Below are positions 1-64,000 of a stretch of 64,000 bases of DNA, in pieces. Position numbers and translations under genes: made by a program. Position 1 is the first letter of the stretch; each line of letters begins with the position of its first letter. Source of the stretch: a virus; the IMG/VR virus record IMGVR_UViG_3300021093_000045, positions 1 through 64,000 of that record. One strand, 5' to 3'. The notes beneath the pieces are model-generated. The model was not told the DNA's origin, made no database searches, and saw nothing but the letters and a program-made list of their open reading frames with translations.

Positions 1-51
1 GCTCCGAGGTTAAAAAAGCCTCCGAAGGTTCAAATCCTTCTCCAACCGCCA
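1..51 (+). tRNA. 3' part of a class II tRNA, probably tRNA-Ser (truncated by window edge)
   Basis: Long variable arm (gagg...cctc), T-arm gaagg-ttcaaat-ccttc, ends G-CCA; anticodon is outside the window. Confidence 0.7.
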
Positions 52-53
52 TT

Positions 54-127
54 GCGGGTATAGCTCAATGGTAGAGTGTCAGTCTTCCAAACTGATTATG
101 TGAGTTCGATTCTCACTACCCGCTCCA
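54..127 (+). tRNA. tRNA-Gly(TCC)
   Basis: Acceptor gcgggta/tacccgc, anticodon arm tcagt-cttccaa-actga, T-loop ttcgatt, U discriminator and encoded CCA. Confidence 0.95.
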
Positions 128-133
128 TTTAAC

Positions 134-207
134 TGGGGATTTGCATAATGGTAGTGCAGGAGACTTTGGATCTCTTAGTGAAGGTTCGATTCCTTCATCC
201 CCTGCCA
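134..207 (+). tRNA. tRNA-Gln(TTG)
   Basis: Anticodon arm ggaga-ctttgga-tctct, T-arm gaagg-ttcgatt-ccttc, G-CCA end; first acceptor pair is a U-U mismatch. Confidence 0.92.
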
Positions 208-242
208 ATTTATTCGGAGTGACACTTTGATCATTTTAATAA

Positions 243-345
243 ACGTGTGTGTTGGGGGGTGACCCCAACAACGTGAGGGATGACGATACACCCCTGTAGT
301 CTGACCCGGACGAATCTGATCCAGATAGGATAGGGTTGATTTTAA
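243..345 (+). ncRNA. candidate structured ncRNA of unknown family
   Basis: GC-rich spacer within the tRNA array that folds into three hairpins (243-274, 276-295, 302-338); no tRNA cloverleaf. Confidence 0.45.
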
Positions 346-346
346 T

Positions 347-421
347 GGGCTGTTAGTGATAGTGGTAGCACGGGAGCTTTGCAAGCTTTAGGGAAGAGTT
401 CGATTCTCTTACGGTCCACCA
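347..421 (+). tRNA. tRNA-Ala(TGC)
   Basis: Acceptor gggctgt/acggtcc with G3:U70, anticodon loop tttgcaa, A-CCA end. Confidence 0.95.
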
Positions 422-474
422 TTTGAAATTAATGTTTGTTGTTAATCAACTATTTATTAATGTTCAAAGAGAGC

Positions 475-548
475 GCGGGTATGATGTAGTGGTAGCCTGC
501 AACCTTGCCAAGGTCGATGTGCCGGTTCAATTCCGGCTACCCGCTCCA
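475..548 (+). tRNA. tRNA-Gly(GCC)
   Basis: Acceptor gcgggta/tacccgc, anticodon loop ttgccaa, T-arm gccgg-ttcaatt-ccggc, U-CCA end. Confidence 0.95.
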
Positions 549-557
549 AAATTTTAT

Positions 558-943
558 GGGCGTATACTGGTTTCGATTTAGTAGTACACCTATGTTAGGC
601 ACGTAGAGGATGATAGTTGGCCTCTTTAAAACATCTATTATAACATTAACTGCTGAAGATAATGTAATCAGCTACGACTTCTCTTATGATGATGTTGTAG
701 CAGTTGCGGCTTAAGTTGTCGCACCATCCTTCACATTGAAGTCTGATATTTGTGTTGGGTGTAAATTATTGGACTGGATCAAATGTTTGGTTTGCGCAAA
801 TGATTGAGAAAATAGTAAATCTTAAGAGTAATATTTTTAGATATTTTTTATTATTACTTCCTAACAATTTAAAATATATAAACGTGTAGGCTGATATAAG
901 TTATCTATTAAAGACAAGGGTTCAACTCCCTTTACGTCCACCA
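558..943 (+). ncRNA. ssrA: tmRNA; tag ORF 652-714 encodes AEDNVISYDFSYDDVVAVAA*
   Basis: Ala-type acceptor gggcgta/tacgtcc-ACCA with G3:U, 5' ggtttcga motif, 3' T-arm aaggg-ttcaact-ccctt, taact|gct resume context and tag ending in AA. Confidence 0.93.
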
Positions 944-945
944 TT

Positions 946-1161
946 TTATTCAGATTCAAAGTCAATGTAGCTATCGATGATTATTACTCCGTTATCATTG
1001 ATATAACCTTCTTCAATCAAATACTTTGTAATTCGTTCTCTACAACAATCATCTTCATATACATCACATTTTTCTGGATGTCTCAATACTACAAATTTAT
1101 TTGCCCAGATAGTTATATTATGATTGTTTATATTAACTTCGTGAAAATTAACCTCTTCCAT
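946..1161 (-). CDS. hypothetical protein
   Basis: 71-aa ORF filling the gap between tmRNA and the next gene; TACTTAT motif upstream on the minus strand. Confidence 0.7.
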   Translation of the reverse strand: MEEVNFHEVNINNHNITIWANKFVVLRHPEKCDVYEDDCCRERITKYLIEEGYINDNGVIIIDSYIDFESE

Positions 1162-1186
1162 ACTAGATAAGTATATTTATACAAAG

Positions 1187-1597
1187 ATGAAAAGATATAG
1201 TTTATTATACGAGTCCAGTATATATGACTACTTGGTGTGGGAACCTAAAGGTCAATTAAAATATATTGCGGATAAACTTGATTTGGTACCAGACGATGAT
1301 GGTGTATTATATAGAGGAATGTCTGAGAAAGAATACAATATACTTAAAAAACAAGGTAAAGTTACTAGTAAAGGTAAAGGTAATACCAGAGACATTGTTG
1401 GTAGTTATTTAGCTAGCGATTTTAAATTGGCAGCAAGATTTGCCTTAGTCAATTATAGAGATAAGGGTGAAGGTATAATAGTAGTGATTGACAAAACTAA
1501 ATTACCTGATTTAAAAAATGTAGATCCAGGCAATTATGTTACTAGTTATATACCAATAGAAGCAGTAAAACAAATTATAGACTTGAAAAAGTTATGA
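1187..1597 (+). CDS. putative ADP-ribosyltransferase-fold protein
   Basis: VLYRGMS strand, SYLASD..AARFA segment and C-terminal IP..AV resemble the ART fold; no obvious catalytic Glu. Confidence 0.5.
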   Translation: MKRYSLLYESSIYDYLVWEPKGQLKYIADKLDLVPDDDGVLYRGMSEKEYNILKKQGKVTSKGKGNTRDIVGSYLASDFKLAARFALVNYRDKGEGIIVVIDKTKLPDLKNVDPGNYVTSYIPIEAVKQIIDLKKL

Positions 1598-1773
1598 GTA
1601 ATATTAAACTAACAAAACAACAAGCAGAACAAAAGGTATATGAGTTAACTGAAAAACTTCTTTATGTAAAGAAAGATTTCAAGGATGTAGCTTCTGGATA
1701 TAAAGAAAAAATGAAAGAAATCGAAAACGAAATTAAGGCAATTGTGGAAGAAGCATCAACTAGTAATCCTTAA
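1594..1773 (+). CDS. small coiled-coil hypothetical protein (59 aa, not in ORF track)
   Basis: MSNIKLTKQQAEQKVYELTEKLL...STSNP*; ATGA overlap with the upstream stop. Confidence 0.75.
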   Translation: MSNIKLTKQQAEQKVYELTEKLLYVKKDFKDVASGYKEKMKEIENEIKAIVEEASTSNP

Positions 1774-1872
1774 TTTTTAATACTAATTTTTTTTAATTTA
1801 AATTACTTTCAAGAAATGTTTTTTTACTTTTCTTTTATTTTTTTCCTATATAAGTAACTTTAAAGATTAGTA

Positions 1873-1900
1873 TTGACAAACACAGAATATTTTGTATACT
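1873..1900 (+). promoter_or_regulatory. sigma70-type early promoter
   Basis: TTGACA (1873-1878), 16 bp, TATACT (1895-1900). Confidence 0.55.
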
Positions 1901-1978
1901 ATGAATAGTATTTCTCAGGCTGATAATCTGAGATTGTTTAGATCATATCAAATATTAACCACAAAATTATATTATATA

Positions 1979-2182
1979 ATGCAAACCAAAGAAAAGAAAG
2001 TAGTAATTGAAAATGCATCGGATAGGTACGTAGTTATGAGAAATGGAGCCAGAGTCTCAGATGAAGAATATGCGAATAAAGACGCAGCTAAGTCTGAGTA
2101 TGATCACTGGACTCGTATTATTACAAGATGGCCAGATGGAAGTAAGTTGGAGATTGTAAACTTATCAAGGAGAGTAAAGTAA
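1979..2182 (+). CDS. hypothetical protein (start probably ATG 1979)
   Basis: Open frame; the upstream extension to 1892 overlaps the promoter. Confidence 0.7.
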   Translation: MQTKEKKVVIENASDRYVVMRNGARVSDEEYANKDAAKSEYDHWTRIITRWPDGSKLEIVNLSRRVK

Positions 2183-2183
2183 T

Positions 2184-2405
2184 ATGGGATTGAGAGAACA
2201 AATTAAAACAGCTGCTTCAGAATCGGATGTTACATCATTATTATTAAAGGGTCAAACATTTGATCTAGTTTCAGATAGAACCAAGAGATCGTGGAAGTCT
2301 ACTGCGAGAGTTAGGTTAACACAATTATTGAACATTGATCCGACACAATCATCAGAGAAATCTGTTGAGAAAAAGAAAAACAAAACTGGTAAAAAGAGTA
2401 AGTAA
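2184..2405 (+). CDS. hypothetical protein with basic C-terminus
   Basis: 73-aa ORF with aggag upstream, followed by a terminator. Confidence 0.75.
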   Translation: MGLREQIKTAASESDVTSLLLKGQTFDLVSDRTKRSWKSTARVRLTQLLNIDPTQSSEKSVEKKKNKTGKKSK

Positions 2406-2431
2406 AGTTTAGTATAAATTAGAATTATTTG

Positions 2432-2462
2432 AAAGCGTCACTGAAAAGTGACGCTTTTATTT
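2432..2462 (+). terminator. intrinsic terminator
   Basis: aaagcgtcact-gaaa-agtgacgcttt followed by a T-rich tail. Confidence 0.8.
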
Positions 2463-2504
2463 TTGTCTAATTGTATTGATTTTTGATATATATAATCAGT
2501 TATT

Positions 2505-2855
2505 ATGTCTAAAAAATTTTCCGCGATGATATTACCATGTGAGTATGATGAGATGGAAAAATACATCATTGAAAATAAAACTATATTGACAAAAAAGGTT
2601 GTTGATTCAATCGAACACGCACTGAACAACAAACTAACTAATATAGAAGTTTTTAAATTTAAGAATAGTGATTATATCGTTTTACTCAATTCGTTATCAT
2701 TCAAAGAAAACTTAGAGTTTATTTTTAAATACTACATTGAGACAGAACAATATGAGTATTGTCAATGTGTAAAAAAAGTACAAAAATTATTAGATACCAA
2801 AAATGAGCAAAAAAAAAGATACAAGCCCAAAGGTTCACCAAAACACAAAAATTAA
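2505..2855 (+). CDS. hypothetical protein
   Basis: 116-aa ORF with a C-terminal EQYEYC..VK segment reminiscent of a UVR-type helical hairpin. Confidence 0.75.
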   Translation: MSKKFSAMILPCEYDEMEKYIIENKTILTKKVVDSIEHALNNKLTNIEVFKFKNSDYIVLLNSLSFKENLEFIFKYYIETEQYEYCQCVKKVQKLLDTKNEQKKRYKPKGSPKHKN

Positions 2856-3513
2856 AGACTCGATTCAAATAAAAAGTGTAGAGTTAACTGAAAAACAAAA
2901 AGAGCTCATAAACATATTAACTAATAAAAACTCAAAACTCGTATTTATATCCGGTCCTGCAGGTACAAGTAAAACGTATACCTCAGTATTATCTGGGTTG
3001 AATCTAATTAATGATAAAAGAGTTAGCGAAATTATATATGTTCGCAGCGCTGTAGAAAGTAGTGATAGTAAATTGGGATTTTTACCTGGTGAAATGGATG
3101 AAAAAATGAGTCCATACGTACAACCTCTTATTGATAAACTAGAGGAATTACTACCAAGATCAGATATCGAAAAACTTAAAAAGGAAGAACGTATACATGG
3201 TTTTCCAGTAAACTTTTTACGTGGTTTGAACTGGAATGCTAAAGTTATAGTAGCTGATGAAGCTCAAAATATGACTAAAAAAGAGCTTGTAACTCTTATA
3301 ACCCGCGTTGGTGAGTTTAGTAAGTTATATGTTTGTGGTGATCCAGACCAAAGTGATATCAATGGTAAAAGTGGATTTTCTTCTGTTATGAATATATTTG
3401 ATGATGAAGAAAGTAAAAGCAATGGAATTTATATCTTCAAATTTGCAGAAGAAGACATTGTTCGCAGCGGATTGGTCAAATATATATTAAAAAAACTAAA
3501 AAAGTTAAATTAA
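2803..3513 (+). CDS. phoH: PhoH-family ATPase
   Basis: GPAGTSKT Walker A, LGFLPG, FLRG, ADEAQN and GDPDQSD motifs. Confidence 0.95.
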   Translation: MSKKKDTSPKVHQNTKIKDSIQIKSVELTEKQKELINILTNKNSKLVFISGPAGTSKTYTSVLSGLNLINDKRVSEIIYVRSAVESSDSKLGFLPGEMDEKMSPYVQPLIDKLEELLPRSDIEKLKKEERIHGFPVNFLRGLNWNAKVIVADEAQNMTKKELVTLITRVGEFSKLYVCGDPDQSDINGKSGFSSVMNIFDDEESKSNGIYIFKFAEEDIVRSGLVKYILKKLKKLN

Positions 3514-3529
3514 TTAATAATTATATAGT

Positions 3530-4828
3530 ATGGCAGTAGTAATATCAAATAGAGGTAGATTGATATCGGATCTCACTCCAGCAACAACTTTGAGTGGAAA
3601 TGATCTATTAGTTATTCAATCTTTAAACGCATCAAATAATTTAACAAGAAAAACAACTTTAACAACGTTGTCAGATTTTGTATTATCAACATTTGGCTCA
3701 TTTCCAGATGCGGTTGATTTTCAAAATGCTGATAATCGTTTTACTGGATCTTTTTTCAATCCAAATGGAAAGACTTCCAACTTACATACAGTTACTATAC
3801 GTTCAAATTTAACTATGGGTGCTGGTAGTACTGCTACTATTAGTCCAACAAATTTAACATTTATTCCTGCAAATGGTTCATCGTTTCAAACTAAAGTTGT
3901 AAATACAATAGGTGGTATAACAGGTAGTGCGAATACAGGTTTCACCGGTAGTTTAAAAGGCAGATTGACTGGCAATGTAACTGGTAATATAATTGGTAAC
4001 GTAACTGGTAATTTGACGGGTAACGTAACTGGTAATGTAAATGGTAATTTAACAGGCGACGTCACGGGTAATTCAGTTGGTAATTTAACAGGTGATGTTT
4101 TAAATGCTAATTCAAATAAAATATTAGAAAATGGAAGTGGAACCGCAACTGCAAATGGCGGATATCCGAACGCATTCTTTTACGGAACATCATCTTACGC
4201 TACACAAGCATTAACTGCAGCTTTTGCTTCTTCGGGCACTGGGGCTTTACCTGGTGGTGGTAGTCAATATCAAGTCGTAATAAAGGATGGTAGTGGTGGA
4301 GCAACATGGAGTACTCCAATAACAAGAAGTGGTGTACCAACTGCAAATTATGTTTCATATTGGACTGATAGTAAAACATTGGCAGCGTCAAATATGGCGT
4401 TTTTTAATGGTATCGATACTTTTCAAGTTACCAATTTTACTGCTACTGGAATAATTACTGCTAATTCTAGTATTACTGGATCTTTATATGGAGCAGTAAC
4501 ATCGCCACCATCAAGTGTAACACTAGCAGCTAGTGCTACCGCTACTATTAATGGCGATTTATATCCATCAAGTAAACTAACTGTAAATGGTACAGGTGGT
4601 ACTGTCACCATAAATTTAAGAAAGGGTAAAACCTGTACAGTATATGTGCATAATGCAGGTGCTTTCACGTTGACATGGAATGCTAGTATAGATGGTGGAT
4701 CATCAACCACATCAATATATTGGAAAAATGGAATTGCACCTACATTAACAGCATTTGGAAAGGACGTATTCACATTTGTTAATATAGATGATAATGTATT
4801 TGCATCTGCGATACAAAATTTTAGCTGA
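3530..4828 (+). CDS. tail fibre / virion fibre-like protein
   Basis: N-terminal ISDL..ATTL.G.D attachment-like motif, G-N-(V/L)-T repeats, G/S/T-rich beta-strand composition. Confidence 0.7.
   Translation: MAVVISNRGRLISDLTPATTLSGNDLLVIQSLNASNNLTRKTTLTTLSDFVLSTFGSFPDAVDFQNADNRFTGSFFNPNGKTSNLHTVTIRSNLTMGAGSTATISPTNLTFIPANGSSFQTKVVNTIGGITGSANTGFTGSLKGRLTGNVTGNIIGNVTGNLTGNVTGNVNGNLTGDVTGNSVGNLTGDVLNANSNKILENGSGTATANGGYPNAFFYGTSSYATQALTAAFASSGTGALPGGGSQYQVVIKDGSGGATWSTPITRSGVPTANYVSYWTDSKTLAASNMAFFNGIDTFQVTNFTATGIITANSSITGSLYGAVTSPPSSVTLAASATATINGDLYPSSKLTVNGTGGTVTINLRKGKTCTVYVHNAGAFTLTWNASIDGGSSTTSIYWKNGIAPTLTAFGKDVFTFVNIDDNVFASAIQNFS
3967..4100 (+). repeat. 12-bp/4-aa G-N-(V/L)-T coding repeat
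   Basis: LTGNVTGNIIGNVTGNLTGNVTGNVNGNLTGDVTGNSVGNLTGDV. Confidence 0.85.
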
Positions 4829-4829
4829 T

Positions 4830-5267
4830 ATGATTCAGAATTTTTCATTTTGGCAACAAGTTGTATCTGGTGGAGGAACCAGCTATAGTTTTAGCAATTA
4901 TTATAGTAGTTTTTCTGCAGGTAAAACCACGATTAGAAATTTAATATTAGCGCAAAGTTTAAGTAATATTGGTGCTGATACTAGAAAGGTGTTACAATTT
5001 GTCGTTAATAGGTTAACAACGGTAACAGATGTTTCTAATACGAATTCATGGGCGCCATACGGTACAACAACAATTAATTATGATTTAACATATCCAACTA
5101 AAATTCCTAATCCTGTAGTTCCTACAGGACATAATATTGTAACATTTGAAATCAGAAAAGATTTAGATAATTCTTTAGTTGCCGATGGGGAGCTACAATT
5201 TTTAGATAATGATGCATCATTTGAATCTTATATTCAAATAGACTTTATTATATCGCAAGTTATATAA
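4830..5267 (+). CDS. hypothetical virion-associated protein (start probably 4830)
   Basis: ORF directly follows the fibre gene stop codon. Confidence 0.65.
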   Translation: MIQNFSFWQQVVSGGGTSYSFSNYYSSFSAGKTTIRNLILAQSLSNIGADTRKVLQFVVNRLTTVTDVSNTNSWAPYGTTTINYDLTYPTKIPNPVVPTGHNIVTFEIRKDLDNSLVADGELQFLDNDASFESYIQIDFIISQVI

Positions 5268-5288
5268 TCGAGATTATACTTATAATAT

Positions 5289-6827
5289 ATGTCAACACCT
5301 TGTAATAGTCTAAATGTTCAACTTATCAAAGTAAGTAAATTAGCTAGCTATAGCGCTTTAAAAGATAGTGATGTAATTCTAACAATAGAAAATACGAGCG
5401 GTAATTTATATTCTCGTAAAAGTACTCTCGCAAACCTATTGAATTATGTTGGCAATAATCCAAATGCCAAATTTACGGGATCGTTTTCGGGAAGTTTTAA
5501 AGGAAAAGCCAGTGGTAGCTTTAGTGGAAGCTTTTATGGTACATCAACATTTTCTCAAACATCATCATATTTACGTCAAACAAATCAGAACACATCAAAG
5601 GGCGTCGGATACTTTGATGGTACGAGATTAACAAGTGCTCCAGGATTAATATTTGAAAATAATTCCGGCGGAGTTAAATCATTAAATATATCATCATCAC
5701 TTGCATTTAATTATCTAGTTATTGCTAGCAGAGGTAGTTCTGGATTTAATCAAGCGGGTATAGCGTTAGCAAATTATAATAATAGTAAACCATATCCAAA
5801 TTATTCAGCGTGGACCTTGTTGAGCACTGATAGTGGTAGTTTAGTATTTGTCGCCCCAATTGGATCAAATGCCTTTTCATCATCCGGCATTGTTGCTAAA
5901 TCTACAACCGGCGAGTGTTATGGTATGGTTCAACGAAGAAATGGATTCTATTTCTGGCCATACATGTCCCTTAATACCCCAAGTAGAGATGGTGCAATCG
6001 GTATAGGTGTACAACCTCCAAGCACATCTACTGGTGCATTTAGTGAATATTTAAGAGCTAAGTTACAAATTAATATGTATAGTGGTAGTGGAGAAGGAGC
6101 ATGGACTCCACAAGCAACTGTAGAACATAGATCCACAGCAATATTGGTTAATTATGGATCATCAAGTGCTGCATTTCCAAATTTAACAAAGACATTTTTT
6201 GTTTCTGGTAGTGGTAACACTTATATTCATGGTAAGTTAAATGTAAATGGTGGTATTACAGGGTCATTCTATGGTAAAACACCATTTAAAACACTTAATG
6301 GCAAATCTGTTAGTTTCTGGGGTACAGGCAGTCATGCTGTATCTTCTAGTTATGCAAAAACTGCCAGTTATATAGCAGGTGGTAGTGCCGCTGGTTTAAT
6401 CAAATCCGCCAACTCAGTTCAATCTTCAACTCAAGCTGTCGGGGCCGGCGTAACGTGGACAGACACCGCTTTGGCGATTACTATAACACCAAATTCTTCC
6501 ACTTCTAAAATTTTGATAAATGCTTCAATTGTGTTGGCAAATGGTAATGCTCCCGGAAATGCTATAGCGGGGTTATGGGTTTTAGAAGGTGGAACATATA
6601 CGCCATTGATTGAACAATTTACCAGTGTTGATGGAAGTACCTTTGATGCACAACCATCATCTACTACATATTTACATACGGCTGGATCTACAACATCACG
6701 TACCTATTTGGTCAGAGTAAAGGGTGATACTGCGAGTTCAGGTTGGTATATAAATAGATCTCATTATTCTATTGCTTCAGGATATTCTGCAACTTCTTCA
6801 ATGACATTGTTAGAATTTTTATTATAG
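5289..6827 (+). CDS. tail fibre / virion fibre-like protein
   Basis: N-terminus resembles that of 3530; FSGS/TGS repeats; C-terminal beta-sandwich (ITP.S..SKILI...SSMTLLE) typical of fibre tips. Confidence 0.7.
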   Translation: MSTPCNSLNVQLIKVSKLASYSALKDSDVILTIENTSGNLYSRKSTLANLLNYVGNNPNAKFTGSFSGSFKGKASGSFSGSFYGTSTFSQTSSYLRQTNQNTSKGVGYFDGTRLTSAPGLIFENNSGGVKSLNISSSLAFNYLVIASRGSSGFNQAGIALANYNNSKPYPNYSAWTLLSTDSGSLVFVAPIGSNAFSSSGIVAKSTTGECYGMVQRRNGFYFWPYMSLNTPSRDGAIGIGVQPPSTSTGAFSEYLRAKLQINMYSGSGEGAWTPQATVEHRSTAILVNYGSSSAAFPNLTKTFFVSGSGNTYIHGKLNVNGGITGSFYGKTPFKTLNGKSVSFWGTGSHAVSSSYAKTASYIAGGSAAGLIKSANSVQSSTQAVGAGVTWTDTALAITITPNSSTSKILINASIVLANGNAPGNAIAGLWVLEGGTYTPLIEQFTSVDGSTFDAQPSSTTYLHTAGSTTSRTYLVRVKGDTASSGWYINRSHYSIASGYSATSSMTLLEFLL

Positions 6828-6830
6828 TTC

Positions 6831-6858
6831 TTGACATTTTTCGAAAGGTGTGTAATAT
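6831..6858 (+). promoter_or_regulatory. sigma70-type promoter for hsp20
   Basis: TTGACA at 6831, 16 bp, TAATAT at 6853. Confidence 0.45.
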
Positions 6859-6964
6859 ATATTATCAGATGGTGATATTATAGACACTATCTACTATAGT
6901 GCTCGAGTGAGGCTATTAGGTTAATAAGTTCAACTGAATTATTAAAAAAAAGAAAGGTAAATAT

Positions 6965-7450
6965 ATGTCAGTAGTAAGATATAATAGTCCGTTTGCATTG
7001 CGTCACATTGATCGTGACGAATTTCTAACTCCATTTGACCGCGTATTTGATGAAGTATTTGCGGCTCATTTCCCAGAATTAAATAAAGAATTGGGAGTGG
7101 GTTTCTTCGAAAAACAAAGTTATCCCCGTGTAGATGTAGTCGATTACAATGATCGCGTCGAAATTCTAGCAGAAATTCCAGGTCTAAGTAAAGACGAAGT
7201 ATCGGTTGAAGTACAAGAAAATGTACTTACCATTAGTGGTCAAAAGATCAAAAATGTGGAAGATAAAGAATCTACTGGAAAATATATTCGTAGAGAATTA
7301 AAACATAGTAGCTTTAAGAGAAGCTTCACTCTAGGTGATCAAATTAATAAAAATTCTCCTCAGGCTAAATTTGAGAATGGTTTGTTATCCATCACATTAT
7401 CAAAGGTTAAACCCACCATTCCTGAAACAAAGAAGATAAAGATCAATTAA
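6965..7450 (+). CDS. small heat shock protein Hsp20
   Basis: Alpha-crystallin motifs PRVDV, AEIPG, LTISG, SFKRSFTL, AKFENGLL, C-terminal IxI; gaaagg RBS. Confidence 0.95.
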   Translation: MSVVRYNSPFALRHIDRDEFLTPFDRVFDEVFAAHFPELNKELGVGFFEKQSYPRVDVVDYNDRVEILAEIPGLSKDEVSVEVQENVLTISGQKIKNVEDKESTGKYIRRELKHSSFKRSFTLGDQINKNSPQAKFENGLLSITLSKVKPTIPETKKIKIN

Positions 7451-7468
7451 TTTGATTTAGGTTATGTT

Positions 7469-7498
7469 AACCCCGTTATTAAATTAACGGGGTTTTTT
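7469..7498 (+). terminator. intrinsic terminator
   Basis: aaccccgtta-ttaaat-taacggggtt plus T run. Confidence 0.85.
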
Positions 7499-7519
7499 AT
7501 TTAATTAATATTTATATAT

Positions 7520-8572
7520 ATGATACAATTTAAACATCTAATCATATTTACATCACTACTAATAGCTGGGTGTGCTGCATATTTTAGTGTATATGGTATT
7601 GGAATGCTATTTTCTGGTGCCACACTAGCGGCTATGATTATGGCATCGGCGTTAGAACTTGGTAAACTTGTTACAACATCTTGGCTCTTTAGATATTGGA
7701 AACGTGCTAATATATTGTTGAAGTTGTATATGATTTTTGCAGTATTTGCTTTAATGTTTATTACATCGTTGGGTGTATTTGGATTTTTAACCTCTGCATT
7801 TCAAAAGTCTTCATTAGAAACGGAAGTATCAACAGCTAAAATTGCTGCATTTGAATCACAAAAAGTAGAAGAGTTGAAAAAGATTGAATCTACCACGATA
7901 TCTATAAGTAATTTGTTTAAATTAAGATCTTCTCAAGAGGCAAGATTGTCAGAAACATTAACAAATGTAGTAATTGCAAGAAATCCAATTCAGTTTCAAA
8001 ATCTTCAAAACCAAATTAACGATCAAATTGAAGGTTTGAATAAACAAATGGAAACTGAAAATGAAAAGCTTAAAATTTCTGGGGATAGGTTATCAAAAAT
8101 AGATGAAGACGTATTCAAACTTAAAATTGAAAATAGTCAGAAAAAAGATATAACTACATTTAAATTTGTTGCGGATGAATTTAATACAACCATTCAAAAA
8201 GTGGCAAAATGGTTTATAATAATATTAATTATTGTATTTGATCCATTAGCAATCGTTTTGCTTTTAGCCTATAATATCATAACAAATAATAACTATGAAA
8301 AAGAATCAAAACATTATCAAATATACAAAAAAGAAGATATCAAAGAATCTTCCACAACTGACTCTGTTCAAACTAGTTCAATATCAGATTCAGAACAACC
8401 TAACAACGCTAATAACGATGTTAAAATCGTTGAAAAAATTGTGGAAAAACCAGTCGAAGTTGTAAAGATTGTGGAAAAACCAGTCGAAGTTGTAAAGGAA
8501 GTGGAAAAAGTAGTAGAAAAAATTGTTAAACAAAAGAATGAAAGTGTTAGAGGTGCGTTTGCTAGTTTTTAA
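7520..8572 (+). CDS. membrane protein with coiled coil and C-terminal VEKPVE repeats
   Basis: Three N-terminal hydrophobic helices, long coiled coil, TM helix with FDPLA, VEKIVEKPVEVVK repeats. Confidence 0.85.
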   Translation: MIQFKHLIIFTSLLIAGCAAYFSVYGIGMLFSGATLAAMIMASALELGKLVTTSWLFRYWKRANILLKLYMIFAVFALMFITSLGVFGFLTSAFQKSSLETEVSTAKIAAFESQKVEELKKIESTTISISNLFKLRSSQEARLSETLTNVVIARNPIQFQNLQNQINDQIEGLNKQMETENEKLKISGDRLSKIDEDVFKLKIENSQKKDITTFKFVADEFNTTIQKVAKWFIIILIIVFDPLAIVLLLAYNIITNNNYEKESKHYQIYKKEDIKESSTTDSVQTSSISDSEQPNNANNDVKIVEKIVEKPVEVVKIVEKPVEVVKEVEKVVEKIVKQKNESVRGAFASF

Positions 8573-8638
8573 ATAAAAAAATTATTTTGAAACATTCGTA
8601 ATATATATTTTATACTTGAGGTGAAAAATCGAATATAT

Positions 8639-8773
8639 ATGAACGAAGAAGAATTGTTAGAATTATATAATCTAATCAAGTATGGATATGAAAATACTGA
8701 TTGGAATTCTGTAAAAGAATCACTAGACTATATCGCTGAATATATTGAAGTGTCAGATGATATAGTTGAATAA
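8639..8773 (+). CDS. small acidic hypothetical protein (44 aa, not in ORF track)
   Basis: MNEEELLELYNLIKYGYENTDWNSVKESLDYIAEYIEVSDDIVE*; ends 4 nt before the next ATG. Confidence 0.65.
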   Translation: MNEEELLELYNLIKYGYENTDWNSVKESLDYIAEYIEVSDDIVE

Positions 8774-8777
8774 ATAA

Positions 8778-9080
8778 ATGTACGTAATTATTATTTTTCT
8801 ATTAATATCACTAGTAACAAACATATTTTTGTTTGTAGCTTTAAAACGCGCATTTTACACAATTGATATTTTGGAGACTTGGTTAATTGACTTTAAAAAA
8901 TCAATTAATAATGTATACAAAAAGTTGAAAAGTATTGATGAACGTGGTATCTTTGAAAAAGATGACGATGTTGGTTTTTTATTTAATGACATCGTTAACA
9001 TAATAAAGATAACTAACCAAAGGATAAATGATGAGTCAGCCACTACAACCGATGTTGATGAAAAAACAAACCAAATCTAA
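8778..9080 (+). CDS. small membrane-anchored hypothetical protein
   Basis: N-terminal TM helix and ID..GIFEKDDDVG segment. Confidence 0.8.
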   Translation: MYVIIIFLLISLVTNIFLFVALKRAFYTIDILETWLIDFKKSINNVYKKLKSIDERGIFEKDDDVGFLFNDIVNIIKITNQRINDESATTTDVDEKTNQI

Positions 9081-10026
9081 AAAGAAACTTGTTAAGATAG
9101 TTAATAAAACAAAGGCATCTAAGGTTTTATTTAAAAATAAAAAGAAACCAAAAATTTCCATTTCTATAATATCAGAGAATGATATTAAAAATAAAAAAAC
9201 ATTGGTAAAAAAAGAAAAGCCTATTAAGAAATCAGAGATTATTGTTCCAAGAACCAATGAACCTATCAAAAAAGATGTGATGATTGAAGAATCAGATGAA
9301 GTAACTTTGGTAGATGAAAATGAACCAAAGAAAAGACGTAGAGGTAGAAATAAGAAAGAAAAGATTTATTTTAGTAAGGCTACAGAAGAAGCTATTATAG
9401 AATACAACGATGAGAAAGATAATAATATTCGAAACAATATATATGAAACTAAGATTAGATATAGTTTTGAAAAATTAGTAGAAAATATATTCAATACATT
9501 TAAGTTTACATATTTTGATAATAGTCCACTAGAAATACAAAAAGAAACTGTTAGTCATTTAGTTTCCAATATACATAAATTTCAAGCCGGTAAAGGTAAA
9601 GCATTTAGTTATTTTAGTATAGTAGCAAAGAATTATCTTATATTTCATAATAATTCTAATTATAAAAGATTTAATCAACACGTAGATATTGCAGAAACTC
9701 CAAGTGAATCATCAGTCTGTTTACAGACAGAGGATGAACATTACAAGAATGTTCAGACAAAAGAACTTATGCGATTATTAGTAGATTATTGGGAAAAAAA
9801 TCTTAAAAAGATATTTAGTAAGGAAAAAGATCTAAATATAGCATACGCAGTCATTGAGTTATTTAGAAACTGTGATAGATTAGAAACATTCAATAAAAAA
9901 ACCTTATATCTCTATATTAGAGAGATTAGCGGATGTAAAACTCAACAGGTTACTAAAGTAATTGATAAGATGAAGAATTATCAAAACACTATAATGCAAA
10001 GTTATCTAAACAAAGGCGTTATTTAA
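9028..10026 (+). CDS. late transcription sigma factor (T4 gp55-like) with Lys-rich N-terminal extension
   Basis: YF....EEAI and IHKF...KGKAFSYFSIVAKNY resemble sigma region 2 of gp55; start uncertain. Confidence 0.75.
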   Translation: MMSQPLQPMLMKKQTKSKKKLVKIVNKTKASKVLFKNKKKPKISISIISENDIKNKKTLVKKEKPIKKSEIIVPRTNEPIKKDVMIEESDEVTLVDENEPKKRRRGRNKKEKIYFSKATEEAIIEYNDEKDNNIRNNIYETKIRYSFEKLVENIFNTFKFTYFDNSPLEIQKETVSHLVSNIHKFQAGKGKAFSYFSIVAKNYLIFHNNSNYKRFNQHVDIAETPSESSVCLQTEDEHYKNVQTKELMRLLVDYWEKNLKKIFSKEKDLNIAYAVIELFRNCDRLETFNKKTLYLYIREISGCKTQQVTKVIDKMKNYQNTIMQSYLNKGVI

Positions 10027-10043
10027 AATTAATTAAATTAACC

Positions 10044-10071
10044 AACCACCTAAGAAATTAGGTGGTTTTTT
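10044..10071 (+). terminator. intrinsic terminator
   Basis: aaccacctaa-gaaa-ttaggtggtt plus T run. Confidence 0.85.
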
Positions 10072-10072
10072 C

Positions 10073-10080
10073 TATTTATA
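10073..10080 (+). promoter_or_regulatory. putative late promoter TATTTATA (representative copy)
   Basis: Motif recurs a few nt upstream of many structural-gene start codons (see findings). Confidence 0.6.
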
Positions 10081-10084
10081 TGAT

Positions 10085-10423
10085 ATGGATCTAAACTTTG
10101 AAATATACAAGGGAAAATCTTTTTCGGGTCTTTGCAAAGATATTGTAAAGAATTCCGAAAGTAAAAAGGACCAAATTGATATATTGGTTTCTGAATTGAG
10201 AACATTAATTAAGACTGTTAACGATGCTGTTATTATTGTACCTCTTATAAAAGACTATTACGATGTTGGTGTAAAGAATGATGAACAACTAGTTAAATTA
10301 GCATCTGTAGTACAAAGATTAGTTGCTAAGACTGAAAATACAGCCGAAGGGTTAAATATGATGATTACAGATGAAGAACGTAAACAATTAATGGATGAAG
10401 TCATAAAAATAGGTAAATCATAA
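10085..10423 (+). CDS. helical hypothetical protein (possible small terminase-like)
   Basis: 112-aa helical ORF at the head of the baseplate operon; function is inferred weakly. Confidence 0.75.
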   Translation: MDLNFEIYKGKSFSGLCKDIVKNSESKKDQIDILVSELRTLIKTVNDAVIIVPLIKDYYDVGVKNDEQLVKLASVVQRLVAKTENTAEGLNMMITDEERKQLMDEVIKIGKS

Positions 10424-10424
10424 T

Positions 10425-12149
10425 ATGAGCAGTTCTACAAATATAGTAAGTATTATTAAAAACCAAAGTCAAGCTCCAAAGTCTTTGGATCCAACTAATA
10501 TCTTATCAGCTAATCCAAACTTGCAAGTTGCGGTGGTGGTAGATATCATATTGGATAAAAATCATCCGTTTCTAGGTAAGAATCAAAACGATCCTAATTC
10601 TTATCCAGCACCTACCATCAAGTACCAACAGATACCAGTAAATTATAATACTGGTATACCAAACCCATCAGATACAGATTTTAGCTATATTGGTAGAGCC
10701 AAAGTTAGAATTTTAAGTTTGGAAAAACAAACCGCAGTTGAAAAGTTGCCATGGGCTATACCACTTGATACTACGATTACACAATATCCTCTGATTAACG
10801 AACAAGTATTGGTGATCAAAATAGGAGATAATTATTTTTACACAAAACCACTAAGTAAGTTTAATTTTGTTGGAACAAATGGTGATTTCGTTACAGAGAA
10901 ATCAGCAAGCGATACATCAAATAGTGCCATACCATATCGTAAACCTCTGGATCCCAAACAAACTTGGGAAAGTTATATATCACATCCCGCATTTACTAAC
11001 TTAAACCAAACAGGATTTTTTGGTAACTACTTTGTTATAAATCCATATATTAGATCTGTTAAAAAATATGAAGGTGATACTGCTATTGAAAGTAGATTTG
11101 GTCAATCAATTAGATTTAGCGCATACGATGAAAATAGATTAATTGATAAAAATATAAGAGACTCTTCATATATTCTTGATAAAAACTTATTGAAGAGATC
11201 AGCCTATGGTGGTTATGGTAATCCAAAAATTACAATTAGAAATAGACAACGAAACATTTCTAAAGATATAGATCAAATTATACATCCAAAATTACCACCC
11301 ATTCCAAAAATAGATGAACAAGAAAAAAATTATGGCGGTCAGATAGAAGAAGATATAAACCACGATGGTAGTACTATACAAATAACAAGCGGTGCTACAC
11401 AATCAATGTGGAGAACAACTGTATACAAAAGTATATTTGGTGTGACCGTAGATTCTTTGCCTACCGAAGAACAGGTAAAATATAATACAACCAATTCTAC
11501 AAAGTTTGTACTACCCACACTTACTGGAGATCAAATAGTCATCAATACAGATCGTTTGGTATTGAGTAGTAGATTCGCAGAAACTTTACATTTTAGTAAA
11601 AAGCGTTATGCGGTTGTTACCGATAATGAATATACTGTTGATGCCAATGATCAGATAGTAATGACCACAAATAGATTAGCATGTTTAAATGCTCCTCAAA
11701 TATTTTTGGGTCAATATGGAGACACTAATGAACCAGCATTATTAGGACAAACCACCGTCGATTGGTTATATGATCTATGTAATTGGCTATTGGACCACGT
11801 ACATTGGTATCATCACGTACATCCACATCCACATGGTCATGAAGATGCCGGTGCTATAAATCAACAAAATACCAATGACTCAAATCCAGATCAAACGCAA
11901 ATACCAGTACAACAAATAACTTTAAAATTATTGAGAGATAATCTACACAAGACCATGAGTAGAAGAGTGTTCGTTACTGGAGGTGGTTATGCACCGGGTA
12001 GTAATGGTGTAAAACCAACAGGCAGTGCTGGTGAGTGCAAAGATCCCGTTGAAATTAATACTGTTACAGGTGATGGAGTTGTTGGTGATTTCAAAGGTAG
12101 AAATCGTCGTGAAGGTCCGGTACAAATAGAATTTGAATTTGAAAATTAA
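10425..12149 (+). CDS. baseplate central spike (gp5/gpV-like)
   Basis: N-terminal OB-like GRAKVR...WA.P...YP..NEQVLV, EGD..IESRFGQSIRF, beta-helix region, C-terminal His-x-His cluster. Confidence 0.7.
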   Translation: MSSSTNIVSIIKNQSQAPKSLDPTNILSANPNLQVAVVVDIILDKNHPFLGKNQNDPNSYPAPTIKYQQIPVNYNTGIPNPSDTDFSYIGRAKVRILSLEKQTAVEKLPWAIPLDTTITQYPLINEQVLVIKIGDNYFYTKPLSKFNFVGTNGDFVTEKSASDTSNSAIPYRKPLDPKQTWESYISHPAFTNLNQTGFFGNYFVINPYIRSVKKYEGDTAIESRFGQSIRFSAYDENRLIDKNIRDSSYILDKNLLKRSAYGGYGNPKITIRNRQRNISKDIDQIIHPKLPPIPKIDEQEKNYGGQIEEDINHDGSTIQITSGATQSMWRTTVYKSIFGVTVDSLPTEEQVKYNTTNSTKFVLPTLTGDQIVINTDRLVLSSRFAETLHFSKKRYAVVTDNEYTVDANDQIVMTTNRLACLNAPQIFLGQYGDTNEPALLGQTTVDWLYDLCNWLLDHVHWYHHVHPHPHGHEDAGAINQQNTNDSNPDQTQIPVQQITLKLLRDNLHKTMSRRVFVTGGGYAPGSNGVKPTGSAGECKDPVEINTVTGDGVVGDFKGRNRREGPVQIEFEFEN

Positions 12150-12154
12150 TCATC

Positions 12155-14014
12155 ATGAGTGAATATTATATATCATACGAACAGAAGGTGCCTTGGAATG
12201 GTAGTGTTTTTAATGCAAATGAATATAGAAAAGCCATTAATGCGTTTTATTCAAAGGTTGATCTTGTAAACCCAAATGTAAAAACTGCCGATGATGCGCC
12301 GATGCCTACTATATCTGTGCGAGATTTATCTCCTGATGCAAAATTTCCAAACGAATTAGGATTTGGATTAACTGGTAAATTTTCCGATACAAAAAAAGAT
12401 GAATTAACCGGTTTACCCAGAGTATTTGTAACATTGAGTGGTGATATAAAAGTCCCAAGACCAACAACTTCGGGAAAAACATTGAGCGTAACAATAGCCT
12501 CAGCAAATAAAAGCTTAGTAGCAGATGGTACAACACCCGCAATTGCTTTTAATAAAGCTTTTAAACAATTAAGAGAATCTATTTTACAAACATTAGCCGA
12601 TCAGATAGGTGGAAGAGGTATTAAGATAGAAAGACAAGATGCGTTCACTGACCCAGAACCAGCACTAGTTGGTCCTCCAACACAAACCATATCTGGTGTG
12701 ACAAATAAAGCTCCTGTCGTTGATAATCCAAATATTAAACTTCCAACACAAGAAGTTAAAGGATTGGATGCAAATGCCGCTCAACAAGCTGCTTCCAAAG
12801 CAACATCACAAGTGCAAAGTTCTGCTACATCCGCAGTTAGTTCTGTAGGCAATCTCACATCTCAAGCACAAAGTGCGGTCAGCCAAGCACAGGGTTCTGT
12901 AGGCAATCTCACATCTCAATCACAAAGTGCGGTCAGCCAAGCACAGGGTTCTGTAGGCAATCTCACATCTCAAGCACAAAGTGCGGTTGGAAATGTACAA
13001 CAAAGTGCCGGTGGTATACTAAACAATTTATCTTCTGGTGTCAAAGGCGCTTTAGGAGGTGGTGCTTTAGGTGCTGGTATCGGTGCATTAGCCGGTGGTG
13101 GTAAGGCTGCTTTAATTGGAGCTGGAGCTGGTGTTTTGGCTGGGGGTATAGCTGGAAGTGTGGTTGATAAACTTAATCCTAAAGGTATAAAAGTAGATGG
13201 TTTGGGTAAGGATTGGTCTCCGGATAAATTTAGTCCTGAATCGATTGCGGGTAATGATAAGATTATTGATGCAAAGACCGGAGTTATTAGTTCCACTTCA
13301 AAACTAGCAAAATCAGTTGGGGGTTTAATTGGTAAAGCTCAAGGTGCTGCCAGTGGTGTATTAGGTGCAGCTGGTAGTGTAGTTGGTGGAGTAACTGGTG
13401 CAGCAGGTAGTGTGGTTGGTGGCGTAACGGGTGCAGCGGGTAGTGTGGTAGGTGGGGTAACCGGTGCAGTTGGCGGTGCATTAAGTAAAATCCCATTAGT
13501 TGGTGGCGTAGCAGGCGGTTTAGTAAGTGGTGTTGGTGGCGCAGCAGGTAGTCTAGTAAGTGGTGTTGGTGGCGCAGCAGGTGGTTTAGTTAGTGGTGTT
13601 GGTGGTGCAGCAGGTAATTTAGTTAGCGGTGTTGGTGGCGCACCAGATGTAGGTTCTATGGGTGGTTTAGTGGGTGGAGCTTTAGCCGGTGCTGGAGTTG
13701 GTGCCGGTATAGGAGGATTAGTGAGTGGAGCAAAAGGTGCTTTAATTGGAGGAGGTGCGGGTGGTGCTTTAGGAGCTGCAGCTGCTAAATTGTCAAGTAT
13801 TAAAAAGAACATGCCTAAACTTAAAATTCCCAAACCACCAAGTACTCCTAGAATTAAAACAATTAAAATACCAAGACCTGATAGTACCAAAGGTGCGGAA
13901 CAACTATTAAATTTATCAAAATCAAAATTGGGAGCTATCAAAACTAATGTAGGTTCACAGATAACCGCTAATATTGATACAAATAAATTGAACTCTTATG
14001 GTGGATTCGGATAA
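12155..14014 (+). CDS. Gly/Ala-rich repeat protein with glycine zippers (tape-measure/membrane-inserting candidate)
   Basis: 18-aa and 11-aa tandem repeats and two GALxGAGxG blocks; located in the baseplate module. Confidence 0.7.
   Translation: MSEYYISYEQKVPWNGSVFNANEYRKAINAFYSKVDLVNPNVKTADDAPMPTISVRDLSPDAKFPNELGFGLTGKFSDTKKDELTGLPRVFVTLSGDIKVPRPTTSGKTLSVTIASANKSLVADGTTPAIAFNKAFKQLRESILQTLADQIGGRGIKIERQDAFTDPEPALVGPPTQTISGVTNKAPVVDNPNIKLPTQEVKGLDANAAQQAASKATSQVQSSATSAVSSVGNLTSQAQSAVSQAQGSVGNLTSQSQSAVSQAQGSVGNLTSQAQSAVGNVQQSAGGILNNLSSGVKGALGGGALGAGIGALAGGGKAALIGAGAGVLAGGIAGSVVDKLNPKGIKVDGLGKDWSPDKFSPESIAGNDKIIDAKTGVISSTSKLAKSVGGLIGKAQGAASGVLGAAGSVVGGVTGAAGSVVGGVTGAAGSVVGGVTGAVGGALSKIPLVGGVAGGLVSGVGGAAGSLVSGVGGAAGGLVSGVGGAAGNLVSGVGGAPDVGSMGGLVGGALAGAGVGAGIGGLVSGAKGALIGGGAGGALGAAAAKLSSIKKNMPKLKIPKPPSTPRIKTIKIPRPDSTKGAEQLLNLSKSKLGAIKTNVGSQITANIDTNKLNSYGGFG
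12841..12988 (+). repeat. 54-bp tandem repeat, about 2.7 copies
   Basis: ttctgtaggcaatctcacatctcaa...gcacaggg at 12841, 12895 and 12949 (SVGNLTSQAQSAVSQAQG). Confidence 0.9.
13340..13642 (+). repeat. 33-bp/11-aa degenerate tandem repeats
   Basis: GAAGSVVGGVT and GAAGxLVSGVG units. Confidence 0.85.
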
Positions 14015-14073
14015 TATTGTGATAAGATAAATTTAGTTAAATATCAAACAATCTAATAATTATATATAATAAT

Positions 14074-14547
14074 ATGAAAACTGATGCTCTTAAAGAAATT
14101 ATACGTAAGATTGTACAACAAGAAGTTAAAGCTGTTCTTAAAAACGAATTGAGAACATGTTTAGCTGAAATTTTGTTGACTCAAGACGGTAAAAAGTCTC
14201 AATTAAAAGAAACTTCATCTACAAAGATGCAAGACTTAATTGAACAAGAACAAGTTGAGGAACAACCAACACCAGTACCTAAGAAATTTGTCAAATACTC
14301 AAATAATGACGTATTAAATCAAGTACTGAACGAAACTACAGGTGGAGTTCCAAGAGAGGGCCAATATGTTGGTTTATCTGAGGGATTTAATCCGATTGGT
14401 GGAAATGTATCTGTAATATCTGATACTGAATCTCCAGTTCAAGTACCTGAAGTTGCTCCAAAAGAGGTAAAATCTGTTTATCAAGCCATGACCAGAGACT
14501 ATTCAAAGTTGATGAAGGCTATAGATAAGAAAAGAAATAAGGCTTAA
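14074..14547 (+). CDS. hypothetical late protein
   Basis: LKEIIRKIVQQEV N-terminus, LNQVLNET, RDYSKLMKAI; immediately upstream of gp25. Confidence 0.8.
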   Translation: MKTDALKEIIRKIVQQEVKAVLKNELRTCLAEILLTQDGKKSQLKETSSTKMQDLIEQEQVEEQPTPVPKKFVKYSNNDVLNQVLNETTGGVPREGQYVGLSEGFNPIGGNVSVISDTESPVQVPEVAPKEVKSVYQAMTRDYSKLMKAIDKKRNKA

Positions 14548-14550
14548 TCC

Positions 14551-14964
14551 ATGGCTAAAAAAGCTCTAGGTTTAAAATTACCGATTACGTTGGGTCAAGA
14601 TGGATATTTTGAAACCAATTCATTGACCTCAGAACAATTATCATCAAATATTCATAATCTTCTATCGACTAAACCCGGCGAGAGAAGATTTAATAATACA
14701 TTTGGATCGAGTTTATATAACTTACTATTCGAAATGAATGTTACGGAGGTTTCCAGAGAAATTGTTGTAGATACTGTACAGCGTGATATTGATAAATTTG
14801 TCAATGGTGTGATTGTCAATGATGTAAAGGTTCAACTTTCTAGTGAACAAAATTACAGAGGATCTATAAATAATGATGAAAATAAAATATTTATAAGCGT
14901 TGTATTTACTTATAATAATGCTACAACACAAACGGATGTAACAATCTCAACCCCTAGAATCTGA
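14551..14964 (+). CDS. baseplate wedge subunit gp25-like
   Basis: NI.NLL.TKPGER.FN.TFGS.L..LLFE signature. Confidence 0.92.
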   Translation: MAKKALGLKLPITLGQDGYFETNSLTSEQLSSNIHNLLSTKPGERRFNNTFGSSLYNLLFEMNVTEVSREIVVDTVQRDIDKFVNGVIVNDVKVQLSSEQNYRGSINNDENKIFISVVFTYNNATTQTDVTISTPRI

Positions 14965-16943
14965 TGTCAGAAATAATTAATAAAACATTTAGAAATAATA
15001 CCAAAGACGTAAATTACGTCAATAGAGATTTCACATCTTTAAAACAACAGCTTATTGAGTTTACAAAACAATATTATCCGCTGTCTTATAGAGATTTCAG
15101 TGAAAGTTCTCCTGGTCAAATTTTTATTGAACAAGCCTCTTATGTTGGTGATGTTTTATCTTATTATACCGATCAACAATTTTTGGAAAGTTTTATTCAA
15201 TTTGCGGTAGATCGTAGAAACATCATAAACCTAGCTAAGTTTTTGGGTTATAAACCAAAAGTTTCTTCCGCATCAACTGCGGATGTTGATATTTTTCAAC
15301 TTATACCATCTATACAAACTCTAGACAATAAGTTTATACCGGATGAAAGATATGCTCTTATATTAAGACCATTTACACAACTTACTAGTTTAAGTGGTAT
15401 AAACTTTATCGTAGAAGAAAGCATAGATTTTACACAAGACACTTTATTTTCACCAAGAGAAATCAGTGTGTTCAATAGAGACGTATCAGGTGCTCCTCAA
15501 TTCTTTTTATTAAAGAAATCAAGCAAGGCTTATTCTGGTACTATCGTTACCAAACAAGTAAGTGTTGACGCTGCTACTCCATTTTTAACTTTGAAATTAG
15601 ATGAAACAAATGTTCTTAAAGTTATAAGTATTGTAGATAGTAATAACAACAATTATTATGAAGTAGACTATTTGGCACAAGATACAATTCCATTAAAAGT
15701 AGATAATGTTCCACTTACTAATCAAACATTGTCTAAGTACAGAGGTGAAACACCAAAAATTTTAAAGTATTTAAGAACCGAAAAAAGATTTGTAACAACT
15801 ATTGATGAAAGTAATTATACATATTTGCAGTTTGGTGCAAATACTGAAAATTTTCAAAATACAATTGTAATTCCTAATCCAACTAACGTTGGTGTTGCTT
15901 TATCAAACTTGAAGAATTTAAACATAAGTTTGGATGGAACAAACGTATTGAAGAGTAATTCGTATGGTGTATCACCATCGAATACAACGTTGACAATAAC
16001 ATATATTATTGGTGGTGGAGTCAATTCAAATGTTAATTCTGGTGATATAAGTAAGATATCATCTACATCATTTCAAAATGATACAACTGGTTTAACAGAT
16101 AGTGAAATTAATCTTCTTAGAAGTGTTCAAAACTCACTAAGAGTCAATAATGAAGAAGCTTCAACTGGTGGTGATGATGCTGAAACCGATGAAGAAATAA
16201 GACAAAATGCTATACTAAACTTTTCAGCACAGAACAGAATGGTAACTCAAGATGATTTCTTATTGAGGATATATGCATTACCGCCGGATTTGGGTAATAT
16301 TGCTAAAGCATATGTACAAAATAATTTAACTCAACAAGTAACTTATAATGGATTGGTATCTGGTTTGACAACAATAGATAATAATTTGAGTTTAAATTTA
16401 AACCCTATTAATCCACTAGATCGTAGAAAATTCTTAGAATCTAATAATCCATTTACAAATAATTTGTATTTGTTGGGTTATGATACAAACAGAAATTTAA
16501 CAGTTGTAAATGCGGCCACTTTGCAAAACTTGGTTACGTATATAAACAACTACAGGATTTTGACTGATAAGATTAACATAATTGATGGATTCATTATAAA
16601 CATAGGTATAGATTTTAAGATTTCAGTATTTCAAGGATTTAATAAACGTGAAGTATTGAATAATTGTATTGAATCCGTTAAATTATTTTTTGATATTGAC
16701 AAATGGAGTTTTAATCAACCAATCAATTTGAGCCAATTAAATTTTGAAATAATGAAGATTGAAGGAGTACAATCTGTAACAGATATCAAAATTAAAAATT
16801 TAACTATTGACGATGGAAATTATTCTCCAGTGGCTTATAATATTAGTATAGCTACGCAAAATAACATAGTATATCCATCGAAAGATCCATCAGTATTCGA
16901 AGTAAAATTTCCAAATTTAGACATTAAAGGATTAGTAGTATAA
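14964..16943 (+). CDS. baseplate wedge subunit gp6-like
   Basis: RDF.SLK..L, DFSE.S.G, YVGDVLSYY, A..LGYKP, GG.D.ET.EEIR, QNRMVT..D. Confidence 0.92.
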   Translation: MSEIINKTFRNNTKDVNYVNRDFTSLKQQLIEFTKQYYPLSYRDFSESSPGQIFIEQASYVGDVLSYYTDQQFLESFIQFAVDRRNIINLAKFLGYKPKVSSASTADVDIFQLIPSIQTLDNKFIPDERYALILRPFTQLTSLSGINFIVEESIDFTQDTLFSPREISVFNRDVSGAPQFFLLKKSSKAYSGTIVTKQVSVDAATPFLTLKLDETNVLKVISIVDSNNNNYYEVDYLAQDTIPLKVDNVPLTNQTLSKYRGETPKILKYLRTEKRFVTTIDESNYTYLQFGANTENFQNTIVIPNPTNVGVALSNLKNLNISLDGTNVLKSNSYGVSPSNTTLTITYIIGGGVNSNVNSGDISKISSTSFQNDTTGLTDSEINLLRSVQNSLRVNNEEASTGGDDAETDEEIRQNAILNFSAQNRMVTQDDFLLRIYALPPDLGNIAKAYVQNNLTQQVTYNGLVSGLTTIDNNLSLNLNPINPLDRRKFLESNNPFTNNLYLLGYDTNRNLTVVNAATLQNLVTYINNYRILTDKINIIDGFIINIGIDFKISVFQGFNKREVLNNCIESVKLFFDIDKWSFNQPINLSQLNFEIMKIEGVQSVTDIKIKNLTIDDGNYSPVAYNISIATQNNIVYPSKDPSVFEVKFPNLDIKGLVV

Positions 16944-16944
16944 T

Positions 16945-18840
16945 ATGCATAAATTTATATATCCAGCAAAAGATACATACATAAACAACTCATCTAAGTA
17001 TGAAAGTAAAAATTTTGGTATAGATGAAACACTAGAAATTTATGCGTCAAATAAAGGTGCTGAGACATTGTTTACCGATATAAATTGGCATACACCACCA
17101 CAAACCACACAATCATATGGTAACGAAGGATGGCTAGCATATACTACATCATCTCTTTATGTATACTCTGGCAGTATGTGGAGAAAATTTGATCTTGTAT
17201 CTGATACAATAGCTAACACGACTTTCATCGCAAATTTTACAGGTAGATTATCAAATGTAACAAGTGTTCCCAGAAAGAGATTATTTGTATCTGGTTCTGC
17301 AGGTTTTTCATCTGGATCATTCAGTGGTAGTTATAACTTTACAAATAATTATTTTTACGCTAGTGGATCTTGGACAACAGGTAGTTTTTCGGGTTCTGTA
17401 AAATCTGGTTCGAAATTTACCAAATTAAATATGGGTCCACGAAACTATATAGTTTCTCCATTGACCGCATCATTAACTGGAACAGGTAGTTTTAAGAATC
17501 TTCAAGGTATTATAAATGGCAGATCAAATACTGGTCTCCCAGTTAAAACAGGTTTTTACAGACCTGTTAGTGCTTTTAGAAGTGGATCCTTTAGTGGAAC
17601 ATTTTCATCATCTCATTTTAATGGATTTATTCAAACCATAACATCATCAACATTATATTATGCAGATGTTGTAAACTTTATTGGTTATTTTGATGGAATG
17701 TACGATGGTACATTTGCAAAACCTTCGACTGCAACGTATCTACTATATCCAGAATTTTCCAGAACTTTGGTTAAATTCGATTTGACACAATTAAGCCAAT
17801 CAATCGCATCGAATCAAATTTCAAGTTCACATATCAAGTTTACATTGAACTTAAAAGCTTGTGGTGCTAGAAATCTTCCACTGGATTATAAAATATATGC
17901 GTATCCACTAAGTGCAAGTTGGGAAAATGGTAATGGTCGTTATGCAGATAATGGTAGTAAAATGGGTGCTAGTTGGGACTATAGAAACTATAGTGGAAGT
18001 GGATTGTGGTTTGGTAATTCAATATCACGCAGTTACGAAAAAATAGATTATTTGTTAACTTCATCATATGCTACTGCAAGTTTTAAAAATCAAGGCGGAA
18101 CTTGGTATTATGATGTGCCACAATCATATAATAACAAATCTAAATGGATATGTAGCTCTTCATTTTTTCCAGGTTTAAGTGGATCTAGCCTGATTGCAAG
18201 TCAATCATTTACATTTGGTGCTCAAAGTGATATAAGTATGGATATCACAACCATGGTAAGATCTTGGTTATGCGGTTGTGTACCTAATAATGGATTAATA
18301 TTGATTACATCATTAGAACTTAGTACACCACCTTTAGATTATACCGATGGATTATTACAATTCTTCAGTAAAGAATCAAATACTATATATTCTCCATACC
18401 TAGACGTAGCATGGGATGATGTAGTATTTAATACAGGTAGTCTAGCTCCATTAACCGGATCCACTGAAAATTTAATCAATATTCAGTATTTAAAACAAGC
18501 ATATAAGGCTGGTAGTATTCCAAAAGTTTTTGTATTTGGTAGGGATAAATATCCACTTAAATCTTTTAGCAAAGCATATCAACAACCTGTTATGGTTACT
18601 CCAAAGTATTTGCCAACATCATCATATTACATGATTAAGGATGCTGAATCGGAAGAAGTACTCATCAATTTTGATAGATATACTAAATTGAGTTGTGATG
18701 CAAATTTAGGCAATTATTTTATAATTGATACTTCAGGATTACCCCAAGAAAGATATTTCAAAATACTTATTAAAGTAGAATATGATGATGGTACCGTCGA
18801 CATAACGGATACTGGCAAAATATTTAAGATTGTAAGATGA
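16945..18840 (+). CDS. virion structural protein (baseplate region), SGS-rich insertion
   Basis: KDTYI...NFG.DE.LEI, SRTLVKFD and W..G.G motifs; position in the baseplate operon. Confidence 0.75.
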   Translation: MHKFIYPAKDTYINNSSKYESKNFGIDETLEIYASNKGAETLFTDINWHTPPQTTQSYGNEGWLAYTTSSLYVYSGSMWRKFDLVSDTIANTTFIANFTGRLSNVTSVPRKRLFVSGSAGFSSGSFSGSYNFTNNYFYASGSWTTGSFSGSVKSGSKFTKLNMGPRNYIVSPLTASLTGTGSFKNLQGIINGRSNTGLPVKTGFYRPVSAFRSGSFSGTFSSSHFNGFIQTITSSTLYYADVVNFIGYFDGMYDGTFAKPSTATYLLYPEFSRTLVKFDLTQLSQSIASNQISSSHIKFTLNLKACGARNLPLDYKIYAYPLSASWENGNGRYADNGSKMGASWDYRNYSGSGLWFGNSISRSYEKIDYLLTSSYATASFKNQGGTWYYDVPQSYNNKSKWICSSSFFPGLSGSSLIASQSFTFGAQSDISMDITTMVRSWLCGCVPNNGLILITSLELSTPPLDYTDGLLQFFSKESNTIYSPYLDVAWDDVVFNTGSLAPLTGSTENLINIQYLKQAYKAGSIPKVFVFGRDKYPLKSFSKAYQQPVMVTPKYLPTSSYYMIKDAESEEVLINFDRYTKLSCDANLGNYFIIDTSGLPQERYFKILIKVEYDDGTVDITDTGKIFKIVR

Positions 18841-18841
18841 T

Positions 18842-19315
18842 ATGGCAAATATACCATTAGTTTATAACGTATCTTTAGTAGATATTCAAAAATTTAAAGA
18901 TTTTGGGACATTCGCCAATAACTTTGATGAGTTTGGAAATCTAAAACAAGTGTATTCTGTTAGTCAATCGGTAAGTGGTAGTTTAAATTACGTAAATCTT
19001 CCTTTGAAAGCATTTGTGTATAATGAATCAAAAATTGAAGATACAAATACATTAGATTTTACAGAATTACAAACTCCTGCCGCCGCTGATAATAGAAATA
19101 TCAATACGGTAATAGAAGAATATAATAAAGCCATAGCTGAAAATCGTATTTTGAACGAAACTATAAATGAATTGGTTACAAAATATGAAGATAGTGATGA
19201 TAAACAAGTTATTGCTGCTATGAAAAGCGAAATTATTAATCTTAGAATCGAACTGGGACAGGGGAATGCAGCGTCTGATTTTGGAGATGACTTCCCGTTT
19301 TTACCACTAATATAA
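18842..19315 (+). CDS. hypothetical structural protein with coiled coil
   Basis: Tightly coupled ORF in the baseplate operon. Confidence 0.75.
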   Translation: MANIPLVYNVSLVDIQKFKDFGTFANNFDEFGNLKQVYSVSQSVSGSLNYVNLPLKAFVYNESKIEDTNTLDFTELQTPAAADNRNINTVIEEYNKAIAENRILNETINELVTKYEDSDDKQVIAAMKSEIINLRIELGQGNAASDFGDDFPFLPLI

Positions 19316-19316
19316 T

Positions 19317-22300
19317 ATGCCTTACAATTATTTGACAATTGATGAAAATGGATCAAATACAGGTTTAGTGAGTGCTTCGTATTTCGATACAGAACTTCAA
19401 TCTTTGTACGAACAATCATACCTGACCAATGAAATATTTTTTGGTGATTCTGATGATGATTTAGTTGAATTCAGTCTATACAATTCTGAACAAGAACCTT
19501 TAGCATTTAATAGAATTATTCCTAACGTTACGTATAATGTAATTCAGGGAGATTATTTAGATATAAATGGTCAATCAAAAAACTATAGAATTTTAAATCC
19601 TAATACAAATATTCTCAGATTTGGTGATAACATGCTGTTACACCCACAATTTGATTTGAGATTTAATGAAGTAAGTCCAGGTCTATATTATCTTTTATAT
19701 AATCCAATACGTAATATTGCGGGTAATACCAATACACGTTTGGTTATTAAAGAAATCTCACCAAGCAGAACAGAATTAAGACTTTCATTTGCATTTAATA
19801 AAAATATCAGTGAATCAAATAGATTAACCTCAATTAAAACATCAGCATTTGCTAGTAAAAAATATTTGTTCTTGCAGCTTGGAGATAATTTGAAAAAGAT
19901 CATAAATAACAATCCTCTTTCAAGCAATTTCTATATTAGAAACCAAGATTTTCAATCAAATATTATAAAGATTTGTCAAAATCTTGGGTTTAAAAGTGAA
20001 GCAGATTTGTTACAATTCATAATTGATAGTTACACTGGTTTTGATAAGGTACTTGTTTTAAATAGAAATGAAAATACAGATGTACTTTCATATCAATCAG
20101 TAAAGTTTACTGGTATTGCTGACCAATTAAAGAATTTCATTTATCAATATAACGATTTAGAATTTTCCGCTGACGAAATTCAATTGGCAATAAAAACTAT
20201 AGTAACAAAGATTTCTCAAGATAGAATTGTACAAAAAACATCATTAAATCCGATTGATTTGCAAGATGCTGTAGACTTTTTTGTACAAGTTATATATGAA
20301 GATTGGTTACAACCACAAACATCAGACTTACTAACTAACTATAGTATCAGATTTTTTGGATTATACAAAAATGCTTTGAATTTTGATAATGGAAATTTAG
20401 TAAAGATTTTATCTCACACAAGTTACTTTAATTCAATTGAGGGTGTTAATAATGTACAAATCAAATTAGATTCACCATTACCAACTGAATATAATCTCAA
20501 GACAACATGTTGGATATCTAATATTTCTATAGCACCATTATACTTTAAAGTAAACATGTATGCTGATTCGGTATCTCGTAAGGTATATTTGAATGGAGTT
20601 AATTTTTCTGTAAAAGTTCCGACAATTGCGGCATCCAATGATACATTCTCAAATATAGATCAAAACTCTTTGTTTTATGCAAAATCAAGATTAAAACAAA
20701 AGATTAATGATTTGTTGATTGATTATAATGATTTTAATAATTTTATAAATTATTCTTCTGCTGAGTTGAGAACAAAGATTGCAAAGAATAAAATTATTCA
20801 ATATGTTGGTCTAGATACTTCTAAAGAACAAGTATCTACTCGAGCAAGTAATTCAAGTCCTTCAATTTCGTCGTCTTTATCTGAAAGATTTAATGTTTTA
20901 ACTCAAGATCAAATTAACATACTAAACACATTTGATGAATATGAATCATATTTGTTCTTCAATACGTCTAGTATAGATGATAAAATTCAAGAGGGTATAT
21001 CATATGATAAAGACAACTATGATAGTTTATTAAATCAGTTGCCTGCTTATTTAAAGAATGATCCACAATCTGAAGATTATATAAAATTTACATCGATGGT
21101 TGGTCACTTTTTCGATAATATCTTAGTATACATTAAAAAGTTTCCAAGAGCTTATCCAATATCATACAATGACAGCAATGATTATCCAAAAAATTACATC
21201 GAAGAACTATTAAATTCATTTAACTGGAATTTAGATAACGTTAAATTTGAAAAGAGTGATATACGTCAACTTTTATTCAATAATACCGAATACACAGGTT
21301 CACTTTCATCTTCTTACTTTGATTATGCCAAATCTATATTAAATAGATTTACCAATAATTTAAGTGGTGTATATAAAACAAAAGGAACTGGTACGTCATA
21401 TGAATTGATTAGAAGTATATTTGGTGTGTCATCTGACTTAATACAGCCTGTAGAATATGGAAGTAGTGATGTTTTTGTAAATAGACAAGTATTCTATGAC
21501 TTTGATGATATTATATACATGTCCAAATTTACAAACAACGAGTATATAAAATTTAATTATACTGGCAGCGAATTTAAATTGGTACCTTCTGGAAATGCAT
21601 ATTCACAAAGTGCAAGTACTGGTATAACACAATCTTTTAGAGAAGTGTTTACAGGTCTATCCGCTTTAGAATTATCATTTAAATTCAAAATTAAAAATTA
21701 TGATTTTTTAGACCGTATTCCACTAATTAAGAAACAGCGAAATGGTACCGATTGGCAAATTTATGTTAAGAAGTCTATACAGAAAGAAAGTGGTCAATTA
21801 ATATTTAATTTCCAACCTTATGAATCTAATGAAGCTATTAATATAGTGTTACCAGAATTGCCTTTACTCAATGGTGACGTATATACTTTGTTATTATCAA
21901 GAGAATTAGCTCCAATCGCATTTGATATACCGGAAACTATTATCAATAGCAGTGCACTAACTCAGTCTATAACATCGTCTACGGCTGAAAAATATGCACC
22001 ATATGTGTACACATTAGCTGTTAATCAATATTATGGAAGCCAATTAAATTTTACTGCAAAAAAGACATCAACAGTATTATACGAATATAATCAGTTTTTC
22101 TCAAGCGGTAGTTATCATGTTGGTAATTTTTTAACCACAACTAAATTTGTAGGAAATATTGATAAAATCAAAGTTTATTTGGATCCTATCTCTCAAGATA
22201 ATTTTAATGAACATTCATATAATATCAATTCATTTTCTATAGATGATAAGAGTAGAGAGTATGAAAATGCTAGGTATGTTTGGAGTTTTGATACTCCTAT

Positions 22301-23759
22301 CAGCCTGTACACAACCGCATCTGGAAAGTTAGTACCAAATCAAAACCCTTATTATAAAGATTTTTTCACAGCTGTAAATTTTCCAGCACAAATTAAAAAT
22401 GTTGGTTATCCTGTATGTAAACCTATGGAAGTAACAGACTTTCCATATCAATTTGAAAAGTTGTCATTAAAACAAACTATTAATTCAAATAAATTTGGTC
22501 CAAATTATAGAAATAATAGTAAGATTAATAAAATCGATTTGAAATTGGATACTAATTTAGTTCCATCTGAGGAATCCGCATATACAACAGATGTACTTGG
22601 TGCGGACTCAAATGTTATTGGATATTATATCACTCCATATAACTACCTAAACACAAAGATTGAAGACTTTTTAGGCAAGGATGGTATTGCAAATATCATT
22701 GGCGATCCAGCATATTTAACACAACAAAGTTATCCAGAACTTAAAGTTTTGCAAAGGGAATTTGCTGCGTTAAATGAAAAGTACATATATCCACAAGAGT
22801 TTTTATCAACCTATAATTTTTACATAGATTTTTCTATTTTTGATTTTATTAAGAAAATAACTCCACAAAGAGCTACTTTAAAACGTGGTATATTATTAGA
22901 ACCATCAGTATTTGAACGTCAAAAATTCAACTATAGAAACGTTGAAGTCACCGCTTTAAATCCTGATAACGCTTTGGTCTCTTCATCTAGTTTAATAACA
23001 TTTAATAACTACGCTACACTTACATCGTCCTTAACTAATACCGAGAGTACATCAAGTTACGGAGTTTTAAGATTGCTTGAGACTAATGATATTGATATTG
23101 ATCACGATCAATATAATTATTCGATGTTTGAAATTCCATCTGAATTTGACTCTAGAGACTTTGTTTATAGTAAATATGGTAAAGATGTAGGTATAGATAA
23201 TGATGGTCCATATATCAAAGATTTAGCTAAGGTGAATGATAATCAATATTATTTGATGACAAATAATAGATTACCTTCTCTGGTAGCATTTTCGTCTAGC
23301 TTTTACAGAGTTACTCAAATTGGATCTGGATCTATAACAGGTAGTAGTATTTATAAAGATTTGTATAAAGGAGACTTAAATTCCGGATATTCAAAACGTC
23401 ACTTAAGCAAATTTGTATTTGCAGGATCTAGAACCAAATATAGGGCCGTAAGTGGTTCTATTTATAAAATTATCAATGGTGTAAAATTGGACAAAAATGC
23501 TTCTTTAACATATTATACATTTACCAAGGGTAAAAATGATTATACTCGTACCGTAAATAGAAGTGGTTTGCCGAATGGTTCATCTCCAATTATAACTATA
23601 CCTGGTTATTTATCTCTACAAGTCACTAGTAGTACTTTTACCAAATATGGTAAATTGACTGGGTCTATATCAAGTCCTCAGTCAATATTTGTACAACAAC
23701 CACTTACCGCATCGATATATACAAGTTCAAGTTTAGACACGTACATAATGAATTTATAA
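19317..23759 (+). CDS. large baseplate protein (gp7-like wedge region)
   Basis: EISPSRTELR; LP.YL...F..MVGHFFD...KTKGT motif typical of gp7/P2 gpI-like wedge subunits; 1480 aa. Confidence 0.7.
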   Translation: MPYNYLTIDENGSNTGLVSASYFDTELQSLYEQSYLTNEIFFGDSDDDLVEFSLYNSEQEPLAFNRIIPNVTYNVIQGDYLDINGQSKNYRILNPNTNILRFGDNMLLHPQFDLRFNEVSPGLYYLLYNPIRNIAGNTNTRLVIKEISPSRTELRLSFAFNKNISESNRLTSIKTSAFASKKYLFLQLGDNLKKIINNNPLSSNFYIRNQDFQSNIIKICQNLGFKSEADLLQFIIDSYTGFDKVLVLNRNENTDVLSYQSVKFTGIADQLKNFIYQYNDLEFSADEIQLAIKTIVTKISQDRIVQKTSLNPIDLQDAVDFFVQVIYEDWLQPQTSDLLTNYSIRFFGLYKNALNFDNGNLVKILSHTSYFNSIEGVNNVQIKLDSPLPTEYNLKTTCWISNISIAPLYFKVNMYADSVSRKVYLNGVNFSVKVPTIAASNDTFSNIDQNSLFYAKSRLKQKINDLLIDYNDFNNFINYSSAELRTKIAKNKIIQYVGLDTSKEQVSTRASNSSPSISSSLSERFNVLTQDQINILNTFDEYESYLFFNTSSIDDKIQEGISYDKDNYDSLLNQLPAYLKNDPQSEDYIKFTSMVGHFFDNILVYIKKFPRAYPISYNDSNDYPKNYIEELLNSFNWNLDNVKFEKSDIRQLLFNNTEYTGSLSSSYFDYAKSILNRFTNNLSGVYKTKGTGTSYELIRSIFGVSSDLIQPVEYGSSDVFVNRQVFYDFDDIIYMSKFTNNEYIKFNYTGSEFKLVPSGNAYSQSASTGITQSFREVFTGLSALELSFKFKIKNYDFLDRIPLIKKQRNGTDWQIYVKKSIQKESGQLIFNFQPYESNEAINIVLPELPLLNGDVYTLLLSRELAPIAFDIPETIINSSALTQSITSSTAEKYAPYVYTLAVNQYYGSQLNFTAKKTSTVLYEYNQFFSSGSYHVGNFLTTTKFVGNIDKIKVYLDPISQDNFNEHSYNINSFSIDDKSREYENARYVWSFDTPISLYTTASGKLVPNQNPYYKDFFTAVNFPAQIKNVGYPVCKPMEVTDFPYQFEKLSLKQTINSNKFGPNYRNNSKINKIDLKLDTNLVPSEESAYTTDVLGADSNVIGYYITPYNYLNTKIEDFLGKDGIANIIGDPAYLTQQSYPELKVLQREFAALNEKYIYPQEFLSTYNFYIDFSIFDFIKKITPQRATLKRGILLEPSVFERQKFNYRNVEVTALNPDNALVSSSSLITFNNYATLTSSLTNTESTSSYGVLRLLETNDIDIDHDQYNYSMFEIPSEFDSRDFVYSKYGKDVGIDNDGPYIKDLAKVNDNQYYLMTNNRLPSLVAFSSSFYRVTQIGSGSITGSSIYKDLYKGDLNSGYSKRHLSKFVFAGSRTKYRAVSGSIYKIINGVKLDKNASLTYYTFTKGKNDYTRTVNRSGLPNGSSPIITIPGYLSLQVTSSTFTKYGKLTGSISSPQSIFVQQPLTASIYTSSSLDTYIMNL

Positions 23760-23805
23760 TTACAAATTTCGATAAAAAACTAAAACTTTGATATAATTAT
23801 TATAT

Positions 23806-24444
23806 ATGGCATATTTAGATAACAATGTTCTTACGGTAAACGCCGTTCTCACCAAGAAAGGTAGAGAAATTTTAGCAAAAACTGGTGGTTTAAATATCAC
23901 AGCATTTGCTTTATCCGACGATGAAATTGATTATACTCAATTTAATCCAAATCATCCACAAGGAAGTGCTTTTTACGATATAGCTATTCGTAATACACCA
24001 GTTATGGAACCTATTACCGACGAATCACAACTTATGAAATATAAGTTGGTCACATTGAATGATGGTGTAACAGCTGTACCTACAATCAATTTGAATATTT
24101 CCAGTATTAATGTACCAAGAGATTTTACCGGGGAAATATTGTTGAGTCCAAGTACAAATCCAACATACAATGTAACACTAGGATACACTGCAATTTTGGC
24201 AAATAAGAATGTTGGTACTTTGGTTGTTACAGAAACTAATAGTATAAATTCTACAACTGCTACAGTTCCAACATTTGCTGGAGATTTGGCATCCAATACT
24301 TCTCAAGCCGTCGTGGGTAATAAATTTAGATTTATTCCAAACGCTTCTCTTTCTAAGACTACAACCACAAATATTACATTGATTGGTAATGAAAGTGGTG
24401 GTAATACAGCAATTAATGTTACAGTAACGGTGCCAACAACTTGA
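23806..24444 (+). CDS. baseplate/tail-collar structural protein
   Basis: AVLTKKGREILA...ITAFAL.DDEIDY resembles the N-terminus of tail-collar/gp8-like proteins. Confidence 0.7.
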   Translation: MAYLDNNVLTVNAVLTKKGREILAKTGGLNITAFALSDDEIDYTQFNPNHPQGSAFYDIAIRNTPVMEPITDESQLMKYKLVTLNDGVTAVPTINLNISSINVPRDFTGEILLSPSTNPTYNVTLGYTAILANKNVGTLVVTETNSINSTTATVPTFAGDLASNTSQAVVGNKFRFIPNASLSKTTTTNITLIGNESGGNTAINVTVTVPTT

Positions 24445-24450
24445 TAAATT

Positions 24451-25548
24451 ATGATATTCAGTCAATTTACAAACGATGATATAGTAGCAGGTAGAATTAA
24501 CCAAGTCTCATCTGGTATGTTCGGAACAGGCGATTTACAAGTTAGTCAATCGCTATTTACTACATCATCAACACAAGGTCGTCAGTTAACTGGCTCGACA
24601 CCATACGATGTAAAAAATGGCCAGTATTATGTGGATGTTTATTATGACTCCGAACAATATTTTTCAGTTGCTTATGGAGATTATGCTAATAGTGGTAGTT
24701 CAAAATTCAGTTGGCCAGGCAATGCCGTCCCAGTATTAACTAACGAAACAAAAGTTATTTATACTCAATATAAGAATACACTATTACAACCAGGTGATTC
24801 ACTATTTAGTTTTGCATCTGGTAGCGTAGATAATCCAGTTGATAGTGAAGCAATTTTTGCTGTTAACTATTCGGCTGATAAGTTTAAAGATCAAATCGAT
24901 CCGGGTCAAATTCAATTTAATTTAAGTGGTGCAAATGGCGTTTATTCGTATATCGACGATTCACAAGTTGTAAATAAATCACTCGGCGTATATAATCTTA
25001 TTTCAGGATCAGTTATCAATGGCCTACCAACTCCTTATTTGAAAAATAATAGTCCTGTTTATGAAGGTATTGGGTTGTTTTATCCAACCAATGGTATTGT
25101 TATATTTAATGCATTAACACTACAAACAAGAGTTGGTGTAATCACAACATTTAATAGAACAATTGCTTCAGGTACAAATGAATATTCAACCCAAGTTCTG
25201 GGTAATTGGAGAGTTTGGACAAGAGACTTTTTTAAATCACTTAAAGGTACTAACAAATTAATGAGTGTAAGAAAGAGTGAATTTGTTCCATCATCAAACT
25301 ACTTCGTTCGTATTAAAAATAGACAATTTAACTATAGTAATAATCCAACATTTGTGTCTGATGGCACAGATGGACTTACCAAAGGTACTATTATTTATCA
25401 AGATTTAATAAATAATCCTCGTACATATATCACTTCGGTTGGACTATACAATGTAAACAATGAATTACTAGCAATTGGTAAGCTAAGTAAACCAACACAA
25501 AAATCATTTGATAATGAATTGTTGATTAAAGTAAGAATTGACTTTTAA
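24451..25548 (+). CDS. baseplate/tail-collar structural protein
   Basis: C-terminal YIT.VGLYN..NELLAIGKLSKP..K......IKVRIDF tail-collar-like domain. Confidence 0.75.
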   Translation: MIFSQFTNDDIVAGRINQVSSGMFGTGDLQVSQSLFTTSSTQGRQLTGSTPYDVKNGQYYVDVYYDSEQYFSVAYGDYANSGSSKFSWPGNAVPVLTNETKVIYTQYKNTLLQPGDSLFSFASGSVDNPVDSEAIFAVNYSADKFKDQIDPGQIQFNLSGANGVYSYIDDSQVVNKSLGVYNLISGSVINGLPTPYLKNNSPVYEGIGLFYPTNGIVIFNALTLQTRVGVITTFNRTIASGTNEYSTQVLGNWRVWTRDFFKSLKGTNKLMSVRKSEFVPSSNYFVRIKNRQFNYSNNPTFVSDGTDGLTKGTIIYQDLINNPRTYITSVGLYNVNNELLAIGKLSKPTQKSFDNELLIKVRIDF

Positions 25549-25578
25549 TTATCAATAAATCCTCCTATTTATATTGGG

Positions 25579-27189
25579 ATGATTAAATTTTTTAAAAACG
25601 AAGATATTCTTGTAACGGCATTTTCTATAGCATCTCCTAAGGTTGTTAACAATATCGTTACAAATTTAATTGCCGGCAACGATAGCGATGACAACTATTT
25701 TCCAATATCATTGTTAAATGATGAATGTGATTACAATGTTTCCGGTAGTTGTGCGACATCAGTAATTGACCAATCATATCTTGCTGAATCACAATATAGC
25801 GGTGTTATTCCAAATTTTGAAATTGGCAAGTACATAACAGCTAGTGCGGTTTTTTATCCAAAAGAAAGTCAGTTTTATAATGTTAAAACGAATCCAACAA
25901 ATTCCGTAGGCACTTATCAGGGTCAAGTTTATAATACAATCAAAAATATGTATTATAACTCTTATAACAATTCTTATAATATATTTGGATTTGATGGTTA
26001 TGATATTTCAAAAGCCAAATTAAATCTGACCAACGAATTTTCTTTATTTAGTTTTGCGCCGTCACAAGCGGGCGACAGAATAAAACCTGGATCAGTGCGA
26101 ATTAATAACCAAAGTGGTGATATAATTGGTTATATAGTTGATGATAGTAATTATAACCTATTCCTATCTGGAAGTTATTTCATAGACTATTTTAGTTTTA
26201 ATTCAAATAGTGATTTAATCACACAAGGATGTTGCGGTTTATCTAGCGTCATAAGTCCAACACCAGCTTATTGTAGTACGCCGGTACCTACACCAACACC
26301 AACGCCTACACCTACACCAACACCTACACCAACACCAACACCAACGCCTACACCAACACCAACGCCTACACCAACACCAACACCAACACCAACGCCAACA
26401 CCAACACCAACGCCTACACCAACACCAACACCAACACCAACGCCAACGCCTACACCAACACCAACGCCTACACCAACACCAACGCCTACACCAACACCAA
26501 CGCCTACACCTACACCAACGCCTACACCTACACCAACGCCTACACCTACACCAACGCCTACACCAACGCCTACACCAACGCCTACACCTACACCAACACC
26601 AACTCCTACACCAACGCCTACACCTACACCAACGCCTACACCTACACCAACGCCTACACCTACACCAACGCCAACACCAACACCAACTCCTACACCAAGT
26701 CCTGCTCCAACAAGTTTTGTTTTGGACATTCAATTAAGTAATGCAAATGGATGTTCCGATTCTTATATACAAACTACAATAAATCAATTTAATGGTGGGG
26801 ATGGTGCTGCATTAGCAGAAAATATTGGAACACAAGCTTCAACTCCTACTTATGGTACTTTATATACAGGTCTTGCAGTTTCATCGTTTAATGTGACATT
26901 TTTGGATAATTGCGTTAATGATGTATATAATGGAAATAATACTTTAGCCGTCGAAGTAGAAAGAAATTCTTGTCAGTGGGAAGCCTATGGAGATCCCGTT
27001 CAATATAGATGTAAAGGATCACCGGGAGCAGACCCATGTGAAGGATTATGTTGTACATTATATGAACCAGATGATGCTTTAAATCCTTTTAATTTAACTC
27101 TTTCCGCGTTAGCGTTTAAAATAAAATTGCTTTATAATGAGGATCCTTTAAGAGCTACTTATCCTGTGGTATTAACTGTTGGATATTAA
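25579..27189 (+). CDS. structural protein with (Pro-Thr)68 stalk and Cys-rich C-terminal domain
   Basis: N-terminal domain similar to 24451 (IKPGSV...IVDD), then a 136-aa PT tract and a Cys-rich tip. Confidence 0.85.
26287..26694 (+). repeat. 6-bp coding tandem repeat, 68 Pro-Thr dipeptides
   Basis: CC(A/T)AC(A/G/T) units with synonymous variation only. Confidence 0.97.
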
Positions 27190-27303
27190 TTGTTTTTAAT
27201 ATGATTACAATATGATGCAAATCCAGCAACTACTCATTTCGTTATCGAATTAAATGATAGTTAATTAAAAATAAAATTTATTGAGTTTTAATACTATAAT
27301 TTT

Positions 27304-28020
27304 ATGATACCAAAAATAATACATCAAACTGCACCTTATAAAAAAAGTCAATGGCATCCTGTTTGGAATATTTGTCTACCTACTTGGCAATTACACTTTC
27401 CTGATTTTGAACATAAAATCTGGACTGATTCTGATATAGATGAATTTGTTAAAACTAACTACCCACAGTATGTTGAATTATATAATTCATATCCACATAT
27501 TTTGTGTAAAATAGATTTTACTAGATTTTTAATATTACACAAATATGGCGGTATATTTTCTGATATGGATATATTTGTTGTTAAAAATTTTTATGATGCT
27601 TTACAACCAAATGGTATAAGTATACTAGAATCTAACTACTTAAAAGACGGATTACAAAGTTGTTTCATGGTATCAGATAAAAATAATGACACCTGGATTG
27701 ATGTAGTAAATGCTGCAAAAATTATTGCCGAAACTTCTACGTTAATAAACGATTTAAAACAAGCTCTTGCTGATCCTAAAAAATTCTCATCTGTAGGTAA
27801 TATTATATTAAGTCTTACGTCGGATATTTTTTTAACAAAAATATCTGAGAAGTTTCATAAATTACCAAAATCTGTTTTTAATCCTGTACATAACACGGTT
27901 GAATGGTCTTCAAAAGATGTTTATATAAAACATGTTATGACTGGCAAATGGGCAGATGGATGTGATGCTGGTAAAATTGAATCGTATATACATTTAAAAG
28001 ATAGAATAAAAGTTTTATGA
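27304..28020 (+). CDS. glycosyltransferase, GT32/Och1-like DXD family
   Basis: IPKIIHQT, WTD..I..F, DF.RF.ILHKYGGIFSDMD. Confidence 0.92.
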   Translation: MIPKIIHQTAPYKKSQWHPVWNICLPTWQLHFPDFEHKIWTDSDIDEFVKTNYPQYVELYNSYPHILCKIDFTRFLILHKYGGIFSDMDIFVVKNFYDALQPNGISILESNYLKDGLQSCFMVSDKNNDTWIDVVNAAKIIAETSTLINDLKQALADPKKFSSVGNIILSLTSDIFLTKISEKFHKLPKSVFNPVHNTVEWSSKDVYIKHVMTGKWADGCDAGKIESYIHLKDRIKVL

Positions 28021-28565
28021 ATATAAATACAGAAATGTCTGTTGATTTTTTTAATGAATATGGGTTTGCTTATTTAGAAAACATCATTTCAGAAGATTTG
28101 TGTAATAAATTTACAAGTATAATGTTAGATTTAAAAGAAAAGAATAAATTAGCATTTGAAAATATATCAAATGCTGATATGTATAAAAATTCGTATGGTC
28201 AGGGTGGAATTGCCGAGATGGAAGAGTTTCTTCAAAAATTGACACTTCCGATATCCGATGTACTGAGTTTGAAAATTAAACCATCAAATACATACGCTAG
28301 AATATATTATAATGGAAGTACATTGAAGCCACATGTTGATAGACCAGGATTAGACTATACAATGTCGGTCACCTTGTTTTCCAATTTAAAAAGTGAATGG
28401 CCATTGATTGCGGTTGATAAATTGGGAAAAGAGATTAGATGTAACATTAATCGTAAAGATGGATTGTTGATACATGGTACTGAAATGAATCATTGGAGGG
28501 AAGATTTAACCTGTGCGGACGATGAGTATGTAATTCAAATGTTTTTACACTGGAGTAGAATTTAA
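28017..28565 (+). CDS. 2OG-Fe(II) oxygenase superfamily protein
   Basis: YARIY..G..L..HVDRP (HxD), HWR, Q.FLHW. Confidence 0.88.
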   Translation: MNINTEMSVDFFNEYGFAYLENIISEDLCNKFTSIMLDLKEKNKLAFENISNADMYKNSYGQGGIAEMEEFLQKLTLPISDVLSLKIKPSNTYARIYYNGSTLKPHVDRPGLDYTMSVTLFSNLKSEWPLIAVDKLGKEIRCNINRKDGLLIHGTEMNHWREDLTCADDEYVIQMFLHWSRI

Positions 28566-29386
28566 CGTTCTCTAAACCACTTTGTTATTATAATTTTTTC
28601 TCCTTTTATTACAGGCATACCACAATGAAGCGAGTTGAAGTTTCCTGTATTATCCGATAGAATGTTTTTCCAAATTAAAGCGTCTCCTTTAGATGGAAAG
28701 AATTCTTTATCAATCTTTGGAAATTTAGTACTACCACCTTCTTCCACATCGTTTAAATAAATCATAAATGTCCATGTGCGTTGACCTTTTGATTCTACAT
28801 ATTTCTTATTATACTCTTCGTTGAGATGAAAGTAATCTGTGTGGGGTTTGAATTCTTGACCAACAAGATATTTTTGTCCCTGCGGAACTTCACCTAGTTC
28901 TAGTGGTATTTGTATAAAGTCATGAATTTTTTGGTTTATATCACCAAAAAGTTTGTTGTTCAACATCATGTTGCATGTTGAACTTGTTCTTTCATATTTG
29001 TTCGCATTTGGATTTGTGATGGTCGATGGTGCAAAATTGCTACCCAGTTCCTCTATTAAAGAATCACATTCTTGATTGGCTAAGAAGTTATAAACTCGGT
29101 ATATTTCTAAGTTGTTGGTTTCTATTCTAAATACCTTTGGGTTATCAGCCAAAGGTTTATATAGTATTCCCAAATCTACATCTTTGTCCATATTTAATGT
29201 GGACTGAGTAAGTCTACGATCTGTGATTTTTTTATTTTGGGGATATACATCCAGTTCTTTTTGGATTAGATCATATTGAAATCCGTGGTTCAATAAAACA
29301 TTGAAAACATCTTCCTTTGTCACTCCATTTGAAATAACGGTCCATATCCAAGCTTTCCAAGATGCATCAAATTGATCTAATATCAT
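28562..29386 (-). CDS. prolyl 4-hydroxylase (start probably 29386)
   Basis: NFL...ECD.LI, RTS, Q..KY..GQEF.PHTDYF (HxD), QR.WTFMIYLNDVEEGG.T.F, SLHCGMPV.KGEK...TKWFRER. Confidence 0.92.
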   Translation of the reverse strand: MILDQFDASWKAWIWTVISNGVTKEDVFNVLLNHGFQYDLIQKELDVYPQNKKITDRRLTQSTLNMDKDVDLGILYKPLADNPKVFRIETNNLEIYRVYNFLANQECDSLIEELGSNFAPSTITNPNANKYERTSSTCNMMLNNKLFGDINQKIHDFIQIPLELGEVPQGQKYLVGQEFKPHTDYFHLNEEYNKKYVESKGQRTWTFMIYLNDVEEGGSTKFPKIDKEFFPSKGDALIWKNILSDNTGNFNSLHCGMPVIKGEKIIITKWFRER

Positions 29387-29520
29387 ATGTATAGTATATT
29401 TAAAAATATATATAGATAAAACCAATTATAGTTGGTTACCTTAAATATTTATATTACGATGTCGAGTTTAGTATTAATTTGTGATCTAAAAGAGAACATT
29501 CTAGAGAATGTCTTTAATTT

Positions 29521-32004
29521 ATGAGTCTTACGAACATATATAACGAAAGATATGGAACATCCGTGGCTACAAATGATAACTATGTAGCTGTTGGAAATCC
29601 GCCTACCCATGATTATAATCTAGCCGAAGGATTTTATAGACATGGTGAGGTAGTTTTAATTAAAAAAAATAACTTCAATTCAAACTATTCAGCCTCATTT
29701 AGTTTTACTAAAAGTTTGCATGGCAAAACTATCAATAGTACTAGATTTGGTGAATCTATAGATTTATCGGACTATTTTTTGGCAATAGGTAATAGCGTAC
29801 TTTCTGCTAGCGTAACATCTGGTAATTGTAATTGTGTTACGATAACAGGATCTTATGTTGACGTTTATATAATTGATTCAAACTATAATATTATAAATGG
29901 TAGTTTAATAAACGACGAAACATGTGCAGTTGAAAATTTAAATACTCAAATATACACTAATACTCCATTTATTACATTAACGGGATCAAATTCGTTTGGT
30001 ACGTCCGTTAGTATAACAAACAAATACTTAGCGGTTGGGTCTCCTAAAGAAAACAATGGCCGTGGTAAGGTTTATGTATACCAATTTTCAGCTTCTAAAT
30101 ATAAGTTGGAAGCGACTCTAACTCCAAATGTTACTCAATTTCCATCTCAATATGGATTTGGATATTCAGTATCTATTGACAAAAAATACCAAGACAAAAT
30201 TGTGATTGGAAGTAATCAGTTATCACATTCAAATGTATATTTGTATCAATCATCATCTGGTGGTTGGGGATTAAAACAATATTTCTCACAAGTTACCGGA
30301 TCACTTTCTGTTGAGAATAGTTTATTTAATTGGTACCCAGTATCTCTCAAAAATTCAAATTATGGTCGCTCAGTTTCAATACACGACAGAATAATTGTTG
30401 TTGGAGCTCCTAATGATTTAGTTTATTATGAATATTCTGGATCTACAATTCAAAGACAAAGAGGTGCTTTTTATGTATATTCAACTGATCTATGTAATTC
30501 AACGCCATCAGGTAGTTATTTGTTATTAACAAAACTATATGGTGATGAAAATACATTTAAAGATAACTTTTTGGGTTATTCAGTATCCACGAATAATAAC
30601 AATATAATTGTTGGATCACCAAAAAGGTATTTTCCATTTTCATCAGTGTTCTTATCATCATCTTTAAATTTTTACAAAAATATAGCTAATGAAAATGACT
30701 TTGGTGCATCAACGTTTTTAGGACAAGTTTTATACTACCAAGTTACAGGATCCAAGATTATAAAGATGACTAGTTATCCTATCTCAAAAAGAAAAGAAAG
30801 TGAAAATAGTCCATTCTCTGCATATGGAGCTGCTGTTTCTATATATGGAAATAATATAGCAGTTGGTTCTCCTATACCATTACTAAGAGATTATTATTTG
30901 GATGTTCCATATATAACCGAATCCGGTAGTATATCAGACCCAAATTATGTACTTACATCATCTTATTATGAAGAAGGATGTGATGTAACTTCAAGTGTTG
31001 TATATTTTCAAATAGAACAATCAGTTACAACATGCGCTGGAAATCCCATATATGTAGCATTGTGTGAGGAAACCACACCCTATACCACTATTGAAGGTAA
31101 TGCTTATGTTTATAATTTGAGCGATCTTCAAACTAATTTTAACGTAGGTAATGTATTTTATAATAATAATAGAGTTGTTATAAATAACACTGGTAGTGGT
31201 TTAAATTTGATTGGTAGAAATGCAATTGATACAAACCTGCCTTTTATCTACATGGATTACGAAAGTTTGGTTCAATTGCATGAAAAACAATATATTTGTA
31301 CGTTAGAACCTGGAGAATTTAATATTTCGACTAATCCAACTGCTATAACTGGAAGTCTTATAAATTATGGAATTGTTGATAAAGTTGCCTTTGATTTTAA
31401 TAATTTAGATTTAATCCTTAGATATATAAACTACAATATTACATCGCCCAGAAGTGAAGAGTGGTGGACGAATATGGTGTCGGGGGATACCGAAATTAGT
31501 ATATTGTCATTTTATTCAGCTTCATATGATATAAACAATCCATTTACAATTGGTGCGGGCATATTACCAGGATCAAAATATCAAGAAAATAGATTAACAT
31601 ATCCGTTGAAGTGTGTTTTGGCAACTAAGAATTTTGATGTTAATGGCGATGGTAAAGTTGATTTCCAAGATGGTATTGCAATATGGAAATACTTTATTAA
31701 TAATCTAACTTATCAGAATTACAAGAATTATATAAATCCAACTAGTAGGAGAAATACATACGATGGTTTAATTAAGTTTTTAGATACCAATACTGGTAAA
31801 GGTAATAAGAATTATATTAAACCAGAATTTTTTGAGTTCTCATATAGTTCTTCAATAGATCCAACAGGATCTTATTTGGCTCCTTATATAACACAAGTAG
31901 GTTTGTATAATGGTGCTGATTTAGTAGCTATTGCTAAACTCGCTCAGCCAATTAAAAATTCTGGACAATTACCTATTAATATTGCTGTTAAATGGGATAC
32001 TTAA
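29521..32004 (+). CDS. baseplate-family protein with FG-GAP beta-propeller, dockerin/EF-hand-like loop and tail-collar-like C-terminus
   Basis: Repeated (F/Y)G.SV.I....(V/I)G(A/S)P blades; DVNGDGKVDFQD; PYITQVGLYN...LVAIAKLAQPI. Confidence 0.85.
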   Translation: MSLTNIYNERYGTSVATNDNYVAVGNPPTHDYNLAEGFYRHGEVVLIKKNNFNSNYSASFSFTKSLHGKTINSTRFGESIDLSDYFLAIGNSVLSASVTSGNCNCVTITGSYVDVYIIDSNYNIINGSLINDETCAVENLNTQIYTNTPFITLTGSNSFGTSVSITNKYLAVGSPKENNGRGKVYVYQFSASKYKLEATLTPNVTQFPSQYGFGYSVSIDKKYQDKIVIGSNQLSHSNVYLYQSSSGGWGLKQYFSQVTGSLSVENSLFNWYPVSLKNSNYGRSVSIHDRIIVVGAPNDLVYYEYSGSTIQRQRGAFYVYSTDLCNSTPSGSYLLLTKLYGDENTFKDNFLGYSVSTNNNNIIVGSPKRYFPFSSVFLSSSLNFYKNIANENDFGASTFLGQVLYYQVTGSKIIKMTSYPISKRKESENSPFSAYGAAVSIYGNNIAVGSPIPLLRDYYLDVPYITESGSISDPNYVLTSSYYEEGCDVTSSVVYFQIEQSVTTCAGNPIYVALCEETTPYTTIEGNAYVYNLSDLQTNFNVGNVFYNNNRVVINNTGSGLNLIGRNAIDTNLPFIYMDYESLVQLHEKQYICTLEPGEFNISTNPTAITGSLINYGIVDKVAFDFNNLDLILRYINYNITSPRSEEWWTNMVSGDTEISILSFYSASYDINNPFTIGAGILPGSKYQENRLTYPLKCVLATKNFDVNGDGKVDFQDGIAIWKYFINNLTYQNYKNYINPTSRRNTYDGLIKFLDTNTGKGNKNYIKPEFFEFSYSSSIDPTGSYLAPYITQVGLYNGADLVAIAKLAQPIKNSGQLPINIAVKWDT

Positions 32005-32036
32005 CAATATTTATTATTATAATAAGGACATAACAT

Positions 32037-32351
32037 ATGGCAACATCATCTGATAGTAAGACAATTGATCGTGAATCCAACAAAATTAGCTTGGCTGATA
32101 GATATAGTACCCAAAAGGCTGGTGGTGCGTTTAATGTAAAGCAAAATGTTAAGACCGATGGATCCAATGAAATTTCTTTGGGAGGTAGTACATTTGATAC
32201 AAAATACACCACGACTAAAGGTTTTAAAATTAAAATGGCCCAAGGTAAGACAGAATTTAAAGATGCTAGCGGAGAAAAATCATTACAACAATCTATTTAT
32301 TTAAAAGGCTTTACAAACACAAAATATGGTAATGCTCAGATAAATCGTTGA
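32037..32351 (+). CDS. hypothetical protein
   Basis: 104-aa ORF with aagga RBS and TATTTATT upstream. Confidence 0.75.
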   Translation: MATSSDSKTIDRESNKISLADRYSTQKAGGAFNVKQNVKTDGSNEISLGGSTFDTKYTTTKGFKIKMAQGKTEFKDASGEKSLQQSIYLKGFTNTKYGNAQINR

Positions 32352-32363
32352 TATGTATTGTAA

Positions 32364-32876
32364 ATGGTTATATTAGGATTAGATTCATCTACATCCGTTA
32401 CAGGATGGGCATTTAGTGATAATTGCGTTATTATTGATGCTGGTTTTATTGATACAAAAAAGTTTGAAACCACAAAAGAAAAGACATATCACGTAATAAG
32501 TGTATTAGAGAAGAATAAGTTAATAAAATCTGTTGAATATATTAACTTAGAAGCAGCTCTTAGTGGATATGCCGGCGGATTCACCAGTCAACAAACAATC
32601 ATAACTTTAGCTAGACATAACGCCGTTTTTGCGTATATAATTGAACAACACTTCAAGTTAAAAGTAAATCTTCTTTCTGTTAATACTATGCGTAAACAAT
32701 TGTTTGGTAAATGTAGAATCAAGGGAGTTAAATCTAAAGATTTTGTCAAAGTGGAATTGGAACGACTTATTCCAGATATTACAAAATTTGTAATGTTAAA
32801 TAAAAAGGGCAACTGGGATGAGAAAAATGGTGACATGTATGATAGCATCGTTTGCGCTCTATATAAAAAAACTTGA
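32364..32876 (+). CDS. RuvC-like Holliday junction resolvase
   Basis: ILGLDSSTSVTGWA strand, INLE and C-terminal DMYDSI acidic residues. Confidence 0.85.
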   Translation: MVILGLDSSTSVTGWAFSDNCVIIDAGFIDTKKFETTKEKTYHVISVLEKNKLIKSVEYINLEAALSGYAGGFTSQQTIITLARHNAVFAYIIEQHFKLKVNLLSVNTMRKQLFGKCRIKGVKSKDFVKVELERLIPDITKFVMLNKKGNWDEKNGDMYDSIVCALYKKT

Positions 32877-32914
32877 AGTTTGAAAAATAAATCATATCAT
32901 TCGAATGACGTGTT

Positions 32915-33829
32915 ATGATAGAAATTTCGGTAATAGATACACTTACAAAGTTATTTAAGCATAAACCATCAATTCAAAAGGGTGGTAACGAAGTATTATT
33001 TTTCTGTCCTAATTGTAAACACTATAAAAGAAAGTTAAATATCAATACCAATACTGGTTTTTATCACTGTTGGGTCTGTAATTTTAGTGGTAAGAGTTTT
33101 GGCACTCTTCTAAAAAAGATTGGAGCACCAAAAGAATATTTTGATCTTCTCTGTAAACATAAAATCAAGATTGACCTCAACAAAAAGTCAGAGATTAAAT
33201 TAATGTTACCAGATGGGTTTAAACCTTTATACAAACCAAGCGATAATATTGAGTATAAACACGCATTATCTTATTGCTTCAAACGTGGTTTATCTATCTA
33301 TGAAATCGTAAGATACAATATTGGATATTGTACTTCTGGTGAATTTAGAAATAGAATTATTGTACCATCTTATGATGCATATGGCAATTTAAATTTTTAT
33401 TGTGGTAGAGATTTTTGTGATGGAAGGATGAAATATCGATTATGTGAATCGACAAAAGATATTGTCGGATTTGAATTGTTTACAGATTTCAGTAAACCAA
33501 TCACTTTAGTAGAAGGTGTGTTTGATGCGTTTGCAGTCAAATACAACGTGGTACCATTGTTTGGCAAGACTTTATCCAATAAGTTAAAAATGAAATTACT
33601 TACTAATAAACCACCAAGGGTAAATGTATTGCTGGACAATGATGCTTTAAACTCAAGTTTCAGAATATGTGAATTTTTAATTCAAAATAATATAAACACA
33701 TATTTGGTTAGATTAGACGAAAAAGATCCAAATGAAATTGGCCATAAAAAAACTTGGAAAATAATCGATAGCTGTGATAAACTAACAGAGAGTGACTTTT
33801 ATAGCTTAAAGATCAAAAATATATTATGA
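32915..33829 (+). CDS. DNA primase (DnaG-type)
   Basis: Zn finger CPNC...HCWVC, RIIVP, TOPRIM VEGVFDA and LDND. Confidence 0.92.
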   Translation: MIEISVIDTLTKLFKHKPSIQKGGNEVLFFCPNCKHYKRKLNINTNTGFYHCWVCNFSGKSFGTLLKKIGAPKEYFDLLCKHKIKIDLNKKSEIKLMLPDGFKPLYKPSDNIEYKHALSYCFKRGLSIYEIVRYNIGYCTSGEFRNRIIVPSYDAYGNLNFYCGRDFCDGRMKYRLCESTKDIVGFELFTDFSKPITLVEGVFDAFAVKYNVVPLFGKTLSNKLKMKLLTNKPPRVNVLLDNDALNSSFRICEFLIQNNINTYLVRLDEKDPNEIGHKKTWKIIDSCDKLTESDFYSLKIKNIL

Positions 33830-36800
33830 TAGTATTAAAAAACACAGATCAAAAAGTAGATAATATAGTGCATATTGCAGATATTCATATTCGCTTAACT
33901 AAGCGGCACGAAGAATATACTTCTGTTTTTGAAAAATTTTATTTATCTCTTGACAAACTTAATAGTGTTGCAAAACCTGTGTTGGTTATTGCTGGCGATG
34001 TATTTCATAATAAATCAGATTTGAGTCCAGAATGTGTTAAAATTGGAAGTGACTTTCTAAAGTACTGCGCAGATCGTGTTCCAACGATTTTAACCGCTGG
34101 AAATCACGATGCTACATTAGCAAATAAATCACGTTTGGATTGTTTGACTCCAATCGTAGAAGCACTTAATCATGATAATCTATATTATCTAAAAAACACA
34201 GACATATATCGTTATGAAAACATTCTATTTAATAACTTTAGTGTGTTTGATGATGTCGAGAAGTATATAAAGTATCAAAATATTCCAACAAAACATAAGA
34301 ATGAAACAGATCATCATATAGCTTTGTTTCATGGACCAGTAAATAACGCTATAACTGACGTTGGGTATACTGTTAGTAGTAGATCTATAACCAATCAACT
34401 ATTTGATGGTCATCATATTGCAATGTTGGGTGATATCCACAAACATCAAATTCTACAAGAGTATGATGAAATGGAAATTAAACCGCTTATAGTATATGCT
34501 GGATCTATGATTCAACAGAATCATGGTGAAGACATTAAAGGACATGGGTTTTTATTGTGGGATTTGAAACGTAGAGTGTTTAAACATTATGATTTACAAA
34601 ACAATTACGGATTTTATACCATTGAAATTAACAAGGGTAAGTTAGTAACTGATATCAGTGATATTCCAAAGAAGGCTAGAATTAGAACCTTGTGTTATGA
34701 ATCGATTCCATCACAAGTTAAAGAGGTCATGAATGACTTGAAGGAAAAGTGTGACATCATTGAAAGTACCTTTATTAGAAAAGATGATCAGATAATGGAT
34801 ATGACCTTAAAGTCAGGTCAAATATTTGATATTCATAACATCTTTAATGTAGATTATCAAAACAAACTTATTGAAGATAATCTTATCGCAAAGAAAATTG
34901 ATAAGAATTTGATTGAAAAAATAAAATCACTAAATAAATCTCTTAATGGTGAAATTTCAAAGGATAAGACTCCAAAAAATATTCGATGGAAACCAAAGAC
35001 TTTTGAATTTGATAATATGTTTAGTTATGGTGAAAACAATTATATTGATTTTACCAAGCTTAAGGGTGCAATTGGGTTATTTGCACCAAACGCGAGTGGT
35101 AAATCTAGCATCATGGATGCTCTAGCATTTTGTGTGTTTGATAAATTCAGTAAGGGATTTAAAGCAAGTCATGTATTGAACACCCAGAAAATGGGTTTCA
35201 AGTGTAAATTTAATTTTGAGGTAAATGGCGTTGATTATTATATTGAACGTGAAGGTAAGGCTGATAAAAAAGGTACCATAAAAGTCGATGTTAAGTTTTA
35301 TAAGAAAGAGAATGGAACAGAAGTGCCTCTAAATGGAGAAGCTCGTCGTAGTACAAATGATATTATACGTGATTATGTTGGCACATATGACGATTTTATT
35401 CTAACAGTATTAAGTATTCAAAATAGTAAGGCTGGATCGTTTATTGATCTTGGACAGACTGAACGTAAAGATTTGTTGTGCCAATTCATGGGATTGACTA
35501 TCTTTGATCAGCTATATACAATCGCTAATGATCGTTTCAAAGAGACCAATACACTTCTAAAAAATATTAGCAAGGACCAACTTGTAGAGTCTCTACAAAG
35601 CATATCTGGAAGTATTGATTCAAATAATAAACTTATTGAACAATATAATATTAATATTAAGGATTTGGATCAAAAACGAGAAGAATCTAATAACAAATTA
35701 CTAGAGTTATCTAATAATGTCATTAAAACTACATCATTTGATTTTGATATAGTAGAACTTGAATCAGAAAAGTCCGCATTAGACAATAAGATTTCAACAT
35801 CTGAATCAGATATTGCAGAAAAGAAAAACAAATTATCAGATGTTGAAAGTAATTTGTCAATATTAACTTCTTCTTTAAAGAGTTGCGATAATATAGAATC
35901 TGATTATGATCAATATAAAATTTTAAAGGATACGGAATCTAAAAAGTCAGCTGAAATTGATAAACTCAAGTTGATTGTAAAAAATAAAATTGATAAATTG
36001 AAGAAACTTGAAGATCACAAATACGATCCTAATTGTATTTATTGCGTAAACAATGTTTTTGTAAAAGATGCTATTAAAACTAAGGAAGAGATTGAACTTG
36101 ATAAGAATAAGGGTAAAACTTTAGTTGATGAATATAATAACATTAAGACAAAAATGGATTCATTTGGAGATATTGATATTCGTTATAAAGAATGTCAAAA
36201 ACTCAATAATGAAAAAATCAAACTAGAAAAAAGCAAAGAAGTATTGTCTACCTCGATATTGAGAGATGAAAATTTGACGATTATGTTGAAAAATAATTTA
36301 AAAGAAGTCAATCAAAAAATTGAAACCTTTTACAAAAATAAAGATATTATTGAAAACAATAGTAAATTGGTCACGGAAATCGAATCAGTAAAGTTGTTGG
36401 TTAAAAATTATGAATCTCAGATTAAAACATTAAATAACAAATTATTTACTACATCTGGAGAAAAGGGTAGATTAGAACTACAATATAAAAATACAACCGA
36501 CCAGTTCTACAAGGTAAAAGAACTAGAAGATTCTTATGAAGCTTATAAATTCTATACCAATATTATCAGTCGTGATGGTATTCCATATGAAATTATTACC
36601 AAGACTCTACCTGAAATTGAGAAGGAAGTTAATAATATTCTTCATCAGTTAGTAGAATTTAGTGTATCATTGCAAACTGATGGTAAAAATATTAGTACCA
36701 ATATCGTTTATGATGATAGACAATGGCCTCTTGAAATGGCAAGTGGTATGGAAAAATTTGTAAGTGGACTTGCAATCAGAGTAGCTTTGATTAATATTAG

Positions 36801-37014
36801 TAATCTACCAAGACCAAACATTATTTGTATCGACGAAGGATTCGGATGTGCTGACAGCGATCATTTGGGTCAGATGGGTGCTTTATTTAATTACTTGAAA
36901 CATCAATTCGATTTTATTTGGGTAATCAGTCACTTGGATCAGATGCGTGATATGGTTGATAGCCAAATTGAAATAAAAAAAGAAAATGGGTTTAGTAAAG
37001 TAGTATATAAATAA
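33826..37014 (+). CDS. fused Mre11/SbcD nuclease - Rad50/SbcC ATPase (gp47-gp46)
   Basis: HIADIH, AGD, GNHD, LGDIHKHQ; Walker A APNASGKS; coiled coil with CIYC hook; ASGME, IDEG, ISH. Confidence 0.93.
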   Translation: MIVLKNTDQKVDNIVHIADIHIRLTKRHEEYTSVFEKFYLSLDKLNSVAKPVLVIAGDVFHNKSDLSPECVKIGSDFLKYCADRVPTILTAGNHDATLANKSRLDCLTPIVEALNHDNLYYLKNTDIYRYENILFNNFSVFDDVEKYIKYQNIPTKHKNETDHHIALFHGPVNNAITDVGYTVSSRSITNQLFDGHHIAMLGDIHKHQILQEYDEMEIKPLIVYAGSMIQQNHGEDIKGHGFLLWDLKRRVFKHYDLQNNYGFYTIEINKGKLVTDISDIPKKARIRTLCYESIPSQVKEVMNDLKEKCDIIESTFIRKDDQIMDMTLKSGQIFDIHNIFNVDYQNKLIEDNLIAKKIDKNLIEKIKSLNKSLNGEISKDKTPKNIRWKPKTFEFDNMFSYGENNYIDFTKLKGAIGLFAPNASGKSSIMDALAFCVFDKFSKGFKASHVLNTQKMGFKCKFNFEVNGVDYYIEREGKADKKGTIKVDVKFYKKENGTEVPLNGEARRSTNDIIRDYVGTYDDFILTVLSIQNSKAGSFIDLGQTERKDLLCQFMGLTIFDQLYTIANDRFKETNTLLKNISKDQLVESLQSISGSIDSNNKLIEQYNINIKDLDQKREESNNKLLELSNNVIKTTSFDFDIVELESEKSALDNKISTSESDIAEKKNKLSDVESNLSILTSSLKSCDNIESDYDQYKILKDTESKKSAEIDKLKLIVKNKIDKLKKLEDHKYDPNCIYCVNNVFVKDAIKTKEEIELDKNKGKTLVDEYNNIKTKMDSFGDIDIRYKECQKLNNEKIKLEKSKEVLSTSILRDENLTIMLKNNLKEVNQKIETFYKNKDIIENNSKLVTEIESVKLLVKNYESQIKTLNNKLFTTSGEKGRLELQYKNTTDQFYKVKELEDSYEAYKFYTNIISRDGIPYEIITKTLPEIEKEVNNILHQLVEFSVSLQTDGKNISTNIVYDDRQWPLEMASGMEKFVSGLAIRVALINISNLPRPNIICIDEGFGCADSDHLGQMGALFNYLKHQFDFIWVISHLDQMRDMVDSQIEIKKENGFSKVVYK

Positions 37015-37015
37015 T

Positions 37016-37981
37016 ATGGAAATATCAGATTCTCTCATTATTGGTGATGTAAACTTAAGTTTCACAATTAACCAAAATGGAGAGTGTCATTTTCATAAAA
37101 ATTTTGATACATCTGTTAATTTTTTTGTCATACTTAAAAGTATTGATACAAATTTAACTAACAACTTGCTTCATGTTCAAATGGGCCCCAATCATAATGT
37201 ATGGAGTTATAGTTGGCCCATAAATATAACAAAGTTGGAATGTCATCCCGGTATCATCATGGAGTTTTTTAATGAAAACTCTAAACCAATTTGTACCAAA
37301 TACTATAGATTTAAAAATACTGGATTAAATATAAAGTTGAAATCTAATGATATTGATATAACGTATCCGCCATATCAAACATTTTTCTACGATGAATCTT
37401 TTAAAAAACTCTGTAATGTTAAAGATGGTGATGTAGTCTACGATTTGGGTGCTAACATAGGCGCTTTTTCTTTAATGTGTTCAAACTATGATACTAAAAA
37501 CATATATGCATTCGAACCAAACCCATTGATATATGATTATCTAAAGTATAATTGTGATGTATATGGTAAAAATGTATCTACATATAAAAAAGCCATTTAT
37601 AAAACATTTGAATCACTAAATTTTGGTAATCTAGAGGGTGGATTAAGTCAAGGATCAGTTGCATGTTCTATCATAAATAAAGATAAAAATTTATGTTCTG
37701 TTGACGGCATTCATCTTGAAGTGTTTGCTAAAGTTAATAATCTCCAGTACCCAACATATCTTAAAGTGGATATTGAAGGCGCTGAGTATGACTTTTTTGA
37801 ATCAACGTCCGATGATTTTATTAAAAATTGTCATACTATCTTTTTAGAATTTCATAATAAAGACGAAAGACTCAACATGTTAATATCTAGATTGACCAAT
37901 TTAAATTATAAAATGTATTTTTTGACCGACAAAGATTATGTATTGTCTCAGAATATGGGTACTATATTCTTCATTAAGTGA
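37016..37981 (+). CDS. FkbM-family SAM-dependent methyltransferase
   Basis: VVYDLGANIGAFS, YAFEPNP, LKVDIEGAE, LEFH. Confidence 0.93.
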   Translation: MEISDSLIIGDVNLSFTINQNGECHFHKNFDTSVNFFVILKSIDTNLTNNLLHVQMGPNHNVWSYSWPINITKLECHPGIIMEFFNENSKPICTKYYRFKNTGLNIKLKSNDIDITYPPYQTFFYDESFKKLCNVKDGDVVYDLGANIGAFSLMCSNYDTKNIYAFEPNPLIYDYLKYNCDVYGKNVSTYKKAIYKTFESLNFGNLEGGLSQGSVACSIINKDKNLCSVDGIHLEVFAKVNNLQYPTYLKVDIEGAEYDFFESTSDDFIKNCHTIFLEFHNKDERLNMLISRLTNLNYKMYFLTDKDYVLSQNMGTIFFIK

Positions 37982-39975
37982 ATATGAAAAAATTGTTATT
38001 TATCGCTCCACATTTGTCCACCGGTGGTCTTCCTCAATTTCTTTTAAAGAAGATAAAGTGTCTGATTGATATATACGACGTATATTGTATTGAATATGCG
38101 GACGTAACAGGTGGAAAGTTTATCGTACAACGAGACCAGATTAAAAATATATGTAAAAACAAGTTTTATACTTTATATGATAACAAGGAAGATATCATAA
38201 ATTTGATAAGTAAAATAAAACCGAATATTATTCACTTTGAAGAAATGCCTGAGTATTTTATGGATCTATCTATATCATCCAGAATTTATGATAAAGATCG
38301 AAACTATTTTATAGTAGAAACATCACACGATAGTAGTTTTAATTCAGATAATAAGAGAGTTTTGCCTGATCAATTTTTGTTTGTAAGTAACTTCCAGAAA
38401 CAAAATGTTAAAAAATTACCTGTTAAATCGGATGTTATTGAATATCCAGTTGAAGTAAGAACTCGTAAGAATCGTAATGATGGATTAAAAGAATTGGGTT
38501 TAGATCCTAGTAAAAAACATGTTATGCATGTAGGTCTATTCACACCAAGAAAAAATCAAAAAGAGTTTATCGAATATGCACGTGCGATGGAAAATGAAAA
38601 TGTTCAGTTTCATTGTATTGGTAATATGGCCGATAACTTTAGATCATATTGGGAACCATTATTAAATGATTTACCTAAAAATGTAAAGGTTTGGGGTGAA
38701 CGAAAAGACGTACATAATTTTTATAGTTGTATGGATTTATTTTTGTTTACAAGTCGTGGTCATGCAAACGATAAAGAAACCGCGCCAATTGTAATTAAAG
38801 AAGCTATTTCATATAATATACCAAGTTTGTTTTATAATCTACCAGTCTATTTGAATAGATATTCATGTTATGATAATATTTCTTATCTTGATGAATCTAG
38901 TTTTAATAATAATGTAGATTTGATTCGTAATAAATTGATAGGCGTTAAAACAAGTGAACGAGTTGATGATAAAGAATTTATTGCGGTTATTTCTACACAT
39001 CCAAATTATAAGATAGTAGAAGATACTACAATAAAAGCCATTCAACAGATTCAGAAGGCAGGGTATAAAGTAATATTAACATCACATTATCCAGTCAGTC
39101 AAGAGTTACAATCGTTGGTGGATTATTGTATATATGATAAAAACAATCCGTCTATAATACACAATTTTTATGCGAATTGGTCGTTGGTTAATCAATATCA
39201 CGATATAAGAGTACACTTACCATCATGTGGTGCGAACATATATCATGGGTTGGGTGTCGCATTAAATTATTACAATGGTATATCACTCGCAAATAAATTG
39301 GGATACAAGAATGTATTTGCTTTTAACTACGATGTGGTTGTAAACGAAAAAGATTTTAATAAATTAGATTTTATTAAGAATTTATTGAAGACCAAGAAAG
39401 GTTTCTTTTTCTATGATAAAGCACTTGAAGGAGATACAATCAAAACGGTATTTCATGCTATTAACACGGATTTTTATCTGGATCATTTTGAGTATTTCAC
39501 ACCTATATCATATGAGATGTTTGTTAAAGAGAAGAATATATCAAATGGTTTAGAACAATTCTATTATAACAGAGTGTTGGATCATAAAAAAGATCTATAC
39601 ATAGATACTAACAACAACGAAGAGTCATTCTTTAGTAATAGTGAAATCAATATGTTTTCTATGTGTGAATATTTGTCAGTTTTGCCAATGACTAATACTT
39701 CTAAGTTTGTTTGTTTGAGTAGTTTCAATAACAAAATAGATAAAAAATACAATAGAATATCTGTTTACAAGAATGATGTGTTGATACGAGAATCACAAAA
39801 TGAAATACAAACCAAAGGTTGGTGGCATATTGAGGTTGATTTTGAACCAAACAACGTGTATAAAGTAGTAAACGCTTTGTACGACTCTGAAAACAAAAAC
39901 ATGGTAAAAGAAGTAGTACAGGTGTTTTCTAAACTAGAGGATTTGCAGAATAACGGACATTTCACAGCTAAATAA
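37978..39975 (+). CDS. GT4-like (GT-B) glycosyltransferase with additional C-terminal domain
   Basis: PHLSTGG, VG.F..RKNQ, G.RKDV..FY...DLFLFTS...ETAPIVIKEA (E-x7-E). Confidence 0.88.
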   Translation: MNMKKLLFIAPHLSTGGLPQFLLKKIKCLIDIYDVYCIEYADVTGGKFIVQRDQIKNICKNKFYTLYDNKEDIINLISKIKPNIIHFEEMPEYFMDLSISSRIYDKDRNYFIVETSHDSSFNSDNKRVLPDQFLFVSNFQKQNVKKLPVKSDVIEYPVEVRTRKNRNDGLKELGLDPSKKHVMHVGLFTPRKNQKEFIEYARAMENENVQFHCIGNMADNFRSYWEPLLNDLPKNVKVWGERKDVHNFYSCMDLFLFTSRGHANDKETAPIVIKEAISYNIPSLFYNLPVYLNRYSCYDNISYLDESSFNNNVDLIRNKLIGVKTSERVDDKEFIAVISTHPNYKIVEDTTIKAIQQIQKAGYKVILTSHYPVSQELQSLVDYCIYDKNNPSIIHNFYANWSLVNQYHDIRVHLPSCGANIYHGLGVALNYYNGISLANKLGYKNVFAFNYDVVVNEKDFNKLDFIKNLLKTKKGFFFYDKALEGDTIKTVFHAINTDFYLDHFEYFTPISYEMFVKEKNISNGLEQFYYNRVLDHKKDLYIDTNNNEESFFSNSEINMFSMCEYLSVLPMTNTSKFVCLSSFNNKIDKKYNRISVYKNDVLIRESQNEIQTKGWWHIEVDFEPNNVYKVVNALYDSENKNMVKEVVQVFSKLEDLQNNGHFTAK

Positions 39976-39977
39976 TC

Positions 39978-42122
39978 ATGAAAGTAATACAAGTACATTT
40001 GGGTTTATTGCCTATTCCTCCTAATGGTTGGGGTGCTATAGAAAAAATAATTTGGGATTATTATCTTCAATTAAACAAAAAAGGATTGGAATGTGAGATC
40101 AAATTTTTGGACGATATAAAGTATAATGACAATACTATTGTTCACGTACATGTCGCTAATTTAGCAAATGAATGTCATAAACGTGGTATTCCATACATCT
40201 TTACTTTACACGATCATCATGCTTATCTTTATGGTAAAGATTCTCCAGTATTTAAAGAGAATTTAAAGGCTATAGAAAATAGTATTATATCAACATGTCC
40301 TGCAAAATATCTAGTTGACTACTTTGGTAGTAAAAAATTAAGATATTTTTCGCATGCTGTTAATACAGATACTTTTAAATACAAAAACTATAATAGAGAA
40401 AACTATAAACTATTATGTGTAGCTAATAATGGTTATGCGAACAATCAATCAGCCGATAGAAAAGGTTTTAAGTTTGCAATACAGGCGGCTAAAGAATTAA
40501 ACCTACCTATCACAATCGCCGGTCCAAGTAACAACAGGAAATTTTTTGAAACATTGGAGTCGTCATTAAACAATTATGAAAAGCTGACAAAAGTATTTGA
40601 TCTGGATGAAAATGGATTGATAGAGTTATATAACAACCATGATGTTTTTATACACGCATCAGAACTGGAAGCCGGTCATCCAAATCTAACTTTGTTGGAA
40701 GCTATGGCTTGTGGTCTTCCTGTAGTAGGAACATTTGAAGACAAAAAATACGAAGGTATGATTGTGGTTGATAGAAATACCAAACAAATCAAAGATGCTA
40801 TTGGAAAAGTTATTAGCAATTATGAACGCTATCATACAGAGGCATTAAAAGCTGCAAAAAATAATTCTTATGATAAGAGATCAGATCAGTTAATAGAACT
40901 ATACGATGAATATATTGATAAGTTATTTGCAAATAAATTTGTCAACATATACGACACATTGGATAAGAATACTAATCAAGCAACCATTACAGCTAATATA
41001 AACTATTCATTCAATGATAATGCGTGTATAGAAATAACAAATTGTGTTAATAAAGATGAATCGTTTGATGTGGTATTTAAAAACAGGGTAACCGATCAAG
41101 TTCTATATAACACAACTCTCAAAGATGGTTGGTGGGGAAGATGTGACTTTGCATATTATATTCCATTTAATATTTCAGTAAAAAGCAATTTAACAGGCAA
41201 GACTTTACTAGATTACGATTTAGATTTGACAGATAGAAATGTTTTGATTCAATTTGATACACCAGCGTTGGGTGATCAGTTGTGTTGGATGCCTATAACT
41301 GAACAATTCAGAGTAAAACATAAGTGTAATTTGTACGTAAAGATTCCAAATCTACGTCCATTTTTCGAAAAGAAATATAAGAATATCAAATTTTTGAATA
41401 TGGATGAATCCGGTCCAGAAATGTTTGCTACATATAAACCAGGCTGGTATGTGGATGATAAAACCATCAATACCAATAGATGTAAGACTGATATAAGAAA
41501 AGAGCCTCTACAAAAGATAGTTTCCGATTATCTAGGTTTGTCATATGTTCCAGAAAGACCTTTGTTAGATTTTCCATTAAAGCCTTCGACATTTACAAAA
41601 CCTACCGTGACTATTGCTACACAAAGTACATCACAATGTAAGTATTGGAATCACAAAGGAGGTTGGGAAATTGTTATCGAATACTTGAAGACTAAAGGAT
41701 TTGATGTTGTTTGTATAGATAAAAATTATAGTTGGGGTAATGGCGACAATATGAATGTTATACCTCAAAATGCTATTGATTTAACAGGTGATCATCCATT
41801 AAGTGATCGTATGAATCAAATATATCACAGCTCATTTTTTATAGGTTTACCATCGGGATTATCGTGGTTGTCATGGGCATTAGAAAAGCCAACCATATTG
41901 ATTAGTGGATTTTCATATGATTATACAGAGTTTGAAACTCCATATCGTGTGCAAAATAAAAATGTATGTACTGGTTGTTGGAATGATAATTATTTTGATA
42001 GGGGTAATTGGATGTGGTGTCCGAAGTCCGAGAAAAAGGAAATATTTGAATGTACAAAATCTATCACCCCACAAATGGTTATAGAAACAATTGATCGTCT
42101 AATTAAAGATAATAATTTATGA
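39978..42122 (+). CDS. GT4 glycosyltransferase fused to Aah/TibC-family autotransporter O-heptosyltransferase
   Basis: N-terminal IPP.GWGAIE, RKG, EAGHPNLTLLEAMACGLPV; C-terminal LGD...W, ATQST.QCKYWN, FIGLPSGLSWL.WA, ISGF...EF.TPYRV, CTGC...CP...FECTKSI four-Cys iron finger. Confidence 0.88.
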   Translation: MKVIQVHLGLLPIPPNGWGAIEKIIWDYYLQLNKKGLECEIKFLDDIKYNDNTIVHVHVANLANECHKRGIPYIFTLHDHHAYLYGKDSPVFKENLKAIENSIISTCPAKYLVDYFGSKKLRYFSHAVNTDTFKYKNYNRENYKLLCVANNGYANNQSADRKGFKFAIQAAKELNLPITIAGPSNNRKFFETLESSLNNYEKLTKVFDLDENGLIELYNNHDVFIHASELEAGHPNLTLLEAMACGLPVVGTFEDKKYEGMIVVDRNTKQIKDAIGKVISNYERYHTEALKAAKNNSYDKRSDQLIELYDEYIDKLFANKFVNIYDTLDKNTNQATITANINYSFNDNACIEITNCVNKDESFDVVFKNRVTDQVLYNTTLKDGWWGRCDFAYYIPFNISVKSNLTGKTLLDYDLDLTDRNVLIQFDTPALGDQLCWMPITEQFRVKHKCNLYVKIPNLRPFFEKKYKNIKFLNMDESGPEMFATYKPGWYVDDKTINTNRCKTDIRKEPLQKIVSDYLGLSYVPERPLLDFPLKPSTFTKPTVTIATQSTSQCKYWNHKGGWEIVIEYLKTKGFDVVCIDKNYSWGNGDNMNVIPQNAIDLTGDHPLSDRMNQIYHSSFFIGLPSGLSWLSWALEKPTILISGFSYDYTEFETPYRVQNKNVCTGCWNDNYFDRGNWMWCPKSEKKEIFECTKSITPQMVIETIDRLIKDNNL

Positions 42123-43759
42123 AAATAGTAGGTAGCTACATAGGACCACATGATGTTGGCGTTGCTTTAATTGAGAATAATCAAATATTAGCTTGTTATT
42201 CCGAAGAAAGATTCACAAGAGTTAAATCAGCACACGCAGGTTGTATATTCCCAATCAATAGTCTAGATGCTTTACAAAAAAACTTTAATTTTGATATTAA
42301 CGATCCAAACGTAAAATTTGCTTGTGCTAAACCTATAGCTACAGAACATAAATTTTTGCGTGATATTGTAAATAACAGAGAACTTAGAACTATTGGACAC
42401 GAATATGCACACGCATGCGGTGCTTATTATACATCCGGCTTTAACGAAAATACATTAATCGTTGCATATGATGGTGGCGATTGTGGCGATGATGATTGGA
42501 CAATATTGAATAAAGAAAATTATGATCGTTATAATCCGTGGAAGGCAAAAAACGATAGTCAAACTGCATGTTATATTGTTAAAAATGGTAAACTAATTGA
42601 AATTGGTGAACGTGTTAAAAATGGAAGCGTTGCTAATCTTTGGTTTTTGATGTGTTTGATATTTGGTCTTACTCCTATTAAAGACGAGGGTAAGATTATG
42701 GGTCTTGCTGCGCAGGGAAAATTCAATCAAAAGATATTTGATACATTGAATTTCTTTGTGCAAAACGATATGTTAAAAGCATCGTGTATGATTCAGGAAA
42801 AGTACACCACATTGTTGAAAACACTATCAAAAGAAGATGCTTTGAATCTAAAAAGAGATTTAGCATACAATCTACAATATATCAGCGAAATTACTATTCT
42901 TAATTTTATAAAGAAATATTACGATGAGTATGGACCATTTGATAATCTATGTTTAGCAGGTGGTATTTTTGCAAATGTTAAAATCAACCAAAAGATAAAC
43001 GAATTATTACCATTTAAAGAGATGTGGGTATATCCTGCTATGAATGATGAAGGATTATCTCTTGGATCAGCAATTGCATATGCTGTAGAATTGGGTGTGT
43101 TTACAAATAGAAGAATTGATAATGTATTTCTTGGTAATAAAACATCATATCAAGACACACAAATTGATATTGATAATTTCCAATCCAATTTTGGAAAGAC
43201 ACTAGCATCCGAAGATTTAGATTTTAATAAAATTGGAGACTATCTGGTTGATGGTAAAGTTATTGGTATATTTGATGGTGCTACAGAATATGGTCCAAGA
43301 GCTTTAGGTTCACGTTCTATTGTTGTAGAGCCAACCAGAAAAGAAACTCATGCATATATAAATGAAAGATTAAAACGTGACGATATTATGCCATTCGCAC
43401 CTATAGTCATGGAAGAATACATTGAGGATGTATGCTATGTATATAAATCTAAAAGAACTGCAGAGTTTATGACTTTATGTTATACCGTAAAAGAACAATG
43501 GGCCAATAAAATACCGGCGGTTATAAATTTTTATGATAATACAGCTAGACCACAAGTTGTAAATAAATATAGACATTCTCTATTTCATAAGATACTTTCC
43601 GCTTATAATCATCGATCTAAAATACCCGTTTTAATGAATACAAGTTTTAATGGTCATGGAGAGCCTATTATCAATTCACCAAATCACGCACTAAAACATT
43701 TGGCTGAAGGTACTGTAGATCTTTTAATTATTAACAATAAAATTTATAAATTAGTATGA
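42119..43759 (+). CDS. carbamoyltransferase (NodU/CmcH/TobZ family)
   Basis: HD, EERF.RVK, HE.AHA, EGKIMGLA, AGG.FANVKIN, PAM.DEG.SLG, EYGPRALGSRSI, PFAP, TARPQ, NTSFN.HGEPI. Confidence 0.95.
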   Translation: MKIVGSYIGPHDVGVALIENNQILACYSEERFTRVKSAHAGCIFPINSLDALQKNFNFDINDPNVKFACAKPIATEHKFLRDIVNNRELRTIGHEYAHACGAYYTSGFNENTLIVAYDGGDCGDDDWTILNKENYDRYNPWKAKNDSQTACYIVKNGKLIEIGERVKNGSVANLWFLMCLIFGLTPIKDEGKIMGLAAQGKFNQKIFDTLNFFVQNDMLKASCMIQEKYTTLLKTLSKEDALNLKRDLAYNLQYISEITILNFIKKYYDEYGPFDNLCLAGGIFANVKINQKINELLPFKEMWVYPAMNDEGLSLGSAIAYAVELGVFTNRRIDNVFLGNKTSYQDTQIDIDNFQSNFGKTLASEDLDFNKIGDYLVDGKVIGIFDGATEYGPRALGSRSIVVEPTRKETHAYINERLKRDDIMPFAPIVMEEYIEDVCYVYKSKRTAEFMTLCYTVKEQWANKIPAVINFYDNTARPQVVNKYRHSLFHKILSAYNHRSKIPVLMNTSFNGHGEPIINSPNHALKHLAEGTVDLLIINNKIYKLV

Positions 43760-44283
43760 ATTCTAAAAATGGTTATTTTAAAATAGATTATATCACTTCC
43801 GTACAGAGGTTAAACTTCTATAATGTACCCCAAAAATATATCAACCATGCATTACACTATGTAATGAAAAGTAGTACAAATCAATACTATTCCACAGAAA
43901 ATATAAAATTTGGATATTGGTATACAAAACCAGAATTCATTCCTTTAGAATTTGATTCTATAAAATTATATGCGTTTGATATGGATACTGGTGTAGAATG
44001 TATAGATGAGTATAATTTTAAAATATCAGATTTCAATTTTATGTTTAACTTGAAGACCGATAATATTGATGAAGCAAACGTGTGGACTAAGTATATTGAT
44101 TTATTTAATAAAGTAAATAACACACGTTTCAAATATGGTATAAATTTAACTTTTTTTAATGAAAATTATGATAATTATGAAATCTCCAGACAAAAATATA
44201 ACCTCAAATACTCATTTCTAAAAAATGAGTTGGAGAAAATTCCGTCAATTGATATAATAAAAAAATTAGTTGGTAAAATTTAA
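43756..44283 (+). CDS. hypothetical protein, possible degenerate paralogue of the heptosyltransferase N-terminal region
   Basis: Last gene of the cluster; weak by-eye similarity to the middle of 39978. Confidence 0.65.
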   Translation: MNSKNGYFKIDYITSVQRLNFYNVPQKYINHALHYVMKSSTNQYYSTENIKFGYWYTKPEFIPLEFDSIKLYAFDMDTGVECIDEYNFKISDFNFMFNLKTDNIDEANVWTKYIDLFNKVNNTRFKYGINLTFFNENYDNYEISRQKYNLKYSFLKNELEKIPSIDIIKKLVGKI

Positions 44284-44359
44284 AAGTTATATAAATAGTA
44301 ACGTGTTCAGTTTTTTTGGCACTATTTATAAATTAAATAACATTTGAAAGGATTAAATT

Positions 44360-47300
44360 ATGCCAATAACAGAAGGTGGGAGATTTTCACCAGTACAAAA
44401 TATAGTAAGTCCTGGTGTATTTACTAGAGAAAATGATCTATCGGGGCTAGCCCAAGGTGTAGCCAATATCGGAGGTGCTATAGTAGCACCGTTTTCAGAC
44501 GGACCCGCATTTTTCCCAGCCAGAATTACAGAGGTTGCGGAGCTTGAACAACGATTTGGATTAGCAGATGGGGTATATTATGGTCCATATACCGCTAAAG
44601 AATACTTGTTACAACAAGGTGTGGTAACTGTTGTTCGTGTTGGTGGTTTGACCGGATACTGGCAAAAAAACCCATTGGTCATCTATGCTCAGCCAGGTTA
44701 TTGGAACAGAAATAGTGATTTGGGTGCATTGACTACCGCATCATTCATGTTTTTGGATAGTGATAATTATTCTTCAAATTTAATTCTAGAATATAGTTCA
44801 TCAGAACTTAAGTCAAGTACAACAGGTATTAAAGGATTAGCTGGTACTACTGGTAGAATATCATCATCATTAAGTGTAACCCGCGCTACTAATTTGGAAA
44901 TTCAACAATTCCTAGTATCAATTGGTTGGCCAACTATCGCAAATAGTAATACGTTGTCAGCCTCATTAGCATCGTCTGGTAGTAAAGGTAAATTGTTTAA
45001 AATTACTACAACGAACAATTCTTATATCTTCAGCGCATCTGTAGTGCAACAAGGATACAAAGTTCAACCATCAGGTGGATCTTCTGAATATGTCCTAGCA
45101 AACTTTGATTATCAAAAATACAAAATAGCAGGAAATATATCTGCTTCTATAGGTGCCACCAAATATTCAATTGCATTCTCATCTTCGTTTTTACCTAGTG
45201 CATATTATAATTATTTAACTCAATCTTATACATTGAATAGTAATAATGTTACATTTGGATTAGTCTTCGGTAGATATCCAGCTGATTGCGCTTTAGACTT
45301 TAGCAATGCTAGTATTAGCAGTTCAAAGTCAGACGCAGTATTTACATACAGACATGATACATCACGTTTAAGAGTAAATGGTATTGTAAGTGGTAAGTTC
45401 GCACCAAAAGCAGCAACAGCGGTTTATTATAGTAATTATAATGGTACGGGTGGATTTTTGAGTGGATCAGTACTATACGCGGGTAAACAAGTAACACTGG
45501 GTACTGTTAGCACCACCAATTCATCGGGCGCAAATACATATTTGCTAAGAAAGATCACCGGTACAACGCCAACAGCAGGAATTTTTGCTGGATACTATTA
45601 TTTGACCTCTAGTGTACAAAACCAAAACGTAACACCCGAGACTAAGATTGCTACGGCATTTAATGAAAGCTCTGAAACGGTAGCTTATTTGTCCGCATCT
45701 ATGACTTCAAGTGCGAAGGTAAGTTTGGATTATGATACAACCACATTTGATGTAAATGGTACATTATCACTACATAGTGCAAGTTTCAAGTCTATTAGAG
45801 GTGCAAGCACCTGTGGATCAAGTCTACAATTCTTGGGTCTAGTAGCTGGTGCTTATGGTGATTTTGATGGTACATTCACAAATCAAGACACATCTGGTGG
45901 TGATCCATGTAACCCAAATTCATCTGCAAGAAGCAAGATGGTATTGGCAGTATTGAATAATACTCAAAATGCTTCTTCACAATTCAACAATAGATATGAA
46001 GTATATGGTTTTGATACATCAACACTAAGTCAACTAACAAGTTCAGTATTCCCATATAAGGGATTGATTAATCCAAATGAAAATGCATATCAACTAATCT
46101 TAAAGTATAGCTTCGCAAATGATGATGGTACCACAAGTGCAGGAACATATGGTTATTATGACTTCACCCTAAATGAGAGTGATAATAATTTCGTTGGAAA
46201 TGTATTTGGATTTGATCCAACCGCTGGTAACCCAGCAAAACAAGTTGCTGGTCAAAAAGTAGAAGCTGCTTACAACTACATGTTGTTCCAAGATAGTATT
46301 CAAAGATTTGTCGCTGAAAAGACTCGTCCAAGTGCTGAAGGCGGTGGTTGGAAGTTGCTAGCAAATACAGCTCCAGAAGCTGGATTTGCAATTGGTGAAC
46401 CATTAAAGTTTGTTGACCAATACAGCACAAATCTTACTGCGGGTGATAGTCAATTTAGTATCACTAATGCATATACTCCATGGATCTACTCACAAAAGAT
46501 TGCTCCATTTAGAGGTAGTGCAAATGAATCCGCAGTACCAACCAAGTATCAATTGTTCAAGATACATACACTAAGTGATGGTACGTTGAGTAACAAGAAA
46601 TACAAGATTGAAATCAGCAACGTTAAGTTGGCTGGTACAGTCCCAGGTAGTGATTGGGGTTCATTCTCACTTGCAGTTCGTGCTTATAGTGACACAGATA
46701 AACGTCCAAAGTATTTGGAAATTTATCAAAACTTGAATTTAAATCCTGATAGTGCAAACTTCATTGCACGTAGAATTGGTGATCGTTACGCATACATCAC
46801 ATTCGCTGGTAAAATCATCGAATTTGGTACATATGTTAACTTGAGTCAATTCATCAGAATTGAAATGGCTGATGGTTTATATCCAGAAGTATCTGTACCA
46901 TATGGATTTGAATCATATTCTACTCCAGTCGCTGGTACTTTAGCAGATATTATTCCTCCGGTCAGATATAGCAAAGCAAGTATCTGGTCTCTAGCGCCTG
47001 GTAAATATAGTTGTGGTACAGTATTCAACGACGTACCTCAAGCCGACGATGAATTGGTATCTTTGTATCCAACTTCTTCAGCAAATGTTGGTGTATATAA
47101 CGATACCGACGAATATTTCAAACCATTGCCAAGTAGCGTAAATGGTATAAATATTGACTTTGACTTGGAAGACAAGACTCGAGGTACTCAAAACGCCAAG
47201 TTCTATGCAAATGGTACTGGTTCACTACTAGATCCATCCCTGAGTGGTAGTATTCCAAGTAACTATGATCCAGTTAATGAATCTACATACGTAAAACTAC

Positions 47301-48295
47301 GTAAGTTCCTAGTGGGATTCCAAGGTGGATTTGATGGTAAATGGCCATCAATTCCAATCGCTCTAGGAAGTGATATTACCGCTGGTAATACACAAGGTCT
47401 AGATTGTACAAATATCAATAGTCCAGGTAGTATTGCATACAAACAATGTATCGCTGCTCTAGGTAATGCGGATGAATTTGATATCAACTTGATTGTATTG
47501 CCTGGCATCTTCCGTGAACAACACAGCTACGTAACTGAAATTACAATCGATATGTGCGAAGCTCGTGGTGATTGTTTCTATATCATGGATAACGTCGTGT
47601 TCCCAGCAAGTAACCAAACTGTCGGATTGATTGATGCCGCCGTCAACTCAGTCGCTACAATTGATAGTAACTATGTTGCTACATATTATCCATGGGTAAA
47701 GATTCTAGATACTAATACCAACAAGATTATTAGTGTACCTCCTTCAGTGGTATTACCAGCAGTTTATGCTGCTAACGATAATGCATCTGCTGAATGGTAT
47801 GCTCCTGCTGGTCTAAATCGTGGTGGTATTCCAATCGCTGTACAAGTTCTGGATAGAACTACACATAGTGAACGTGATGAATTGTACGAAGGTCGTGTAA
47901 ATCCAATCGCAGCCTTTCCAGGTCAAGGTATCTGTGTGTGGGGTCAAAAGACTCTACAAATTGCTCCAAGCGCTTTGGATCGTATCAATGTTCGTCGCTT
48001 GTTGATTAACTTGAAGAAGTTTATCGCAAGTTCAAGCAAATACTTGGTATTCGAACAAAACGTAGCTGCTACACGTAATAGATTCTTGAGTATCGTAAAT
48101 CCATATTTAGAATCTGTACAACAACGTAATGGTATCTATGCTTATCAAGTTAAGATGGATGAACAAAACAATACACCTGACCTAATTGATAGAAATATCC
48201 TTTATGGTCAAATCTTCATCCAACCAGCTAGAACTGCTGAATTCATTATCCTTGACTTCAACATTCTACCAACTGGTGCTAGTTTCGGTGAATAA
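44360..48295 (+). CDS. contractile tail sheath protein (gp18-like) with large insertion
   Basis: VSPGVFTREND, YYPWVKI, WYAPAGLNRG, VNPI..FPGQG..VWGQKTLQ, SALDRINVRRLL, QPARTAEFI. Confidence 0.95.
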   Translation: MPITEGGRFSPVQNIVSPGVFTRENDLSGLAQGVANIGGAIVAPFSDGPAFFPARITEVAELEQRFGLADGVYYGPYTAKEYLLQQGVVTVVRVGGLTGYWQKNPLVIYAQPGYWNRNSDLGALTTASFMFLDSDNYSSNLILEYSSSELKSSTTGIKGLAGTTGRISSSLSVTRATNLEIQQFLVSIGWPTIANSNTLSASLASSGSKGKLFKITTTNNSYIFSASVVQQGYKVQPSGGSSEYVLANFDYQKYKIAGNISASIGATKYSIAFSSSFLPSAYYNYLTQSYTLNSNNVTFGLVFGRYPADCALDFSNASISSSKSDAVFTYRHDTSRLRVNGIVSGKFAPKAATAVYYSNYNGTGGFLSGSVLYAGKQVTLGTVSTTNSSGANTYLLRKITGTTPTAGIFAGYYYLTSSVQNQNVTPETKIATAFNESSETVAYLSASMTSSAKVSLDYDTTTFDVNGTLSLHSASFKSIRGASTCGSSLQFLGLVAGAYGDFDGTFTNQDTSGGDPCNPNSSARSKMVLAVLNNTQNASSQFNNRYEVYGFDTSTLSQLTSSVFPYKGLINPNENAYQLILKYSFANDDGTTSAGTYGYYDFTLNESDNNFVGNVFGFDPTAGNPAKQVAGQKVEAAYNYMLFQDSIQRFVAEKTRPSAEGGGWKLLANTAPEAGFAIGEPLKFVDQYSTNLTAGDSQFSITNAYTPWIYSQKIAPFRGSANESAVPTKYQLFKIHTLSDGTLSNKKYKIEISNVKLAGTVPGSDWGSFSLAVRAYSDTDKRPKYLEIYQNLNLNPDSANFIARRIGDRYAYITFAGKIIEFGTYVNLSQFIRIEMADGLYPEVSVPYGFESYSTPVAGTLADIIPPVRYSKASIWSLAPGKYSCGTVFNDVPQADDELVSLYPTSSANVGVYNDTDEYFKPLPSSVNGINIDFDLEDKTRGTQNAKFYANGTGSLLDPSLSGSIPSNYDPVNESTYVKLRKFLVGFQGGFDGKWPSIPIALGSDITAGNTQGLDCTNINSPGSIAYKQCIAALGNADEFDINLIVLPGIFREQHSYVTEITIDMCEARGDCFYIMDNVVFPASNQTVGLIDAAVNSVATIDSNYVATYYPWVKILDTNTNKIISVPPSVVLPAVYAANDNASAEWYAPAGLNRGGIPIAVQVLDRTTHSERDELYEGRVNPIAAFPGQGICVWGQKTLQIAPSALDRINVRRLLINLKKFIASSSKYLVFEQNVAATRNRFLSIVNPYLESVQQRNGIYAYQVKMDEQNNTPDLIDRNILYGQIFIQPARTAEFIILDFNILPTGASFGE

Positions 48296-48312
48296 AGCAT
48301 AAATTAAACAAG

Positions 48313-48343
48313 AACCCCGGCCCTAAAAAGCCGGGGGTTTTTT
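48313..48343 (+). terminator. intrinsic terminator
   Basis: aaccccggc-cctaaaaa-gccgggggtt plus T run. Confidence 0.85.
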
Positions 48344-48387
48344 GTTTATATATATTATTTTTATTATAATTTACATATTTATAAGCG

Positions 48388-49155
48388 ATGATTAGTCTTT
48401 CAGACCTACTAATAGAAGCTAAGTTACCAATTAGCGAGCAAGATATGGACTTGTATGCCAAAAAATACAAGAAAACCATAGATTATTTACGTAGTAAAAA
48501 CAAAATTTTATTATTAACCACTAGCAACAGATGGGTCAAACACAAAGAAGACGTTCCAAAAAGTAGCCAACTAGCTATCAAAATTCAAGAATTACTTGGC
48601 AAAGAAAAGGTAACCTTAATTGACACTACTAAGTTGCATATTGTTCCATGTGAAGGTAACGTAAGTAGTAACAAAGAGTTTGGTGGTAATCATTGTGGAA
48701 CGATTGGTTCTTTATTAAAAAACAAAGATCAGAATCCAAGTGGATATCATCGTTGTTGGGCAAGTTACAATGATAAAAGTGATGAATTATGGAAAATTAG
48801 TAAAGAATTATTTGAAAGCGATTGTGTAGTATTTTTTGCTAGTATAAGATGGGGTCAAGCTAACAGTTATTATCAAAAACTTATAGAAAGACTAACTTGG
48901 ATTGAAAATAGACATTCAACTCTAGGAGAAAAAAATATTGTAAAAGATATTGACGCCGGATTTATTGCTGTGGGACAAAATTGGAATGGTAAAGATGTAG
49001 CAGAAATTCAAAAAAATGTTCTAGAATTTTTTGGATTTAAAACGCCTGATCAATTATTTTGGAATTGGCAATTTACAGATAACGCGCTTGATGAAACTGC
49101 TCGTTCTTATTTGAAGGGTGTGTCTACATTTGAAAAAACATTTATTAAACCATGA
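48388..49155 (+). CDS. flavodoxin-fold / NADPH-dependent FMN reductase-like protein
   Basis: ILLLTTSNR, I.PCEGNVS..HC..RCW, DEL..I...L.ESD.VVFFASIRWG......KLIERL. Confidence 0.75.
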   Translation: MISLSDLLIEAKLPISEQDMDLYAKKYKKTIDYLRSKNKILLLTTSNRWVKHKEDVPKSSQLAIKIQELLGKEKVTLIDTTKLHIVPCEGNVSSNKEFGGNHCGTIGSLLKNKDQNPSGYHRCWASYNDKSDELWKISKELFESDCVVFFASIRWGQANSYYQKLIERLTWIENRHSTLGEKNIVKDIDAGFIAVGQNWNGKDVAEIQKNVLEFFGFKTPDQLFWNWQFTDNALDETARSYLKGVSTFEKTFIKP

Positions 49156-50204
49156 TAAAGCTAAGTAATATTTTGTCGGAAGTTCTCAAAGAAGGTGGTG
49201 CTGGTGGTCATATGGAGCATCCATTTGATTTTACATCTACTGCAAAAGAATTTATAAACGTTTTTCAAAAGTCAATCGCATCGTTGGAGAAAGGAACTGG
49301 TAGTGTCAAGATTGATGGTGTCAATGCTAGTATTCGTTTAGTCAATGGAGAATTTGTGATGGACCGTGGTAGTGCGAAACCACTAGACATTAAGGGAATG
49401 CGCCCACAAGATCTAAGTGCTAGATTTTTACCAAATCAAGAAACAGGTTCAGAACATGGGTTCATTAAAATTGGTACCAGAGTCATTCAAATATTTGATG
49501 AAGCTATACCAACAACTCAAAACGAATTGAAAGCTCTTGGGTTATTGAACAATCCAAACATTTTGTTGAACATTGAATATGTTGAAGGACAAACAAACGT
49601 TCTTGGATACGAAGACATTGGTAACTTTTTGGCAATTCATGGTTTAAAAGAAATAAAGCCAAAGACATTTGGTAAAGACGGTAGTGTCAAATCAAGAGTA
49701 GCTACTGAAATTTCTTATGATAAAACCGCAATGCAATCTTATATCAATAAGTTGAATTTGGTTGCTAAGAAATATGGATTTAAAGTATTAGGAAGTGTTG
49801 ATACTAAATTCAAAACTCGTCCAAATCTTTCAAAACCATTGGGCGAAAAAGTTACATTGTATCCTCAAGGAAAACCAGTAACCAAGAGTTTGAAAGATTG
49901 GTTGACTAATGTGACTATTCAAACACCGTTAATTACCCGTGAACAATTTCAGAAAGCAGCTGCAAGTAAAAATATTACGCGAGATTTTGAGGGTCAAGAC
50001 ATAGACAAGATAGTTAATGATATTATTGTTTATATTACTACAATCAAGTTGGGCGATGAAATTCTCAAGAATGCTACTAGTGAAATTGGTGATCTAGAAA
50101 AACATGAAGGCATTGTTGTAAGAGATCCAAGTATTCATAGTAAGCCATTTAAAATAACTGGTAGTTTCATTATTAGGGGACTACAAAGTGGTTTTGGTAA
50201 ATAA
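49152..50204 (+). CDS. ATP-dependent ligase-like nucleotidyltransferase-fold protein
   Basis: HMEHP, motif I-like VKIDG, NIEYV, motif IV-like EGIVVR, motif V-like FKITG. Confidence 0.6.
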   Translation: MIKLSNILSEVLKEGGAGGHMEHPFDFTSTAKEFINVFQKSIASLEKGTGSVKIDGVNASIRLVNGEFVMDRGSAKPLDIKGMRPQDLSARFLPNQETGSEHGFIKIGTRVIQIFDEAIPTTQNELKALGLLNNPNILLNIEYVEGQTNVLGYEDIGNFLAIHGLKEIKPKTFGKDGSVKSRVATEISYDKTAMQSYINKLNLVAKKYGFKVLGSVDTKFKTRPNLSKPLGEKVTLYPQGKPVTKSLKDWLTNVTIQTPLITREQFQKAAASKNITRDFEGQDIDKIVNDIIVYITTIKLGDEILKNATSEIGDLEKHEGIVVRDPSIHSKPFKITGSFIIRGLQSGFGK

Positions 50205-50222
50205 AATAAATACATATTTGTT

Positions 50223-50870
50223 ATGAAAAGAGCATTAGGTAAAAGCAATCTCGATATTATTAAAGATTACGTGGATGGTAATCGTCCATTCGTGCAAGTT
50301 GGTTATGATTCTAATCTTGAAAATAGTAAACGCAAAGAAGGTGATGAGTGGGAGGATGGGCAGGGACGGAAGTGGATTTGGAAAAATGGTAGTAAACGCC
50401 GTGTTTCAAAACGAGCATCAATCGTTGTGGAACAACGTTGTAAACACTGCAATATGGATGTTCGATGGGGTAGTTATTTGGATGATAGAACATGGCCAAA
50501 GTCTGGATTATGTTATGAATGTTTTATAAATGAAGAAACTCATCTTAAAAAATTGGGTATTTGGGATACATTCAACAAAATCCGTGAACTCAAGAATATA
50601 AAATCAGCATTGTTGGATTATAAGAATAAATTTGAAGAGGCTAAAAACTGGTGTGACCAAAATCATAATAAACCAGTTGAATTTCTTGAAGAAGATGGAT
50701 CTATAGAACATTGGGAAGGAGTGCCAGATATGTCAAAAATCCGTGAAAATATAGAGTTAGACTTAACAGCCGTAGTAAAAAGATTAGAAAATATAGATGC
50801 TGAGATTAGTGAATTAGAAACAAAATATGAGTCAGCAAAACTTAAGAGAGATAATAAAGCAAGAATATAA
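50223..50870 (+). CDS. Zn-finger hypothetical protein upstream of terminase
   Basis: CKHC and CYEC pairs; C-terminal coiled coil. Confidence 0.8.
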   Translation: MKRALGKSNLDIIKDYVDGNRPFVQVGYDSNLENSKRKEGDEWEDGQGRKWIWKNGSKRRVSKRASIVVEQRCKHCNMDVRWGSYLDDRTWPKSGLCYECFINEETHLKKLGIWDTFNKIRELKNIKSALLDYKNKFEEAKNWCDQNHNKPVEFLEEDGSIEHWEGVPDMSKIRENIELDLTAVVKRLENIDAEISELETKYESAKLKRDNKARI

Positions 50871-52440
50871 AAAATGTATTGAAAATCCTATATACTTCAT
50901 AAAGAAGTATGTAAAGATTCAACATCCCATACGTGGTACAGTTGGATTTGAATTGTATCCATTTCAAGAGAAGGCATTACAAGACTTTGTTGATAATCAA
51001 TTGAACATTGTTCTTAAAAGTCGTCAGATGGGTATTAGCACTCTTACTGCTGCTTATAGTTTATGGTTAATGACATTCCATAATGATAAGAATATTTTAT
51101 GTATTAGTATAACACAGGAAACCGCAAAGGAAATCGTTACCAAGGTAAGATTTGCTAATGATAATCTTCCTAGTTGGTTAAAAGTGCCATGTGTGGAAGA
51201 TAATAGATTGTCACTGAGATTAAAGAATGGATCACAAATTAAAGCTGTCTCATCGGCTGGCACAGCAGGTCGTTCATCAGCATTATCATTGTTAATTATA
51301 GACGAAGCTGCGTTTATTGATGGTATAGAAGAAATTTGGTTATCATCACAATATACTTTATCTACTGGTGGTAGATCGATTATATTAAGTACACCGAACG
51401 GCGTTGGTAACTTTTTTCATAAAACATGGATTGAATCGGAAGAAAACGAAAAGTCTGGTAAAAAAGGATTCAAAACAATAAAATTGCCATGGCATTTACA
51501 TCCAGAAAGAGATCAATCGTGGAGAGATAATCAGACAGAATTATCAGGTGTAAAGGGTGCTGCGCAAGAATGTGATTGTGATTTTAGTACATCAGGCAAT
51601 CAAGTAGTTAGTGTTGATGTATTGGAATTTTATAAACAAACATACATAAAAGATCCTATAGAAAGGCGAGGTAATAATCAAGATTTATGGATATGGGATT
51701 ACCCAAATTATAGCAAGAATTATTTAGTGACAGCTGATTGTGCTAGAGGCGATGGTGCAGATTTCAGCGCTTTTCATGTTATAGATGTTGATACTATGGA
51801 ACAAGTTGCAGAATATAAAGGGCAATTAACTACAAAAGATTATGGCAATCTATTAGTAACTATTGCTACTGAATATAATAATGCACTATTAGTTGTAGAA
51901 AACAATAACGTTGGTTGGGGTACACTTCAACAGATTATTGACAGAAATTATCCTCATACGTTTTATAGTTCAAGTGATCTCACAATTGTGGATGTGGAAA
52001 AAACATATAGCAACAAATTACATGCACAAGATAAAAAGATGGTTGCTGGATTTACTACAACTACTAAAAACAGACCATTAGTTGTAAGTAATTTGGAGTT
52101 ATTTTTTAGACAAAAACAAGTAATTATTAAATCGAAACGATTATATGAAGAGTTGAATGTTTTTATTTGGAATGGACCAAAAGCAGAAGCACTACGTGGC
52201 TACAATGATGATTTGGTAATGTCTATGGGAATAGGATTATGGGTACGTGAAACTGCACTTAGACTTAGAAATGATCAGATTGCTTACAATAGACAAATGT
52301 TAGCAGGCATTAGTAAAGTATCCAGCGTTCATAATTCTCCTATATTAACAAAACCATTTGGTTCTCCTACAGAAGGGTGGGATTTCAACCCAAATGCTAA
52401 TATAAACAGTAAAAAAGAAAGTTTAACTTGGTTGTTATAA
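50827..52440 (+). CDS. terminase large subunit (gp17-like)
   Basis: LYPFQ, KSRQMGIST, LIIDEAAF, STPNG, ADCARGDG.DFS, E.NN.G, NDDLVM. Confidence 0.96.
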   Translation: MSQQNLREIIKQEYKKCIENPIYFIKKYVKIQHPIRGTVGFELYPFQEKALQDFVDNQLNIVLKSRQMGISTLTAAYSLWLMTFHNDKNILCISITQETAKEIVTKVRFANDNLPSWLKVPCVEDNRLSLRLKNGSQIKAVSSAGTAGRSSALSLLIIDEAAFIDGIEEIWLSSQYTLSTGGRSIILSTPNGVGNFFHKTWIESEENEKSGKKGFKTIKLPWHLHPERDQSWRDNQTELSGVKGAAQECDCDFSTSGNQVVSVDVLEFYKQTYIKDPIERRGNNQDLWIWDYPNYSKNYLVTADCARGDGADFSAFHVIDVDTMEQVAEYKGQLTTKDYGNLLVTIATEYNNALLVVENNNVGWGTLQQIIDRNYPHTFYSSSDLTIVDVEKTYSNKLHAQDKKMVAGFTTTTKNRPLVVSNLELFFRQKQVIIKSKRLYEELNVFIWNGPKAEALRGYNDDLVMSMGIGLWVRETALRLRNDQIAYNRQMLAGISKVSSVHNSPILTKPFGSPTEGWDFNPNANINSKKESLTWLL

Positions 52441-52465
52441 ATACTTATATATATGGCGGTAAGAT

Positions 52466-54343
52466 ATGACTGATAAATCATTTCAAGAATTAAAGAATAG
52501 ATCGCTTTTTGCAAGATTAAAACGTCTTTTTAGTAATGATGTTATTGTACGTAATATTGGTGGTAAGAAATTAAAGGTAATTGACACTGATGAAATTCAA
52601 TATGCTACAGATCGTAATAGTTTAAGAGATCGTTTTAATCGTCTTAGAACTACCGCATATAATCAATATACCCGTGACTTTAATCTTAGCTATCAAAGTA
52701 GTCGTGTAGAACTATTTCGCGATTATGATACAATGGATATGGATCCAATTCTCGCATCTGCATTAGACATTTATTCGGATGAATGTACAAGTAAAAATGA
52801 ATTGGGTGACATTATCTCTGTTCAATCTTCGAATGATGATATCAAACAAATATTAAACAATTTATTTTATGATATTCTTAATATTGAGTTTAATCTTTGG
52901 TCTTGGACTCGTAGCATGGTCAAGTATGGCGATTTTTATTTAAGGTTACATATCAGTCCAGAATATGGCGTATACATGGTTGAACCACTTAGTTCATATT
53001 ATGTTACTCGTATTGAAAATGCACATCTACAAAATAAGAATTTTGTTAAGTTTCAAGTTAATCTTCCATATGGTAATAAAATTGAAGATCTTGAGAACTA
53101 TCAAATTGCACACTTTCGTTTACTGAGTGATAGTAACTTCTTACCTTATGGTAAGAGTATGTTAGAAGGTGCTCGCCGTGTTTGGAAACAATTGAGTTTA
53201 ATGGAAGATGCAATGTTGATTCATCGCATCATGCGTGCTCCAGAAAAACGTATTTTTAAAGTCGATATTGGTAATATTCCTCCAAATGAAGTTGATAATC
53301 ACATGGAACGAATTATTGCGCAAATGAAAAAGACTCCATATTTGGATCAACAAACTGGTGACTATAATTTACGTTTTAACCTTCAAAACATGGTTGAAGA
53401 CTTTTTCCTACCAGTTCGTGGTGGCGATAGTGGTACAAGTATTGATAATTTGCCTGGACTAGAATGGACAGGTACAGATGATATTGAATATCTACGCAAT
53501 AAGATGATGTCAGCACTTAAGATTCCAAAGGCATTCTTGGGGTATGATGAATCATTATCTGGTAAGGCTACATTGGCGGCTGAAGATATTCGTTTTGCTA
53601 GAACAATTCAACGTGTACAACGTATTATTGTTAGTGAATTGAACAAGATTGCGGTAATTCATTTGTATAGTCAAGGATATAGAGATGAATCGTTGGTAGA
53701 CTTTAGTTTACAATTAACAAACCCATCTACTATCTTTGAAAAGGAAAAGATTGATGTTTGGAAAAGCAAAGTAGAAGTAGCCAAAGACATGCAAGAACAA
53801 AAATTGTTCAGCAAAAAATGGATTTATGATAACGTATTTAGCATGTCTGAGCAAGATATGATTAATTTACAAAAACAATTAATCGATGATGCTAAAGGAA
53901 TTTATAGATTTAAACAAATTGAAGAAGATGGTAATGATCCAGCTTTAGCATTCTTAAAATCAAAGGGAGAAGAATCTGGAGGCACTGATACTGGTGGAGA
54001 TGCGGGTAGTGGCGAAACTGGAGGAACTGAGTCTGGCAGTGAGGCTGGTGGTACACCCCCAGAATCATCTGGTGGTGGAAGTGAAACTCCAAAATTAACT
54101 GAAAAGAAAAGAGATCAAACTGGTAGAAAGGATGCTAGTAAATACCCATTCGGAGAAGACCCATTTGGTAATTTAGAAAACAAGAGAGTTAGCGATTTAT
54201 CACCAACGCACAAATATAAAAATAAATCACCGTTGTCGCTAGAGTCATTGTCGGTTTTGTTAAAAGATTTCGAAACCAAGGAAGTTTTGAAAGAGTCTGT
54301 AAAAAAACCATCTTTTATGGACGAAAATAATATAAAAGAATAA
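52466..54343 (+). CDS. portal protein (gp20-like)
   Basis: KQL.LMEDAMLIHRI.RAPEKRIF.VDIGN.P, EDFFLP.RGG..GT.I..LPG, DIEYL..K...ALKIP. Confidence 0.96.
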   Translation: MTDKSFQELKNRSLFARLKRLFSNDVIVRNIGGKKLKVIDTDEIQYATDRNSLRDRFNRLRTTAYNQYTRDFNLSYQSSRVELFRDYDTMDMDPILASALDIYSDECTSKNELGDIISVQSSNDDIKQILNNLFYDILNIEFNLWSWTRSMVKYGDFYLRLHISPEYGVYMVEPLSSYYVTRIENAHLQNKNFVKFQVNLPYGNKIEDLENYQIAHFRLLSDSNFLPYGKSMLEGARRVWKQLSLMEDAMLIHRIMRAPEKRIFKVDIGNIPPNEVDNHMERIIAQMKKTPYLDQQTGDYNLRFNLQNMVEDFFLPVRGGDSGTSIDNLPGLEWTGTDDIEYLRNKMMSALKIPKAFLGYDESLSGKATLAAEDIRFARTIQRVQRIIVSELNKIAVIHLYSQGYRDESLVDFSLQLTNPSTIFEKEKIDVWKSKVEVAKDMQEQKLFSKKWIYDNVFSMSEQDMINLQKQLIDDAKGIYRFKQIEEDGNDPALAFLKSKGEESGGTDTGGDAGSGETGGTESGSEAGGTPPESSGGGSETPKLTEKKRDQTGRKDASKYPFGEDPFGNLENKRVSDLSPTHKYKNKSPLSLESLSVLLKDFETKEVLKESVKKPSFMDENNIKE

Positions 54344-54405
54344 AAGAAAAGTATAAATAGCGAATAATTTTAATCTTTACATATATTTATATTTAATTGG
54401 AACTT

Positions 54406-55281
54406 ATGCATAAGAAAGCGAAACATTCTAAGTTTAAAAATAGCGGAGTGCTATTTGAATTACTTACCCGACAAATAACGTCTGATATTCTTGCCGGACG
54501 TGATGAAACATTCACGAAAAATCTAATGTTCAATTATTTCAACGAGTCAAAGGAGTTGGGTAAAGAGTTCCAATTATACAACTTTATATCATCACAATCT
54601 TCTAGGAATCCAGAATCGGCAGATCGTATTTTAGATGTTGTTTTGCAGACTCGTTCTAAGATTAATAGTCGTGAATTAAATAAACAAAAGTATAATTTGG
54701 TAAAAGAAATAAAAGAAAAGTATAATATCGATGAGTTCCTAAAGAATAAGATTCCAAATTATAAGTTGTATGCATCAATATATAAATTGTTTGAAAATGA
54801 AAATGTTAATGAGGTAAAGTTTGGGGTGGAAGAATTAATCGAATCAAGAGAATATGTTGTTGAGAATTTGACTAAGATAAAAAAGAATGAATCACAACCA
54901 CTTGATTTGTATAGTTCTCAAACTGCTGAAGTTCGTTTGATTGCTTATAAGTTCCTAATTGAAAACTTCAACAAAAAGTATAGTAATTTACTACCTGACC
55001 AAAAACGTTTGTTGAAAGAATATATCACAAATGTATCAAATACAAATAAATTTACTGAATTTGTGAATCTTGAATACAAAAGAGTATCTGGTATATTGAA
55101 AGAAAGTTCATCTAAGATTGTTAATAATGATATTATTAAGATTAAATTAAACGAGACTATTACACAACTTTCAAATAAAACCATAAATGGATTGGTAAAA
55201 GAAAACCAATTGACATCACTCTTAACTGCATATGAATTAATTGAGGAACTGAATAAGATTCAAAATGAAAAATCATCTTAA
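54406..55281 (+). CDS. hypothetical head-module protein
   Basis: Helical ORF between portal and protease, TATTTATA upstream; alternative TTG start at 54397. Confidence 0.85.
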   Translation: MHKKAKHSKFKNSGVLFELLTRQITSDILAGRDETFTKNLMFNYFNESKELGKEFQLYNFISSQSSRNPESADRILDVVLQTRSKINSRELNKQKYNLVKEIKEKYNIDEFLKNKIPNYKLYASIYKLFENENVNEVKFGVEELIESREYVVENLTKIKKNESQPLDLYSSQTAEVRLIAYKFLIENFNKKYSNLLPDQKRLLKEYITNVSNTNKFTEFVNLEYKRVSGILKESSSKIVNNDIIKIKLNETITQLSNKTINGLVKENQLTSLLTAYELIEELNKIQNEKSS

Positions 55282-56353
55282 AAAGTCTAGCGATTCGTTT
55301 GGAGAAGTTGTAAAAAAATATGCTCAAATTTATCGTGAAAAAATAGAAAATCAGGTAGATGCCGAGTTAAAGAAGAATGAGGCTAGTACAACGGGCACTA
55401 TGGGCGTTGCTACAGGCGGAGCGCATATGGGTGGTGATATTGGTACTACACCATTTGCTTTTAATAGAAAAGGTGCTAGACCAAGCGTTGTACATCAAGC
55501 CGGATTTACACCTACTAAGAAAGTTAAAAAAAGTCAAAATTATAAGTTGGAAAATCAAATGTATAGTGAACCAGCTTATGTAACACCTGCTCAAAATATT
55601 GAACCAGTATCTACCTATAGAGATCAAAATGGTTTAGTACAACATGGTGATCCTGAATTGGATCCTGGTTTAGCAGGTCATGAACAAGGTCAATTGCCAA
55701 TGACCGAACAAGCTATTAAACTTGTCAAAAAAATACGTAAAGAAGGCGTTGGTGGTTTAATTTATAAATTACAACATGAAGTTGAAGGTCAACCAGTTGC
55801 GGAACCAGCAACCGCTGCGTCAACAGCTCAACCTAATCCAGTCGCAACAAAACCAAAAACATCAAATGTAGATATAAATGTTCAATCGTATAATGTACAA
55901 ACCGATTTTACAGATTTTGATTCAAAATTAAAGGATAGTACTGAACAATTAAAGACTAATTTACAAAGAAAAATTCAAGATGCTATTTTGGATAAAAAGA
56001 TAGTTGTGCGTGCTAGTAAGGGATATAAACAACCAGAAGCAGATTATACAATCAACGTTACAGGAGTAAATATTGATTATTATTATGATAGATATGTAAT
56101 TGTAATAACGGGTCGCGAAGAAAGTAAACAAAAAGTTGCTAAGTTCTTTATTAAACCAGGATTTAAAATCAGAATTTTAGGAAAGGCAGATGTGAAACCT
56201 AAAGATCAATATCAAATTGCTAAATCAAAGGCTTTGGTTGATCCAAATAAACAAGTTGTTACACAACCATCAAATGTTGTAACATCTGACGAGCCTGCAG
56301 TTGCTAAACAAACCGCTGGTGAAAAGCCACCAGGAACTCAACCTACTGCTTAA
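55265..56353 (+). CDS. hypothetical head-module protein
   Basis: 362-aa ORF coupled to neighbours; low-complexity stretches suggest a prohead core/internal protein. Confidence 0.8.
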   Translation: MKNHLKKSSDSFGEVVKKYAQIYREKIENQVDAELKKNEASTTGTMGVATGGAHMGGDIGTTPFAFNRKGARPSVVHQAGFTPTKKVKKSQNYKLENQMYSEPAYVTPAQNIEPVSTYRDQNGLVQHGDPELDPGLAGHEQGQLPMTEQAIKLVKKIRKEGVGGLIYKLQHEVEGQPVAEPATAASTAQPNPVATKPKTSNVDINVQSYNVQTDFTDFDSKLKDSTEQLKTNLQRKIQDAILDKKIVVRASKGYKQPEADYTINVTGVNIDYYYDRYVIVITGREESKQKVAKFFIKPGFKIRILGKADVKPKDQYQIAKSKALVDPNKQVVTQPSNVVTSDEPAVAKQTAGEKPPGTQPTA

Positions 56354-56354
56354 T

Positions 56355-56957
56355 ATGAAACAAATATTAATTGATGTATTACCATTCAAATTTAAAAAAA
56401 CTTCATTAAATGAGTCTTTAAAAGACGGCAAATTATTAGTTAGTGGAGTATTACAACGTGCTGACGCAAAGAACCAAAATGGTCGTTTATATCCAGAAGA
56501 CGTATTAAAACGTGAAGCTGACAAGTATATGGAAAACTTTGTAAAGCAACGTCGTGCTATGGGCGAACTTGACCATCCAGAATCGTCCGTTGTTAATTTA
56601 AAGAATGTTAGCCATAACATTGTTGACATGGGATGGGATGGTAAAGATTTGGTTGGTACTGTAGAAATTCTTCCTACACCCAGTGGTAATATTTTAAAAG
56701 ATCTATTACAATCTGGTATTCTATTGGGTATTAGTAGTCGTGGTCTAGGTAGTGTAAAGAAAGATATGCGTGAAGGTGCTGATATTGTACAAGATGATTT
56801 TGATTTAATTGCTTTTGACTTTGTAAGCAATCCAAGCACACAAGGTGCATTCATGTATCCACAAGGTAAAATCAACGAAAGTGTAGATAATAAAATTATC
56901 GTAAATCCTTATACAAATGCAGAAAGATTAATTCATAATATTCTTTCCGAATTGTAA
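56355..56957 (+). CDS. prohead core protease (gp21-like; start probably 56355)
   Basis: KNQNGRLYP, GELDHP, VSH, TPSG.IL, GISSRG.GS, FDFVS.PS. Confidence 0.96.
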   Translation: MKQILIDVLPFKFKKTSLNESLKDGKLLVSGVLQRADAKNQNGRLYPEDVLKREADKYMENFVKQRRAMGELDHPESSVVNLKNVSHNIVDMGWDGKDLVGTVEILPTPSGNILKDLLQSGILLGISSRGLGSVKKDMREGADIVQDDFDLIAFDFVSNPSTQGAFMYPQGKINESVDNKIIVNPYTNAERLIHNILSEL

Positions 56958-56979
56958 TTTAACTAATATTTATATTCAT

Positions 56980-57444
56980 ATGATAAAGCTAAAACATCTA
57001 GTAGAGAATTCAACCGAAGTTGCTTATACTCCTCTTACAAAAGAAGAAAAAGTAAAGCTATATGAAACCATCAAAGCTTATAATGAATATCGCAAGAGCT
57101 TAAAGGCTGAATCTATTTATGAAACAGCACATAAAATTATTGATGTGATTAATTTAGCCGAGCGTTACACACTAAAGGAGTGTGGTGATTGGATGGAAGC
57201 TAAGATGGTTGAACGTGATATGAAAGAAGTAAAGAGGATGGCCGGTAAACTTTACGAAGAATCACAAAAGATTAAAGAAATAGAACACAAACTTGAAATG
57301 CTTTATGAAGAAATCGGTATGAAACTAGAACGTTATTTTGAGATTGCGGATCCAATTACGGAATCTCCTCAATCGTATCAAGTACAAGGTAGACCTGATT
57401 CAGTTAGCATTGTTTCTTCAAGAGATATCGACCAACCTAATTAA
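56980..57444 (+). CDS. hypothetical helical head protein
   Basis: MIKLKHLVE N-terminus, TATTTATA upstream. Confidence 0.8.
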   Translation: MIKLKHLVENSTEVAYTPLTKEEKVKLYETIKAYNEYRKSLKAESIYETAHKIIDVINLAERYTLKECGDWMEAKMVERDMKEVKRMAGKLYEESQKIKEIEHKLEMLYEEIGMKLERYFEIADPITESPQSYQVQGRPDSVSIVSSRDIDQPN

Positions 57445-57872
57445 AATATCTTTGTTGGAATATTATCAATAAATTCCAATAGTTTATTAAAACTTTCAAA
57501 TACGTAACGACGAGTTGTTTCTAAAACATATCCGTCTTCTTCTTTATAAATCTTAACAAATTGTTTTTCATTTTCCATTTCAAGTGATGGAATCTCTACT
57601 TCGCAGGTCATATCATAGTCATTATCCATTTTGAACCCCATGTGACCTAATGTATCAAGTTCATTAAATGACCATCCGTTTGGATTATCGATATCCATTA
57701 TTTTATATTTAGGATTATCTTCAGTTTCTACATTAAGAAAGTTTTTCATTTTCATAGTTGTAGGTCTATAGTTAAAATCATGATTATCTCTATCTTTATT
57801 AATAATAAATTTCAAATTACTATCTTGTGATTCAATGTAATTTTTAAATTTTGGATTATAATTATAGGCCAT
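57441..57872 (-). CDS. hypothetical protein (start probably 57872)
   Basis: Minus-strand ORF coupled to 57862-58479; no competing + strand gene. Confidence 0.7.
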   Translation of the reverse strand: MAYNYNPKFKNYIESQDSNLKFIINKDRDNHDFNYRPTTMKMKNFLNVETEDNPKYKIMDIDNPNGWSFNELDTLGHMGFKMDNDYDMTCEVEIPSLEMENEKQFVKIYKEEDGYVLETTRRYVFESFNKLLEFIDNIPTKIF

Positions 57873-58479
57873 ATGAGTTAATTCTATCAATAAAGTCTGA
57901 TAAGACTTTGGTTTTCCCAGATTCATCATCTTCAAAAATATTACTTAGTGTATAAAACACTTTATCTTCAGGTTTATCTGTATCATCTGACATAATTCTG
58001 ATAAAACAAGCATAGTTATAAAGACCTTTATTTTGATTATTGGCTAACTTTTTGAAGACAAATTTTTTTGAAGAATCATTACTATGTATATCCGCGATGA
58101 TTTCACCGGTGCTTCTTTTGTGTATAAAATTTGTTTTTCCAAACCCAGCAAATCCATTTTGTTTGGATTGAAATACTAATAATTCTTTTTGATTAAATGG
58201 TAGACCAACATTTTCTCTTAATACTTGGTCAAACGGTTTATCAATGATTTCTTTTGCCTTACTAAGAGTATATTCAGATCCACTTTCTTTGTATCCTTCT
58301 TTTAATTTGTGAAGTATTTCTTTAATTTTGATAAAATGATTCACACTAGTTGGTTTGATTGTTTTTGCCATTTTAAGAATTTGTGGAGATACTTTATTTG
58401 GTGATATATCACCTTTTTGTAATCCACGTACTAATCTGAATAGTCTTGCTTGTTTTTCACTTTTAGCAGGCATATACAA
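57862..58479 (-). CDS. hypothetical protein (MPAKSEKQ N-terminus)
   Basis: 205-aa ORF with TATTTAT upstream on the minus strand. Confidence 0.8.
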   Translation of the reverse strand: MYMPAKSEKQARLFRLVRGLQKGDISPNKVSPQILKMAKTIKPTSVNHFIKIKEILHKLKEGYKESGSEYTLSKAKEIIDKPFDQVLRENVGLPFNQKELLVFQSKQNGFAGFGKTNFIHKRSTGEIIADIHSNDSSKKFVFKKLANNQNKGLYNYACFIRIMSDDTDKPEDKVFYTLSNIFEDDESGKTKVLSDFIDRINSYGL

Positions 58480-58622
58480 TAAATATGATTTTTTTTAATA
58501 TATTATGCATTTTAATTATATTTATTTATTAAATACGTCAATCATTTGATGTCTACAAAAAATCAATCTTCTTTGGAGTTCTATAATAACTTCACAAACA
58601 ATATAAGAAAGGTAAAATTAAT

Positions 58623-59744
58623 ATGAGCGATCTATTAAAGGAAAGCATCGCAGACGCAAAGGCAGTTCGTGAAACTGCAATTGCTAATGCAAAAACTTTT
58701 CTTGAGGAAAATTTTGCTAAGAGCATGAAAGAAATGTTCGCAGACCAACTCAAGAAAGAAATGGTTGAAGAAGAAAACACCGAAACTAAAGAAGGTAAAG
58801 TTGAAGAAAAGTTAGCTTCATCCGGTATCGGCGGTGAAAAGGGTAATACTGCTGATACGCAACATCCAAAATCTCCATCTGCTTCGGCTAACAAGACATC
58901 AACCGAAACAAGTGGTAACGAAACTGAAGTTGCTAAGCTTGAAGAAGAAGAGGGTGCCGAAGTAACCAGCGAAGAACTTGAAGAAATTCTAGCAGAGCTA
59001 GAAGGTGAGGTCGGACACAGACATGATGACACAGACAAACCAGAGAAAGACGAAAGCATCAATAAAGATGCGGATGGCCTGGAGGAAATGGATGATATGG
59101 ATGAAACAGTAAATTTAGATGAACTTCTAGCAGAACTAGAAACTGAAGAAGAAAACGTCGATCCAGCCGCTGCTGCCGTAGCAGCTCCAGCAGCTCCAGC
59201 CGCTCCTGTTGCTCCAGCTGCAGCTGCTCCAGAAGCAGTTCCAGCCGCATCCGCAGCTCCTGCCCCAGGTCAAGTTCCATCACCATCTGAAGGGGATGTA
59301 ACCTGTGAAGAAATGGCAGAAGCTCTAGTAGCTATTAATGAAGAAAACGAAGCATTGAAGAACCAATTGAGTGAACACGTAGAAACTGTCAAGTATTTGA
59401 AAGGTGTTCTATCAGAAACCAATTTGTTAAATGCTAAGTTGCTATACACCAACAAGTTGTTCAAGGGCAAGACTTTGACCGAAGAACAAAAGTTGAAGAT
59501 TATTAACACTTTCGACTTGACTAAAAATATTCGTGAAGTCAAGTTGGCATATACAGTTTTGGCCGAATCAATTAATGGAGGTGGATCAGTTGTTAAAAAG
59601 AAGACAAATGCAACTGTAAGTACTATCACCGAAGGTTTGGCAAGCAAACCAGTATCCAGCACAAAGCCTGAATCTACCATTGTAGAACCTCAAGCTGATG
59701 TGATGGCTTCAAGATTCCAAAAGCTCGCAGGAATTAAGAAGTAA
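58623..59744 (+). CDS. prohead scaffolding protein (gp22-like)
   Basis: Acidic/Ala-Pro linker and coiled coil, directly upstream of the MCP; gaaagg RBS. Confidence 0.85.
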   Translation: MSDLLKESIADAKAVRETAIANAKTFLEENFAKSMKEMFADQLKKEMVEEENTETKEGKVEEKLASSGIGGEKGNTADTQHPKSPSASANKTSTETSGNETEVAKLEEEEGAEVTSEELEEILAELEGEVGHRHDDTDKPEKDESINKDADGLEEMDDMDETVNLDELLAELETEEENVDPAAAAVAAPAAPAAPVAPAAAAPEAVPAASAAPAPGQVPSPSEGDVTCEEMAEALVAINEENEALKNQLSEHVETVKYLKGVLSETNLLNAKLLYTNKLFKGKTLTEEQKLKIINTFDLTKNIREVKLAYTVLAESINGGGSVVKKKTNATVSTITEGLASKPVSSTKPESTIVEPQADVMASRFQKLAGIKK

Positions 59745-59795
59745 TTAGTTTGCGAGTATTAACAAACCAAAAAGATAAAAAAAGGAAAAAATATT

Positions 59796-61562
59796 ATGGA
59801 TGTAAAAAGTCTATTAACAAATAATATGAATCCACAAGCCAAATTGATGGCCGAAACCCGTGGATTACAAACTAAGTGGGAAAAGACAGGCCTTCTTGAA
59901 GGCGTAACTGGTGTTGAAAAGGCACACATGTCAATCCTATTAGAAAACCAAGCAAAGCAATTGCTAGATGAAGCTTCTACAACTGGTACATCAACCAGTT
60001 CAGAACAATGGGCTGGCGTTGCTCTACCATTAGTTCGCCGTGTATTCGCTGAAATTGCTGCTAAGGAATTCGTAAGCGTTCAACCAATGAATTTACCATC
60101 CGGTCTAGTATTTTACTTAGACTTTAAGTATGGTACTGGTAAGTTGGGTCAAACCCCAGGCACTAGCTTGTTCGGTGGTACCAATTCTGCTAAGTTCGGT
60201 TCAACCGATGCAGCAGTAAATGGTCTATACGGTCAAGGTCGTTTTGCTTACTCTGAACGTGTAGTAACGAGTTCAGCATTCACATCCGCAAACGCAACTG
60301 TAACTTCCGCAAGCTGGAAAGATCTACAATTTGATTCAGCATTTAGCTCCTCATTGTCAGGCACTAATGTTAAGGGTGTCTTCAAGATTGCTCTAGATAT
60401 TAACGACAATACTCAAGCCACAAACGGATCTTTAGCCGCTACTGGTTATGTATGGAATGCTGACTTGAACGCAGTACGTTCATTTGGTCTGCAAACTACG
60501 GGTAACGTAGGCCTAACTGTATTAAACACCTACGCCAACGTAGTAAATACAGGTACTATTGCTGCACCAAACTACGTAATTAACTTGTTCGTAAGTCAAT
60601 CAAGTACCGCTGCTACCCCAGCACAAACTCCAAAGTTGAACTACACAATTCAACCTACAGATAATCGCCGTGGTGACTTTGAAGCTGGTAAGACCGCAGG
60701 TGAAGGTTCTGGTAATGCTGCTGGTACCGCTACACAACCTATCGGTGACGATATCAGTATTCCTGAAGTAAACTTGGTACTAAACAGCGAACCAATAGTT
60801 GCTAAGACCCGTAAGTTGAAAGCAGTCTGGACTCCAGAATTGGCTCAAGACTTGAACGCATATCATTCCATCGATGCAGAAGCAGAACTTACTGCTCTAT
60901 TGAGTGAATATGTATCTATGGAAATCGACCTCGAAATCCTAGACATGTTGAACGAGTCCGTAACTGGTACTACTACCGAAGCTTGGTCAGCCCAAATTGG
61001 TACTGAGTTCACTAAGACTCTAAGCTTTGCAGGTGGTGGTACAACAGGTACTCCGGTTGCTAACTTCACCCGTGTAGTTAACAGCTCACCAAATCGTACT
61101 GCTTACGTTAAGAGCACTTGGTTCCAAACTCTTGGTAACAAGATCCAAAAGGTCTCAAACAAGATTCACCAATTGACTCTACGTGGTGGTGCAAACTTCC
61201 TAGTATGTTCACCAGACGTAGCAACTATCTTGGAATCAATCCCAGGTTATGTTGTTAACACAGATGGTGATCAAGCTAAGTTCGCAATGGGTGTAAGTCG
61301 TGTTGGTAGCTTCGCAAGTCGCTTCCAAGTTTACAAGAACCCATACATGACTGATAACGTAATCTTGGTTGGTTTCCGTGGAAGCAACTTCCTAGAAACC
61401 GGTGCAGTATATGCTCCATATATTCCACTAATCCAAACTCCATTGGTTTATGACCCAACTAACTTCACACCACGTAGAGGCGTAATGACCCGCTACGCTA
61501 AGAAGGTAGTGCGCCCCGAATTCTATGGAAAAGTTCTTATCAGTGATCTTGACACCGTATAA
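59796..61562 (+). CDS. major capsid protein (gp23-like)
   Basis: KW...GLLEG, LLENQ, LPLVRRVF, VSVQPMNLPSGLVFYL, RKLKA.WT.ELAQDL.AYH..DAE.EL, YAPYIPL, F.PR.GVMTRY. Confidence 0.97.
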   Translation: MDVKSLLTNNMNPQAKLMAETRGLQTKWEKTGLLEGVTGVEKAHMSILLENQAKQLLDEASTTGTSTSSEQWAGVALPLVRRVFAEIAAKEFVSVQPMNLPSGLVFYLDFKYGTGKLGQTPGTSLFGGTNSAKFGSTDAAVNGLYGQGRFAYSERVVTSSAFTSANATVTSASWKDLQFDSAFSSSLSGTNVKGVFKIALDINDNTQATNGSLAATGYVWNADLNAVRSFGLQTTGNVGLTVLNTYANVVNTGTIAAPNYVINLFVSQSSTAATPAQTPKLNYTIQPTDNRRGDFEAGKTAGEGSGNAAGTATQPIGDDISIPEVNLVLNSEPIVAKTRKLKAVWTPELAQDLNAYHSIDAEAELTALLSEYVSMEIDLEILDMLNESVTGTTTEAWSAQIGTEFTKTLSFAGGGTTGTPVANFTRVVNSSPNRTAYVKSTWFQTLGNKIQKVSNKIHQLTLRGGANFLVCSPDVATILESIPGYVVNTDGDQAKFAMGVSRVGSFASRFQVYKNPYMTDNVILVGFRGSNFLETGAVYAPYIPLIQTPLVYDPTNFTPRRGVMTRYAKKVVRPEFYGKVLISDLDTV

Positions 61563-61586
61563 TTCTTGGTTCAATTAAAATAACTC

Positions 61587-61614
61587 AAAACCCCAACGAA
61601 AGTTGGGGTTTTTT
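61587..61614 (+). terminator. intrinsic terminator after MCP
   Basis: aaaaccccaac-gaaa-gttggggtttt. Confidence 0.9.
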
Positions 61615-61630
61615 GTTGCACATAAATAAA

Positions 61631-61670
61631 ATATTTGACATTACCATAGAATTTGTATATACTTATATTA
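61631..61670 (+). promoter_or_regulatory. sigma70-type promoter overlapping a TACTTATA motif (repeat copy 1)
   Basis: TTGACA (61635), 17 bp, TATACT (61658). Confidence 0.75.
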
Positions 61671-61671
61671 T

Positions 61672-62409
61672 ATGAAAAGTGGTGTATACAAAATAACAAA
61701 TATTAAAAATGGTAAGTTTTACATTGGCTCTGCTAAAGATATTGACCGTCGTTGGTGGGAACACAAAAACGATTTAAAGCAAAATAAACATATCAATCCT
61801 AAGCTGCAACATGCGTGGGATTTTTATGGAGAGTCTGGTTTTGAATTTGTTATTTTGGAGAATGTGAATGAAAGTGAATTATTTAAACGAGAACAATTTT
61901 ATTTAGATATATTTAAACCTTATATGCGTGATATTGGTTATAATATCAGTCCAATAGCTAACGGTGGAGATAATTTTACATATAATCCTAATAAAGAAAA
62001 AATCTTAGAAAATATGACTGCTGCAAATAATGTGGGTCATATGCATGGTAAAAAACATAGTGATGAGGCTAAGGAGAGACAGCGAGAACGTGCTGTAGGA
62101 CGTTATACATTAGAGTGGTTTGTTGCTAAATATGGTACTGACGTTGGTACACTTAAATATAAGGAGAGAAATGAAAAGTTGGCTAATCGCAATATTAATT
62201 ACAGTTATGATAACGGCTTAAAAGGCAAAAAGCGTGGTGCTATGAGTGATGAAATGAAACGTAAGATTAGTGAACAAAAGAGAAACTTTGCGCTTAGAAA
62301 AAATGAATTTGTTGATGATTTGAAGAGTGGTAATTTTAGTAATAACGAATTGAGTGAAAAGTATGGTGTATCACTAACCACGATTAAATTACATAAAAGA
62401 AAATATTAA
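61672..62409 (+). CDS. free-standing GIY-YIG homing endonuclease (Seg-like)
   Basis: SGVYKITN...YIGSA..I.RRW.EH, REQFYLD, GYNI, NUMOD3-like GKKHSDEAK, C-terminal HTH. Confidence 0.93.
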   Translation: MKSGVYKITNIKNGKFYIGSAKDIDRRWWEHKNDLKQNKHINPKLQHAWDFYGESGFEFVILENVNESELFKREQFYLDIFKPYMRDIGYNISPIANGGDNFTYNPNKEKILENMTAANNVGHMHGKKHSDEAKERQRERAVGRYTLEWFVAKYGTDVGTLKYKERNEKLANRNINYSYDNGLKGKKRGAMSDEMKRKISEQKRNFALRKNEFVDDLKSGNFSNNELSEKYGVSLTTIKLHKRKY

Positions 62410-62436
62410 TTTTTTTTTGTTTTTTTTGTTTTTTAT

Positions 62437-62476
62437 ATATTTGACATTATCATAAAATTTATATATACTTATATTA
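62437..62476 (+). promoter_or_regulatory. sigma70-type promoter overlapping a TACTTATA motif (repeat copy 2)
   Basis: TTGACA (62441), 17 bp, TATACT (62464); 37/40 identical to 61631-61670. Confidence 0.75.
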
Positions 62477-62488
62477 GTTCTCCGTTTT

Positions 62489-63022
62489 ATGCTACAAAAT
62501 TTAATTAATGTTTCGCAACCCATACTGTTTCCAACTGAGGCTCATGCTATTGTAGAAATACCAAAAGATACAAATGCAAAATATGAATATGATGTTAAAT
62601 TAAACATGTTACGATTGGATAGATGTTTAATTAGTTCACTTCAATATCCAGCCAGTTATGGATTTTTACCCCAAACTTTATCCGAGGATGGAGATCCAAC
62701 CGATATTTTAATATATAACACCGTACCTCTTATACCTTTATCTCTTATAACGGTTAAGATTGTGGGTGGATTAGTAACATATGATTACGATAAGAAAGAC
62801 TATAAAATATTAGGAGTTCCAACATATAATCCAAATAATTACGAAGATATAGATGATCTAGATTCTATGTTTTTAACAGTGTGTGAAGACTTTTTTAGGT
62901 TGTATAAGAAGGTTAATAAAAAACCCAATCCTATTAAAGTAAAGGGATGGATTCATAATAAAGAGGCTCAAAAGTATGTAATTGGGTGTCATAACAATTT
63001 TAAAGTCAATTCTAATAAGTAA
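62489..63022 (+). CDS. ppa: inorganic pyrophosphatase (family I)
   Basis: VEIP....KYEYD, LDR, YP..YGFLPQTL.EDGDP.D, D.KI. Confidence 0.92.
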   Translation: MLQNLINVSQPILFPTEAHAIVEIPKDTNAKYEYDVKLNMLRLDRCLISSLQYPASYGFLPQTLSEDGDPTDILIYNTVPLIPLSLITVKIVGGLVTYDYDKKDYKILGVPTYNPNNYEDIDDLDSMFLTVCEDFFRLYKKVNKKPNPIKVKGWIHNKEAQKYVIGCHNNFKVNSNK

Positions 63023-63034
63023 TTTTAATTAAAC

Positions 63035-63065
63035 AAACCCCCTTCCGAAAGGTTGGGGGTTTTTT
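63035..63065. terminator. probable bidirectional terminator between convergent genes
   Basis: aaaccccc-ttccgaaaggtt-gggggttttttt. Confidence 0.7.
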
Positions 63066-63855
63066 ATTCAAAAAATTGATTGATATTTTCCACAAGGATT
63101 TCCGTTACTTCTTCTTTGAACGAAGTATTTTTTGGGTAAGGTAGAACTTTATGTTTTAGTGATTTAGCTAACTTTTTATTTTCTATCTTGTTGCCAATAA
63201 ACTTGATATAACGATGTTTACCGCTTTCACGTTTGCGCCAAAATGTTCTACCTATACGTTCTTTTAGTTTATCCACACTATGTGTTTTCCATCTAGCATA
63301 AACACTTCTACTATGTATCCACTCATAATTAGGAGGACCGTTTAAACTAACACTATAGTTAGGCATTAGTGCTATATCTACATAATTATCCCCTTGATAT
63401 AGGAATCCTGTTGCTTGATATATTGTACCTTTATGACCCACCTCGCTGTCAGCGTAACTTAATATACATTTTATGTGGGGATATTCGATGTTTAATAATC
63501 TAAAACTTTCAGCAATACAATAGCTTTCAATATTCTTGCCATAACCATCAGATATCCACAGTCTTGTAAGTTCTAGTACATTGTTGTTAGTAAGTAGTGG
63601 AGATATGCTTGTACTGGCATTTCTACCTACTGCATTTCCGTATATCAATACGCCAATTAATTTTTCGTTATAACCACCAAAGAATGTGCTTTCTATATAT
63701 TCTTTATGATAAACACCATAAGCTACAGTACATAAACTCCATTTATGAGTATAATGATTCTTTTCAATAAGTATTTTTGCAATATTTTTATTGATACTTT
63801 TGATGTTAATTAACGATGTATCACAATATTTTGACATAATAGTATCATGTATCAT
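63064..63855 (-). CDS. Mom-family DNA adenine modification protein (GNAT-like)
   Basis: NHY, ELTRLW, ESY.I, ILSYAD...GH.GTIYQATGF.Y.G, K.RY. Confidence 0.8.
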   Translation of the reverse strand: MIHDTIMSKYCDTSLINIKSINKNIAKILIEKNHYTHKWSLCTVAYGVYHKEYIESTFFGGYNEKLIGVLIYGNAVGRNASTSISPLLTNNNVLELTRLWISDGYGKNIESYCIAESFRLLNIEYPHIKCILSYADSEVGHKGTIYQATGFLYQGDNYVDIALMPNYSVSLNGPPNYEWIHSRSVYARWKTHSVDKLKERIGRTFWRKRESGKHRYIKFIGNKIENKKLAKSLKHKVLPYPKNTSFKEEVTEILVENINQFFE

Positions 63856-63903
63856 AGTGGTGAAATATACAAGTTTTTATAGTATGGATTGATATTTATA
63901 GAC

Positions 63904-64000
63904 ATGAGAAAACTATTTACACTATTTTTAACATCATTTTTATTGGTCAGCGGATGCAAATCTACGAATGTAGAAAAGGTCCAAAAGACCAAAGATGTTC
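63904..64000 (+). CDS. lipoprotein, 5' part (truncated by window edge)
   Basis: MRKLFTLFLTSFLLVSGC signal peptide with VSG-C lipobox; TATTTATA 3 nt upstream. Confidence 0.7.
   Translation, partial: MRKLFTLFLTSFLLVSGCKSTNVEKVQKTKDV

Follow-up and report, generated by a model that had tools for sequence, protein, structure and literature searches.

A candidate proline-hydroxylation and glycosylation cassette beside a Pro-Thr repeat protein in a freshwater jumbo phage

The window analyzed here, a 64,000-nucleotide stretch of viral DNA (IMG/VR record IMGVR_UViG_3300021093_000045), derives from a lake-water (freshwater) T4-like jumbo phage. It contains, inserted among tail genes, a contiguous cassette in the order Pro-Thr (PT) repeat gene, GT32 glycosyltransferase, 182-residue 2OG/Fe(II) oxygenase (ox182) and convergent prolyl 4-hydroxylase (P4H), and all four genes were confirmed as given in the preliminary description. 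The best explanation, and a probable one judging by gene content and its comparison across relatives, is a self-contained tailoring module by which the phage's own linker would be hydroxylated and then glycosylated. In relatives of the phage, repeat and enzymes are either both present or both missing, which suggests that the phage probably sugar-coats its own fibre via hydroxyproline (Hyp) in a plant-like manner. The direct observations concern which genes are present, which families they belong to, the intactness of their catalytic motifs and their joint occurrence in relatives.

The Pro-Thr protein and its neighboring enzymes

The PT gene (25579-27189, + strand) encodes a 536-residue protein with three parts: an N-terminal domain of the 'n' family (aa 1-236; 25579..26286), the linker that is the proposed substrate (aa 237-372; 26287..26694) and a C-terminal domain of 164 residues (26695..27189), all on the + strand. 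The claim of 68 uninterrupted PT dipeptides holds exactly, giving a run of 136 residues. Variation in its codons (ACA 47, ACG 19, ACT 2, CCA 40, CCT 28) is entirely synonymous, as had been described; Tandem Repeats Finder also identified longer repeat units, 18 and 12 nt in length, and because these units were copied with their mixed codons, part of the synonymous-only pattern stems from copying. Contigs from four short-read lake-water runs match both flanks of the run and end at its edges (26278 and 26703), so that the exact count of 68 is taken from the IMG/VR assembly alone.

The N-terminal domain contains five Cys and has no match in Pfam or among PDB sequences. Its family is found in ~70 relatives as a separate or whole gene of ~210 aa directly 5' of an FG-GAP gene, and identity to the window domain is 89% in L157, a close relative, and 35% in L006. 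The C-terminal domain contains seven Cys, is 27% identical to those of L005 and L006, and is swapped in L157 for an unrelated Cys-containing domain; its AlphaFold2 model, built from three sequences, was unusable (pLDDT 34). An adhesin role may be envisaged for this domain. The octamer TATTTATA lies 5 nt 5' of the ATG of the PT gene (25566..25573, + strand) and, at a distance of 3-5 nt, also ahead of the start positions 1187, 7520, 10085, 48388, 54397 and 56980; two of the genes preceded by it sit between the portal and the major head protein. Counted over the window, the octamer is not above shuffled sequences (24 vs. 17), and a scan of 25000-30000 for sigma-70 promoters and terminators gave background level. 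Only the gene position and this shared octamer suggest that the PT protein may be part of the virion.

The following gene (27304..28020, + strand) encodes a 238-residue GT32-type DXD glycosyltransferase (PF04488, E 1.3e-14; 55.1 bits, cut-off 23). An N-terminal MIPKxIHQ, the DxD motif (DMD, aa 87-89) and H210 are all invariant in the family alignment, and comparison with solved structures identified the Och1-type alpha-1,6-mannosyltransferase 9n3s (E 3e-7), in agreement with the earlier GT32/Och1-like assignment. Its acceptor may be Hyp or Thr of the protein, or a glycan. GT32 is not among the transferase families known for action on Hyp, and the solved matches are mannosyltransferases and DXD regions of glycosylating toxins, none of them Hyp-specific. 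This would suit a mucin-type alternative, in which GT32 glycosylates the Thr of the linker (the window repeat offers 68) and the oxygenases just stiffen a polyproline-II rod or do an unrelated job, with no Hyp-linked sugar; set against the relatives discussed below, we regard it as unlikely.

The product of the third gene, ox182 (28017..28565, + strand; phrog_2954), had been described as an HxD..H 2OG oxygenase, and both its alignment and its model are in line with this. D108, H159 and R161 are invariant across 50 homologues, of which 90% or more retain H106. The AlphaFold2 model (pLDDT 96) is a double-stranded beta-helix with a prolyl-hydroxylase-like fold. The top PDB matches of the model in Foldseek (TM 0.72-0.78, E 1e-9 to 1e-7) are prolyl hydroxylases, i.e. 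the Pseudomonas putida P4H (4iw3, 4j25), the Dictyostelium PHD (6t8m) and PHD2. Against Pfam, ox182 matched no family at E up to 0.1, and marginal matches to 2OG families were found for just 3 of its 50 relatives. The 'ferrochelatase' label of PHROG 2954 finds no support in the predicted fold.

The fourth gene, on the - strand, encodes a collagen/extensin-type P4H (PF13640, E 2.8e-15; 57.5 bits, cut-off 27). The start of every homologue corresponds to Met14 of the TTG ORF as listed, and the gene was therefore placed at 28562..29386 (274 aa). The full HxD...H...K set claimed for this enzyme is present: H182, D184, H254 and K264, comprising HxD...H and the 2OG-binding Lys, are invariant across 27 homologues. 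Searched against the PDB, the P4H profile matches the enzymes of Bacillus anthracis (3e-42), human (C-P4H alpha-2, 4e-33), Chlamydomonas (P4H-1, 4e-31) and PBCV-1 (3e-22), and by family the window P4H would catalyze C4 hydroxylation of peptidyl-proline. Both oxygenase domains occur on one polypeptide in many other phages, and among the 31 viral loci with a P4H, ox182 is fused to it or adjoins it in 20.

Repeat and enzymes across the phage lineage

The cassette occupies a variable slot bordered on the left by a conserved upstream gene of 365 aa (24451..25548, + strand) and on the right by an 827-residue FG-GAP repeat protein (29521..32004, + strand; PF14312, E 4e-24). Eighty viral contigs with homologues of the 365-aa gene (35-84% identity) formed the lineage set; slots were read to the FG-GAP gene or the end of the locus, and their unassigned genes were screened with our own query set. 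The slot is a hotspot with varied cargo, and the flank order of the relatives is invariably L-3-4-n, with the FG-GAP gene directly 3' of 'n' in most cassette-free relatives. A 278-aa neighbor gene of the relatives has no PDB sequence match. With the FG-GAP gene, the 365-aa gene shares only a C-terminal module of 39 aa (E 6e-5). A split-paralogue idea was rejected, as the N-terminal domain compared with the 365-aa gene gave no significant match (E 0.33); it is also opposed by 'n' and FG-GAP being separate genes already in cassette-free relatives. The region has no megablast match among GenBank phages. The stretch is present in 24 lake-water DNA sequencing runs, and no RNA sequencing run is listed as containing it.

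Neither a P/T/S-rich repeat nor a recognized glyco-enzyme is found in 75 of the 80 contigs, and both are found in the other five; none carries a repeat alone or a recognized enzyme alone. Together with the window, L157 and L005, this makes eight loci with repeat and enzymes (L349 is the L006 contig), which are not phylogenetically independent and amount to roughly five cassette types rather than eight events. Pro occupies every second linker position in 93-97% of cases in L157 (PV/PT), L005 (PT) and L006 (PSPV). Hydroxylases are found only with such strictly alternating-Pro repeats (PT, PV, PSPV), and in these cassettes hydroxylases and transferase occur together without exception. Poly-Thr repeats (L363, L383) and TP(S/V) repeats (L326) are accompanied by GT2, GT25, GT32-like or GT60 genes (the L326 slot gene being GT60, PF11397), and neither hydroxylase profile detected a hydroxylase at these loci. 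Next to the conserved pair of ox182 and P4H, the transferase slot is filled by GT32 in the window and, at the same place and with 77% identity, in L157; by a protein resembling hydroxyproline O-arabinosyltransferases (HPAT-like) in L005 and L006 (PF23452, 31 bits, cut-off 23.9), which has no sequence similarity to GT32; and by an O-FucT in the short contig L158 (PF10250, E 1.6e-18). As far as gene content can tell, the enzyme set tracks repeat chemistry in the lineage, and the repeat is the sole gene feature that tracks the enzymes.

For the acceptor of GT32, the genomic context gives conflicting hints. A GT32-like gene lies beside poly-Thr repeats, without a hydroxylase, in L363 and L364, as the mucin-type alternative would have it, and by the example of L363 the window GT32 could use Thr as its acceptor or elongate a glycan. 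The linker that goes with the GT32 of L157, however, consists mostly of Pro-Val (P63, V44, T18), so that just 18 Thr are on offer; judging by its composition, the constant residue of the linker in this closest relative is Pro, not Thr. Glycosylation of Thr is further disfavored by the HPAT-like occupant of the slot in L005 and L006, whose plant relatives act on Hyp, and by the fact that hydroxylases and transferase are never apart in alternating-Pro cassettes.

We consider it very improbable that the PT run is a passive, fast-evolving and unmodified spacer of a receptor-binding protein, with the enzymes acting on other phage proteins such as FG-GAP. PT and PV linkers do occur widely as plain spacers, the exact repeat length comes from one assembly, and the exchange of the C-terminal domain between close relatives resembles that of receptor-binding proteins. 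The FG-GAP gene, however, is found without any enzyme in ~60 relatives, and only the repeat follows the enzymes. The record covers ~27% of the phage genome, so other substrates may exist.

Accessory enzymes directed at the host (e.g. for hydroxylation of a translation factor or ribosomal protein, or for host glycosylation), neighboring a hypervariable fibre gene in a hotspot by chance, form a further, improbable alternative. It would draw on the varied cargo of the slot, on the predicted fold of ox182, which best matches the EF-Tu hydroxylase of P. putida, on the absence of Pro-rich neighbors at most P4H loci, and on P4H being among the abundant viral 'auxiliary metabolic genes' of unknown use (PMC9301287). 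The strict pairing of repeat and recognized enzymes in the 80 contigs argues against chance, as does the match between enzyme type and repeat type. Unrelated structural modules of podo-, sipho- and myovirus-like type also show the same succession of a Pro-rich gene, a hydroxylase and an HPAT-like gene, which is a further argument against it.

Known systems and the proposed pathway

In the tailoring module that we favor, the cassette would have inserted between two conserved tail-region genes, and an ancestral small structural gene 'n' (~210 aa) would have gained the 136-residue Pro-Thr linker and an end domain that contains Cys. In the host cytoplasm, at a late stage of infection, P4H and ox182 would hydroxylate linker prolines, after which GT32 would add sugar, most likely on hydroxyprolines and possibly on threonines. 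This would yield a glycosylated polyproline-II rod of extensin-like type, ~40 nm long if fully extended (136 residues x 0.31 nm), carrying the exchangeable C-terminal domain on the particle. Both the enzyme-substrate relation and the chemistry are proposed from sequence, and stiffness, protease resistance, masking or binding may be the benefit of the modified rod. The preliminary interpretation is partly supported overall. Its core, a single module made up of substrate and enzymes, is well supported by comparison: gene co-variation, refilling of the transferase slot by unrelated families, the fusion of P4H and ox182 in many other phages and the recurring gene order all speak for it.

The closest parallel is the hydroxyproline-rich glycoprotein (HRGP) pathway of plants and green algae, in which P4H and then HPAT (CAZy GT95/PF23452) act on extensins. 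Both systems have a Pro-rich repeat, which in the phage is the proposed substrate, the window P4H is of the same family as Chlamydomonas P4H-1, and the three gene types (Pro-rich repeat, P4H and transferase) are contiguous and co-varying in the phages. The systems differ in that the HRGP pathway operates in ER and Golgi, whereas the phage version would run in the bacterial cytoplasm; the phage enzymes are short, the N-terminal part of the plant proteins not being found; the plant repeats are Ser-Pro3-5 and those of the phages PT, PV or PSPV; and in place of HPAT the window has GT32, from a family without known Hyp action; and a second, minimal oxygenase is present in addition.

Skp1 of Dictyostelium and Toxoplasma is modified by the prolyl hydroxylase PhyA, the GT60 enzyme Gnt1 and further transferases. 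Here Pro hydroxylation followed by Hyp glycosylation is cytoplasmic, as proposed for the cassette, and there are further likenesses in the ox182 model, which resembles the Dictyostelium PHD, and in the GT60 of the L326 slot. Skp1, however, is modified at one proline, whereas the phage cassette has a long repeat, and the L326 GT60 locus has no detected hydroxylase. In mycobacteriophages, phage-encoded glycosyltransferases glycosylate virions, i.e. act on the phage's own structural proteins as proposed here, but on other targets that are not built around a Pro-repeat linker, and we know of no hydroxylase or hydroxyproline in that system.

Chlorovirus PBCV-1, the one studied virus with a P4H (PDB: 5c5t), resembles the window in encoding both a P4H of the same family and Pro-rich repeat proteins, which were proposed as its substrates (Eriksson et al., 1999, as cited in PMC7019647). 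Hydroxyproline was not detected in its virions and the role of the enzyme is unknown (PMC7019647); by analogy, this finding counts against our preferred explanation. The PBCV-1 host is a eukaryotic alga, while that of the window phage is presumably bacterial, and neither a linked glycosyltransferase nor an association by gene order has been described for PBCV-1, unlike the contiguous and co-varying substrate, hydroxylases and transferase seen here. The role of viral P4H has been termed 'cryptic' in virome studies (PMC9301287), and our literature searches found no publication on a Pro-hydroxylation/glycosylation cassette in bacteriophages, in line with the preliminary description. If the module acts as proposed, Pro hydroxylation followed by glycosylation, until now a chemistry of plants, algae and protists, would be added to phage biology, and viral P4Hs would gain a concrete, testable substrate. 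The transferase slot would then be a fast-changing determinant of the phage surface, bearing on host range, protease resistance and escape from recognition. Compact, soluble hydroxylase/transferase pairs, compatible with the bacterial cytoplasm and having a defined repeat substrate, would in that case also be available as tools for the bacterial production of peptides glycosylated on hydroxyproline.

Hydroxylase and transferase loci in other viruses

Outside the lineage, HPAT-like proteins from viral contigs formed 34 clusters at 90% identity. A P4H or ox182-type gene lies within three genes in 28 of these, and a Pro-rich gene directly flanks the block in 21, where 9.6 were expected (simulated P ~5e-6). 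The HPAT-like gene adjoins a hydroxylase in L005, L006 and about 70 other viral contigs. Seventeen of 31 family members match PF23452 (best E 5e-12), D106 and D108 of the DxD motif are invariant, and the match of the 273-residue L005/L006 proteins spans profile positions 57-248 of 307; no relative was found among solved structures. The HPAT family has no match in the window's own record, and 50,697 GenBank phage records contain no HPAT-like gene. Among 185,579 species genomes it appeared in only three short MAG contigs, two labeled Planctomycetaceae, too few for a host call. Single-sequence scans of viral contigs gave nothing for P4H and, for the HPAT-like protein, only its own contigs; alignments were needed to search for these families.

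Taken as a whole, the P4H family shows no tie to Pro-rich neighbors: after dereplication, only 6 out of 31 viral loci have any Pro-rich gene within 10 kb, and in metagenomes this is so for 5 out of 32 loci. A control set of 79 other viral GT32 loci (938 kb) contained just six Pro-rich ORFs, and only four of these loci have a P4H nearby.

We see an even chance that tailed phages of lakes and seas more broadly run a plant-like Pro hydroxylation and Hyp glycosylation of their own fibre linkers in the bacterial cytoplasm, with interchangeable transferases (GT32, HPAT-like, O-FucT, GT60) matched to repeat chemistry. With such a pathway the prokaryotic world would have its first glycoprotein system based on hydroxyproline linkage, and a purpose would be found both for the viral 'P4H auxiliary metabolic genes', which are abundant, and for the cyanophage and pelagiphage genes labeled 'ferrochelatase'. 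In L098-L111 a lone ox182-type gene lies 5' of the HPAT-like gene, and some cassettes add sugar-nucleotide enzymes, either an NAD epimerase/dehydratase or a DegT aminotransferase with a GNAT acetyltransferase. Structural context is provided by virion structural PHROG families in L127 and by a position after the tape measure gene in L086.

The proline-threonine protein and the enzymes beside it

The gene at 25579–27189 encodes a 536-residue protein (the PT protein) in which 68 Pro-Thr dipeptides follow one another without interruption (residues 237–372), exactly the number given in the preliminary description. The claim that the codons vary only synonymously holds throughout the run, although the pattern partly reflects higher-order units of 18 and 12 nt in the repeat DNA. 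The count of 68 rests on a single assembly because short-read contigs from four lake runs, which match both flanks of the repeat, end at 26278 and 26703. Seven Cys residues lie in the C-terminal 164 residues. Cysteines also often bracket Pro repeats, for example with a Cys right before the run and ...DYC behind it, as in five related loci (L084, L112, L113, L126, and L127) and at residues 218–236 of the PT protein, where CC and C precede the run; these residues may form disulfides after lysis.

A copy of the octamer TATTTATA precedes the PT gene at 25566. On the + strand the octamer stands 3–5 nt 5' of the ATG of seven genes (1174, 7509, 10073, 25566, 48376, 54384, and 56967), two of the other six starts being those of head-module genes. 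This spacing leaves no room for a Shine-Dalgarno site, and the octamer may mark late genes whose messages have no leader or almost none; its total count in the window shows no excess over shuffles. From the gene position and the octamer 5' of the start, we infer that the PT protein is a putative particle component.

Three enzyme genes follow: a GT32 DXD transferase (27304–28020, + strand), a 182-residue ORF without a Pfam family (ox182; 28017–28565, + strand), and a convergent PF13640 oxygenase, the prolyl 4-hydroxylase (P4H; 28562–29386, − strand). All three assignments had been proposed from the sequence and were borne out, the first, directly 3' of the PT gene, by a match to PF04488. In 27 homologues the P4H begins at Met14 of the ORF as listed, which gives 274 residues, and its full HxD...H...K set (H182, D184, H254, and K264) is invariant among them; profile matches include the P4H of B. 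anthracis, human collagen P4H alpha-2, Chlamydomonas P4H-1, and the P4H of PBCV-1. For ox182, HMMER run against the full library found 1358 relatives, and in an alignment of 50 of these D108, H159, and R161 never vary and H106 hardly does. Its AlphaFold2 model (pLDDT 96) has prolyl hydroxylases as nearest solved structures (P. putida P4H, Dictyostelium PHD, and human PHD2; TM about 0.75), and this confident model predicts a 2OG oxygenase of the prolyl-hydroxylase fold. Genes of the same family, 25–32% identical, occur in cultured cyanophages and pelagiphages under the label “ferrochelatase” (127 cultured marine phage records in GenBank), which is probably wrong given the predicted fold. Each of the four lake runs contains two variants of the P4H segment 29104–29229, 6 positions apart and covered to similar depth, which indicates microdiversity within the population.

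The cassette position across the lineage

Eighty viral contigs were retrieved with the upstream flank gene as query. Their usual order is a large protein, a 212-residue gene, a 365-residue gene, “n” (about 210 residues, a homologue of the N-terminal domain of the PT protein), an FG-GAP protein, a small gene, RuvC, and primase. Because “n” and the FG-GAP gene are separate in these relatives, the cassette reads as an insertion between two genes, and its origin by the split of one gene was rejected on the same gene order. The 365-residue gene (24451–25548) and the FG-GAP protein (29521–32004) have in common a 39-residue C-terminal module (46% identity, E 6e-5), which both may use for attachment or assembly.

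The preliminary description had suggested searching related contigs for co-occurrence of repeat and enzymes. In 75 of the 80 loci the search found no P/T/S-rich repeat and no recognised glyco-enzyme, slot genes without a known family being screened only with our own queries; both were present in five, and either alone in none. The five (the L006 contig again, as L349, with L326, L363/L364, and L383) are not independent events, and about five cassette types can be told apart. In L326, “n” carries a TP(S/V)-rich extension, and the next genes encode a GT60 enzyme (PF11397, E 8e-125) and an FkbM/HtrL protein. The extension is poly-Thr in L363/L364, where GT2, GT25, GT32-like, and again GT2 genes come next, and in L383, where the genes that come next are of GT2 type. 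Hydroxylases, searched for with two hydroxylase profiles, were detected only beside strictly alternating-Pro linkers.

The metagenome contig L157, whose flanking genes are 91–98% identical to those of the window, keeps the entire cassette (N-terminal domain 89%, GT32 77%, ox182 73%, and P4H 86%), with a mostly Pro-Val linker (P63, V44, T18) and an unrelated C-terminal domain. Its three enzymes, at 73–86%, are thus more diverged than the flanks, which are structural and replication genes. L005 and L006 have the gene order of the window (P4H 53%, ox182 65%) and PT and PSPV linkers; their transferase slot holds a 273-residue protein that scores above the cut-off of the Pfam hydroxyproline O-arabinosyltransferase family, PF23452, and has no sequence similarity to the GT32. 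In L158 (P4H 71%) the slot holds a PF10250 O-fucosyltransferase. With GT32 in the window and L157, PF23452 in L005/L006, and PF10250 in L158, one conserved oxygenase pair is adjoined by three unrelated transferase families, and the sole constant of the linkers is Pro at each second position. A conserved gene of 277–278 residues with a GGDSGN motif (L157 12141–12977, L005 13206–14039, and L158 2388–3128) comes after a Pro-repeat protein ending in ...NLIQTL or ...NLISTL. No Pfam or PDB match was found for it, and its product might help to process or assemble the preceding protein.

This comparison supports the view that repeat and enzymes form one module, with hydroxylation and glycosylation of the repeat by the cassette enzymes as the predicted chemistry.

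Related clusters and known systems

An alignment of the hydroxyproline O-arabinosyltransferase-like (HPAT-like) proteins, used as query, gave 75 viral loci, which collapse to 34 clusters at 90% identity. In 28 of the 34, a gene of the P4H or ox182 type lies within three genes of the HPAT-like gene, mostly directly upstream; in 21, a Pro-rich gene directly flanks the block, against 9.6 expected (simulated P about 5e-6). Proline accounts for about 44% of the repeat residues and alternates with Thr, Val, Ala, or Ser. The “P4H” of these loci, of roughly 400 residues, is a P4H domain fused to an ox182-like domain; a 978-residue ORF on a giant-virus MAG contig (L032 9929–12862) contains two tandem pairs of such domains. 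In L098–L111 a lone ox182-type gene stands ahead of the HPAT-like gene, which suggests that this enzyme could supply hydroxyproline by itself. Extra genes in some cassettes are for an NAD epimerase/dehydratase; in others a DegT aminotransferase gene is paired with one for a GNAT acetyltransferase. The loci belong to the structural modules of phages resembling podoviruses and siphoviruses. The HPAT-like family is almost virus-only: in a set of 185,579 genomes it turned up on 3 short MAG contigs, it falls in Uroviricota clusters in the ESM Atlas, and no member was found among GenBank phages, which include no cultured phage with the cassette.

Enzymes without a Pro-rich protein, which would speak against a dedicated module, were absent from the 80-contig lineage but make up most P4H loci elsewhere: a Pro-rich neighbour was present in 6 of 31 viral and 5 of 32 metagenome loci of the P4H family at large. 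Relatives of the GT32 elsewhere likewise mostly lack Pro-rich genes, with a P4H nearby in only four.

The three closest known systems are the plant and algal extensin pathway (P4H, then HPAT), the cytoplasmic Hyp-glycosylation of protist Skp1, and the P4H of PBCV-1 with the Pro-rich proteins of that virus. The PBCV-1 enzyme has no assigned role, and hydroxyproline was not detected in virions (PMC7019647); according to a virome paper, the use of P4H to viruses “remains cryptic” (PMC9301287). Full-text literature searches found neither hydroxyproline nor Hyp-glycans reported for any bacteriophage, in line with the earlier remark that no description of such a system in one was known. New from the window are the GT32 version of the cassette, the two oxygenases as separate rather than fused genes, and a lineage that makes insertion and transferase exchange directly readable and also shows the match of enzymes to repeat chemistry.

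The source phage and other genes of the window

With genes for a gp6-like baseplate wedge protein, a tail sheath, a large terminase, a portal, and a major head protein, the window is part of a large T4-like myovirus genome. It spans the opening 64 kb of a 78.8-kb IMG/VR record whose completeness CheckV puts at ~27%. The cassette stretch is carried almost identically by 24 lake-water metagenome runs (2018), so this is a recurrent freshwater phage. Four tRNA genes (Gly-tcc, Gln-ttg, Ala-tgc, and Gly-gcc) are followed by a tmRNA gene of 386 nt with the tag peptide AEDNVISYDFSYDDVVAVAA (54–943); a tmRNA is unusual on a phage. At 12155–14014 lies a 619-residue protein without a PHROG family match, built of long Gly/Ala/Ser/Val repeats with units such as GAAGSVVGGVTGAAGS, in a stretch whose G+C is raised, at 0.42 against about 0.31. 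Just ahead of the tail sheath, a second glycan-tailoring operon (37016–43759) encodes an FkbM methyltransferase, a carbamoyltransferase, and two GT4 proteins, one bearing a GT9 heptosyltransferase-like C-terminal domain; it is a candidate that might extend or decorate the glycan begun by the cassette.
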